This document shows positions 1 through 64,000 of a DNA stretch of 64,000 nt, piece after piece (the first letter of the stretch is position 1; each line of letters starts with the position of its first letter). The stretch comes from Octopus sinensis (taxonomy: Eukaryota). A program made the position numbers and the translations under genes. The notes below the pieces were generated by a model. That model saw only the letters and a program-made list of their open reading frames with translations. It made no database searches and was not told the origin of the DNA. The stretch spans positions 57,350,001 to 57,414,000 of the forward strand of contig NC_043007.1 in the NCBI RefSeq assembly GCF_006345805.1, given 5' to 3'.

Positions 1-359
1 AAAGAGAGGAACGAATGGTAGTTATATGAGAATGGAGGTGTGTGTGGTGGTGTTGGACTCATTTTCTATTCATTCAGCAGATGTCAAGGATGGGTTGTAC
101 ATTCTTTTGTTTGATCTGATTTAAAGGCGACTCTCTTCAATGAATTCTGAAGTCAACAGGTCATCCGGCACTATCACTACAGCCATCAGCTATTGTGGTT
201 TATTGACTGATTTGATAGATGGTACTTTCTTAGGGTAACTTTTCATTGTTTCTGGCGGTGTAGTGAATAGCATCCTAAATATTTGTTTGTTTGTTTATTT
301 GTTTGCGTTCCTTTCATGTTCTGTAATGTGTTATTTCGATTCAAAATGATTTTTTCAAA

Positions 360-756
360 CTCCATTAATTATGTTTTGTTCCTATGTTTACATATGATCA
401 CCTCAGAATGCCTATTTATCACGTTTTTCCTGGATGTGATGATTTCCAGGACTTCTAGTTATACCCGTAATGTTACGTTGTATGGTGCAGCATTTTTTAT
501 AATAGACCAGTGGGTGGTATGCTCCACTTCATTCTGTTTGAACCTCCAGACGAGGTTCAATAAGATATGTGGGGTGTCTTTCATTTATATTGGAAAATGA
601 TGTGAGATGGTTTCGCAGACATCTTTTCATGGTGTTTCCGGTGTTACCAAGGTAAACGAATTTCTGCGCACCTGCCTTCACCTCACATTTGTAAGCTACC
701 TTCTTTACCATGTAGTTGTTAAATCTGCATTCCTCTATATTCCTGCAGCTACACAT
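360..756 (-). pseudogene. Penelope-like element GIY-YIG endonuclease C-terminal fragment (disrupted)
   Basis: ORF 529-756 reads CSCRNIEEC...VAYKCEV...VYLGNTGNTMKRCLRNHLTSF (GIY-YIG-like). After a frameshift it continues WSIIKNAAPY...VINRHSEVIICKHRNK, the typical PLE C-terminus. Stops and frameshift present. Confidence 0.75.
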
Positions 757-776
757 GGCATTATTTTTTTAATTAA

Positions 777-975
777 AGGGGACACGCTGGCAGAATCGTT
801 AGCACACTGGACAAAATTCTTTGTGCACGTTCTGAGTTCAAATTCCACCAGGGTCGACTTTTCCTTTTATCCTTTCGGGGTCGATAAAATAAATACCAGT
901 TAAGTACTGAGGTCAATGTAATCGACTTATCCCCACCCCCGAAACTGTTGGCCTTGTGCCAAATTTGAAACCAAT
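777..975 (+). mobile_element. tRNA-derived SINE family B (central domain resembling Meta/MESC-type)
   Basis: A-box TGGCAGAATCG, B-box GAGTTCAAATTCC, conserved GTCGACTTT..TTTATCCTTTCGGGGTCGATAAAATAAATACCAG. Related copies at about 11125-11440, 18522-18885, 23710-23915, 37290-37505, 50821-51485 and 54400-54550. Confidence 0.8.
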
Positions 976-1462
976 ATTTTATTTAATTATTTATAAATTT
1001 TTCTTCTATACTTTTTCATGCGTTTTAGTTTTTGATATTCTGATGTCTCAAACCGAAGCCTTTATGTATTATTTTCTCCATCTTCTGTCGTTATATTTTT
1101 TTTCCTTGTCATAATCCTTTCTTAATTTTCATTTTCAACTGCAACTTTCCGTAATTATTCTGTCTGCCTTTCTTATCTTTTCAGTCTATTCCGAGGAATC
1201 ACTCATTTTATTCCCCCACCCACCCTATTGTCAGACAGCTATAATAACAAGCAGAGAGATTGATTATGAGGAGTACTTGATAATGTATTGATGGGTAAGT
1301 TAAATAAGCAATATGTGGAATTCGAACACGTACTCCATCTTGACGGTTCTATACATTAATCACTAATTGATTACAGCGAAATTCAACACGACCTGTACAC
1401 TCCCACAAAGGATTGAGAAAATGGCTGTTATGCAATTAACTATGTAATATAAATACATTAGT

Positions 1463-1656
<194 letters not shown>

Positions 1657-1959
1657 TTGTCGCTCTCTCTGCTAGGCTATCTCTGTTTTTTGCCTCTCTC
1701 TCCCTTTTCATTTCTCTCTTTGTCCCTTTCCGTATATGTATATATATCTTTGCATATGTATATATATCTTTTTTTCATTCATTAGAGTGCGGCCGTACTG
1801 GAACAAAGCCTTGAAAAATTTTTAATCGAACGGATCGACTAAGGTCGCTTTTAATGAAACGCTAAGTTACAGGGACGTAAACAAATCAGCACCAGTGGTT
1901 AACTAGTGGTGTGGGAACAAACACACACACACACACACACACACTCACAAACATATATA

Positions 1960-2460
1960 CTAGCTTAAGAGCCGCACTCCGTGCAGTCTTTAAACTGGCG
2001 CTAAGAGAGAGCCAAGTAACATTACTATAATACGTCTATAATGACTGTATGCCTTGATAGTGTTTGATGAGAGCTTAAGGACGGGTGAGAATTAATTCCG
2101 TAAGGCAATCATTCTATTGTTCAAGTCCCAAGTTGAATTCCAACTGTTGGCCAATTTGTCGCAAAGTTCTTATCTCGACGTACGATTAACGAAGTGAATG
2201 TCATTTATTTCCCCCTTGATGTCTGATGTGATCTTACAAACGCCAAAGAAGATGGCTAATCATCCAGCTTTACCTGCTTGAAATAGCAACCCAAATACTT
2301 TTAAATTAGATTCCAATGCTGGATGTTCAAAAACCAAATGAAGGGCTCTTTTTCAATCCCAGGATCATTCTGATTTCAAAGATGTGTAATATGTCTATGT
2401 AGAACAAATATCAACTGAAATACATAGGTCCCTGACAGAATTTCGCTTTTATAATATGTA
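1960..2460 (-). mobile_element. Probable non-autonomous Helitron
   Basis: Minus strand ends GCACGGAGTGC hairpin + 9 nt + CTAG|T at 1960. The 5' region ATATTATAAAAGCGAAATT near 2440-2457 is Helitron-like; exact 5' end uncertain. Confidence 0.45.
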
Positions 2461-2485
2461 TGTATATATATATATATATATATAT

Positions 2486-2605
2486 AGGGTGATTCAAAAG
2501 TCACCATACATAGGAAAAATTTATTTTTATAAGAAACAGTTAAATAAAAAAAATGTTTCTTATAAAAAAAATTGTTCTTATGTATGGCGACTTTTGAATC
2601 ACCCT
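2486..2605. mobile_element. Palindromic Tc1/mariner-type MITE
   Basis: AGGGTGATTCAAAAGTCACCATACATAGGAA...TTCTTATGTATGGCGACTTTTGAATCACCCT: near-complete 120-bp palindrome adjacent to (TA)n. Confidence 0.75.
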
Positions 2606-2739
2606 CTGTGTGTGTATATACATACATACATACATACATACATAGATACATACATACATACATACATACATACATACATACATACATACATACATACATA
2701 CATACATACGTACATACATACATATATATAAATATATAT

Positions 2740-3151
2740 AGGCGCAGGAGTGGCTGTGTGGTAAGTAGCTTGCTAACCAGCCACATGGTTCCGGGTTCAG
2801 TCCCACTGCGTGGCATCTTGGGCAAGTGTCTTCTGCTATAGCCCCGGGCCGACCAATGCCTTGTGAGTGGATTTGGTAGACGGAAACTGAAAGAAGCCTG
2901 TCGTATATATGTATATATATATATATGTGTGTGTGTGTTTGTGTGTCTGTGTTTGTCCCCCTAGCATTGCTTGACAACCGATGCTGGTGTGTTTACGCCC
3001 CCGTCACTTAGCGGTTCGGCAAAAGAATCCGATAGAATAACTGGGCTTACAAAGAATAAGTCCCGGGGTCGATTTGTGCTCGACTAAAAGGCGGTGCTCC
3101 AGCATGGCCGCAGTCAAATGACTGAAACAAGTAAGAGTAAAAGAGTAAGAG

Positions 3152-3153
<2 letters not shown>
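2740..3153 (+). mobile_element. Full-length tRNA-derived SINE family A (dominant SINE of the window)
   Basis: Head AGGCGCAGGAGTGGCTGTGTGG (A-box)...GGTTCAGTCC (B-box), internal (TA)/(TG) tract, tail GCGGTGCTCCAGCATGGCCGCAGTCAAATGACTGAAACAAGTAAGAG. More than 15 full or partial copies in the window. Confidence 0.9.
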
Positions 3154-3183
<30 letters not shown>

Positions 3184-3211
3184 TATATATATATATATTA
3201 TATATATACAC

Positions 3212-3396
3212 CACACGACGAGCTTGTTTCAGTCCCACCTACGAAATTCACTCACAAGTTTGGTTGGCCCGCGGTTATAGTAAAAGACACGAGCCCAAGT
3301 GCCATGCAGTGGGAATGAACCGGGAACCATATTGTTGGGAAGCAAGCTTCTTAACCACAGACCATACCTGCATCTATATATATATATATATATTAT

Positions 3397-3441
<45 letters not shown>

Positions 3442-3601
3442 GACGAGCTTGTTTCAGTTCCCACCTACGAATTCACTCACAAGTCTTTGGTTGGCCCGCG
3501 GTTATAGTAAAAGACACAGCCCAAGTGCCATGCAGTTGGGAATGAACCGGAACCATTTGTTTGGTAAGCAAGCTTCTTAACCACAGACTCATACCTCTGC
3601 A

Positions 3602-3603
<2 letters not shown>
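3212..3603 (-). mobile_element. Two tandem near-identical SINE A heads
   Basis: 3212-3374 and 3437-3603 share private variants and differ mostly by single-base indels. Confidence 0.8.
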
Positions 3604-3651
<48 letters not shown>

Positions 3652-3763
3652 CACAAAACACGCACACACATGCACACATACACGTAGAAATACTCGACCT
3701 ATTTTTGTGTATGTGTATGTAAATATATATGTGTGTGTATGATTGGTTACACATGCGTATGTA

Positions 3764-3809
<46 letters not shown>

Positions 3810-4866
3810 GCATACACACATACATACATATACCGAAGCGTATTTTGTGTTTGTATGTGATGTGTATTTGTATAAACATACATGTACACATACACATGCA
3901 CACTTATATATTCAAACATATACATGAATGTTTGTGTGTGTGTGTGTTTGTGTTGTGAACATCAACTATTTTGCGTTTGTTTTTATTCAGTGGTTGGTCG
4001 TTCCTCTGATTATTAACTACTTGTCATGTGGTGTATCCTTTCCTCTTCTTTTGTTCACTCATCTGTTGAATCTGTCGCTTTATTTAACAGACACACTTAT
4101 GAAAATTTAATCTGCTAACGAAGGGGCAGGTATGGGCTCTTACTTACCCCACCAACACTGTGGCTTATAACGGCCCCCACCGTCACCTCTCTTTGATATG
4201 ATATCCAAAGCCATCACCACCAGCACTGTGAATTAACAGAACCGTTCGCTATTGCCCTACACCTCCCCGCCATACACGTATACACCACATTTTACCAATA
4301 CAGCCCGACAATATTGTAACACTAACACGGAAGCCACTATCACGTATGTTTTCTATCACTGTCATCAACCCTACCTCATCACCGCCACCACAACAGCCCA
4401 CACTATCGTCGCCACTACCACCACCACCATCACCACCACCACCACCACCGCCACCATCATCACAGCAGCCCCCACCGGCTCCACCACCGCCGCCGCGTCG
4501 CCGTCAGCTTCACTACCGCCAACACTACCACTAACATTATCAACAATAACACCAAAACCATTAGCCAGCAGTAGCTAATCAATTTGATATAATTTATTCA
4601 TATGATGTTATTTACACTATTATTTAAGCTGGTTAAGGTGAAGTGAGAACTCGTGATAGTTGATTACACATAGGGGTAGACTCCGATATCAAACCGAAGC
4701 GTTGGTGGTTCGGATCCTCTTCCTTACTGCTTCATTGATCCTAAGGCTTAGTGCACTTATCAAACAGGACGGTCGATTTATTGTTGTTTGTAGCCGCAAG
4801 TTAGTCCAGATCGAACAACAGATCCGCAATCAAAGACGTTCCAGCTGAGAGCATGATGCATCTTTC

Positions 4867-4903
<37 letters not shown>

Positions 4904-4957
4904 CACCACACACACACACACACACACACATGCACACACACACAGACATACACACAG

Positions 4958-5008
<51 letters not shown>

Positions 5009-5639
5009 CATGTATGTCTCGACTGAACTTATATCTCACGATTGCATCGACTAAACTTCCATCTGATGAAAAACTTAATTTAGTTTAATCACAAAGAATC
5101 CAATTAGATCTAGATAGACGTTTTGCTCGAGTGGCAAATAAAACTAGCGTAAGCTGTCCATATTTATCGATAGTTGACTTTATGAACCAAAATTCGCGGC
5201 TTGTACAGTCATCTTAGAACAGACAAATAGACAGAGATCTCGTTAGTAGAAGATGAGCGCATCCTTTCCGTCCGGAAACATTTCAGGGGCCGGATTAATG
5301 AACTACTTAAGCGAGAAATAAAGGGAAATGTTCTTCGATAACAGGTGGTGCGGCATACTAAGGAAGACAATTAGGATAATATCGATTAAATTCAATAAGG
5401 AGTCAGGAATTAATGAGCAGTTTAGAAGAGCAAGGTGGTATAGCTCTATTTTTGCATGTCAGACTTGTTCATTCTTGTTTCCATAACTACAAAAAGACAG
5501 AGAAGACAAACAATAGATCCCCTAGGGCATATATTACTGCCTGGCCGTCGATTACTGCTCTAGTTTTCTTCTGACCAAAATTGCAACGTCTGGTCTTTCG
5601 TATCTTGTAGAAGAGACGCTTTCCCTTGGTCTGACGTTC

Positions 5640-6640
5640 CACCTGCTGTCAACATCCTTTATCAGAAGAGCACAGTATATCGTGGCTGATGATGCACCAG
5701 CACTTAGAGAAGTTGCCTCATTTACAAAAATTCATAGAGAAGGAGCAAATATAGTAGCCTTTGTCAAACCCATTTTTCTTCAGCTCGTTGCTTTCACGGA
5801 GCTGTGACCTTGGATCAGGTGAACTATAAGCCTGGGCGACTGGCATCTGGAACGTTGTCAGGTGTTCACAGCCCTCAATCAGTTGGACAATGTTGTCGTT
5901 GAAAAGTTAGTATTCTATAGAAATCTAGCATTATTGGACCGAGACTGTAAACATAGAAGGACTGTCGTCTGGTCTTTTCATAAATGTGTGCAGGGCAATG
6001 AAGTCGTTCTCTATTCACCTTCGTTCAGTGTCTGAGTATTGCGGACTTGTGGAGGAATAACAAATGCTTGTCGTCGCGTATAGGACAGATTCGGCTATCA
6101 GCCGAATTCGTTGTGAAGATCGCTTTCGCTGCTTTCCTTTAGCGGGAAGAGCTGGCAGTTTTACTTTGTCTGGTGGCTGAAGGGTCTAAAGTCATACACT
6201 TCTTGTATGATCACATCATCGTCGACCTTTTTGAGTTTCAGTGGGAGAGGAAAGTGAGAAAGCAAAGAAGTGCTGCCTCTCATTAAATATGCTGAGAGAT
6301 GAGTGAGAAAAATTAAAACTACTCGAGTGAATGGTCTTATTTTAAGCCTATAGGGTAGAAATGATAGATGAGAGAGGGTACCTTAGTGCTTTTAGTGGTC
6401 AGGGAAATCCTGTGGTCAGAATACGTAGGGTTGTTTGACGGGCCCTAGATAGCTGATCCCTCTGTCGCGGATTATCTTTGTTAGTATATTTTGCTATCTC
6501 TTGTTTTACTATTACTTTTTGCATGTTTTTATGCGTTCCCACTATTGTGTTGTACTATCTCCTTTGTTCCCATTGTTTTGGAGACGTTTAGGCTAATAAA
6601 GAAATTATTATTATTATCATTATTATTATTATTATTATTA
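5640..6640 (+). mobile_element. Degenerate Tx1/L1-like LINE ORF2 C-terminus and 3' end
   Basis: Broken frames give KC.QGNEVVL..AFVQCLSIADLW...RIGQIRLSAEFVVKI (relic of CxxC-x-ET-x-H-x-C motif). Ends with AATAAAG + (ATT)n tail. Confidence 0.45.
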
Positions 6641-7084
6641 TTATAGATGGTACGTTATACCGTAAATCTGTTATAAATGTTTAATGTATTTATATTTTCC
6701 TTGTCACGGATCGGATACAGCTCATGGGTTGCAACCTGAAGTGGATCATTCCGTACCCGTGTATTGTACATGCAATATTGTACATTGTGTATTGTCAATT
6801 GTATGTTGAATATTGTATACACTTGGTGCAGGCATTATGCGATTGGAGTTTAATGTTTTCACAAGAGTGACAGACAAGTGTGTTCACGTGTGTGAGTGTG
6901 TGAGTGTGTGTATGTGTGTGTGTGTGTGTTCGCGTGCATGAGTGTGTGTGTGTGTGTTTAAAAGACATAAGTTCAGAGATAGTATCGGTGCGCGTGTGTG
7001 AAATTGAGAGAATGGGAGCCAGAGTGGAGCGGAAGATAAATAGAGAGAGAACAAAAGAAGAACGGAGTGAGAAGGAAATAGAAA

Positions 7085-7134
<50 letters not shown>

Positions 7135-7470
7135 TACACATGTATGTGTATATATGTGTGCGTGTGCGTGCGCATTTATTTGTGTGTGTATGTGTATGTG
7201 AAAGTGAGAAAGAGTATTATGGACAATAAGGTTGGCCGAAATTACTTCAGGGTAACGTTCAACATGCAAAATACAAACACAGTAACAACGTTTCATCGAT
7301 GTCACTTCGCAGGCTGAAACACTGCGATCAAGTGATATATCATCCTTTCAATTAGAAGTAATTAACTTGTGTCGAATGTAAAAACAACAAGCAATATCCT
7401 GGGGGATGGGGCTCAGTTTTGGCAGGAAAGAATAAAGTTGGATACTTTTTGAATGCACCACATATATATC

Positions 7471-7605
7471 TTTACTTGTCTGGTGGCTGAAGGGACTTAA
7501 GTCATACACTTCTTGTATGATCACATCATCGTCGACCTTTTTTGAGTTTCAGTGGGAGAGGAAAGTGAGAAAGCAAAAAGTGCTGCCTCTCATTAAATAT
7601 GCTGA
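7471..7605 (+). repeat. 135-bp local copy of 6160-6295 flanked by a 30-bp direct repeat
   Basis: Near-identical to 6160-6295. TGAATGCA(C/T)CACATATATATCTTTACTTGT occurs at 7450-7479 and 7603-7632. Confidence 0.9.
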
Positions 7606-7758
7606 ATGCATCACATATATATCTTTACTTGTTCCGATCATTGAACTGCGACCATACTGGGGTACCGCCCTCAAAATGCGCATATACACACACACACGTA
7701 TGTATGTATGTATGTATGTATGTATGTATGTATGTATGTATGTATGTATGTATGTATG

Positions 7759-7801
<43 letters not shown>

Positions 7802-8571
7802 CAAAAATGGGGCAAGAACACAAAACATCCAGACAGTTAGGTGATACAAAAAAGGGACAACAAAACATCTAGACAGACGATACAAAGAAAAGAAGGACGG
7901 GTCATTAGGAGTTTTCTATCCTCAGTCGAGTTCCAGATTATCTTTCCAATTTCAGCTGGTTATACTCGAGATTACTCCAATCTGGCCAGCCCCAAGGAAA
8001 AAGACTAAGGTAAGAGCATTAGATACCTTGGAAGAAAGCAGCGAAAACAAAGACGACAAAAAACGGAGAATGTTACACAAATGCAAACGCAAATAATAGA
8101 ATATAGCAACAGGTGATTTTTAACTAAGTACGAATTAAATTAAATTAAGCTGGCGTGTGTGGAAGTAATGCCTTACGGCAGGGACATAAGATTTGACATG
8201 ACAGGAAGGAATATAGATGTTGCACGGATGGTAGTCGAACCAATAAAGAAAGGTGAGGCCTGGCCGAACACCGGTCACGTGGGGAGAGAAGAGAGAGAGG
8301 TAGAGGCAGAGGGATAGAAGAATTAAGGAGGGGCAAGAATGCAGTGGGCAAAAGTTGGTATACAGTTATTTAGTAAGAGTGCAATGTTCTTTTCATTTCT
8401 CTATTTCTTTTTTAAGATAAAAATTCTGATTCGGTGTTCTTCTTAACTAATTCTCTCTATAATGAAATAATTATTCCTAATTTCAGATATGTATTATATG
8501 GTTGGAAAAGAACTTTCTATTCATATTAAGCAATTGTATATCTACTTTTGCTCACGCCTGCATATGTATTT

Positions 8572-9063
8572 ATACGACGTGGGAGCTACTTTCACTCTCC
8601 GTCCTCAAAATGCACTCGCAAACGTTTGGTTGGCCTAAGGTTATAGTAGAAGATACAGACCGAAGGTACAGCACGGTGGGACTAAAACAGGCCTGAAACT
8701 CGAATTACATTGTGGGCCACTTTAATCACAAAGTTTTTTGAGGGTCGCTTGTAATCTACATGATTGAAAGCATTTTGCTTTCTCATGCTATTATTACAAT
8801 GAAGAATCAATGATCGTTGAGTCAACATGAAATATTATCGTTGCAAAAACAATATTATCCTTTTTATTTTTCATTACAATCTTTAATTTTTAATAAATTT
8901 TAAAAAGTGTTTGTTTAAATAAATCCATTTCAAGAAAGTATCAAGATAAAACCCTGCGAGCCGCACGCGGTCCGCTGGTCTTAGGTTGGCCAGCACTGAA
9001 CTAAAACCAAGACCACATGGTTGGGAATCAAGTTTTTGCCCACAAACTCACGACTGCGCCTAT
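8572..9063 (-). mobile_element. SINE A head interrupted by a hAT MITE
   Basis: SINE A head sequence at 8572-8687 resumes at 8999-9063. Confidence 0.75.
8688..8998. mobile_element. hAT (Charlie-type) MITE
   Basis: Ends CAGGCCTG... / ...GTTGGCCAGCACTG. 8-bp TSD GACTAAAA (8680-8687) / AACTAAAA (8999-9006). Subterminal GCGAGCCGCACGCGGTCCG motif. Confidence 0.7.
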
Positions 9064-9210
9064 ATAAATAGAGGAGAAACAGTGTCACTGATATATGTAT
9101 ATACCAGCAATAAAGATGACGAAACATAATTCAGAGAATCGCTACCGTATGCTAAATTATTATTAGTCGGCTTTAAAATCAACATCGATTCCTATTATCT
9201 TCCAAAAATT

Positions 9211-9624
9211 AGGATGAGTGGCTGTGTAGTAAGTAGCTTGCTTACGAACCACATGGTTCCGGGTTCAGTCCCACTGAGTGGCACCTAGGGAAAGTATCTT
9301 CTACTATAGCCCGAGGCTATAGTAGAAGACACTAGTGAAGACATAAATAGAAGGCCTTGTGAGTGGATTTGGTAGACGGGAACTGAAAGAAGCCCGTCGT
9401 ATATATGTATATGTTTGTGTGTCTGTGTTTGTCCCCACAGCATCACTTGACAACAAATGCTGGTGTGTTTACCTCCCTGTAACTTAGCCGTTCGGCAAAA
9501 GTGACCGATAGAATAAGTACTAGGCTTACAAAGAATAAGTCCTGGGGTTGATTTGCTATATTAAAGGCGGTGCTCCAGTATGGCCACAGTCACATGACTG
9601 AAACAAGTAAAAGAGTAAAGAGTA
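9211..9624 (+). mobile_element. Full-length SINE A
   Basis: Same head, body and tail as 2740-3153. Confidence 0.9.
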
Positions 9625-9783
9625 TTAGGTTTATATATTTTGCGTGTATTTTTAAATTTTAAACACCACCAAAGGGATTTCTGTTTTTCTAAATGACAAG
9701 GATAAACTCAGTTATTGAATACAGACACATATACATACATACGTACATACATACATACATACATACATACATACATACATACA

Positions 9784-9817
<34 letters not shown>

Positions 9818-10798
9818 CATACATACATACATAAATGCGTACGTACAGACATACATATATACATACACACACACACACACACACACATATACATACATGC
9901 ACACACTCATAAACCATCACCACCATTACCAATCACTTTTACCATTCCCATCACTAACCTTTATTATTATCACTAAGACCCTTCACCCCCATCGCTATAA
10001 CCACAACAGCCAGCATCACTCGCCACAATCCCTCTACCTACACCACTACCATCACATCTTGCACCGTCACCATAACCCCTACCACCACTGCTTCAACCAA
10101 CTCTACCACCATCATCATGGTCACCATCATCATGGCCACCATCACCCCAGCCACCACCACCACTACCATCGCCACCACCCCTTCTACCCTCACCACGGCC
10201 ATCAGTATCACAAACCGACATCGCTTTCAACATCATCAGCATCATCATAGTTAACAGGTCTACCATTCTGCCGACAATTGTCGAACAATGGAAGGCAGAC
10301 ACATGACTACAGCAGGTAAGACAAAAATACGCCATGTTGATGTTACCGTGAACACTGGGCTCCCATCTATATTTAATGTAGCCGTAGGTGCAGAGTAATG
10401 CACTCGGTTTAACATTCTACTTCACCGACACGCCTAGATAAATTATTCATTATATCGGGACGGTCTCTGCTCTCATGGCGTTAAAGTATTTCTGTTTTGG
10501 TTTGGGCCAATAATGCGTGAAGGGTCGTGGGTTCGTCCCCAGGTTTCTTTGAGCTTTATTTATGCATTTAACTAATTTTTTTCTTTTTAGTGCATAATGA
10601 AGTAGAATCCTTCTCCAGCTGTGAAGAAAAGGCAAACCATTTCGATTTCAAGTTTGCGTTGCTTTTCACATAGAAAAATTGTACGCTTTGCATCTTAACA
10701 TATTTCGTCGTGGGAAACAAATGGTTCAGAAATGAAAGAATATGTAAAAAGTGGGGAGAGGCAAAGATGACTCCGCACGTATGTGTGTGTCTGTATGT

Positions 10799-10876
<78 letters not shown>

Positions 10877-11532
10877 TTGTGTGTGTATATACCGAATTTA
10901 AATTTTGGCACAGGGCCACCAAGTTCAGAGGAGAGGGCTGGTCGATTACACCAACCATTTAAGCCTAAGAAAGGTATACTTTTAATTTGAAATTAGGAAG
11001 TTTATGTTGTGAAGCTTGGAAGCTGCTGCAATTGACGAAATGGTGGACTTAAGTATATATTCAACCACTACGGTTGTTGAATGATAATTCGTTTTAACTG
11101 GAAAATTAAAATCGCAGGGCAGGGAATTGGCAGAATCGTTAGAGTGGTGGATTGGCAGAACCATTTGTTGCAGCACTTCACATTTTGAGCTATCATCATG
11201 CTGAGCTCAGCTTTATCTTACATTCTTTCGGAGTCAAATATATAAAATATATTTTAAGTATTGATGTCAATGTAATCGACTCATCTTGTTCGTTAACATT
11301 GCTGACCTTATGTACCAGTCAAGTACTGATGTAGTTTCAGATTTTGACATAAGGTCAGTAATTTCTGGGGAGGGGGTAAGACGATTACATGGACTTCAGT
11401 GCTCAGCTGGCACTTATTTTATAGACCCCCCAAAAGGCTGTAAATTGCATCGAAAATGTTTTCAGAAGTGGAATCTGCCATACTCGTACAACTTAAAGAA
11501 ATTATTAGTGGCTGAAAGAACATTATTTTAGA

Positions 11533-11626
11533 TACCGTGAACACTGGGCTCCCATCTATATTTAATGTAGCCGTAGGTGCAGAGTAATGCACTCGGTTTA
11601 ACTCGGTTTAGCCCAGTGTTAGATAC
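11533..11626 (+). repeat. 70-bp identical copy of 10344-10413 with extra templated pieces
   Basis: 11533-11602 = 10344-10413, followed by a TCGGTTTA repeat and GCCCAGTGTT (reverse complement of AACACTGGGC). Flanked by TTAGATAC at 11528-11535 and 11619-11626. Confidence 0.9.
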
Positions 11627-11922
11627 ATAGGAAGCATGTATTTTGCGTGATGTCTCCTGGTGAAAATAGTATATCTTCGGTCTTAATTATATATAATGGC
11701 ATATCTTCGGTCTTAATTTCTTTCATTTTTACTTGCTTCAATCATTAGACTGAGGCCATGCTAGGGCACCGACTTCATGATTTCTTAGACGAATGAATCG
11801 ACCTCTGTACTTATTTTCTTAGCCTTGTAATTATTCCATCTATCTGTTTTGCCGAACCGCTAAGATGCAGAAACATAAACAAACCAACACCAGTTGTCAA
11901 ACGGTGGTGTGGAACAAACGCA

Positions 11923-11997
<75 letters not shown>

Positions 11998-12241
11998 ACA
12001 TATATATATATAATAGAAATATTAAAGTTACTAAGTCTCTCTAAAAAAGATTACGGCAGCGTTACTGGAAATTAATTGTTAACGCCATATTAATATGGCA
12101 GTCTTATAGATATAAGACTAAAAGCTGTCGCTGATTAGCTCCATGAGGCCATCGCCTTAAGATAGCTATTTGACACACAAACTGTGTCCATTATAACCTT
12201 CGAACAAGGGAGGTCAGCCGCTTCACACCGCCAGTCAGACA

Positions 12242-12284
12242 GTTACAGACGCGTTTCAGGGTATTTGCCCTTTGTCAATGTAGC
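12242..12284 (-). ncRNA. Mirror copy of the U3:A8 hammerhead
   Basis: Reverse complement of the 12390-12432 motif with one stem I mismatch (TGTAAC). Confidence 0.65.
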
Positions 12285-12389
12285 GTAATATTTCTATTAT
12301 TGAAAACAAGTGGATGTATTCCACCGAAACTAGGTAATTAAAACCTTCGAACAGAGACGATCAGTGGCGACACCTGCTGGGTCGACTAC

Positions 12390-12432
12390 GCTACATTGAC
12401 AAAGGGCAAATACCCTGAAACGCGTCTGTAGC
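12390..12432 (+). ncRNA. Minimal type I hammerhead ribozyme, U3:A8 core variant
   Basis: GCTACA-TTGACAA-AGGG caaata CCCT-GAAA-CGCG-TC-TGTAGC: stem I 6 bp, stem II 4 bp, palindromic stem III ACGCGU, GUC cleavage triplet. Confidence 0.75.
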
Positions 12433-12625
12433 TGTCTGAGTGGCAGTGTGAAGCGGCTGATCTCCCTTGTTCGAAGGTTATAATGGACACAGTTTGTGTG
12501 TCAAATAGCTATCTTAAGGCGATGGCCTCATGGAGCTAATCAGCGACAGCTTTTAGTCTTATATCTATAAGACTGCCATATTAATATGGCGTTAACAATT
12601 AATTTATTATTAATATGGCGTTAAC

Positions 12626-12673
<48 letters not shown>

Positions 12674-12999
12674 CGAAGGCTTCTTTCAGTTTCCACCTAC
12701 CAGATCCACTCACAAGGTTTTGGTCGGCCCATGGCTATAGCAGAAGACACTTCCTTAAGGTGTCACACAGTGGGACTGAATGCGGAACCGTGTAGTTGGG
12801 AAGCAAACCTCTTACCACCCGCTTGCACCTATTCTTCATGACTTCGTAAAAATATTAAAAACAGTTATGACCGAAACTAAGTGGGATGATTTGACTTTCA
12901 GCCTTTTAGTATGTGTGATATCGATCAAACCATTTTTCAATTATACACCAGTAAACCTATACATTGACTAATAATGATTAGTTCACGCATGGCTGTATA

Positions 13000-13345
13000 C
13001 AGGTGCGGTTGTTGCTGTGTAGATAAGAAGCTTGCTTCCCAACCACATGGTTCTATGTTCAGTCCGATTGCTTGGCACTTTGGGCAGGCATCTCATACTT
13101 AGCCCTTGGCTGACCAAAGCCCTGTGACTGGATTTGGTAGAAGGAATGCTAAAGAGACCCGTCGTAAATATGTATGTGTGTGTGTGTTGTATTTGTTCCC
13201 CACCGTGGCTTGACAACCGGTGTTGTTTTTGTTTTGTTTTTGTTTTTGCGTTTCGCAAATTAGCGGTTTGGCAAAAGTAACCAATAGAATAAGTATCACA
13301 CTTTGAAAAAGATAAAGTACTAGGGTCAATTTGTTCCATTAAACC
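13000..13345 (+). mobile_element. SINE A (3'-truncated), followed by a partial body repeat to 13427
   Basis: Homology to 2740-3153. Confidence 0.75.
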
Positions 13346-13428
13346 TGTGTCTGCGCACGTGTGTGTCTTTGTCCTTCAGCACCACTTAACAACCGGTTTT
13401 GGTGTGTTTACGTCTCCGTAACTTAGCA

Positions 13429-13568
13429 GTGGCTTCTGCAAGTGTTAACAAACTCACAAAAGTTTTGTTGTACGAATTTTACGAAAAAAAATTGTAAAAT
13501 TTTGAAAAATTTATTGGCCGGTTTGCTCGAGTTGCAAAAACAGCAACAACAGCAGCAGCTACAACTGC

Positions 13569-13634
<66 letters not shown>

Positions 13635-15987
13635 TACAACTGCAAGAGCAACAACAGAAGCAACAACAACAACAAATAATATTACAGCAACAAATGCTAC
13701 AATTACTAAAGTCATTAGGGTAGTCAGAAAAAGTGTTCTCGACAATGTCACGAACTCCATAACAGAGTTCAAATACGAACCTGATGAAGGAGTTACCTTC
13801 GAAGCAAACTACAGAAAACATGAGCAAATCTTCGAGAAAGCAGGTAAAGATTGGAGACGACGAAATGAAAACACACTTGATCTTGAGAAAATTGGCAGCA
13901 ACAAAACATGAAAGATACAGTAATTATGTACTTCCAAGAAAACCTTCGGACATAATGACACAATAGATATATTGTGTAAAATTTTCAGTGAAAAAAGCTC
14001 ATCGTTCAACACACTTTGGAAGTGTCAGAACATAGAGAAAAACGACGAGGACATCACATAAACTGGAAGAGTAAAGAGGAAATGTGAGGAGTTTAAACTG
14101 AAGAAATTAACACCAGATATGTTCAAATGCCTGACTTTTATACAGGGACGAAAAGGATGCAGAAGTTAGCACTAGAATTCTTGCAAAGCTGGAACTAAAC
14201 CATGATGTAACCCAACAAGAGTCAGAAGAATGCGAAAAGATAGTCAAATTAAGACACGACGCAGAAGAAATCGAACGTAAAGATTGTTTCCAAGTAAAGC
14301 AAGTGCGAAACAGTCAGAATAGAGTTAAAATGCTTTCTAAAAAAACACGACAAAAATCAAGAAATAAGCCCATGTTTTGCATGTGGAGGTATACACCTGA
14401 GGAAAAAATTGCCCATTTAAAAAAGCGCACTGTTAAACTAAAATGGCAAAACGTCAGAACAAAGGATAAAGAATAAATAGTATGTCATCGGAAGAAATTT
14501 GAAATATAACGATGAGAAAATTCATGAAGGTGAAAATCAGAAATACAAGTGTTAAAATGAAATTGGACACTGGTAGTGATATTACTATTATAAACGAAAA
14601 TACTTGGAAGCATGTCGGTAAGCCAAAATTAATAAAATCGAAAAAGGTAGCATATGTTGTTACAGGAAAAAGATTATATTTTTTCAGTGAATTCATATGT
14701 AGTGCAGCATTTCGAGGTCAAACAAAAAAAGCAAAGATGTATATGTTAAAAAGTTCACTTAATTTATTCGGCACAGAGTGGATGGAACTATTCAAAGAAT
14801 GGAATACGCCCACGAGTGTTTTGTGTGGAAATATAGTCGGTTCAGTCGAAGTTTCAAATGCGGCTGAGGTACTAAAGCAAAAAATTGCCGTAAAACAGAG
14901 TGGAACACCGATATGTAAGCCAAAACGAAATGAAAAATTGCCCACGATAAAAAGTAAACATTGTTCAAAAGTAGATGTTCCGAAGTCGAGATTGCACATC
15001 GATTTCGCTGGTCCTTTAAATGGTTCTAACTACTTAGTAGTAGTCGATGTTTTTTTGAAATGACCAGAAATTTGTAAGTGCAAAAAACCAACCTCCTCAA
15101 CTGTGATAATTTTTTTACGGCGCCATAGCAGCCCAAATCTAATGGACAGGCAGAACGCTTTGTCGATACCTTCAAAAGAGCCATTAGAAAATCGAATAAG
15201 GAAGTTACGGATGAGATAGCTCTACAACAATTTTAAAGAGTGTACCGTGTGACACCAAATTTGATAAAACCAGCATGTAGCTCACCAGCGGAGCTGATGA
15301 TTGTAAAGAAAGTAAAATCAGTTTTTGATAAAATGCTACCTGGCAAGAAAAGAAAAAGTGCCAGGGAAGATATAGCAAGATTTTTTAAAGTTGGTGGAAT
15401 GGTGTACATGAAGGCATACAAGAATGGAAAGCAGTGTTGGGAAGATGGCATAATTACCAAATGCATAGGTAAAATGATGTATTGGGTAAAAAGTAGAAAA
15501 AGCATACAAAAGAAACACAGGAACCAACTGAAAAAGAGATTCGTGGAAAGCGAACCAAAGAAGTTGGAGGAACTGATGGAATGGTTGTACGATACGTTCC
15601 AAGTACCAACGCCACTGCAGGTGATTGAACCCAGGCGTACAAGTGAGAGGAGAAGAAAACATACAGAGTTCCTGAAAATAGATGCCAAGCGAAAAAAATA
15701 TTAAACTGTACGAAAAGAAAAATTAAGAAAGGGAGGTTGGGTGAATAAATAAGAATTATTGCTCAACAAAATGACACTTCCTAAGAAAAACTTCAAATGG
15801 GAGATGTAGGGAATTAGTAACCACGTGACGAATGGAATAACATAGTCACTATAAGTAAAGAGAAGTACGTGAAGTACCAGAGGACGTAGTAGGTGGTCAG
15901 AGAGAGTCGTGTCTTTACTGGTTTTACGAAGTGTACTGTATACCGAAGGGGTGTTATATTAATCCAACATGAAAAAAGATTATAACA
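13429..15987 (+). mobile_element. Degenerate Ty3/Gypsy LTR retrotransposon: gag-protease-integrase, RT/RNaseH deleted, single 3' LTR
   Basis: PBS-like TGGC at 13430. PolyQ gag then FKYEPDEGVTFE...RYSNYVLPRKP; protease LDTGSDITII; integrase RLHIDFAGPLNG..., SNGQAERFVDTFKRA, YRVTPN. PPT AAGAAAGGGAGG near 15724-15736; LTR-like TG...TATAACA about 15738-15987. Confidence 0.85.
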
Positions 15988-16480
15988 GTAACTTATTTTG
16001 ATTTTCATTTGTTTGTTTTTTTATATTCTTAATGAAATCATTCCCCAGAACCATCAAAAAAAAAGGTTTGCCCCTAGCTTCCCAATATGTTGCCAGAAAC
16101 CCATTTGAAACTCCTCTTCTGCCAACACAATCTAAAATATCACAGGCGTTTTAACTGGTGTCAGCTATTGCCTTCAAAAGCCAAGTTTTGTCTGTGTTTT
16201 AATGAAATATGTATCGCTGGCTAGGAGATAAATGTGTTTACTTTGAACCAAGATTTTGGACAAGAATAACAATTAGTAGGTTTTCTTTTAACATTTCTTT
16301 CGGTCAAAGTGAACGATGACAAGGCTCCTTTGACAAGAAAAAGTTCCAGAAGTTAATGAAATATAAATATCACTATGTTTTATCGATACTGACACCACAA
16401 ATAAGTACAATAGAATACGAAGAAGATCCTAATAGAATTTAAAACTAATAACATGGAACAAACAAGCATTGTACGTGAAA

Positions 16481-16532
<52 letters not shown>

Positions 16533-16849
16533 AAGCACACGCAGTTACACACACAGAGGAGTAGATACACATACACACACATAAAGCGTTAAATCCGAGC
16601 CTCTGCGCTGTCTGTTATCACGAGTATTTGTTGCCCATCACCACACAACCAGTAATACACCCTTTTCATGTGCACGTGCTTTCAGTCGCGCTTTACTAAC
16701 TTTTATGTACATGTATCTGTGTGTATGTATGTGCCTGTGTGTTCATGAGTGTGTATTGTGCGTCTGTGTGTGTGTGTTATGTGTTTGTGTGTTATGTATG
16801 AACAGGTAGGGTGTGGTTGGAGGGAGAGAGATTCTTATTTACTCCTCAC

Positions 16850-16922
16850 CTGAATTAACGTTTGCTAACAAGACAGATGATGTGGCAGCAAATCTCAAAT
16901 GTGGTGAAACGTGACGTCACAC
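16850..16922 (-). other. Candidate 73-nt spliceosomal exon (non-coding/UTR)
   Basis: Minus strand TTGCTTTTGTTGTCGTTGTTTTCTAG|GTGTGACG...AATTCAG|GTGAGG. Non-repetitive island with stop codons in all three frames. Confidence 0.45.
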
Positions 16923-17331
16923 CTAGAAAACAACGACAACAAAAGCAACAACAAATTACAAGAATATTGTAATCACGAAAGGAAAAGAAAAAACAAAAAA
17001 TACAAACAAGCTTTTCCGTTGTCTCTCTCTCTCTCTCTCTCTCTCTCATACATACACACACACACACACACAGACATTATTTCCTCCGCAATAATCACCT
17101 CCACCACCATCACCCTTACCGCCGCTGCTTGTCCTGTAAACACCGCTTTGGCTCATACATAAGTAATTGGTCATTAAGAGGGTGAAACGCATTCACATTT
17201 GCGGTCTTAACGCCGAAGGAAATTAATATTAGAGACTGTTTATTATTGATGGGGCAAGCGAGGTGGTGGCAGTGGTGGTGGTGGTGGTGGGAGGATGGAT
17301 AAGTGGAGAGGAATAACAACGAGGAATTATG

Positions 17332-17369
<38 letters not shown>

Positions 17370-17803
17370 ATAGAGAGAGAGTGAGAAACAGAGAGAGAGA
17401 GAGAAATAAAGGAACCTGTTTGTCTCTGCATATAGATTTCTCTACCTTTTTCTCTATATTTGCGCTTGTTTATTGTGTTTGAATAATGTCAGAAACACGC
17501 GCGCGCGCACGCACACACATACACGCACATACACACATATATACACACATACACGCACATACACACATATATACACACATACGCACACACACATACACAC
17601 ACATACACAAACATATGCACAGACGCATATATATTCATATATCTACATACATACATCTTATATATATACATATATAGAATATATAAGTACATATACACAT
17701 ACGTACATAAATACATTCTTTTATTCATTCATACATACATGCATATATACATATATAAATATATACATGCATACATTATATATATATATGTGTGTGTATG
17801 TGC

Positions 17804-17841
<38 letters not shown>

Positions 17842-18107
17842 TCATACATATATTTTCATATATGCATTCATATACATACATACATGCATACATACAAACA
17901 TACGTTCATATATACATGCGTGCATACATACATATATACATACATTCATACATACATGCGTACATACATACATACATACATACATACATACATACATGCG
18001 TACATACATACATACATACATACATACGTACATGCATACATACATACATACATACATACATACATACATACATACATACATACAACATACATTCATACAT
18101 ACATGCG

Positions 18108-18139
<32 letters not shown>

Positions 18140-18929
18140 GAAATCAGAGTGGAACAATAGCCATGGCTAGCCGTCTCAGTGATGATCAGGTGGGACAAAG
18201 CAACTCTCCTGTCCACTTCTTCATTAATTCTATGAGCTTGCTTTACAAGTCAATGGGTAGCCATTGATAAATAGATGTCGGCAGCGTTATGAAACGATGG
18301 TGGGAGAGGACGATATGGTGGACGGAGACGGCGGAAAGGTAACGGTAAGAGATATCAGAGAGAGGGGATAGAGAGAAAGGGAACGACTTCAGGCTAATGA
18401 TAGTGATGGCAGTGGTGAAGAAAGTGAATTTGTAATGATGCTCGTAACAGTGGTGGTGGTGTCGGAGCGTTGCTCGTAATAGTGGTGGTGGTATTAATCA
18501 TGGTGATGACGGTACTGGATGAGAAGGTGGAGTATTGACTGAATTGTTAACATGGGGGACAATTACATCCGAGTTCAAATCCTGCCGAGGTCAAATTTGT
18601 ATTTTATCCTCCCGGGATCGGTACGATTTCAGTGTTGGATTGGTAAAATTGCAAGATTGTTGGACAGAAAACATTAATATTTCTGTTCTTGTACCAAAAT
18701 TTGAAGCCAATTCGGGGAGGGGTAAGTCGATTAGATCAATCCTAGTGCTCAACTGGTACTTATTTTATCGAAAGGATGAAAGTCAAAGTCGACCTCGCCG
18801 GAATTTGAGCTCAGAACATAAAGATGGACGAAATACTACTAAGCATTTTGCGCGGCATGCTAGTGATTCTGACAGCTCGCTGCTTAATCATCCATAAAAT
18901 TTTAATCACAACAACAAAAATAATAGAGA

Positions 18930-19300
18930 AGCAGGTCAGATATGATAAAGTGGGAGTTAAAAAGACTGGTCATTCAAGAAAGTGTTCTAAATGTTGTTGA
19001 TCGAGCCTTGAAAACTATCCGTACTAATCTCACGATCTGGATTGAAAAAATAGGGATGCTTGTGAAGATAGTATACCAACAGGAAATGAAGTTGCTTGGA
19101 ACTGCACGAATCCTCCGCAGAGTTCTCGAAATTTGGATGGAAACCTTAGTCAAGTGGTTGTGAACAGTTGACAATTCGTTACATTCCCTTGCAAAGCTAC
19201 TGTGTTAAACAACAACAATAACATCGATAACGAAGACGACAATGACAACAGCACCAACAACAACAACAGCAGCAGCAATAACAGCAACAACTAATAACGA
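18930..19300 (+). mobile_element. 3' fragment of an RLE-type (R4/Dong-like) non-LTR retrotransposon
   Basis: ORF 18942-19163 KWELKRL...WIEKIG...LLGTARILRRVLE matches the C-terminus of R2/R4/NeSL-type proteins. Followed by a short UTR and an (AAC)n-like tail. Confidence 0.7.
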
Positions 19301-20316
19301 TGATGGTGAAGGTTTCTTTTAATTGCCACAGGGAAATCAGATGAGAGAGTCATTACAAGGACAGTTTGCAATTTGAGTGGAGATTTATATAAATGATGAG
19401 GTGTCCGTTTGCAAGACAGTGGGTACGATCTCAGAGAGATATATTGCTATTTTTAGCACACCATGGGACCACTTAGAGGCTGCTTCGTTGATTCGTTGCA
19501 CTAATTAATATTATGTAAGGGTGATCGTGGCAGTAGCATGGTGATATTAGTGTTAACTATGGTACAGGTGAATGGTAGGGACTGTTGAGATGTTTATAAC
19601 GGTATTGGTAGTGGTGGGGCTAGTAACAAGCGAAATTAATGCTAGTACAATTGTAGTAGTAGTAATTGTTGTTGCTGTAATAGTAGTACCAATTGCTCTT
19701 GCTGTTGTTGTTGCTGTTATATTTGATGTAGTAGTAGCAGTGGTGGTGGTGGCCATTGTGATCGACGTCATCGTCGTAGTAGTAGGAACGGTGATGAGGT
19801 TAGTGACAAATGGTGGTGAGTTGGAAGCAGTAGTTCAGTTAAAGTTACTAATGCTAAGGTGGCGTTAGTGACGGTAGCAGTAGTGGTGATGGTGGTGGTG
19901 GTGGGGACATATGATTTGTCTGTGTGCATGGAGAGGATGGTGGACGTTACAATGTTAGACGGGTAGCATGATGTAATGGATTTAGTAACAATGGTCCCCC
20001 GTCTCAGAATAAGGGTTTCGCTGCACCACAAAGCCGACACATCACAAGCTCTCCGATTATATACAGACAAGCAGGCAAATAGAAAAACGAAACAAAACAA
20101 AAAATCCCTTATGATTATAAATTTAAGATAATAAAAATATATAATAAAGATATTAAAATAAAAGACAATTAAAACAAAAATATAACAAATATAAAACAAA
20201 GATATCACAATGAGATAAGCAGGAAGTGACGTAATAAAAAAATAAATCAAATTACAATTCACGCTCTCATACATTCATGCATGTGTATGGTGTCTCTGCA
20301 TATATATGTATATATG

Positions 20317-20365
<49 letters not shown>

Positions 20366-20682
20366 GATATATAAATGTACTGTGCATACGTACGTGTGTA
20401 TATATATTATATGTATATATATATATATGTGTATATGTATGTATAATATATATATTATATATATATTATATGTGTGTGTGTGTGTGTGTGTATGTGTGTG
20501 TGTGTATATATATGTATATATATATATATATACATACATATATACATTTATACATGCATATATGTTTATTGTATGTATATATATATGTGTTATATATATA
20601 TACACACACACACAAACATACATACATGCATACATACATACATGCATACATACATACGTACATACATACATACATACATACA

Positions 20683-20713
<31 letters not shown>

Positions 20714-21194
20714 TTACATAAGAGTGTATGTATCTGTCTGTACAAATATATTCCAGTGTTCAGTCACTTTTACAAAGAAAAAATTGTTATGAATAATTGA
20801 TAACACATCAATAATTTTTTTTAATGGCTATAAATATTTAGAACTTAGCAAATTACGAGTGACCAAGCGTGAAAGGTGTTTTGTCTCATGCACACACACA
20901 CACCACACACACACCACACCCACACCACACACACCAACACACACACCCCCACACACCACACACACACACCACACCACACCACACACACACACACGCCACA
21001 CCACTCACACATACACTCATTCACTCCCGTATTCATACGGTCACGGATACGCAACTAATCAAGCAAGCTCAACGATGCAGCATACAATAGATACATACAC
21101 AAATACACACACTCATTCACACAAGACACAGATACGCACGCGCAGATCAATGAAATAGGCATTAACTCTGCTGAACTTACAGACATACCTACAA

Positions 21195-21233
<39 letters not shown>

Positions 21234-21639
21234 AGGGTATATATGTGTATATATATATATGTATATATATACACATATATACGTACATATGTGTATATAT
21301 TTGTATATACATATTATAGAGATATGTATATATATACATATATATATAGATATATACATGCATATGTATATATGTACATACATATGTATATATGAAAATG
21401 TATATATATGTACATATATATACATATATATACATATGTATATATATACATATATATACATATATATATACATATGTATATATACATATATATATATACA
21501 TATATATATACATATATATATATATATACATATGTATATATATGTATATATATGCATATATATGTATATATATACACATTTATATGTATAGATATGTATA
21601 TATATATATATATATATATGATAACAAAATAATAAATAA

Positions 21640-21870
21640 CATATGCATATATACATACATATATGTACGTACCTACATCTATATGTATATATACATGCAT
21701 ATATGGGTACAGGACACCAAAAAATCGTAGAACACAATGAGAAACGAAAACATAAAAACATATAAAAACAAAACCATGGAAACGGACTTTTTCAAACAAG
21801 TCAAAAACAGAGTACAAGACATACAACACAAGGAATATTCCCCTTCTTCAGCTGCCCCTGCTTCGACTAC
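21640..21870 (-). mobile_element. Truncated copy of the 28745-29350 repeat family
   Basis: Shares CAGCTGA(A/T)GAAGGGGA...TTCCTTGTG...GGTGTCCTGTAC with 29088-29340. Confidence 0.7.
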
Positions 21871-21909
21871 TCCTTGTTACATATGTATGTATGTAAATCT
21901 ATACATATA

Positions 21910-22777
21910 TAGGATGCAATGGGTAAATTGTCGCCATTTTATATTTTTAATTTCGCGCATGTGCATTGTTTGTTTTTGATTTTGTCGACTTCACAGTATA
22001 GTAGGGTCAGTTTGGCACATCTCTGAGAAAAACAGCACCATGGTGAAATTCACTCTGCCAGAAATTTGGAAATGACATGCTGTACTGCATAGCATTCGCG
22101 CCCGAAGCTCCAGTATGAAAATTTCAGAGTGTTTGGGTGTCAATCTGAGAATAGTGCAATCTAAGGAGATGTACCGAAAGTGATAAAAATGAAATATTCA
22201 GTCAACATCAAGACGCTTGGAGTGATCACTAGTGATGGCAACATTATACTTCCATTCTTCGTCCCACATTGCCTCAGACTCAACACGGAGGCTTACATCA
22301 AGTGCCTTGAGGAGTTAGGGTTGCCCTGGGTCAAGAGGGTGGCTTCTGGAAGGCCCTTTGTCTCGCAACAGGACTCATGCAGGAGAACCCAGTCATGGAT
22401 GTCAGAAAGTTTCTGCAACCACATTACCCCTAACATCTCGCCACCTAAGTCCTCAGGCCGCAATCCCATTGATTATTATGTTTGGGGCACAGTCGGGAGA
22501 GTGACCAATAAAATTCCTTGTAACAGCAAAGATGAACTGAAGGCAAGTATTATGGTGGCATTGACCAACTTAAAGAAGGAGACCATCCAGAAGAGTTGCA
22601 GGAGATTCCGAAGTCGTCTGGAGGCCGTGGTTGAAGCCAATGGCGATTTTACTGAATAAATTTACTCTTTAGTATTTCAAGATATTTCTACGTAATTTCG
22701 GTAAATATCTCTGTTGAAATGAGATGTCAGTGCATAATTTTGCATAATTTAGACGACAGTGTATTCGCCGCACCCTG
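21910..22777 (+). mobile_element. Internally deleted Tc1/mariner DD37D (maT-like) transposon
   Basis: Imperfect TIRs AGGATGCAATGGGTAAATTGTCG / CGACAGTGTATTCGCCGCACCCTG in TA context. ORF 22180-22659 has QQDS...NPIDYYVW...FRSRLEAVVEANG. Confidence 0.85.
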
Positions 22778-22998
22778 TATGTATTACCATGCATACAAAA
22801 ATCAAGTTGCAAGGAGCAAACACATTTGTACAGGTTTGCGTATTCACCCCACTCACACACACACATGTATATATGTGTATGTGTGTATGTATGTGTGTAT
22901 GTATGTATGTATGTATGTATGTATGTATGTATGTATGTATGAATGTATGTATGTATGTATATATATGTAAATATACATATATATATAATATATATATA

Positions 22999-23038
<40 letters not shown>

Positions 23039-24738
23039 GGTATGTATGTGCGACTTCATATATGGGGTGGGAATGTATGTGTCTGTGTGCGTGCGTGTAT
23101 AATTTCCAACTCATCTCCGCTGTGCAATTTAAACTCATTCTTCCTTCACTCTGGAATGTTCTGTCTACATCTATGTAGAATCGGGTCTCCTATTCAATGC
23201 AACTCTCTCACTAGGAAATTGTTAAAAAGGATCCTAAGGGAGACTATCTCTATGCACCCGAACTCCTTCAGCATGTCATTTTCAAATTTCTGGCAGAATG
23301 TTTTGTTTTTCAGAAATCAATACAACAATTCTTCTTATCCTGTACTTATATCCTTTACCGACATATGAATACTCCAAACGCCGTTTCTGACCTTGTCTCC
23401 TATCGAATCGCCCAACCAGGCCAAAATCATGGTTACCGTGTACACATCCATAGAGGACTCGATGTCAGGTAGCTCGTCAGAGCTACCTATTTCTGGAAGT
23501 ATATATACTTCACTTTTGATCCCATAGAGGCAGATAAACAAGCGACTGAGACCATTCTTTTGATGATGTCCTTTGTCATCCCTCATACAAAGACATGATG
23601 CTAAATCTTTTAAGTGGTTCGTATGTAGCTGTTTTGTATCAGTACAATAATGGGACTAAGCCATGTACACCATCTATATTAACATTTACCTATCAACAGA
23701 CCTCATATAATATTGATTTCAAAGGTCAGCAATTTCGGGTTAAGGAGGATAGTCGGTTATATCGACCCCAGTATTCAACTGGTACTTTCTTTATCAATCC
23801 CGAAGGGATGAAAGGCAAAAGTGATCTCGGTGGAATTTGAATTCAGAATGGTAAAGACGGATGAAATGCCGCTAAGCATTTTGCCCGGCTTGCTAACGAA
23901 TCTGCCAGCTTGTTGGCTGTACTATTCCCATACGAAAGGCACTCGTCGAGCTCTTGCTTATCTCTAATTGCAGTCAAGCTTTTTCAGCCATTACAAAAAT
24001 AGTCACTATCAACATATGAACCATCAGAATCTTCCCAGCCACCACTTCTCCATTAAGATTGCTCTATCACCGCAATACATGCATCGAGCTAATATATGCA
24101 TCGAGCTAATATAGCTCGACATATACAAATGTCTTGAGGGCATCCAAAAGACGTATAATCTATTTTGATAAAGACTTAAGTCTACTATCACACAACAACC
24201 TTTGGCACATTAATGCACACTTTTCTCTTTATCTCCCTATTATTTGCAACGACCCATATTTGTCTTGTCTAGTTTGTTATGCAGCATTTCTAGCGTAGCT
24301 CATTCGGCAATTTCGCCTGTCTCTGTTTCGTCACCCAAATATATTTCACAACCAAAAATGCTACTAGTCGCTTAGCCGCTTCTTTCTATTTTTCCTCTCC
24401 AACATACAATTCCCTAAAATTCTTTCTTCGACAAAATATTTCCTACGAATGGCGATTTATTCATGTTCAAGCAGAACAAAAACCGAAAGGATGTCATCAC
24501 TTTCGACATCCCCAATATCATAGATGGCAAACAATCCACCTCGGTCAACTTTTTCTTCTCCTTCTCTTCCCCCTTTTCCTTTTCCTCTTACCCTTTATCA
24601 TAATCCTGCACCAGCATCAACAACACCGACACCACTAGCGCCAAGCGATGCAGTAACAATATCAGTAACACCATAGACACCAGCGGCATCACTGCCGGCA
24701 TCATCTTCATTATCATCGTCGTCGCCATCATCATCATC

Positions 24739-24791
<53 letters not shown>

Positions 24792-24832
24792 GTCCTCGTC
24801 GCTGTCGTCGTCGTCGACGTCTTCATCATCAT

Positions 24833-24864
<32 letters not shown>

Positions 24865-26539
24865 CAGCAAACAGCAACAAAAAAAAAGCGAATGAGAGCA
24901 ACTCAAAGTAGATATCTGCATTAAATGCATTCTAATGTCTTATTTTCAATTTGCTCGATCACAGTATCACAATAACAAGAACAACAAAAACAAAAGCAAC
25001 AACACCAGCAAGCACCCCTGCATCACCACCATCACCATCGCCAACAAAAACAACGACAATACCAGTAACTGCAATCACCGCTAACACAAATGATGTTCAT
25101 ACAACGAAAGAGATGAAGAGAAATATTACAAGGGAGGTGGTAATTATTTATGTAACATTATATTGTAAGCTTATGAACTCTAGCTGAATAATGGTACCCC
25201 TAACTATGTTGTCACTATTCTGGGTAGATGGGGTAGGTTTTAAATCATGCGGGTACATGCTATATTTATGCCTCCCAAACTTTTAACGAGAATATTGACT
25301 ACATTTTTTTCGATTTTTTAGAAATATTTTTATTCATTACATTAATTGCAGTATTTCCGCTGTCATATTTCCTTCGTTTTTATTGTTAATGCACACACAC
25401 ACACACATGAGTGTGTGTTTATTTATATATGTGCATACATACATACACACATGCATACATACATACATGCATACATACATACATACATACATACATACAT
25501 ACATACATACATACATACACTTATATATTTTATTTGTTACTTGATTCCGCCATTGGATTGCGGCCATGCTAGAGTAAAATCTTAAATGATTTTAGTCAAA
25601 ACAAAACTTGGAGTTCTTTTAATTGTAGTACTTATTCTATCAATCTGTTTTGCCGAACCGCTATGTTATTGGGATGCAAATAATCCAACACCGGTAGCCA
25701 AGTGGCGGGTATGTGTCAAACACACAGACACACACACAGATTGGCATATTGAGTGCTAGTGAAATCACTAGTGGTCACTGTCAAACAACGGACACAAAAC
25801 GCTTATATCGAGGAGAATTAATAAATAATTATTACATAGTTTCATGGCAACATGTCATCTGTTTCGGACTTACGAGCTTAGCGAACAAATATAAAACAGA
25901 ATCATTTAAAGGAATATATACATATATACTTTCACTATTTGGCTGTCATATAGGGAGAGAATGCGGAAAATGCAACTGATAGAATAAAAACATACCTACA
26001 TTGTTCTTTCAAGTAACTCGGACTAATTATTAGGAATGAAACTAACGTCAATAAAATTTACTTTTTAGCTGTCGCTCGAGATTTCCTTGCTTCTGTCCAC
26101 CATTCAAATCCTTAAATCACAGTCATTAACTTTCAGATCATTCCACGAATATATATTTCAATGAAACAATAGATCGAAACTACTTCAAAGTGTATAATAC
26201 GCTATATTGATTCTGCATGACAACATTCATACACATAGAAACATTAAAAAAAGTATAAACGTTACATGGTATAACACTGTTTACATCAGCCGTAGTTGAT
26301 TCAAAGATTAGACCCTTCATCAACTTTCTTAGAAAACATTTGACACACAGCATACATACCACACAATTTTTATAAGAATATCATAGAAATAGCTAATTCT
26401 ACCCAGTTTTGCACTGAGCCGAGCTTATCAAGTGTATAAAAGTCCTACTCTGCATCCAACAGCACCTATAACCAAAAGCTTGGCATGAGCATGAATTGAC
26501 ATTGCATAAACCCTCACATTTGCAGTTTAGACTCTAAAC

Positions 26540-28161
26540 CAGTGCTTCCCAAACTGTTCGCGCCAGATTGCAATATCGCCCACCTATCGCCCAAAAACTG
26601 CTCCATCGCCCACCTATGTAAAGAAACTCTGGACACAACTCCCCCCACCAACACAAAATCCTTTAGGAACCCTCCCTTTGTATCACTTCCCTGTTAGTGC
26701 CATCTGGACTAAATATGCGGTTGTTTACAAATCCCTTACTGTGGGTTTAGTTTTGCTATTAGTGTGGATAAAATTCTAACGTTAACTCCATATTATGCAG
26801 ACAGATTAACCTCTGGAAACTGGCGCTTTCTTTTACACTGATTTTCCTTTTCCCCAAATGAACCATTGATCAGAACTAACGATGCAAAAATAGTTAATGA
26901 TTGTATTATAAAGGAAAAGAATAACACTTTTTAATAAGAACCATGTGTCTGGTGTGATGCAGCTAGTGCAGATATATTTGGTTTCAAACTTGTCCACTTT
27001 AGTTTCAGTCTCCTCGTTGTGGGAAAGTAAAGTTCCAACATGGTTAAAACCAGATTCAACTAGGTATAAGGTAGGGAAAGCAAGCAAAAGTAATTTCAAT
27101 TGTTTCCACAGATTGGGGTAGGAATTCAATATACTCTGATGGTACCACAAACCTTCTATGCCATTACGGCGATATCGCATTGTGGCATAATTGTCCTTTT
27201 GTAATTCTATCAATTCCTTCTGAACGTCATCCTCGCAATAGACTGCATCGACCGCAAACAGAGTGCTATACCACCATGTTATCGTGCAATGATTGGAAAT
27301 AGTTACAATATCTAGTTAAATCCTCATCAACCAATTCATCTTTCAAAGAATCAAGTTGTGGAAATTGATGGAATTGGCGTTTTGATTTGTTAGTCTTATA
27401 CAACACCAATATCGAAATGAAGGTAGTGATAAATGATTTACAATCAACGGGAGTTTTTCTATTTCCTTGCAATAGCTTATTCAAATCATTTAATTTTGTG
27501 AATATAACATAAAGAAAAAGATATCGCACCTTGCAGCCATCAATGAAACGGATAGTGGAGTATCTTCAAAGAAAGATATGATTCTATAAAACAGTTCAAC
27601 AAAGCGTAAAACATAATTTCCTTTTGACAGCCACCGCACTTCCGTATGGTATAAGAGTTTAGTATGGTCCTCATCATTTCTCAGACAGAGTTGACGGAAA
27701 ATTTGATCAGACAAGGGACTGGACATCAATTTGATCACAGTCTTGATGACTAACTGTAGCGCATCATTCAATCTACTGTTCATATTTTTTGCCACTAAAT
27801 GTTACCGGTCTGCCAAGCAATGAACAGTTAGTATCTGGTGGAAAATTTCACGCTTTAGGAGAGATGAAAACCCTCTGTATTTTCCTATCATCGAAGGAGC
27901 TCCATCAGATGCACAGGCATGAATATTACCGAGTGGAATATTATGTTCGAAAAGGAAAGACTTGAGAGTTTGAAAAATAGTTGTACCATATGAATCAAGC
28001 GGCAATTTCTCTATGAACGGCATTTCCTCACAAGGTTGAAGGTCTTCGCTGAAATACCGAACACACACTATCATCAAACATTGATTGTCCACAACAGTTG
28101 ACTCATCCACTTGTATAGAAAATTCAGAACACTGGAGAATATTAATGAGTGATGTTTGACA
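26540..28161 (-). mobile_element. hAT Charlie/Buster-type (ZBED8/SCAND3-like) transposon, disrupted and cut by the gap
   Basis: TIR CAGTGCTTCCCAAAC preceded by CTCTAAAC (NTCTARAN-type target). Motifs DEST...VRY, SDGAPSMIG, HCL, LLYHTEVRWLSKG, AFPTLYLVESGF across four broken ORFs. Confidence 0.9.
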
Positions 28162-28261
28162 NNNNNNNNNNNNNNNNNNNNNNNNNNNNNNNNNNNNNNN
28201 NNNNNNNNNNNNNNNNNNNNNNNNNNNNNNNNNNNNNNNNNNNNNNNNNNNNNNNNNNNNN
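28162..28261. other. Scaffold gap (100 N)
   Basis: Run of exactly 100 N, a typical unknown-size gap. Confidence 0.99.
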
Positions 28262-28379
28262 TATATATATATATATATATATATAATATATTAATGTAGG
28301 ATAACATTTTTTCGAAAAAAAATGTTATCAATGGCCAGCATATTAAAAAATACCTTTAAAGGTTAAAATTATAAACAAC

Positions 28380-28742
28380 TTATAAATAAGGGCAAACGAA
28401 AAAATTTCTAATGCCAAATATGCCAAAATTGAACATATTGTCCATAACCATATAATTTTTCACAATACGCACGCTACTCAAAAATAAGCCGACAGAGATT
28501 TCTAAAATTTCCATTATTACCATATCGGACCGATTTCAGGGTTAGTTCGTAAGAACCCTCCCTTCGTCAGTGATATCGGACCCTGAAATCGGTCCGATAG
28601 GGTAATAATGGAACTTTTAGAAATTTCTGTCGGCTTTTTTTCGAGTAGCGTGCGTATTGTGAAAAAGTATATGATTATGGACAATATGTTCAATTTCGGC
28701 ATATTTGGCATTAGAAAATTTTTCGTTTGCCCTTATTTATAA
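28380..28742. mobile_element. Second palindromic hammerhead-bearing element (different family)
   Basis: 163-bp arms 28380-28542 and 28580-28742, moderately diverged. HHR lies at the centre. Confidence 0.85.
28522..28576 (-). ncRNA. Minimal type I hammerhead ribozyme
   Basis: ATATCA-CTGACGA-AGGG...(GTTC ttac GAAC)...CCCT-GAAA-TCGG-TC-CGATAT. Canonical core, one mismatch at the first stem I pair. Confidence 0.7.
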
Positions 28743-28744
28743 CA

Positions 28745-29350
28745 GGCCGTAAGGTCATGTTTCCCTGCGCTCGCCAGTACCTCTTCCGTCCCTGCCAGAA
28801 CAAAGGCCTTTCGTTCGTTTTTTTCGTTTGTTCTCTTGTTTATTTTGATTTCTCGTATTGTAATTTATTTCTCGTTTTGTATTTTCTTGTACATGTATTT
28901 TTAATTTTGTATTTTTATCTTGTTTTTTATTGTGCAGTTCTTTGTTACGTCCCTTTTTGTGTTACATTTTTTTCGTGCTTGTTTTACCCCTCTACGAGGT
29001 TATTTCATTTTAATTCTCTCGCAGGAAGGCCTAGCATTGACAGTCGTGTCCTGTCTTGCCTTCGAAACACGCTATGTCTGCTAGTGACAGCTGATGAAGG
29101 GGATTTTTCCTTGTGTAGCATGTCCTGTACCTCGTTTTTCTGTTGTAAATAATTTTTTTCCCGTTTTCGTTCTCGTCCTGTTCCACATCTCTGTCCTTCT
29201 GTTGTAACAAAATGGCTTTTCCGTTTTCGTTTCTGTTGAGTTTTACGTCTTTTTGTGGTGTCCTGTACGTATATATATTCATATATGCATGTATATATAC
29301 ATGTAGATGTTGGTACGTACATATATGTTTGTATGTATGCATATATTTTA
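28745..29350 (+). mobile_element. T-rich interspersed repeat with a hammerhead-like motif (PLE pLTR-like)
   Basis: Second copy at 21640-21870. Contains GCCTTC-GAAAC-ACGCTAT-GTC...CTGATGA-AGGGG. Confidence 0.55.
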
Positions 29351-29357
29351 TTTATTA

Positions 29358-29403
<46 letters not shown>

Positions 29404-29662
29404 GTGTGTGTGTGTTTGTGTCTGTATTCACCCCCCCACACACACACAACCGCTTCACAGCTGGTGTTGGTATGTTTACGTCACCGTAACTTAACGGTGT
29501 CGGAAAAAAGAGACTGATAGAATAAATACCAGGCTTTCAAAAATAAGTACTGGGGGAGGGGTTCGATTCATTCGAGTAAACTTCTTCAAAGTGGTGCTAC
29601 AGCATGGCCTCAGTCTAATGAGTGAAACGAACAGAAGATTGAAAGAAAGATAGTCTCTGCCA

Positions 29663-29929
29663 ATTTTTGTGGAGACCCCCTTCGGTCACGAATGACCATG
29701 GGATTGCACCTAGAAAGCTACCCTCCGAGGCACAAGTCCGGGCAAGGTTGTTTATGGAAGACCAGCAGTCGCTCATGCATACCAGCCTCTCTGCTCCATA
29801 CCATTGATGTGAACTGGAGCAACGTGAAATAAAGTGTCTTGCTCAAGAACACAACACGCAGCCCGGTCTGGGATTCGAACTCAAAACCTCACGGTCGGAC
29901 TCTCTAACCACTGAGCCATGCGCCTTCAC
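29663..29929 (-). mobile_element. tRNA-derived SINE family C with 12-bp TSD
   Basis: Head GTGAAGGCGCATGGCTCAGTGGTTAGAG...GTTCGAATCC, then CTTGAGCAAGACACTTTA body. TSD TAGTCTCTGCCA at 29651-29662 and 29930-29941. Confidence 0.85.
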
Positions 29930-30121
29930 TAGTCTCTGCCAGTAGCTAGATCGTTACTGCTTCATGGGAATGAAAATAAAAGTGAACCTCAAAATAATTA
30001 CGAAGCGTTCTAACACCAGCAGAAATGCCACATGTTTTGGGCGAGAGCACAGTCAGTTTTAAGGATTACAGTACTTAGTTGCTAGTTTATTAACTTAGCG
30101 AACAGAGAGAGAGAGAGAGAG

Positions 30122-30173
<52 letters not shown>

Positions 30174-30408
30174 GAAAGAAATATGATTAAGGTGGAGGCC
30201 ACATGGTCTGATTGCCTACAGATTCTGTCACTAATTACTGTCGCTTATAGTTATAACAATAAATGTTATTGTCATCATTAAAGAACACCATTCATGTTTC
30301 TTTGCAACTGACCAGTCAACCGGATAACAAACATATCCATCAGGTTCATCATCATCATCATCAATAAAAACAACGCCTACCACCACCACCACTACTACTA
30401 CTACTACT

Positions 30409-30444
<36 letters not shown>

Positions 30445-31775
30445 AGCTGCTGCTGCTGCTGCTAGAATTGTAGGGGGATAATTAAATGTAAAAAAAGAAT
30501 GAAAACAAGTATTAAAGTGGTGGTGGTGATGGTGGTGGCAGTGGTGGTGTTGGCGGCGGTGATAGTGGTGATGATGGTGGTGGTGGTGGTGGTGGTGGCG
30601 GCGATGGCGTCGGTGGTGGTGGAATTAGTGTTATTGGTTGTAATACTGGTACATATCGATATAGTTGATGTTAATGTTGGAAGTAGTGGCGGAGATTGTT
30701 TTAGTATTGGTATTGTTGTTGATGTTGTTGATGTTGTTGGTGGTGGTGGGGGTGTTGGCAAGGATGTTTGTTACGCTCTTGATAATGTTGGCTGAGTTGT
30801 AGTTGGCAGTGGGGAGGGGGGGGTGAATTGTGCATCTGATCGTGATGCTATTAGTAGATGGGCGTGAAGATGATAACATTAATGAGACTGGAATTAGTAG
30901 CGGTGGTGGAGCAAAAGGTTGTTGCTGGTACTAATATTGACTAGTCAAGGGGTGTTGATAAGACAGGTGTTTTCAGTGTGTTAGCAGTGCAATGGTCAAG
31001 CCTATAGAAACAGTTTCGATTCCTGCTGAGTTAATCATTCGGTTTGATACCGTCCTAAACAACCCCAATAAACTCCCTCTAAAAGAATAGAGTGGGCGTG
31101 TTCGCTTTCTGGGTCGGTCGAGTATCTCACCTGAACTCCCAACTTTCTCACGTTAATACTTCTTAAAGACTCATTTGTTATCTATCAATAATATATATAT
31201 GTGTGTGTGCGTGCGTGTGTGTCTGTCAGATGTATTTGATTGGCAAGTGACTTGATCTGAGACCGAGTGTTGAAGCTACAGCAATTACAGCGTGGAAGAC
31301 ACAGGTTAGCCATTCACTGACCCCGGTCGCAGTCAGTGCAACGAAAGTCTTGACACCAAATAATACTAAATGTTTAAGTGAAGTTAAAGGTTTTTGTGTT
31401 TTTGAATGGCTTGTATGAGTTTCCAACTCTCCAATTTGTGTATATGCAGGTAAATATATGTGTGTATGTATGTATATATGTAAGTATGTAAATATGTAAG
31501 TATGTACGTATATAGATACATATGTATGTATATAATATATATAATACGTGTTTTTTATGTAAATGTATGCATATATATGTAATATATGCAATACATATAT
31601 ATATAATATATATATGTTTATATTTATGTATATAATATATATATATGTATATATATTAATAAATGAAATAAAACATATGCATATATATAAACATATATGT
31701 ACGTACCTACCTCTACATGTACATATACACGCATATATGAGTACAGGACACCATATATATATATGTATATGTATG

Positions 31776-31827
<52 letters not shown>

Positions 31828-32401
31828 GTATGTATATATCTATATATATAATATATATATATACAAAGTAGTATATATATATGTATATATATATATAAGT
31901 GTGTGTGTGTGTGTATATACGCATATATATGTATGTATGTATGTATGTAGTGTGGATATGTATTCTTCTGCGTCTCTCTCGCTCTCCCTCTCTCTCTTCC
32001 TCTCTCTTTCTCTCTCTCTTCCTCTCTCTCTCTTTCTCTCTCTTTCTCTGTGGTCTCGCTCACGTGCGCGTGTGTGCGCTCATGTGTAAAGTTATATTTC
32101 ACAGTGCAAAACAAAAGCTGTAAACTGAAAGAACGAAAACAAATTACAAAAAAAAAATGGAACAACGATTTTTCGTCCAAATATCTTGACATTGTTGTAC
32201 CTGACCAGACTGAAACTGACCGAAGGTGACCCAACTAAGTATACTATTTTACCTTAGACTGTATTAGATTGTACCAAACTAACCTTGAAGAGACCATTTT
32301 GTTGAAAATTAACACAGTATGATCTCTTGCTATAATTATCACTAGTTATTTTACCATGTTGTTGTTGTTGATAGTAGACATGGCCGTTGCTGCTGTTATT
32401 T

Positions 32402-32580
<179 letters not shown>

Positions 32581-32898
32581 CATCGACATCATTATCATCA
32601 CCATCACTATCCTCCACCTCATCCTCATCAGCATCTACTGAAAACAAAGTACTATTTCAGATTACTAGACAACTGAAATAGTAAGCATGTACACACACAC
32701 CACACACACACACACACACACAAGAAAAACCTTGTCTGCCAATCACCAACTAAAAGTGCTTCTCTCGGCCAGTTAGTACAGAAATACCTTAATCACTCTA
32801 CACGGCTTTTAGTCTACATACAATGCATACATACATACATACATACATATATACATACATACATGTATGCATATATACATACACACACACATACATAC

Positions 32899-33013
<115 letters not shown>

Positions 33014-33401
33014 TTTTACTTGTTTCAGTCATTTGACTGCGGTCATACTTGAGCACCACCTTACAGGGTTTTTTAAGTCGAAGATACTTATTCTATCGTT
33101 CTCCTTTGCTGTACTGCTAGGCTATGGGGGACGTAACCACAACATCGGTTGTCAAGCGATGATGGGGTGACAAACACAGACAGAAAAACACACACATAGA
33201 TATATACATATATGTGTATACCGAATCCACTCACAAAACCCGAGGCTAAAGTAGAAAACACTTGCTTAAAATGCCACGCAGTGGGACTGAAACCGGAACC
33301 ATGTGCACCTATATATATTTTCTCGGTTCCCTTTCCCGAGCGTTGAACTAATACACCTGTTTGTTGTTTACACACATGTCTTAGTCTTTTTTTTGTAAAT
33401 T

Positions 33402-33459
<58 letters not shown>

Positions 33460-33570
33460 TTAATAGGGTGAAACCTTTTGGATTAACTGGTGCTAGAGTG
33501 AGCCATATAGTGACCACTCTCTTATATTTATTTTATATTATATATATATATTATATATATATATATATAT

Positions 33571-36115
33571 AGGCGCAGGAGTGGCTGTGTGGTAAGTAGC
33601 TTGCTTACCAAGTAACCTGCATACTTCCCATGAGTCTTGGTTGTCAGTGTACGCATGTGTCATTGTGTTATGCACTGAAGTAGATAGCTGGCGGTGTTTA
33701 GCCAGCGAAAAGTTGCTGCTTCAAGGTAAGACTTTTGTCTCTTGGATCCAGTGAGGGTTGTTGTCTGTGGTTATAATTTTTGCAAACAAGGAGTCCTCAC
33801 TGGATTCAGGATGTTGGTCTGCTTGCGGTTGAGCAATATTGTTCACATTAAGTGAATTTTTTTTTTAATCATTGTGAGAAGTATAGTTTGGGGGTGTATC
33901 CTTCAACCAAAAGTTGTTCACTTTTAATAGTGTATGTTTTTACAACAACATTTACCTGTATTTCAAGTGGTGCCGTCCAGGTTCTAATCGGAGTACCATA
34001 GGGCTTGGAGTACCTGAATGCCCAGAAGATTTTTTTTGCTGTGTTTTGTTGAACTGTTGTTTTCTTCTATTCTTTAATTGTGACTTTTTATTGAACTGTT
34101 TGTTTTTTCTCTTCTTCCCTTTTGTTTCCTTTTGATTTCTCTCTTCTCTTTTTGAAATTTGTGAACTATTGTTTTGGACTATTTTACTTTCTAATTTAAA
34201 ACATGGCAAAAAATATGGATAAGATTGTAGAGTGGGAGATTTTCCTACCTACGGAGTAGTACAGTCAGCAAAAGGTGGTGTTGAGAACGTATTCGAAGGT
34301 TCTCGACACCATTACCGTCTTCTCCAAGCAGATGATTGAGCGGAACATCTGCCAACCATTAAGTATATCTCTAGGGGTGTCAAATATGCAACAGTGTGGT
34401 TACTGTTTGACACCCCAGAGGAGGCTCGCAGTTTTGCGAGCCAGCCCCTTGAGGGTAAAGAAATTTTGTTTCTTCCCACTTATTGTGGGAAAAAATTGAC
34501 GAGGGCTTGAGTCTGTGGTTTGCCATCCGGAATTGAACCCCAATGGATAGAGGATACTATCCGTCGGGGTCTTGGTGGCAGCGGAGTCAGGTTCCTCAAT
34601 GTGAAAATTCTTCCTGCGGCTTGGGTCAAAAGCTGTTTTGACCCTGTGGACCCAATCAGCCATGAATCTGGTTATACAAGATTTTTTTTAAATGGCCGGG
34701 TGCAGGTACCCGGTGATTCTTGAGGGTCGTCCCTTCAGATGCCATCGGTGCCTGGAACCTGGCCGTATAAAGAAAAACTGTCCTCAGGAACAAAGGAAAG
34801 TCTTGGAGCAGTGGATTGAGACCTCAGTAGAAGAAGGAACGAAGGCGGCCGAGGAGACGGAGGACTCCTCAAAGAAGAGCCGCAAGAGGAAGAAGGTTAG
34901 CAACAATGTGTGCTCACCGAAGGATCCAAGGGATGAGGGAGGGGAGGCGAATCTCTCAGTCACGGAGGAGACGCACCCTCGCTCAGTTGAGAGAAAAAAA
35001 AACGAGGAAGAGGAAGAGAAACGGGACATTGCCGGCAGTCTTTGACATAGCACCGGAATGTCCCGGAACCTTGCCGATAGGGGTTGTGCCACCGGCAGGG
35101 AAAGAAACACCGTTGGGGAGAATTGTGCTACCAACGGTAGATTTGACTACCTCGAACCCGGAGGATGAGGAACTATTGGTCTTCTACAGAAGCGGATAGG
35201 TAGAAGAGGTGGTGGAAAAGCACTATAAGGGAGTACATTTAACCTTCTCACAGGATCCCGAATGGCCTCCGCAGATAGCTGTAGAGGTCACAAAGTTGAC
35301 CGTGATGAATAAGCTGCAGGGACTCAATGAGGAATATCGCTTGTGGCCGGGCGACGCCGGCTCGGATCCCGCGTTGGTCTTTGTAAGCTTTGTAAGAGGC
35401 GTGGGAGATGGCGGAATATACGGGCACAAGTGATGTTGGGGAAGAATAGTGACAAGAGGTTGAAAAGCCTCAGTGTTATAATGTTTATTGTATAATGTTT
35501 AATGTTTATTGCATGTTATTGTGTTTAAGAGGGTCAACGCCCCAATTCTTAAATGGACTATCAGTCCCAAAATTGCAAAACTGAAGTAAGAGGTTCATTA
35601 CCTCGTTTTGTCTTTTTCTGTGAAAAAAAAAGAAGAAAAAAGAATAATGTTTTAGAGAATCAAAAAATCGGCAGGCGATTTTTGTCTTCTACTATTATCA
35701 TCCTTTTCATCATTCACCACATCAATGTCTTTGTCCAGCCCGCAAGCTACTCTGTATCATGCCTTTATGGCAAAATTTTTGAAATAAGGTAGCTTACTTA
35801 CCAACAACATGGTTCCGGTTTCAGACCCACTGCGTGCCACCTTGAGCAAGTATCTTCTACTATAGCCTGGGTCAACTCAAACCTTGTGAGTGTATTTGGT
35901 AGACGGAAACTGAAAGAAGCCTGTCGTATATATATATATATGTGTGGTGTGTGTGTGTGTGTTTGTGTGTCCATGTTTGTCCCCCCGCCATCGCTTGACA
36001 ATCGATGTCGGTGTGTTCACGTCCCCATAACTTAGCGGTTCGGCAAAAGAGACCGCTAGAATAAGTACCAAACTTACAAAGAATAAGTCTGGTGTCGTTT
36101 TGTTCGACTAAATAA
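33571..36115 (+). mobile_element. SINE A split by an ORF1-only retroelement
   Basis: Head 33571-33611 resumes at 35789 and continues normally to about 36115. Confidence 0.85.
33612..35788 (+). mobile_element. 2.2-kb ORF1-only (HAL1-like) Tx1/L1-type element with 16-bp TSD
   Basis: TSD GTAGCTTGCTTACCAA (33596-33611) / GTAGCTTACTTACCAA (35789-35804). Broken ORF from 34203 with RRM-like LFDTPEEARSF...LPTYCG...VCGLPSGI and zinc knuckle EGRPFRCHRCLEPGRIKKNCP. No RT or EN. Confidence 0.75.
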
Positions 36116-36124
36116 AATAAAGAA

Positions 36125-36324
36125 TATATATGGGGAGGATTCACAAAAAATAAAAGACGAAGACAGGTGGTGTAGACAACAAACATGTTTAACGCTCAGG
36201 AAGTGAAGAAGTCTTTAACGTTTCGAGCCTACGCTCTTTCACGGAAAGGAACATAGAAAGAAACAAGGAGAGAAAATAAAGAATGTGTAGTGGCTAGCTA
36301 TAAGGAGAGAAAACAAAGAATGTG

Positions 36325-36330
<6 letters not shown>
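36125..36330 (-). mobile_element. PLE pLTR-like repeat with a decayed hammerhead (36213-36248)
   Basis: CTTT-CCGTGAAA-GAGC gtag GCTC-GAAA-CG-TT-AAAG. Related to 45700-45905 and 33320-33410. Confidence 0.6.
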
Positions 36331-36365
<35 letters not shown>

Positions 36366-36980
36366 GGAGAGATAAAGAGAGAGAAGGACAGAAATAGAAT
36401 GAGGCATGTATATACTTAAGTAGATATTTATATATGTGTCTTTGAGTGTGTTTGTCCCCCACCACCGCTTGACTACCGATGTTGGTGGCAACGGTTCGGC
36501 CAAAGGGCTGACAGAATAAATACAGGGCTTTTAAAAGATATGTACCGGTTTCCATTCGTTCGATTAAAGATCCTTCCAGGTGGTGCTCGGGCATGGCTGC
36601 AGTCTGAAATAAGAAAAAGTTTACACACACACACATATAAATATATTATTATTAATAAAAGATAATAATATAAGTGGCTAGCAAGTATAAAAACCAAAAA
36701 GGTAAATTTATAAATTTATAATTAAGGGTATATGATAGTACCAGCGTTGCTAGAATTAAGAGTCGAAAAATACTCAAATAACCCACAATATCATTGAAAA
36801 TTGAATAAGCTGACGAAATCGAGGAGCTAGAAAACAGCAATATTCCATGAAATTATATCCTACTGTCTTAAGTGAAGAAAATCTACAATATAGTCTTGCA
36901 TAATTTTAAAAAGACGAAGTGGTCATAACCGGAATATCTTTGATGATAGTTCTACTCTTTCAGATCTGGCATGTACTTAA

Positions 36981-37199
36981 CCCTTTCGTTACCATATGTC
37001 TAAGGAAATAATTAGCCTTGGTTTCAATTAATTTTGAAAATGATAAATAATTTAGCAAAATAACGTTGTCATTGTTATGCTGGTATTTGGAACAAAAATA
37101 AACATTAAATTTTGAGGGAAGGTTTTAATTTAGAACACTTAAAGCTGGAATTTGTATCATAGAACAAAAGTTGGCCTCAGGCAGGTTGGTATGAAAGTG
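36981..37199. mobile_element. piggyBac-type MITE
   Basis: TTAA|CCCTTTCGTTACC ... GGTATGAAAGTG|TGAA (decayed TIR/TTAA). Confidence 0.55.
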
Positions 37200-37579
37200 T
37201 GAAGCAATAACAACAATGATAATGATAATGATAATGATGTTTCACATACTGTGCCGACTTACTTTTAGTGCTAGGTAAAGATCTTTTATATCGGTTTCAA
37301 ATTTTGGCACAAGGCCAGCCATTTCGGGGGAGGAGGTAAGTTGATTACATCGACCCCAGTGCTTGACTGGTACTTATTATACCGACCCCAAAAGAAAAAA
37401 GGCAAAGCGGTCCACGGCGGGATTTGAACTCAAAACGCAAAGACGGACGAAATGTCGCCAAGCATTTTACCTGGCCTGCTAAGGATCCTGCTGACTCGCC
37501 CCTTTGAAGCCTTTTTATGTTGAACATTATTTATATTATTTACGTTTGACGGATATTTGTCCGCATTTTGTTTGTTATT

Positions 37580-37623
37580 AACACGTTTCGGCTGATATAC
37601 CCTTCCCGCCTTCATCAGGTGTC
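37580..37623 (-). ncRNA. Minimal type I hammerhead (this copy has a 3-nt deletion at the cleavage site)
   Basis: GACAC-CTGATGA-A-GGC...GCC-GAAA-CGTGTT. The right arm retains the intact 3' part CAGCC(A)AAACGTTGTGTT. Confidence 0.65.
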
Positions 37624-37669
37624 TTGGGGAAATTTTGAACATGAGTTCTCATTCCTAAGGTATTTTCTA

Positions 37670-37720
<51 letters not shown>

Positions 37721-37735
37721 GTTGTTGTTGTGTTG

Positions 37736-37777
<42 letters not shown>

Positions 37778-37783
<6 letters not shown>

Positions 37784-37852
37784 TCACTGCCTGGAATTGA
37801 ACTCGGAATCTTGGGGTTAGTAGCTCGCGCTCTTAACCATTACGTCATATGC
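37778..37852 (-). promoter_or_regulatory. tRNA-derived internal Pol III promoter (A and B boxes)
   Basis: GCATA-TGACGTAATGG-TTAAGAGCGCGAGCTACTAACCCCAAGATTCC-GAGTTCAATTCC-AGGC. No paired acceptor stem, so not a functional tRNA. Confidence 0.7.
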
Positions 37853-37886
37853 TCGTGGGCATATAATAATAATAATAATAATGATA

Positions 37887-37939
<53 letters not shown>

Positions 37940-39589
37940 TCGAAAAATACCTTAGGAATGAGAACCCAGGTTATATCAGCCAAAACGTTGTGTTCACAAC
38001 AAATAAGATGATAACAAATATCAGTCAAATGTAAATAATGTAAATAATGTACATAATTCCTTATCTCTTAAATACAGAACTGTACTTTTCATATTGAATT
38101 AAGTACCTGGTTGCTACATCACTTTTACGGAATGCAAAGAACCGTAAGTGAATAACACAAAGCATTTGGCCAACATTCTGCCAATTTCGCCTTTTGCCAC
38201 ACTCTGAGTTATCAAGAGTATCTTTAGGATTTACAGTACTTCTATAATCGTTTTGTGATATTTTGTGTGATAAACCTGCTATGACCGGCTTCGTCAATTA
38301 TTTCTATACAATGAATACCGGTTATGCCGATAAAAAAGAAATGATCTCTCTATAGCGATCAGGTTATTGGTTTTACTTTTATCAGTAGAAATAGCAATAT
38401 CAATAAAGTTTATTTACCGACCAAATTTATTGGCGATGTATTGTTTCTCATTAGGAGACAACAAAACCTTTCTGAAATATATAATACCCGAGCGCAATGT
38501 ACTATGTGTTCGTCTCATTGTGAAGACTTTGTTAGTGCTTCAAATAATTCAATACATAATTCTTTATTCTTACTCGCTACAGCTCCACCACCATTAAATA
38601 AAGTCTTACTATGAAGTAAAATAGACAAAGAAAAGAAAGAGAGAAACAGTAGCTAAGTTTAGCGGTAGAATTGAAATTTCAACGAGAAAGATGCTTAAAT
38701 TAGCTTAAAACGAGAGGTTTAAAAGGCTTCGCAACAATATGTAATAAAAGAATAGTAACAGGCATTGTCTTGTACAATACTTATTTTTTACAGGTGGTAA
38801 AAAATTGATATTTGTAACAATAGCTTGGTAAAGATCTTCCTTTTGATATCAAACCAAATTTGTATCTTCTATTTGCATTTAAGAAACAAAACCAAAATTG
38901 GGTAGAACAAGTAAAATTAAAGTATTTCTTAGCACATTAAAAATTTTATGTAGAGGTATACAATTTTCCAGAACATTCTTAACTTCGAAATCTACTCAAA
39001 AATTGTGAAAATATATATGTATATTTATGTATAGATTCCCACATATTACGACATGAAATTGTTTTGGTATGACCATGTACCTTGAATTGAATATGGCATT
39101 CTCAAATGATATAAAGATGAAGTTTGGCCAAGATGGAGTTTGGCAAAGTTAGGGAAATCTGAAAGTTAGTCTAATAACATCTAAATGGTCTGACAATTTC
39201 TTCGATATCTGATAAGGGATGCTATTAGTAGCAATAATTATACAGATGAAAAATATATCATATGATGGAAGTCGGAACTAGGAACGCGAAACCTGGAAAT
39301 ATAACACTTGGATAGATTACAAACATGGAGCTCATAACTATCTGCATTCAATACATCAGTGGCCCACGATATGCTTGCCGTACCAGTCCCCATGCCAACA
39401 TTTGGGTTGCTCATTTGGAAGCTAACTGAGATACGAGTTATTGATATTGAGGCAGAAATTTATCAATGATTCAAACCACTATTGAATGACCTATCATATA
39501 CTTTCAACAATATCTACTAAGCACAATTCATCAAACTACATAACAGCTGTATATCACATGCACAAAATGAGATTAGGGATCAGCTAAAA

Positions 39590-40530
39590 TGTCCAGATGC
39601 GCATCTGCAACAGGAATTGGACGCAATATATAGTTGGGCTGAAGACAACAACTCGCAGTTTAGTGCAGGAAAATTCCAAGCCCTGCATTACTAGCACACA
39701 AAGCCGAACATCATGCAGACATGGTGCACTGGTCCGGGAGGGATTGCAATCCCCGAATGAAAATAAGTGCGTGACCTGGGCATTGACATGAGCGATGATA
39801 CATCTTTCCAGGTGCATATTACCAATTTGGTAATAAAATGCAGGTGCCTAGCTCGATGGATCTCCGAACTTTCAAAATGAGAGAAAAGGAGACTGTGATG
39901 GTACTTTAGAGGGCTTACGTCCTAAGCCGCGGGAACCACTGCTCCCAACTATGGTCAAAAAACAAAATAAAATTAACGGCGGAACTCGAAGCATTCCAAC
40001 AAAACTACACTAAGAAAATAGTCTCAATGCAACGTATCATCTATCGGGAAAGACTGAAAGAGTTAAAACTCTTCTCCTTAGAACGAAGGCAGAAAATATA
40101 TGCAGTTATATACATCTAGAAAATCCTGGAAGGCCTTGTACCAAACTTTGGCATTGAAACTTACGCAAATAGCAGAACGAGGCGCCACTGCATAGTGCCA
40201 AAATTCCTAGCATCTCCATCAAAATACAAGACCAGATACTGCAGCAGCTTTGGTTTAAGGGCCCATAGCTCTTCAATATGCTTTGAAAAAGGGCGAGAGA
40301 TCTGAATGGTGTAGATGTAGGTGTCTTCAAAACAAAAATTGGATCTCCTCGAGTTAAGGGCTCCAGATGAGCCTACCTCATGGCAGGAAACAAAGACGTG
40401 GGCAGCGGCATCAAACTCCTTCATTCACCAAATGCCACACCAGAGGAGGTTTCAAATAATGGTGTAGCACAGCAAACGGTGGTGCCCCAGCACGACCACA
40501 GCTGTAAAGCTGAAACACTTAAAAGATATT
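39590..40530 (+). mobile_element. 5'-truncated CR1-group LINE (RT C-terminus + 3' tail)
   Basis: LQQELDAIYSWAEDNN.QF..GKFQAL, VRDLGIDMSDD, CSQLWS, YRERLKELKLFSLERRQ, KILEGLVPNFGI, FKTKLD..PDEP, ASNS. Tail GGTGGTGCCCCAGCACGACCACAGCTGTAAAGCTGAAAC. Confidence 0.85.
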
Positions 40531-41187
40531 AAATATATCAAAGATATATATGTATATATATATATAAAATCTATATATATGTATAAATATAAGTATATAT
40601 ATAATCTATGCCTAAATATATATATATATATATATATATATGGAGAGAGAAGGAGTGTGTGAGAGAGAGGGCAGAGAGAGAATGGGAGGGTGAGAGACAA
40701 AAGGGGAGTGAGAAAAATAGAAGGAGGGAGAGTGTGAGTTATGTATTTATTATTAATTTCAATGTCGGCAATTGTTGATAATCTATTCCTTAGTTCTTTA
40801 CGCCATCTTTGGTTTATTTTTAGTCGACTTAAATGTTTTTTCTTCTATTTTCATTCCATTTCCATTGTTTTCTTTCACTTATTCTTTCTATTTTTCTCCT
40901 GATTATTTTGTTGTTGTCTTCATTTGTTTATTACTATTTATTATTGCCGATGCCATTGTGGTTTCTTATATTTTGTTTAATCTGATATCAAAGCTTTTGT
41001 TCTTCATTTGCAAAAATTAACTTTCCCTTTCATCCTTTTTTTAAAATTCTTTCTCTTTTACCTTGTTGTTTCATAGCTTTTTAATTTCCTCCATAGATAT
41101 GCATATATTTATATAAATAGATGCATACACATACATACAGGCACTCATACGTAAATGCATACATAAACACAATCATATACATGCATG

Positions 41188-41255
<68 letters not shown>

Positions 41256-41958
41256 TATTCATAAAAATAGGTAAGTTATATAAATGTATGTGTGTATGTC
41301 TCTATATGTGTGCGTGTATGTGTCTGTGTGTGTATACATATATATATACACACACATATACATGTGTGTATGTTAAATGTTTCATCAAAGAATCCACCGC
41401 TTTCTTTGTTGTTTGATTCCCACCTGGATTATTTCCTGGTATTTATTGAATCACAGCTGCAGCCACTCCCATCACTTGAATGAAAATATGTTTCAAAACT
41501 ACACCAACCGTGCAACAGGCCAGCCTGTCAGTCACTCAGTCAGTCAATTCATCAATCCATTTGAAAACAAAAAGTATACATATATATAATAATAAATAAA
41601 ACTATATGTAAATATTACGGGAAAATATTCTATTGTAAATATTTATGATATTTAAGAATTTTAACTGATATTTTTGTCCTTCCATTTCTGTCGTTGTTTG
41701 GATGTTTTTTTTATATCCCCTTCAGTGTTTCTCCTTCCCCAGATCTTTCTGTTAAGATCCCCTCCCCTTCTCATCTACATTTTCGTAGAATCGGTAGATA
41801 TTTGTGCAAAATATTTCAGCTATTTTCTTATGTCCCTCCGACTTCAGAGTTCGATTTCTACCTAGCTCCATTCTGATTTTCCCGATTCCGAGATTGATAA
41901 ATAAACAACATTCTGTAAGCAGCAGCCATTTCTAGCTCCTCTGATTGCACCTCATACA

Positions 41959-42580
41959 TCTTTACATATAAATTTGAGATGGGGTATTCTTTCGTGTCTT
42001 GAGATTGACGGTCGAACGGCTGGGTGGAATTGCGCAAAAACTTACAGATGTGTAGAATGACCCGGTGGTGATGCTGGGCTTTGTATTTTTCATAGCTCCC
42101 ATGATTACCGAGATAATCTACTATAATAATACTCTTGTGTTTATGAATCAGAAAGGAAAGGGTGATAGATGAATAAGGAAGGAAGGGGTGATGTCATACT
42201 TGGTAGTGGGATGATGAAAATTGTACGCTGAAAAAATAAATCAAACAAAATTTCAACTCTGTGTGAATATATATGCGTGTGCGTATGTAAAAGAAGGGTA
42301 TGTGAATATGTGCATGCGTGTGTATGTGCTTGTGTGCGTGTGTGTGTGTGTGTGCGTGCAATGGTTCATCTTTGTTCGCTTAGTATTTTGGTTTATTTTT
42401 TGATTTGGTTGAATCTTGTTTTTTTTATTGGTCAGTTATATTTAGCGTTTTGGCAGAAAAACGTCATTTCAAAATAGTTTTTTAACGTAAGTGCGCCCAA
42501 ACAAGTTGAATGCTTACACAGAGCAGGTTTTATATCCACATTATTCAAACCGACCGGATGAAACCGGGCTTAGCTGCTAG
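41959..42580 (+). mobile_element. Non-autonomous Helitron
   Basis: A|TCTTTACATATAAA 5' end; internal AACGGCTGGGTGGAATTG..AAACTT motif; 3' CCGG-atgaaa-CCGG hairpin + CTAG|T. Confidence 0.6.
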
Positions 42581-42758
42581 TGTGCATATACATGCAGATA
42601 AATATATATGTGTATATATATATATATAATATATATATATATCACCGTGATCGACCAGACCATCAGATGTTGTTACACATCGCTGGTCACAATGCCATCG
42701 CATTGTTTTAGCCTTCAAATGACGCCACCCCGCTGGCTAAGCGAGCAGTCCAATATAT

Positions 42759-42870
<112 letters not shown>

Positions 42871-42875
42871 ATGTA

Positions 42876-42995
<120 letters not shown>

Positions 42996-43151
42996 ATACA
43001 TATATATATATACACACACATAAATATATATAAATATAATATATAAAAATATATATAATGGAACAAATATGCAATAGAGGACAATAAAACGTCTGGACAC
43101 TAGACGATACAAAGGCAGACAAGAAATATATCTATATATTTATATATGTCA

Positions 43152-43212
<61 letters not shown>

Positions 43213-43795
43213 CATCATTCATTCAACCTACAACATACCTGAACTATCAATCCCAGTCATTCGGGATTCACAGTATTGATTTGTTCACCCTTTTGATTGT
43301 TCATCGATTGCTGGATACAAATGAGGCTTACGAGCCTTCCTTTCGGGTGATTTTCAAGAGTCGCCATCACACACTTGCACACTAATCCGTCACAAGGTTT
43401 CCCATTTACAACCGAATGGACTGAAGAAACGTAAAATAAAATATTTTGTCTCAAGAAAGCAACGCTCGACCGGACTGGGAATCAAAACCACGATTTCGCT
43501 ATCGGAAGTGCAATAGCCTGACCACCAGGTCATGTATTGGTATTGGCTATCCTTTTAGTTGTTTCAGTCATTTGACTGCGGCCATGCTGGAGCACTACCT
43601 TAAAGGGTGTTTTAGTCGAAGAAATCGGCCCCAGGATTTATTCTTTGTTAGCCTAGTACTTATTCTAGGGGTCAATTTTGCTAAACCGCTAGGTTACGGG
43701 GACGCAAACAAATCCAACATTGGTTGTCAAGCGATGGTGGGAACAAAGACTCAAAGACACACACACATAAATATATATGTATGTATATATATACA

Positions 43796-43836
<41 letters not shown>

Positions 43837-43843
43837 TATATAT

Positions 43844-43893
<50 letters not shown>

Positions 43894-43948
43894 ATATATA
43901 TATATATATGTATGTATATATACACACACGCACACAGAAACACACACA

Positions 43949-45227
43949 CAGTGCGCGGTGAATAGATTGTCGTCTAAATCACGCAAAAATGAAAATAACA
44001 CTGACATCTCATTTTGAAAGATATATTTATCAAAATTACATAAAAATATCTTGAAATACTAAAGAGTAAATTTTTTCAATAAAATCGCCATTAGCTTCAA
44101 CTAAGGCCTTCAGTCGATTTCGTAATCTGCAACTCTTCTGGACGATCTCCGTGTTTAAGGTGATGAATGCTGCCATAATGCTTGCCTTCGGCTCCTCTTT
44201 TGTGTTAGAAGGAGTTTTGTTGGTATCCCGCTCAACTGCACCCACACATAATAATCAAGGGTGTTGAAGTGTGGGGAGTTAGGTGGCCAGGTGTTAGGGG
44301 TGATGTGCTCACAGAAATCGTCTGACAGTCATGACTGGGTTCTCCTGCTTGTGTGGCATCGTGCAGAGTCCTGTTGCCAGTCATAGGGTCTTGCAACAAC
44401 TACCCTTTAGACCCAGGGAAGCACTACCTCCTCCAGACATCTGATGTAGGCCTCCGTGTTGAATCTGAGGCCGTGTGGCAAGTTGAATGGAGGCTTGACG
44501 TCGCCATCACTAGTGGTCACTCCAAACACCATGATATTGACTGGATGTTTGATGTTTATCATTCTCGGTACATGTTTTGGAAACTCGGCAAGCCAACGGT
44601 TGATCCTTGTGTTCACCATCTGATCCTGGCAGAAAATTTTCTCGTCTGAGAAAAACCAAAGCATGTTCTGTTGGAGGGGATGTTTGAGTTTGTTGAAAAG
44701 ATTTGTAATGCGGTCTTTCCTCTTGTCTTTGATATCTTGGGATAAAAATTAGCCCTTTCTCATCTTGTATGAGGAATACTGAATGTAGTCATACACTACC
44801 TGCCTGAAAAGAAACTCAGACATTCCCATGTCCCTGGTGATGGTCCTGATTGACTCGGAGGGACTGTTGTTAATCATGGCCAGGATCTCACCAACAAATT
44901 CAGGAGTTATTTTCTTATCAGAACGATCAGAGAGAGTTATCAGAGCTGCCGCGCCTTCGTAATCACCATTCTTTCCGAATCGTCAACACTGTCCTCCGAC
45001 TGACACCCAAACACTCTAAAATGTTCGCATTGGCGCTTCCAGCGTGAATGCCGAGCAGTATACCAAGTCGTTTCTGACAGAGTGAATTGCGTCATGGTGC
45101 TGTTTTTCTCCCAGACGGTACGCAGCTGACCCAACTATACTGTGTAGTCAACAAAATCGAAAACAAACATTGCACATGCGTGAAATTAAAATTAAAAATA
45201 TAATAGGGTGACAATTTACCCATCGCA
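43949..45227 (-). mobile_element. Near full-length, disrupted Tc1/mariner DD37D transposon (same family as 21910-22777)
   Basis: FFSDEKIF; WQQDSARCH...WPPNSPHFNTLDYYVW gives D-37-D spacing. TIRs match the 21910 copy. Confidence 0.88.
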
Positions 45228-45274
45228 TATATATATATATAACCAAGAAAAAAGTAACAAGAATGGATCAGTAG

Positions 45275-45361
45275 TTTAGTACAATTGTTTCATACTAAGA
45301 ACATTTTATTTAAAGCTGCAAATATTACAGCAAATATAATGTCAAGTATTCATCAGCTAAA
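45275..45361 (-). ncRNA. Intact canonical type I hammerhead ribozyme with extended stem II
   Basis: TTTAG-CTGATGA-ATACT-(long hairpin)-AGTAT-GAA-ACAATTGT-A-CTAAA. All core nucleotides canonical, stem I 5 bp, palindromic stem III, GUA triplet. Confidence 0.8.
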
Positions 45362-45768
45362 TCACATATATGTTTTCCCAACATCCTAGAGAGTGTAAAT
45401 ATCCTTATGAAGTATTAGGAATTTGAAGTAAGATTATAAGCAGATTTTATATGTTTTCCAACAATGCACAGTTTAAAAAAAAAGTTTTTAAAATGATTAT
45501 TAACTTCTCAGAGAAGGTAAATCCATCCATAAAGATGCAGATATAAATCCATTTTCTTGGTTATAATCACCCCACATAATTTTATGGTTAATACCATAAG
45601 GAATTCTGGTGCATCTTAGTTAAGTACCATATTCATTTGAATTCATTTGAATCTTAATTGTTTTGCTGAAATTATTCAAAATATATTCACATTCAAAATG
45701 TGACCGCGTGTGTACCGTTGGCGATTTTTTCCTCTGCCTTCCCTTCTTTGGATCTTTCCTTTTCCTAT

Positions 45769-45803
45769 GTTTCTGACGAAGAGCTCCGCTCGAAATGTTA
45801 AAC
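45769..45803 (+). ncRNA. Minimal type I hammerhead within a PLE pLTR-like repeat (45700-45905)
   Basis: GTTT-CTGACGA-A-GAGC tcc GCTC-GAAA-TG-TT-AAAC. CG>TG decay in stem III relative to the 36213 relative. Confidence 0.7.
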
Positions 45804-45922
45804 CCTACTTCTTTCCTTCTTTCCTGAGCGTTCAATAATATTATACTTGTTCCACGTCCTCGCCTTGTTGTGTTTTCTCTTTGTGTTTTCTTGTTTGGAT
45901 TAACTATATATATATATATATA

Positions 45923-47181
45923 CGAGGTGTGTAGGAAAAGTTTTAAGCCGAACCTAGAAACGGGGCTGCTAGGTAGCTGAAACAATTTTTTCTGGTAAGT
46001 ACAGTCTTTTCGGAGTATTGTTGCTCATTTTCATGATTCTGATATTTTATTTTTTTTTGTTACAGATTTTTGAATAAACAAATGTCGAGGTTACAAGGAA
46101 ATTGGAGAAAACTGAGTATCGTGCTGTCATAAAGTACCTTCATTTGAAAGGCATGACTCCATCAGAAATCCATGAAGATATGGTGAGAACCTTAACAGAC
46201 AATGCTCCTTCATATGCAACAGTCAAACTCTGGGTAAATGAATTCCAGCGTGGCAGGAGGCATCCAACTGCAACCAACGAGGACAACATTGACCTTGCTC
46301 TTGGTATGATAATGCAATATCATCGAATATCATGTCGCCAGATAGCTGAGAGACTGGGCATCTCAAATGAAAGAGGAGACAACATTGTGACAAAAGAACT
46401 TGGGTTCTCAAAGGTTTCTGCAAGGTGGGTCCCTCGCCTTTTGACTCCCGAATAGAAACGCACCAGGTGCACTTTGTCCACCAGCAAACTGGAACTGTTT
46501 GAAGCCGATGAAGAGAATTTTCTTGCTCGTTTTATTACTACGGACGAAAGTTGGGTTCATCACTACCAGCCTAAAACCAAAGAACAATCAAAGCAGTGGA
46601 AGCACACATCTTCTCCTGCCCCAAAGAAGTTCATTACTTTAGCTGACAAGGTCATGGCGTCAGTTTTTTTTTTTGGATTCTCAAGGTGTCTTGCTGATCG
46701 ATTACCTTGAAAAGGGTCACACCGTAACAGGACTGTATTATTCTCAGCTACTGTAATGCCTCCAGGAAGCAATCAAAGAAAAAGAGCCGGGAATGCTCAC
46801 CAGATGAGTCCTTTTTCATCACGACAATGCTCCAGCCCACACCTCCGTGGTTGCCATGGCAACAATTCGTGATTATGGATACGAACTTGTTCCCCATCTA
46901 CCTTATTCGCCAGACTTAGCCCCCTCTGACTTTCATATATTCCAAAAAATAAAAAAAGTCCTGGCTGGTTGCCATTTTGCCACTGACAATGATGTCATAG
47001 ACACTGTAGGAAGTTTCTTAGAGTCTCAAACAAAAGAGTTCCTCTACGCCGGGATAATGTCACTTCAGCACCGCAGGAGAAGGTGTTCAGTCATCAAAGG
47101 GGACTATGCTGAAAAATAAATCATCAGAAGTCTTGTACTATGTTGTTTTTTTTGAGGCTCAAGACTTTTCAGACACCCCTC

Positions 47182-47182
<1 letters not shown>
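45923..47182 (+). mobile_element. Full-length disrupted mariner (DD34D) transposon
   Basis: TA-flanked TIRs CGAGGTGTGTAGGAAAAGTTTTAAGCC / GGCTCAAGACTTTTCAGACACCCCTCG. Motifs WVPRLL, TTDESWV, HDNAPAH-34-YSPDLAPSD. Confidence 0.92.
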
Positions 47183-47216
<34 letters not shown>

Positions 47217-48007
47217 CACACGACAGGCTTCTTTCAGATTCCGTCTGCCAAATCCACTCACAAGGCTTTGGTCGGCCCAAGGCTATAGGGTTATAGTAGA
47301 AGGCTGAATCCGTAACCATGTGGTTGGGAAGCAAGTGTCTTACCACGCAGCTAGGCCTGCGCCTATGGTGTGTATATATTGCGTATAATGCCTAATATGG
47401 GTATGAGCGTGAAATATTGGGAATAGTTTTCAACTAGCAATAACCATGCTCCGGATACATGTCAGTGGCCATAGTACCGCCTCCGCGCAAAGCTATGGAA
47501 ATTGAAATTTCATATCTCAAAAAGTATCCTAGTAAGTCTGATCCTCATGTTTTGTATAATTATATTGTTAAATGATTATATAATAAATGATTAGTTCTGT
47601 GATTTATTGAAACGGCTGTTGAAAATGAATATTTGAAATATCAGCTGGTATTGTTTAACACAGTTGTGCATAAAGTGAAAATGAAATGCTGGCAGAAAAG
47701 AATAAGAAACGGAAAAAAGAGAAACATTGAAAAGATTAGCGTGGTAAGTGATGGAATAAGGTTTGAAAATGTGAGGTTCCATATCCATATCCAAAATATT
47801 TGGAAGTAAGGAATTTCGCTACCTTTAAACATCAAACAATAAAGAACATCTGAATTTACAAGTCTGTGGATTAATTTCGAATGATATAATGTAGTAATAT
47901 AGCATAATGCAAAATATTTTATGATGTGAAAGCACAGAGAACTCAATTGCCGACGTTTTGACAAACGTACAAATATATCAGAATTTTAATGTAAATTAAC
48001 ACGAATA

Positions 48008-48905
48008 TAAGCGTAGGCGTGGCCGTGTGGTAAGAAGTTTGCTTCTAAATCACATGGTTCCGGGTTCAATCACTGCGCGTGGCACCTTGGGCAAGTGTCT
48101 TCTACTATAGCCTCGGGCCGACCAAAGCCTTGTGAGTGGATTTGATAGACGGAAACTAAAAGAAGCCCGTCATATATATGTGCGTGTTTGTGTGTGTGTG
48201 TGTGTGTGTGCGTGAGTGAGTGTAAAAAAATTTACAAATGATAAAATATAATTTACAAAGTAAAAATTAGAGCGTATATTTTATCATTTGTAAATCTTTT
48301 TCTCCGTTGATTTCGTTTACATAACTTTTTGCATTTTGTCATTCATTCGCATTTGTTTACGTCCACTTTTAACAATAGTTTTTATTCGAATATATATTTT
48401 TCTTTGTCATTGTTTTCATTATTATATCATCACTATTATATATTGTAATTTTCATTCCTACATATTATTAATTTATCTGCATGTTTATAGGCATAAGTCA
48501 CGTTTGAATTTAGTTTTGTTAATTTTTAATTTTTAATCAACTAAATTATGGCTTGCACAGCAAGGTTCGGCGAATTTATTTGCCCATATGCATATTTGTC
48601 TGTTAATTACATTCGTAACTGTTAAAATATTAAAATATAGAAATTGGTATTGAATTATAATAAAGTTATTAAGAAGCCTGGCGATTGTGGTTGCGTTTAA
48701 GAAATGTTCCTGTAAAAGACTGCGTGTTTAAGGAACGTTAAACGCACCTCATGAAACATGTGTAGCAGAGAAATTTAGATATGATTAGTAAGTATTAAAA
48801 TAAAATTCTATTATATGGTGTGATGTATATTAGGATTTGATGTTTTGCATGGGGACTTCTATCTCTAAATAACATATAACACACACACACACACACGCAC
48901 GCGCG

Positions 48906-48992
<87 letters not shown>

Positions 48993-50495
48993 GTAGAGAT
49001 TGCATCAAAATGTTACCGAACTAATCCTATAGCGCGCCAACAGATGGCAGCACACATGCAAATGCGTGTTCAGTGAGAACGAACAGTGACCTTCATAAGA
49101 CACTGTGCCGAGTGACATCGCTGTGTTTACTTCACAAGTTGTGAAATTTGTGTTTTTATGATCATGTGTATTCTGTAGTCTCCGATCTTGTCATGGACAG
49201 GAAGTTGGAACAAAGAGCCAACGTAAAATATTGCGTTGAACTTGGGAAGATTGCTACAGAGACATGGAACATACTTCGGCAATCTTACGACGACGAGGCA
49301 ATGGATCGTACGCAATGTTTCGAGTGGCACGGTCGCTTCAAAAGCGCAAGAACATCCTTGAAAGACGATGAGCGACCTAGAAAACCTGCCACGAGTGACA
49401 CCATCGGAAAGTGGAGAAAATTCATGAACTTATGTGTGAGAATCATTGAAGGACAATCAATGACATTGCTGATGTTGTTGGTCTGTCGTATGGGTTCGTG
49501 TAGGCAATCTTAACGTCTCAGTTGAACATACGGCGTGTCATTGCGAAATTTGTCTCCCGCCAGGTGACAAATGAGCAGAAAGAACATCGCATCGAAGTCT
49601 GTAGAGGTCTTCATCAGCGTTCCGTTGATGACTCACCCTTCACGTCGAGGATCATCACCGGTGACGAGAGTTGGATCTAAAACAGCATTCGTCACAATGG
49701 AGGAGCCCTTCATCTCCACGACCGAAGAAGAGCCAAAGCTCAATCAAGTGCATGGTCATCGTTTTTTTCAACATCAATGGTATTGTGCATGGATAATTCC
49801 TCCCCCAGGGCCAGACCGTCAATCGAGAGTTCTACTGCGGCGTTTCGAAGTGTTTGAGGGAGGAGATTCGGCTAAAGCGACCGGGTCTGTGGAGCGCGAA
49901 GAATTGGATTCTTCACCACGACATTGCACCCTGTCACAGACCTCTCCTCATTCGTGAGTTTCTCACCAAAAACAACATGGTATCGCTTCCACACCCGCCC
50001 AATTCTTCCACACCTGCTAACTTCTATCTCTTCCCCAAGATTAAAATGCAGCTCAAAGGTTATCGTTTTAGCAATGTTGTCGAGATCCAGGACGAATTGC
50101 AGAAGGTCCTCAACTCTCTTACGGAAAACGACTTCCAAGCTGGATTCCAAAACTGGCAGGGGCACCAGGATCTGTGTATTGCTGCGCAAGGCGACTATTT
50201 TGAAAGAGATGATATGAAAGCTTAAGTATTTTTTTAAACATAACTAGTCCGGGAATTTTTTGATACCACTTCGTATATTTTAATATGTGTATGTCGTTGT
50301 GTCTGTGTTTTCTCCTTCCATCATTTGACAATCGGTCTTGGTGTGTTAATATCGCCGTAACTTAGCGGTTCAGAAAAAGTGACCGCTTAAAAAGTAAATC
50401 CTGAGATCGATTTGTTCGACTACACCCCTTCGAGTCGGTGCTCCATCATGGCTGTTGTCAAATGACTGAAACAAGTAAAAGGATAAAACAATAAA
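48008..50495 (+). mobile_element. SINE A head (48008-48210) and tail (50280-50495) separated by nested insertions
   Basis: Same-strand head and tail flank an AT-rich repeat and a mariner. Confidence 0.55.
48994..50273 (+). mobile_element. Full-length disrupted mariner transposon (second family)
   Basis: LEQRANVKYCVELGK.ATET, FEWHGRFK, ITGDESW, WILHHDIAPCH, QGDYFE. Diverged TIRs, 3' ACTAGTCCGGGAATTTTTTGATACCACTTCG|TA. Confidence 0.88.
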
Positions 50496-50820
50496 AGAAA
50501 TCTAATTGAATGTGTAAATGAATAAACATTCTTGGGCCCAAATGTTTCCCGTGGTCTTCAAATCTGTGAACGTGTCGAAAGACCAAATTATTTCGATGAA
50601 ATTGAAATTTCCACTCACACAAGTGTCTGATATTCTTCACGTATTTCTACAATTTTGTCCTTGAAATCACATGAAAAATCTAGACCCAAGAAAGTTCATT
50701 CATATAAACATTTACCTTTGTTGACAATTATATTATTCTCTACAAATCTACGATAAAGTTGTAGATTGGAAATTGTGTTTTTATATCATAAATTATTTTT
50801 ATTATTATATGTATGAAAGA

Positions 50821-51485
50821 AGGCGGCGAACTGGCAGAAACGTTAGCAAGCCGGGCGAAATGCTTAGCGGTATTTCGTCCGCAGCTACGTTCTGAGTTCA
50901 AATTCCGTCGAGGTCGACTTTGCCTTTCATCCTTTCGGGGTCGATTAAATAAGTACCAGTTACGCACTGGGGTCGATGTAATCGACTTAATCAGTTTGTC
51001 TGTCCTTGTTTTTCCCCTCTATGTTTAGCCCCTTGTGGGCAATAAAGAAATAAGAAACGTTAACACGCCAGGAGAAATACTTAGCGGTATTTCGTCTGTC
51101 TTTACGTTCTGAGTTCAAATTCCACCGAGGTCGACTTTGCTTTTCATCCTTTCGGGGTCGATAAATTAAGTGCTAATTTCGTACTTGGATCGATCTAATC
51201 GACTGGCCCCCTCTCCACAAAATTTCGGGCTTGTGCCTAGATTAGAAATGATTATCATATGTATGAAAGAAGGTGGTGAGCTGGCAGAATCGTTAGCACG
51301 CCGGGCAAAATGCTTTGCAATATTTCCTCCGTCGTTACGTTCTGGCTTCAAATTCCATCAGGATCGACTTTACTTTTCATAATTTCGGGGTCGATAAAAT
51401 AAGTACCAGTTAGCATTGGGGTCGATGTAATCGATGGTCTCCCTTCCCACAATTTCAGGTTTTATGCCTATAATACAAAATATTA
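50821..51485 (+). mobile_element. Three head-to-tail SINE B units
   Basis: Units at about 50821-51050, 51052-51250 and 51271-51485. 20-bp duplication ATTAT(T/C)ATATGTATGAAAGA at 50801-50820 and 51251-51270. Confidence 0.85.
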
Positions 51486-51509
51486 TTATAGGCATGATAT
51501 AGGTATTAT

Positions 51510-51817
51510 GGGTTTCTGGTTAGGGTATTTGGTTCACGATTGTAAGGTCGTAAGTTCGGTTCGCGTTGTGACCTTGAGCAAGACACTTTATTTGATATTA
51601 CTCCAGTCCATTCAGCTGGCAAAAATGCGTGGTACCTATAATTCAAAGGGCCAGCCTTCTCACATTCTGTGTCACACTGAATCTTCCTGAGAACTACGTT
51701 AAGGACACGCGTGTCTGTGAAGTGCTCAACCACTTGCACGTTAATTTCACGAGCAGACTGTTCCGTCGATCAAATCAACAGGAACCTTCGTCGTCATGAC
51801 CGACGGAGGGCCAGTAT
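51510..51817 (+). mobile_element. tRNA-derived SINE (shares the CTTGAGCAAGACACTTTA body with family C, different tail) with 13-bp TSD
   Basis: TSD ATATAGGTATTAT at 51497-51509 and 51818-51830. Confidence 0.8.
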
Positions 51818-51889
51818 ATATAGGTATTATAACTCTTGCATTTAATGAGAACATCTGTGTAAAATAATTTTACCAGAATATACCCACAT

Positions 51890-52150
51890 TCAAGAGAGGG
51901 ACTTTGAACTTGTCTTTCTCTTCATGAAAAGTGAGTGGTTCTTAGCCTTTATTGAGAGCGGAATTCCTTGGTATTCATGGCTGATAAAGTATGTAAATTT
52001 AAGTGTTAAGTAAGGTGTATATACATTATTCTTATACAACAGATCAATCCTGGAATGGACTGAGCAGTTGTCCGAAATATGGAGAATGTTGAAGACTTCC
52101 AATAGGTCTACTAAAGTGCATTGCGTGCTTCCGGCACACAAATACTTTAC
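51890..52150 (-). mobile_element. Very old CR1-like LINE relic
   Basis: LVDLLEVFNILH resembles CR1 RGDLIEVFKIL; the remainder is too decayed to call. Confidence 0.3.
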
Positions 52151-54962
52151 AAGCCACTCTATGTTAATCTCATTAATAATCTTGCGGTCTAGATTTGTGC
52201 AACAAGCAAAACTAATATCATAGAGCATTAGTCTAGCCTCGCCAATCCCTTCGAGTTCAAATAAGACTGTCAACTATAAAACAGCTACCAATCCTGACAG
52301 AGTCCTTCTGCAGGATGTTCCGTTTAATCGTATAGAACCACGTATTTGTAATTGTTTAATGAAAGTAGCAATCAATCCTTAAAGCTTTAATCTTAAGAGG
52401 AGTACTTAATTAATTAATGTTATACTGTTAAATTAGGTAAGATCGTAGATGACAGCCGCCATATTACCACAGACGTTTGTTATATCAAATCTTCACGCCA
52501 CATTTGTGTTTAATCTCTAGAAACGTCTTACGAAGGTGAAATACTCTGCTTGCGTCCCAGCTATAATAATATGAAGGTGAAAATGTTAAAACTAAACCTA
52601 ACGTTCTAAGGAAAGCACCTCGAAACATAGCCATGAATAGCATGTTAACGGAGAGCTTAATTCACTGTGGAGAATACAGTGTTCAAGTATGCTGGATGGA
52701 CTCGTAAACATATGCCCTTCATGATTACGTTTGAGAAAAGTCCGGAGGAAGATATCCAAGGATTGAGAAGTCAGCACGTGATGTTAGATTTCGATTTATG
52801 CATTTGCACCGTCATATTATCGTAGTTGATGGGTGGGGAGAATGTATCCGCCTTTATAATGTTTCTAGTAATTAATGAAAGGTCAGTCGAGACGATTTGG
52901 TTATTGATAACGCAGCAGCAGTCAGACCATCAAAGTTGGTATTCCAGAAATAGTCTGGAACCAAGGTAGCAGGAAAATCAGTGTTGTACTGAATTCCAAT
53001 TAAGCAATAATTAATTAGCATTTCAGCTGGCATCAAACAATAAGACGGGTACAACACACCTACAAATATTGTGTAGCAATGAGAAATCAATATTGGCAAA
53101 TGAAATCTCAATCTACTTGCACAGTAATGCTGTTGAGAATATCATAGAAAGCGCAACATCAAATACCTTATTGTCCAAATTAAATTAGTGTGCAGCGCCA
53201 TAAGCATGATCCACAACATCGTCTGTAAATCAATGATTTTTTAATGAAATCTGGCCGAGAGAGAAACTGTGTGAGAGCATGTCAAAAGCTATTCAGATCT
53301 TGTTCTTATAGGCCTATTCCGTTTCCAGCACCATCGCCTGGCCTTTAGGTACTTTTAGAAGAATCCGCTCTGCTGCAAGCATTCAAACCACATCTGCCAT
53401 TAGGGGATGTCGTTCATCGGTCCTTTCTCACACCAATTAGGTATTACGAAAAAAAAATCATGGTTGATGTCCTCTTTCATCTGATTAATAAAAAGACGAT
53501 ATAATCTAAGAATTATGAACAAGGGACAGCATAAATACAGTTCAAAGCTGGACTAAATGTCTTGAGGTGATTACTAAAGAGTTTATGTTCGAAGTAAAAA
53601 AAAACTCGTTGAAACTGATTCTGACTTTCATTCTTAGTCAAGAAAACAAGAGCTAATTTCGCATAAGGGTCAATTAAATAGACTTCTTAAATTTCTTCAA
53701 ACTATCATTGGTCATGTCTTTAAGCAAGGTTTCTTAAAATGAGTCCTGTGAATAAAGTCTGGTGTTCCGTGAGATAAAGTGTCCTTTAATAAATTTTAAA
53801 AGTTTATTTTATAAACAAATGTTATTCTCCAAATAAGTTATATATTGTTATATGAATGTTACTCTCTCTGAATTAACCTAAGTTTCATTTAATACCTAAA
53901 TAGAAATAAGTGGGCAATGGGTTTTAACAAACAGGTATGGATTACGCAATTTCCCCGAAAATAGTGTAAAGGGTTCCACGCAAGAATAAGTTCGAGAATC
54001 ACAGAATTAAAAGAAAATAGTTGTTTGTTGAGAATTCATACCTCTCACTTTATGCTTTTTGCTTTTAAATTCTGACGTCAAATATAGAGAAGCTAGTGTT
54101 TTAACAACGCAAAGCCTAAATTCGTATACAAACACTGCACATTGTATTCGCAACTATTGTCCGTTATGTTTTTGTCTATGTTCTTAATATTTCTATCCAA
54201 GTTTTTATTGTTTCAATGATAATTATGATGATGATTGCTGAATGTGATGTACATAAATTGATGATCATGATGATAACAATAGTGATGGTGCTAGCAGTTG
54301 TTTAGCCTTTAGGTTTATTGCGATTAAACAGATCTATAATCAAAAGTGTCCCACTCGTGGTTATATTGTCCGTTTTTCAGACATGATGAATCTAATACTA
54401 TATTTGCTTCAAATTTTGGCACAAGGCCAGCAAGTTCGGTGGATGGAGTAAGTCCATTACGTCAACTCCTGTGCTCAACTGGTACTTATTTTATTGACAC
54501 CGAAAGGATGAAAAGCAAAGCCGATTCGCTAACGACCCTGCCAGCCTTAATCTAATACGATATATATATTGGCCAATGTAGATTGTATAACAGCTTTTGG
54601 GAAATGGCAAAAGAACAAAGGAAAATATGGCTGCTATTTCTAGCAATTCTGTTGACCATGGGGTTGGCAGAGATTTTCAATAGCTAAAGTAACTAGTGAC
54701 GGAGATGGAGATGGTAGTAGCGAGATCAGATGGTGATGGTAGGGAGTGAAGTGGTAGAGATTGTGATGATGATGTGATCAGGCGGTGATGGTGCAGGGAG
54801 AGGCGGTAGAGAGGATGAGGTGGGATGGAGATGATGATGGCGGTGTCTGGTGGTGAGGGTAGGAAGAAAGGGAAAGAGCCTATTTGTGCCGGCAGCGGAA
54901 ATCGAAGAGTTTAAATATATGTAGAAATAATTGAGAATGTAAAATATGTAAATAGAATATGA

Positions 54963-54995
<33 letters not shown>

Positions 54996-55290
54996 TGTAT
55001 GTATGTATGTATGTATGTATGTATGATTGTATGTATTTATACATGCATGTATGTGGAGAAAGAAAGGAGAAAAAAGAAAAATGTATATATCTATATGTAT
55101 ATGTGTATATACGTATCTATGTATATGTAAGCATATGTGCGTATATTTGTGTGCATGCATACATGCATGCATATATGTATGTATGTATTATGTAAGTAGA
55201 TATGTATGTATATATGTATGTATGTATGCATGCATGTATGGATAGATGGTTGGATGGATGGATGGTTGGATGGATGGATGGTTGGATGAA

Positions 55291-55327
<37 letters not shown>

Positions 55328-55336
55328 GTATGTGTA

Positions 55337-55414
<78 letters not shown>

Positions 55415-56161
55415 TTCACGTTGTGCTTGCGTCTGCAAGAGTTCAAAAGTCAAATTGTGGTGTAAAAAACTTCAAGAATAATAGACACGAGAAAAGAAGA
55501 ATGGAAAAAGAATAATGAAAATGAAGGGAATAGAAGGAATGCTGACTATGTATGTATGTATGTATGTATGTATGTATTTATGCATGCATGTATGTATGTA
55601 TGTATGTATGTATGTGTATGTATGTATGTATGGGCTGAATAAAGAGGGGTAGAATATATAAAGTCTATATTGAAGTGAAATTGAATGAAATTAAGGAAAA
55701 AAAATTAGGAGCAGCAAATATTAAACATTAACAACAAGAACAAGACAAGCACGAAAAGTAACAAGAAAATAAACAACAACGTAAATAAAGAGGGAGTAAA
55801 AAAATCCTGAATGTCAAGATAAAATCAAAAACAGTTGGTTGAACGCATAGAAAGCTTTTGTTTCTATTCATATTTAGTCTTCGTGTCTTCTCTATGTGTA
55901 CATACACATGCATGTTAGTATATATGAGAGTATGCATATGTGGTTGTCGGTGTGTTTAATTCTTATTTGTGTTCCTCATTATGGTGTCGTCGACATTGTT
56001 ATATCAAGATTTGTAAGATATTTTTTGTTGTTATAGTTTATTTGTGTTAGTTTTATTTACTCTAAACGTTTGTTGTGTTTGATGTTGTTGCAGCTTTTCT
56101 TGATCTTGATAGTTGAGGAGAGTGTCTTACACATGTCTGTTTATCCATATAAGTATACATA

Positions 56162-56212
<51 letters not shown>

Positions 56213-56624
56213 ACACACACACACATATATATACACATATACATTCATAGATAGATAGATAGATACAGAGAGAGATGCGTGAGCATAATATATATCTATA
56301 TATATATTATATCTATACATATGTATATCTATTTATACATGTATGTACACTTGCATATATATGTCATGCATGTGTGCGTGTGTATGTGCGTGCCTGCATG
56401 CGTTGGTACATGTGTATGCCTGTTGCATATATGCTGCGTATTTGAGCATGTCTTTTATATATGTATAGATATCAATACATAGAAATACACATGCCCTTAT
56501 TACAAAGATTGCATGAGTGTTTTATACACATCATATATCTATAGATGTGTATATGTGTGCGTGTCGATGTGTGTGTGAGTATCTGTATATATGTGTGTGA
56601 GTATGTGTATATATGTGTGTCTGG

Positions 56625-56655
<31 letters not shown>

Positions 56656-56784
56656 TGTATGTATGTATGTATGTATGTATGTATGTATGTATGCATGCAT
56701 GTATGTATGTATGTATGTATGTATGTATGTATGTATGTATGTATGTATGTATGTATGTATGAATGTATGTATGTATGCATAATT

Positions 56785-57330
56785 TATTGGGTGGCCAAAA
56801 AGTCGGTTCGGAAATTTAAGAGAAAATAAGACACAAATTTTAAACACAAAGTGAATTACTCAATCAGTGATATAAATATCGTTTCCTTCCAGTATCTTCT
56901 GGAAGTGTGCAGTCTGATATTGTCGAGATTAGCAAATGCTGGACGCTTCTGATTAACCTCTGCGTTTAATTTGCTCAGCTGCTAAGAGAACATATCTGAA
57001 ATGATGGCCCTGTCCGTGGAAAGATGCTCGTAGAAGACAACACCCTTTCAATTCCACCAAATTGAAAGCATAAGATTCTTTGAGTGAAGTTCTGTTTTGG
57101 GTGTTGTTTGTGGAGCTCGCTGCGCTTCCCTCGTGATCATTTGTGCTTCACAATTTTATAGACAATCCATTTTGCTTGAAAAAAAGGGTTTTATTTCCTT
57201 CACGTGACTGCAACGAATCACAGATAGAAATCCGTTGGGTGACGTTAGCTTCATTCACATGATGTGGAACACAAACATCGACTCTACTGACGTAATCAAG
57301 TTGATGCGGCTGATTTTCAACACTCGAATA
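56785..57330 (-). mobile_element. Mariner transposase fragment with one TIR
   Basis: YVSRVDVCVPHHVNEAN.TQRISICDSL, KWIVY, MLSIWWN.KGVVFYE, QLSKLNAEVNQKRP. TIR-like TATTGGGTGGCCAAAAAGT at 56785. Confidence 0.8.
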
Positions 57331-57468
57331 TTTAGAGACTGAACCCAGAACCATGTGGTTGGGAAGCAAGCTTCTTTCCACACAGCTATGTTGACGCAAA
57401 CATTAAAATAAAACTCAAAATTTGAGTATATGTATATTTTTCTTAATATTTAGCAGAAGCAACAGAGC

Positions 57469-57508
57469 GACTCAAATTTCGAGAGTTTCGTGCGTTGGCA
57501 CTTATCAA
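57469..57508 (-). ncRNA. Hammerhead-like core (U3:A8) lacking a clear stem I
   Basis: TTGATAA-GTGC caac GCAC-GAA-ACTC tcgaaattt GAGT-C. Confidence 0.5.
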
Positions 57509-57540
57509 AAGTGAAAGTGCCAATATCAATTTGCTATATT

Positions 57541-57623
<83 letters not shown>

Positions 57624-58758
57624 TATAGTATGTGTGTGTGTGTATAATGACTAATGCATACATTTTCACAATTGTCACCAAACTTTACATACACATTACT
57701 TATACCCCAAGGATTGTCATGCACTAAACATTTTGTCCAGAGCTCCCGAGTAAATGGACCTAGCTTTTTTGTATGTAGAGTCCTCCATACCTTTTTAATA
57801 TTTTTATAAAAGTGAAAGGATTTTGTCTATTTATTTACTTCGACTGTCCACCTGCCACGGTGATTAAATTGACCAGGCACACTGTACACGATGAATATCC
57901 AATACCGAATATCTTAACCTTCATATTTAAACTGCATTAAACTTTCGCGAGCTAACCATTACCTATTCTGAGTTACTTGAAAGGTGATGTTCCCTTCCAT
58001 CTCTTCTATTTTTTGATACCAATACGCTGTTTCACTTTAAGGATGCTTATTTACCCATCCATTATGGTATTTCGACTGTTGTCCATTGTTTCAAATACGT
58101 TTTAGTATTGTCGTTTTAGCCTTTTTTTAAACAATCATATATGATTTGTCTCAAAAACCAACTTTTAAATAAGAGTTTTGTTTTCACTAACGAAAGCTCC
58201 ATACCAATTTAATTTTATGCAACATTCGCTGTTATTTTATGCGCAGGCTATGTTGGAAGACAGAATAAAGAGGCTTTTGTTAGCTTGTCTCGCCAAAAAT
58301 ATATCTCCTTTGCTGTTGAAAAAAAAAAAAACTCGCAGAGGGGAAGTCTCAACATCTTCCTTTAATTTCTTTACACCGTTGGTGTGGTTGTTTCTGACAA
58401 GACATTTCGCTTTCATGTAAAATTATTATTTTGTAATCATTATCTGTAATCTACTCCCAAAACACTTCAGTAGCGCTACTTTGAATCGCTTGCACCTATG
58501 ATCATTAAAGTGCAACGACCTCCACAATAACCAGCCTTCAATTTGATTTTCCGTTCCTAGGTTAATCGGAAACAGATTGTCGTGCTACACATAAACATTC
58601 TCGGTTGTTCAATTATTTGGTGAAAAAGATACCACTAAAGCAAATTAAACCGTCCAATCCAAAGGACTGATGCGCTTGCTACTATATGTATCACATTTTT
58701 ATCTCATTCTGCTAATTTATATATATATATAATATATACACACACACGCAGATGCGTG

Positions 58759-58791
<33 letters not shown>

Positions 58792-58814
58792 AAACATATG
58801 TGTGTGTGTGTATT

Positions 58815-59240
58815 TACGATGGGCTTCTTTCAGTTCCCGTCTACCAAATCCACTCACAAGGCTTTGGTCGGCCCGAAGTTGTAGTAGAAGACACATACCA
58901 CACAGTAGGACTGAACCTGTAGCTAGGTAGCTGGGAAGCAATCTTCTTACCATACAGTCACAATATTTGTATATACATACGTATGTGCATGTATTATATT
59001 TATGCACGCATACACGTGCACACACACACACACATATACAAATACATGTGTATGCGTGTGTGCGCGCGCGCGCTTGTATATGTTGGTGTGTTTACGTCCC
59101 CGTAACCTAGCGGTTTGGCAAAAGTGACCGATAGAATAAGTACTAGGCTTACAAAGAATAAGCTCTGGTGTTGATTTGTTCGACTAAAGGCGGTGTTCCA
59201 GCATGGCCACAGTCAAATGACTGAAACAGGTAAAAGAATA
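58815..59240. mobile_element. SINE A head (minus, 58815-58962) and SINE A tail (plus, 59080-59240)
   Basis: Homology to 2740-3153. Confidence 0.75.
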
Positions 59241-59259
59241 CATATATATATATATATGT

Positions 59260-59292
<33 letters not shown>

Positions 59293-59307
59293 GATAGATA
59301 GATAGAT

Positions 59308-59378
<71 letters not shown>

Positions 59379-60409
59379 TGTATTCATACATATGTTCAGA
59401 CACTTATTGTTCCAATACAAAGTATACAGAAGAATGAAACAAAGAAAGATGAAGATAAAAAAAAGGAAACAGAAAGAAGGAAAGAAAGAAATACATAAAG
59501 AGAGAAATAAAATCGACAAAGAAAGAATGATGAAATTATGAAAGGGTTCGAAGAAACTGCAGAGATAGAGAAACGGACGGTGAATATATCGTGAGTGATT
59601 TGTTGGAAGACATCAGATGAGGTTATCGCCATATTACTATTTTTTTTCATTACTTATTTCTCAACATTTAACTCTTAATTCTGTCTGCTTGAACAGTGTT
59701 CTGATGTGATTTCTTCACACCAACTTATGAAATGTGAATGTTCTAGATGCTGGGTGAAATAAGCGGAAGATTGTTAACTGATGATAACAGTTGATGCAAA
59801 ATAATATGTGTACATAAATACACACACACACATACACACATGCCATACACGCACACTCACACATATCTATATAATGTATATAGAAGCAAAGGCCAATTGT
59901 TATAAACGTGTCCAGTTAGGTATTATTTTGACATTACACACACAGGAATGGGTGCACACACTCACACACATACATGAATGCACACACTCACACGTACGCT
60001 GCTGCACACTCCATCTGCATACACAGATACACAGTCACACACTTACATATACATATACTGTAAAGAAATTTACATGAACAATATAAGTGTAGAATAAACT
60101 ATATATATTGACATAGTGATTGTATATCTTAACGCATCAGTAGTTTCTTATCTCACTAAAACCTCATACAATCTTCAGACTATGAAAGTCTAACACATTC
60201 CACAAACGGAATGCAAAATGTGTGTGAAGTTGGCCGAATATATATTAAGCTTCCGATCACGGGTATTGTATGAAAAGTATTTTGAGGTGCACAGCTATTT
60301 CTGAACCTTCATGGGGAGAAAGGCCATGTTTGCTTTTGGATTTCATTGACCAAGTCATTTATGTGCTTTAGCAAAGAATTCGAAAGAAGGCTCAGTAAAA
60401 TACAGAAAG

Positions 60410-60727
60410 GACTGACCAAAGCCTTGTGAGTGTATATGGTAGACGGAAACTGAAAGAAGCCAACTGTATATAGGAAAATATGTGTGTGCGTGCTTGCGTG
60501 CGCATGTCTTTATGTGTCTGTGTCTATGCCTGTATATGCCCACCTACCACTTGACAATCAGTGCTGCTGTGTATATATCCCCGTAACTTAGCGGTTCGGC
60601 GAAACAGAATGATAGAATAAGTACCAGGCTTTAAAAAAAATAGTACTGGGGTCGATACATTCGACTAAAGATTCTTCAAGGCGGTGCCCGAGCATAGCCA
60701 CAACCTAATGACTGAAACAAGTAAAAG
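60410..60727 (+). mobile_element. 5'-truncated SINE A
   Basis: Homology to 2740-3153. Confidence 0.8.
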
Positions 60728-61010
60728 GTACAAGTTAGATCGGTCACATGATTTGCAATAGGAATAGGAGAATGTATTGGTTCCAGTTTTTCACTCTTAC
60801 CTATTTCGTCTGAACTGGGACTATGAAAAGCAAGGCTGATATGGGTGCGATTGGAACTCTGAACGCTATATAAGGCAATAGAATGTATTGCATAGCCTTT
60901 TGATAACCCCTTCGAGCGATGCAGCCAGGCCACAATATAGACATACAAGAGCAACTAATTAACATCCAAACGTATTTCCACTATCATACTCCTCCTCCTC
61001 CTCCTCCTCC

Positions 61011-61061
<51 letters not shown>

Positions 61062-61943
61062 CCATCATCATCATCAACATCGTCACCATTATCATCTTTC
61101 TTTCTTTATTTTTTCCTTCCTTCTTTCCTTTCTTTCTTTCTTTCCGCTGAGTTAAATTTCCAGTGCCTTCTATATCCCTATTTTCCTGTTCGCATCAATC
61201 CGTCAATATGTGTGTATGAGTGTTTGTGTGTGTGTGTGTGTGTGCGTGTGTGTGTGTGTGTGCGTCTGTATTCATATACATACATATGTATATATATGTT
61301 TGTGTGTGTATATATATATAAATACGCGCACGTGCTCGTATACATAAGCTTGAAGACAGGGAGAGAGAGAGAAAGAACGTGCTGAATGGTGCTGACAGAA
61401 AGAGCGACTCAAACGTGTATCTTTCCATCTCTTGTATTGCATTTATTTTTCCATAATCATCTTCATGTCCCTTCCTCTATATACACTGAAATACCATACG
61501 AACACACACATCTTTATTGTGCATCTATACGAGGGTATATATATATATATATATATATAAAATTGTGTGTGTGTGTAACATCTCCTCGAAACCTATTTAA
61601 GCTATCGCAGTTGATCGTTCACCCATATTAAGCAAGGCCACATGAGGTTTCCTACGTTCGTTAAATCACTGAACATACGACATTGTACAGCTAGACTAAT
61701 TGATCCAGAAATCTTCTTTTCGGCTAATAAATTTAACTACAATCTACTTGCGCTTCTGTTAAATTGTAATCGCCTGCAAATTTCCACATTCTATCCACAT
61801 AAGTAGTTAGGGTTAATTTACAGCAGAGCAATGAAATAATCCCACTCAACCACCAGCCCATTCTTCTCTTTCCTTTGCTTTCTCATTATAAGTGAGTGTA
61901 GTAATTATATCTGTTTTTGTGTGTACGTTTTTGTGTGTACACG

Positions 61944-62001
<58 letters not shown>

Positions 62002-62065
62002 CATAAATACATACATAACACTCATTCACAATCATAAGTATACACACCCACATATATGTGTGTGC

Positions 62066-62105
<40 letters not shown>

Positions 62106-62115
62106 CTCTCTCTGA

Positions 62116-62158
<43 letters not shown>

Positions 62159-62209
62159 TAGATTAACATATATACTCACGCATACACATGCGCGCGCACG
62201 CACACACAC

Positions 62210-62249
<40 letters not shown>

Positions 62250-62463
62250 CGTACATCACATTATCTCACATATATGTCAGTATGCATGTGTATGTGTGTG
62301 TGTGCTTGTCTGTCTGTTTCCATTCAGTATATTACATCATGTGAGACTCTACTCTATTTCTATTTACTATGCACAACGCACCGCTGAACAATTTTCCCTT
62401 AGCTTCATCATCACACGCGCACGCGCGCACATATCTGTGTGTGAGTGAGATAGAAAGAAAGAT

Positions 62464-62510
<47 letters not shown>

Positions 62511-62814
62511 GAGAACGAGAAAGAGTTTTATATTCATACAGTTATGTTTGGTGAGTAGATGGTACTAGAATCGTCGGAGCTTCGTTTTAAAAAGACCCTT
62601 ATGGTATTTGGGTACTTCTCCTCAAGTTCTTTGTTAAAATCCAGTTTTACTCTCCCATATTTTTTTCTTCCGAAGTCAAATGACATAAGTTCTGGTCGGA
62701 CGTAATCTTCTACGCCCCACCAGCCACATGACTGGAATGGTTTAATACGCACGTGTATGTGTGTGTGTAAGTGTGTTCTGTGCTTGTGCATATGTGTATA
62801 TCTATCTATATATA

Positions 62815-62915
<101 letters not shown>

Positions 62916-62921
62916 CATACG

Positions 62922-62952
<31 letters not shown>

Positions 62953-63327
62953 CATTGTTATATATTCCTTAAGGCACAGTGAAATTGACAAAGGAACTCC
63001 ATGACTGACAACTCAGCCAAATAGTTTCATTGTATATTTATCATTATTCAATCCACCATAACTATATGCAACCCAGACATTAGAGACCGACAACCTTCCC
63101 GTTTTTATTCTTACTTGAACCAACCAGGTTAATCTGCCATGCGATGATGCCCATGTGTATCAGTAATAAGTGGCCTAGCTCTCTCTCTCTCTCTCTTTCT
63201 CCCACCTCTCTCTCTCTTTCTCCCACCTCTCTCTCTCTCTCTTCTCCCACCTCTCTCTCTCTCTCTATCTATATCTCTTCCATCTTCCCATCTTCCCGTA
63301 AGACATGGTTCAACAGCTTCCACTTAC

Positions 63328-63352
63328 CTTCTTCTGTGCACTTCAGCGCCAT
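63328..63352 (-). CDS. Candidate ATG-containing first-exon segment (MALKCTEE-, phase 1) of an unidentified gene
   Basis: Minus strand GTGAAC-ATG-GCG CTG AAG TGC ACA GAA GAA G|GTAAGT: Kozak-like context and perfect donor, in unique sequence downstream of a CT-rich leader. Confidence 0.35.
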
Positions 63353-64000
63353 GTTCACGTGTTTTATGTGTAAAATCTGCAACCAGCTGCTCAAATTGCA
63401 ATATCCGAATAGAGAGCTGTCTTGCAGTAATCTGGTATACTTACTGTGTTGTTTTGTGTCACTGTGACACCTCGAACAAAAATATTAAATACATGTATGT
63501 GCCTGTGTGTGGCAGTGAGAGAGAGCAAGAAAGAGAGGAAAAGTTAATGAGAGAGCGAGAAAGAGCGAGAGGAAGAGAGAGAGGAGGGAGAGAGAGGTAG
63601 GAAGAAAGAGGGAGAAAATCAGTGTGTTCACACTGTGTCCCGCTGAATCTGTCTCAGAAATGCATCATTTATACACATTCGGTCAAAATGCTGTCCTAAA
63701 TTTACGAATAAATATCTAGAAATATATGTTTTTGTTTTCTAATTTTCAAGGGCTTCCTGAAAAAAATCCGTCCCGCGTGACAGAAATTGATCTCTTCAAT
63801 ATTTCAGCAATGAGATTCGATCTCTGTTACCAATTAGCTAGTCTGGCAAAAATGTTAAATACCAATAACGAATATTCTCATGCCTCTTCATAATTTTTTT
63901 CTTTTCCTTTTCTGTCTTCTCTTTATTATATGTGAAAGCAGAAGGGATGAAAGAAGCCTAAACAAGCATATCTCACGCTAAAGACAAGTTGATGACTGTG

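What the first reader, a model, noticed from the sequence alone, without database searches (positions are those of the whole stretch)
12069..12605. Young palindromic element whose two hammerheads carry the compensatory U3:A8 core variant
Seen: 219-bp near-identical arms, each starting with an outward-facing motif UUGACAA / stem II / GAAA / ACGCGU-C in place of CUGANGA. The plus-strand copy has stem I extended about 50 nt by the spacer (AACCTTCGAACA 12342-12353 pairs with TGTTCGAAGGTT 12468-12479). The arms contain further hairpins (GCCATATTAATATGGC, AGTCTTATA-GA-TATAAGACT). Established: positions 3 and 8 form a Watson-Crick pair in the active hammerhead, so C3U+G8A is a compensatory double change rather than decay. 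Minimal HHRs with palindromic stem III occur in Penelope pLTRs and are thought to act as dimers. Inference: a non-coding, self-cleaving, Penelope-mobilised family that standard CUGANGA motif searches would miss.
Basis: partly seen in the sequence, partly recalled or inferred. Interest (0 to 1): 0.78.

Follow-up and report, generated by a model that had tools for sequence, protein, structure and literature searches.

The report
Ribozyme retroelement with snRNA-type promoter
The palindrome is a head-to-head double insertion of a 364-base tandem repeat that carries a variant hammerhead ribozyme motif, is likely copied around this animal genome by a Penelope retrotransposon, likely uses a promoter like that of U1/U2 splicing RNAs, and is itself repeatedly invaded at one spot by a second retrotransposon.

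Summary
The sequence observation holds: 219-nt arms (4 mismatches) and two type I hammerhead motifs with U3:A8. The palindrome is not the element. It is two truncated, outward-facing pieces of a 364-nt tandem monomer (at least 616 core copies in the genome) set in (TA)n; the inversion point differs between copies. U3:A8 is fixed (126 of 129) and stems I, II and the stem III palindrome covary. This is a non-LTR retrozyme with a Penelope insertion signature, and U3:A8 plus opposite-strand pairs are already published for Penelope hammerheads. Three things I did not find in print: (1) in 45 of 46 classifiable two-armed insertions one arm ends at each of two fixed sites 61 nt apart; (2) the monomer and three sister families carry the U1/U2 upstream box of this genome at the matching distance from one site; (3) an APE-RT LINE and its ORF1-only derivative insert at that site in all four families and at U2 gene starts. 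Cleavage, transcription, circles and the mobilising enzyme are inferred, not shown. Only the plus-strand hammerhead of this copy has the promoter box and a stable stem I.

The parts
12010..12287 (-). Left arm: 5'-truncated piece of the monomer (M100 to M364, then M1-M13), 3' end pointing left; includes the 61-nt tail
   Evidence: L001 1499-1776
12010..12068 (-). Tail between the two fixed 3' end sites (about M317-M13), with a small hairpin shared by the sister families
12243..12283 (-). Left hammerhead motif (core 12278-12272, predicted cut after 12248); one stem I mismatch, no upstream promoter box, stem I predicted open
12286..12605 (+). Right arm: near-whole monomer (M363 to M318), 3' end pointing right, no tail
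   Evidence: L001 1775-2094
12302..12319 (+). Box resembling the U1/U2 upstream element (PSE-like) of this genome; best sense-strand site of the monomer
12361..12378 (+). Site duplicated when the LINE or its ORF1-only cassette inserts in other copies (empty here); predicted transcription start about 12363-12366
   Evidence: start site inferred
12335..12484 (+). Long interrupted extension of stem I; the part 5' of about 12363 would exist only in read-through, tandem or circular RNA
   Evidence: inference from the predicted start
12391..12431 (+). Type I hammerhead motif: U3:A8 core 12396-12402, stem II 12403-12416, GAAA 12417-12420, palindromic stem III 12420-12425, predicted cut 12426/12427
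12608..12629 (+). Local re-copy of 12579-12600 at the right end, likely re-priming or slippage at the target
   Evidence: (D14); cause inferred
11999..12011 (.). (TA)n target remnant, left, next to a (CA)n tract
12630..12670 (.). (TA)n target remnant, right

Best explanation
The locus is a two-armed, head-to-head insertion of a 364-nt tandem hammerhead repeat (a non-LTR retrozyme) into (TA)n, likely made by a Penelope-like RT/GIY-YIG protein that primed one cDNA from each strand of the cut target. Shown: tandem monomer, fixed U3:A8 core, stem covariation, two fixed 3' end sites used once each per insertion, (TA)n flanks, a U1/U2-like box, and LINE insertions at one site. Inferred steps: (1) the PSE-like box starts an RNA about 30 nt upstream of the hammerhead core, which reads through tandem units; (2) neighbouring hammerheads pair through the palindromic stem III and cut, giving 364-nt monomers that could be ligated to circles; (3) the Penelope protein binds the tail hairpin of a multimer or circle, starts one cDNA at about M316 and the other at about M13, and the two 5'-truncated cDNAs are joined by 1-5 nt microhomology, which yields a palindrome wherever they overlap; (4) a LINE targets the start site of this promoter type and borrows the promoter.
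For: Tandem units at 365-bp period and variable inversion points. 616 exact core matches, 0 in the reversed control. U3:A8 126 of 129; pair 106:142 AT48/GC43/GT34; stem III centre GC72/AT61; circular fold z -7.1. On 61 rows: 7 pairs with double changes against 3.3 shuffled (5 of 500), covariation 0.124 against 0.091 (0 of 500). End rule 45 of 46 classifiable of 57 inverted pairs, p 6.5e-13; 15 of 15 in the loci picked only by the core pattern; overlap 1-5 nt in 38 of 57; flanks mostly (TA)n. 123 of 150 pieces span the cut site and 56 exceed one monomer. A young Penelope-like element here (RVT_1 + GIY-YIG, 781 aa) has a 3' hammerhead with the same TTGATAA core, two 3' end sites in (TA)n and one head-to-head copy with one end of each kind (L157). 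Literature: two internal RT start sites and cutting/extension of both strands at AT-rich DNA (PMC11167929); inverted 5'-truncated copy and a tail at one end (PMC8557442). Promoter: box at -56 to -61 in 25 of 25 U1 and 24 of 30 U2 loci; the matrix built from them puts its best sense site at -55, -58, -56, -58 from the LINE cut in families A-D, which are only 55-58% alike. LINE at U2 start sites (L219/L286, L256/L287).
Against: No cleavage, RNA end, circle or transcript was observed. The Penelope element found shares no BLAST-detectable sequence with the monomer, so the driver is not identified. The box alone is weak: 36 of 500 shuffles of the monomer reach its score somewhere, and with a U1-only matrix family D's best site lies elsewhere; the four families are homologous, so not fully independent. 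Arms of one insertion differ no more than units within an arm (2.7% against 3.2%), and units within an arm carry variants shared with other copies, so neither a circular template nor two separate templates is shown. In PMC11167929 hammerhead cleavage needed the protein and was not needed for insertion; PMC4209133 found low activity for Penelope hammerheads. Stem II closes with A-U in most copies rather than the usual G-C, and A-C in 9 of 132. Covariation counts are sequences, not events.
Confidence: 0.78

Rival explanations
1. The monomer is only the pseudo-LTR of an autonomous Penelope family that I did not find; the copies are truncated by-products of its transposition, not a self-sustaining retrozyme.
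For: The insertion signature is that of Penelope elements; bioRxiv 10.64898/2026.07.22.740005 derives retrozymes from pLTRs (abstract and passages).
Against: Units join directly monomer to monomer, up to 3.5 units; no RT or GIY-YIG frame continues from the monomer in the 80 loci screened for long frames, and of 48 Penelope loci only one (L127/L152) has a copy nearby, as a separate insertion.
Confidence: 0.1
2. The hammerhead fold is kept as a protein-binding or dimerisation structure and cuts slowly or only with protein help; mobilisation uses uncut multimers.
For: 123 of 150 pieces span the cut site (loci were picked for having the core, so this is biased); PMC11167929 found unprocessed RNA to be the main substrate.
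Against: Core positions are nearly invariant while position 7 and loops vary; across sister families position 3:8 takes U:A, U.G and C:G but C:A only once in 131 contexts.
Confidence: 0.2
3. The palindrome with two outward-facing ribozymes is itself the mobile unit.
For: 17 of 25 pattern-picked insertions are inverted.
Against: Arm lengths and inversion points differ in every independent copy; many arms lack the hammerhead; the left hammerhead here has no promoter box and an open stem I.
Confidence: 0.03
4. The repeat is moved by the APE-RT LINE that inserts into it, not by a Penelope protein.
For: The LINE is young and physically tied to these repeats.
Against: LINE copies end at a fixed AATAAA-bearing 3' end with 9-17 nt duplications; the repeat's ends have neither, and composites carrying the cassette still end at the two repeat sites with an inverted arm (L084).
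Confidence: 0.04
5. Assembly fold-back artefact.
For: No contig of four public runs was seen across the junction (uninformative for a repeat).
Against: Arms differ at 4 sites, the left arm has 59 nt of element sequence absent from the right end, and the two ends obey the family rule.
Confidence: 0.02

Closest known systems
Metazoan non-LTR retrozymes (Cervera and de la Pena 2020, PMC7229834; Li et al. 2026, bioRxiv 10.64898/2026.07.22.740005)
   Same: About 300-400 nt tandem non-coding monomer, one type I hammerhead per unit, low GC, strongly self-paired predicted circle, co-occurrence with Penelope elements.
   Different: U3:A8 core; mostly dispersed short two-armed insertions in (TA)n; end-site rule, promoter box and a resident LINE are not in the passages I read. 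Circles not shown here.
Penelope-like element pLTR hammerheads (PMC4209133; PMC8557442; PMC11167929)
   Same: U3-A8 variant, opposite-strand pairs, palindromic stem III, inverted 5'-truncated copy, tail at one end, AT-rich targets, two RT start sites.
   Different: No ORF; 4-bp unbulged stem II and long stem I; tail 61 nt rather than 30-40; PMC11167929 saw no strand difference in start site in vitro, whereas here each insertion uses each site once.
Newt satellite 2
   Same: Tandem hammerhead repeat that cuts as a dimer (PMC6155905 passages) and is driven by an snRNA-type promoter (Coats et al. 1994, seen only as a citation and one sentence in PMC2220036).
   Different: Different phylum and sequence; promoter here is inferred from sequence; the variant core and LINE targeting are not known to me for satellite 2.
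Target-specific Tx1-clade LINEs: Tx1, Keno, Tx1-Mar (PMC4494074, PMC4640811 passages)
   Same: APE + RT LINE with a narrow target inside multicopy RNA genes or other transposons; tandem re-insertion separated by the duplication; non-autonomous followers.
   Different: Keno and Utopia insert before U2 nucleotide 39; this LINE joins about 5 nt upstream of the U2 start and at the matching place in four hammerhead families of unlike sequence. Clade not tested by a tree.

Membership tests
Type I hammerhead ribozyme | Conserved core with a 3:8 pair, GAAA and UH, three stems | tested here: met
   stem III only as an inter-unit palindrome (monomer form costs about 5.7 kcal/mol)
Type I hammerhead ribozyme | Compensatory changes in stems | tested here: met
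   (61 rows; counts are sequences, not events)
Type I hammerhead ribozyme | Self-cleavage after position 17 | not testable with these tools
   no assay; only contigs available
Non-LTR retrozyme | Short tandem non-coding monomer with one type I hammerhead per unit | tested here: met
   364-365 bp period, up to 3.5 units
Non-LTR retrozyme | Expressed as linear and circular monomer RNA | not testable with these tools
   no run on record as RNA; contigs only
Non-LTR retrozyme | Derived from the pLTR of a co-resident Penelope element | tested here: inconclusive
   no BLAST similarity to 48 Penelope loci sampled from 147 matches of 5029 candidates; same core and end pattern
Penelope-mobilised insertion | Inverted 5'-truncated copy, tail at one end, AT-rich target, no LINE-type tail | tested here: met
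   definitions from PMC8557442 and PMC11167929
Autonomous Penelope-like element | RT plus GIY-YIG ORF | tested here: not met
   no long frame at the locus
snRNA-type (PSE) promoter | PSE about 55-60 nt upstream of the start | tested here: met
   best matrix site at -55 to -58 from the LINE cut in 4 of 4 families; score alone 36 of 500 shuffles
snRNA-type (PSE) promoter | SNAPc binding and capped 5' ends at the predicted start | not testable with these tools
   none
Tx1-clade target-specific LINE (the invader) | APE endonuclease + RT + C-terminal zinc finger, ORF1 with CCHC, target duplications | tested here: met
Tx1-clade target-specific LINE (the invader) | RT groups with Tx1/Keno in a tree | not tested
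   no named reference proteins among 36 hits except one algal RT; the label 'Tx1-like' is recalled

The most novel reading that the evidence does not exclude
These hammerhead circles are snRNA-promoter parasites in a three-tier system: they carry their own PSE, are copied by a Penelope dimer that starts its two cDNAs at two different sites on the RNA, one per target strand, and are homed into by a LINE that finds its target by the bound snRNA promoter complex rather than by DNA sequence, so that it lands at the start site of U2 genes and of four unlike retrozyme families, takes over the promoter and rides the ribozyme and the Penelope machinery.
Probability: 0.4. Interest if true: 0.82.

Novelty: new variant of a known kind. 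Interest (0 to 1): 0.62.

Why it matters
How animal retrozymes are transcribed and what moves them is argued mostly from co-occurrence. This family gives testable coordinates: a promoter box, a start site marked independently by a second transposon, and two RT start sites. The rule that each two-armed insertion uses each start site once is a direct constraint on the unsolved later steps of Penelope integration. A LINE that lands at snRNA-type start sites of unlike sequence would be a new targeting class and a natural reporter of such promoters. The U3:A8 core and the palindrome as such are known.

Tried and rejected
Twin priming on one linear RNA (inner start of one arm abutting the outer end of the other): fits this copy, L002 and L009 but not most others; rejected as the rule. 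Test for two templates or a circular template by within-arm against between-arm differences: no difference. A second hammerhead-like motif at 12301-12336 (TTGAAAA ... GAAA): its GAAA is broken in 25 of 93 copies and it overlaps the promoter box; rejected. The ORF cassette as the element's own Penelope ORF: no similarity to the Penelope upstream ORF; it proved to be a LINE ORF1 derivative. P0001: no hit in Pfam alone, PDB, ESM Atlas or the word-indexed protein search; 506 unnamed relatives by profile; the fold model was unusable (pLDDT 36.5), so no fold search. Expression: no RNA holder listed; contigs of guessed-RNA runs cover the repeat but show no ends; no evidence either way. A pattern search for carried-over 5' heads of the cassette returned 3 already known loci. 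Earlier findings of the scan: none. Coats 1994 and Lunse 2017 are not held, so I could not read them. U1/U2 heads on LINEs can also arise by template switching (PMC4494074), so the heads in L286 and L288 are only weak support for start sites. No supplements were read.

Full report
Observation. The inverted repeat is as described: 12069-12287 against 12387-12605, 219 nt, four mismatches. My motif scan of the whole window found two hammerhead-like motifs and no others, one per arm, with TTGACAA in place of CTGANGA, a 4-bp stem II, GAAA and ACGCGT-C. The plus-strand motif sits at the tip of a long stem (z -7.5). Rfam has no hammerhead hit here.

The unit is a tandem monomer. A DNA search of the own genome (2.72 Gb) gave 176 matches among 40 scored of 2919 candidates. 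Mapping the 30 fetched loci showed that the right arm plus 'spacer' continues, in other copies, into the reverse complement of 12012-12068 and then into the next unit: a 364-365 bp monomer, up to 3.5 units in a row. I number it M1 = 12288. A core pattern with positions 3, 7 and 8 free gave 616 exact matches and 0 for the reversed control; reading the 100 listed, 99 have U3 and all have A8. Over the fetched copies U3:A8 is 126 of 129, with position 7 free. Double changes keep stem I (A-U 48, G-C 43, G-U 34), stem II (A-U 86, G-U 19, G-C 12, A-C 9) and the stem III palindrome (72 against 61). On an alignment of 61 rows (57 of 75 distinct full-length matches plus 4 of a more distant subfamily) the structure beat its shuffles on covariation (0 of 500) and on pairs with double changes (7, 5 of 500), not on pair types (340 of 500); related rows inflate such counts. 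Sister families show U.G and C:G at 3:8, and C:A once in 131 contexts (the sample is dominated by family A).

The palindrome is an insertion by-product. After removing 11 duplicate loci, 57 head-to-head pairs remained; their inner junctions fall at many positions, with 1-5 nt overlap in 38. Outer ends fall at two sites, about M13 and about M316. Of 46 pairs with both ends at one of these, 45 have one of each (expected half, p 6.5e-13); 11 pairs had an end elsewhere. The BLAST-picked loci are biased towards this form, but the loci picked only by the core pattern gave 15 of 15 (16 pairs), and 17 of 25 such insertions were inverted. Flanks are mostly (TA)n. The window copy obeys the rule: left arm M100 to M13, right arm M363 to M318. 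PMC8557442 (passages) describes the inverted truncated copy, a tail at one end and (TA)n targets for Penelope elements; PMC11167929 (first two of four parts) shows two internal RT start sites and extension of both strands. The genome has young Penelope-like elements (147 GIY-YIG matches of 150 scored; 781-aa RT + GIY-YIG) whose 3' hammerhead has the same TTGATAA core and whose copies end at two sites in (TA)n, once head-to-head with one of each. They share no BLAST-detectable sequence with the monomer, so the driver is likely of this kind but not identified. 123 of 150 pieces span the cut site and 56 are longer than a monomer, so templates were uncut multimers or circles; a test to tell these apart failed.

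A second transposon marks one site. Two core hits 4 kb apart enclosed a 1.72-kb cassette with a 444-aa CCHC protein, flanked by a repeat of monomer M74-M90. Of 42 cassette 3' ends, 30 were fetched: by eye 21 run into a hammerhead repeat with the core about 38-41 nt on (12 by a strict script, control 18 of 2400), 4 into the host duplication and a further element, 5 into unrelated DNA. Hosts are four families (A = this one, B, C, D), 55-58% alike for A-C, each supplying its own duplication. The cassette tree (46 of 49 rows) needs 9 host changes where 4 is the minimum, so insertions recur. L191 holds the autonomous form: a 5.5-kb LINE with a distant ORF1 and an APE + RT + zinc-finger ORF2. Of its 30 best copies (150 scored), by eye 19 run into a hammerhead repeat (13 by the strict script), 6 into the duplication and another element, 1 into a U2 gene, 1 elsewhere, 3 lack the 3' end. 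I saw only the ORF1-only form in family A.

That site looks like an snRNA-type start. The LINE sits at the U2 start in L286, with the U2 upstream region and first 11 nt duplicated in front; the cassette does so in L256/L287. U1 (25 of 25 fetched, of 42) and U2 (24 of 30 fetched, of 45) loci share a box at -56 to -61. A matrix from 10 non-redundant boxes has its best sense site in the monomer at 12302-12319; ten bases of it are identical to the U2 box in L286. The score alone is modest (36 of 500 shuffles), but the best site lies -55, -58, -56 and -58 from the LINE cut in A, B, C, D (4 of 4 with both gene sets or U2 alone, 3 of 4 with U1 alone). I infer a start near 12363-12366. Then only the right arm of this copy has a promoter; its hammerhead stems are predicted to form, while stem I of the left one is not, and with no second unit downstream this copy could not release a full monomer by itself.

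What is known. U3-A8 cores and opposite-strand pairs: PMC4209133 (first two of four parts). Retrozymes, dimers, circles and Penelope as the likely mover: PMC7229834 (passages and discussion) and bioRxiv 10.64898/2026.07.22.740005 (first part and passages; 'promoter' does not occur in it). An snRNA-type promoter in newt satellite 2: one sentence and the citation in PMC2220036. Tx1-clade targeting of U2 and of transposons: PMC4494074 and PMC4640811 (passages and one section), at other sites. Nine paper searches showed no report of the once-each end rule or of a LINE at retrozyme or snRNA start sites; the library lacks most subscription papers and Repbase, and I read no supplements, so prior description is possible.

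Verdict. All activity is inferred. Interest 0.62.

Noticed in passing
L191:2512-7990 (G000:C4:39443011-39448489); intact ORF2 in L290:2711-6100: Two-ORF APE-RT LINE inserted at the predicted start site of hammerhead repeats and of U2 genes; re-inserts in tandem (L292, L293).
   Followed up: partly
L061:1869-3586; L159; L195-L199: ORF1-only derivative with long open frames, forming tandem arrays at about 1.7-kb period; some arrays (L159, L195-L198) showed no hammerhead or standard 3' end by my patterns, so their target is unexplained.
   Followed up: partly
L084/L160 (G000:C11:57472657-57475096): A copy of the window's own subfamily carrying the ORF1 cassette, with an inverted arm and both family end sites, about 110 kb from the window copy: the composite seems to have been moved as one piece.
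   Followed up: partly
L143:674-4374: Penelope-like element with a 479-aa upstream frame overlapping the 781-aa RT/GIY-YIG frame at a T-rich stretch (possible frameshift), repeated TGACGTC motifs in the 3' region and a U3:A8 hammerhead.
   Followed up: partly
L087, L091, L092, L102, L104, L106, L108, L109; L093, L098, L203: Sister hammerhead families with other core variants: C at position 4 (CCGAYGA) and a U3.G8 wobble, a possible step between C:G and U:A.
   Followed up: no
L288:1560-1577: A related LINE (81%) starts with the first 17 nt of U1 snRNA.
   Followed up: no
window 10344-10413 and 11533-11602: Two identical 70-nt direct copies 1189 bp apart, next to microsatellites.
   Followed up: no
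window 12678-12790 and 13024-13081: Fragments of a very high-copy repeat directly right of the element (deep contig cover), 76% inverted match to each other.
   Followed up: no
window 13525-13713: CAA/CAG repeat tract that could encode poly-glutamine; not checked as an exon.
   Followed up: no
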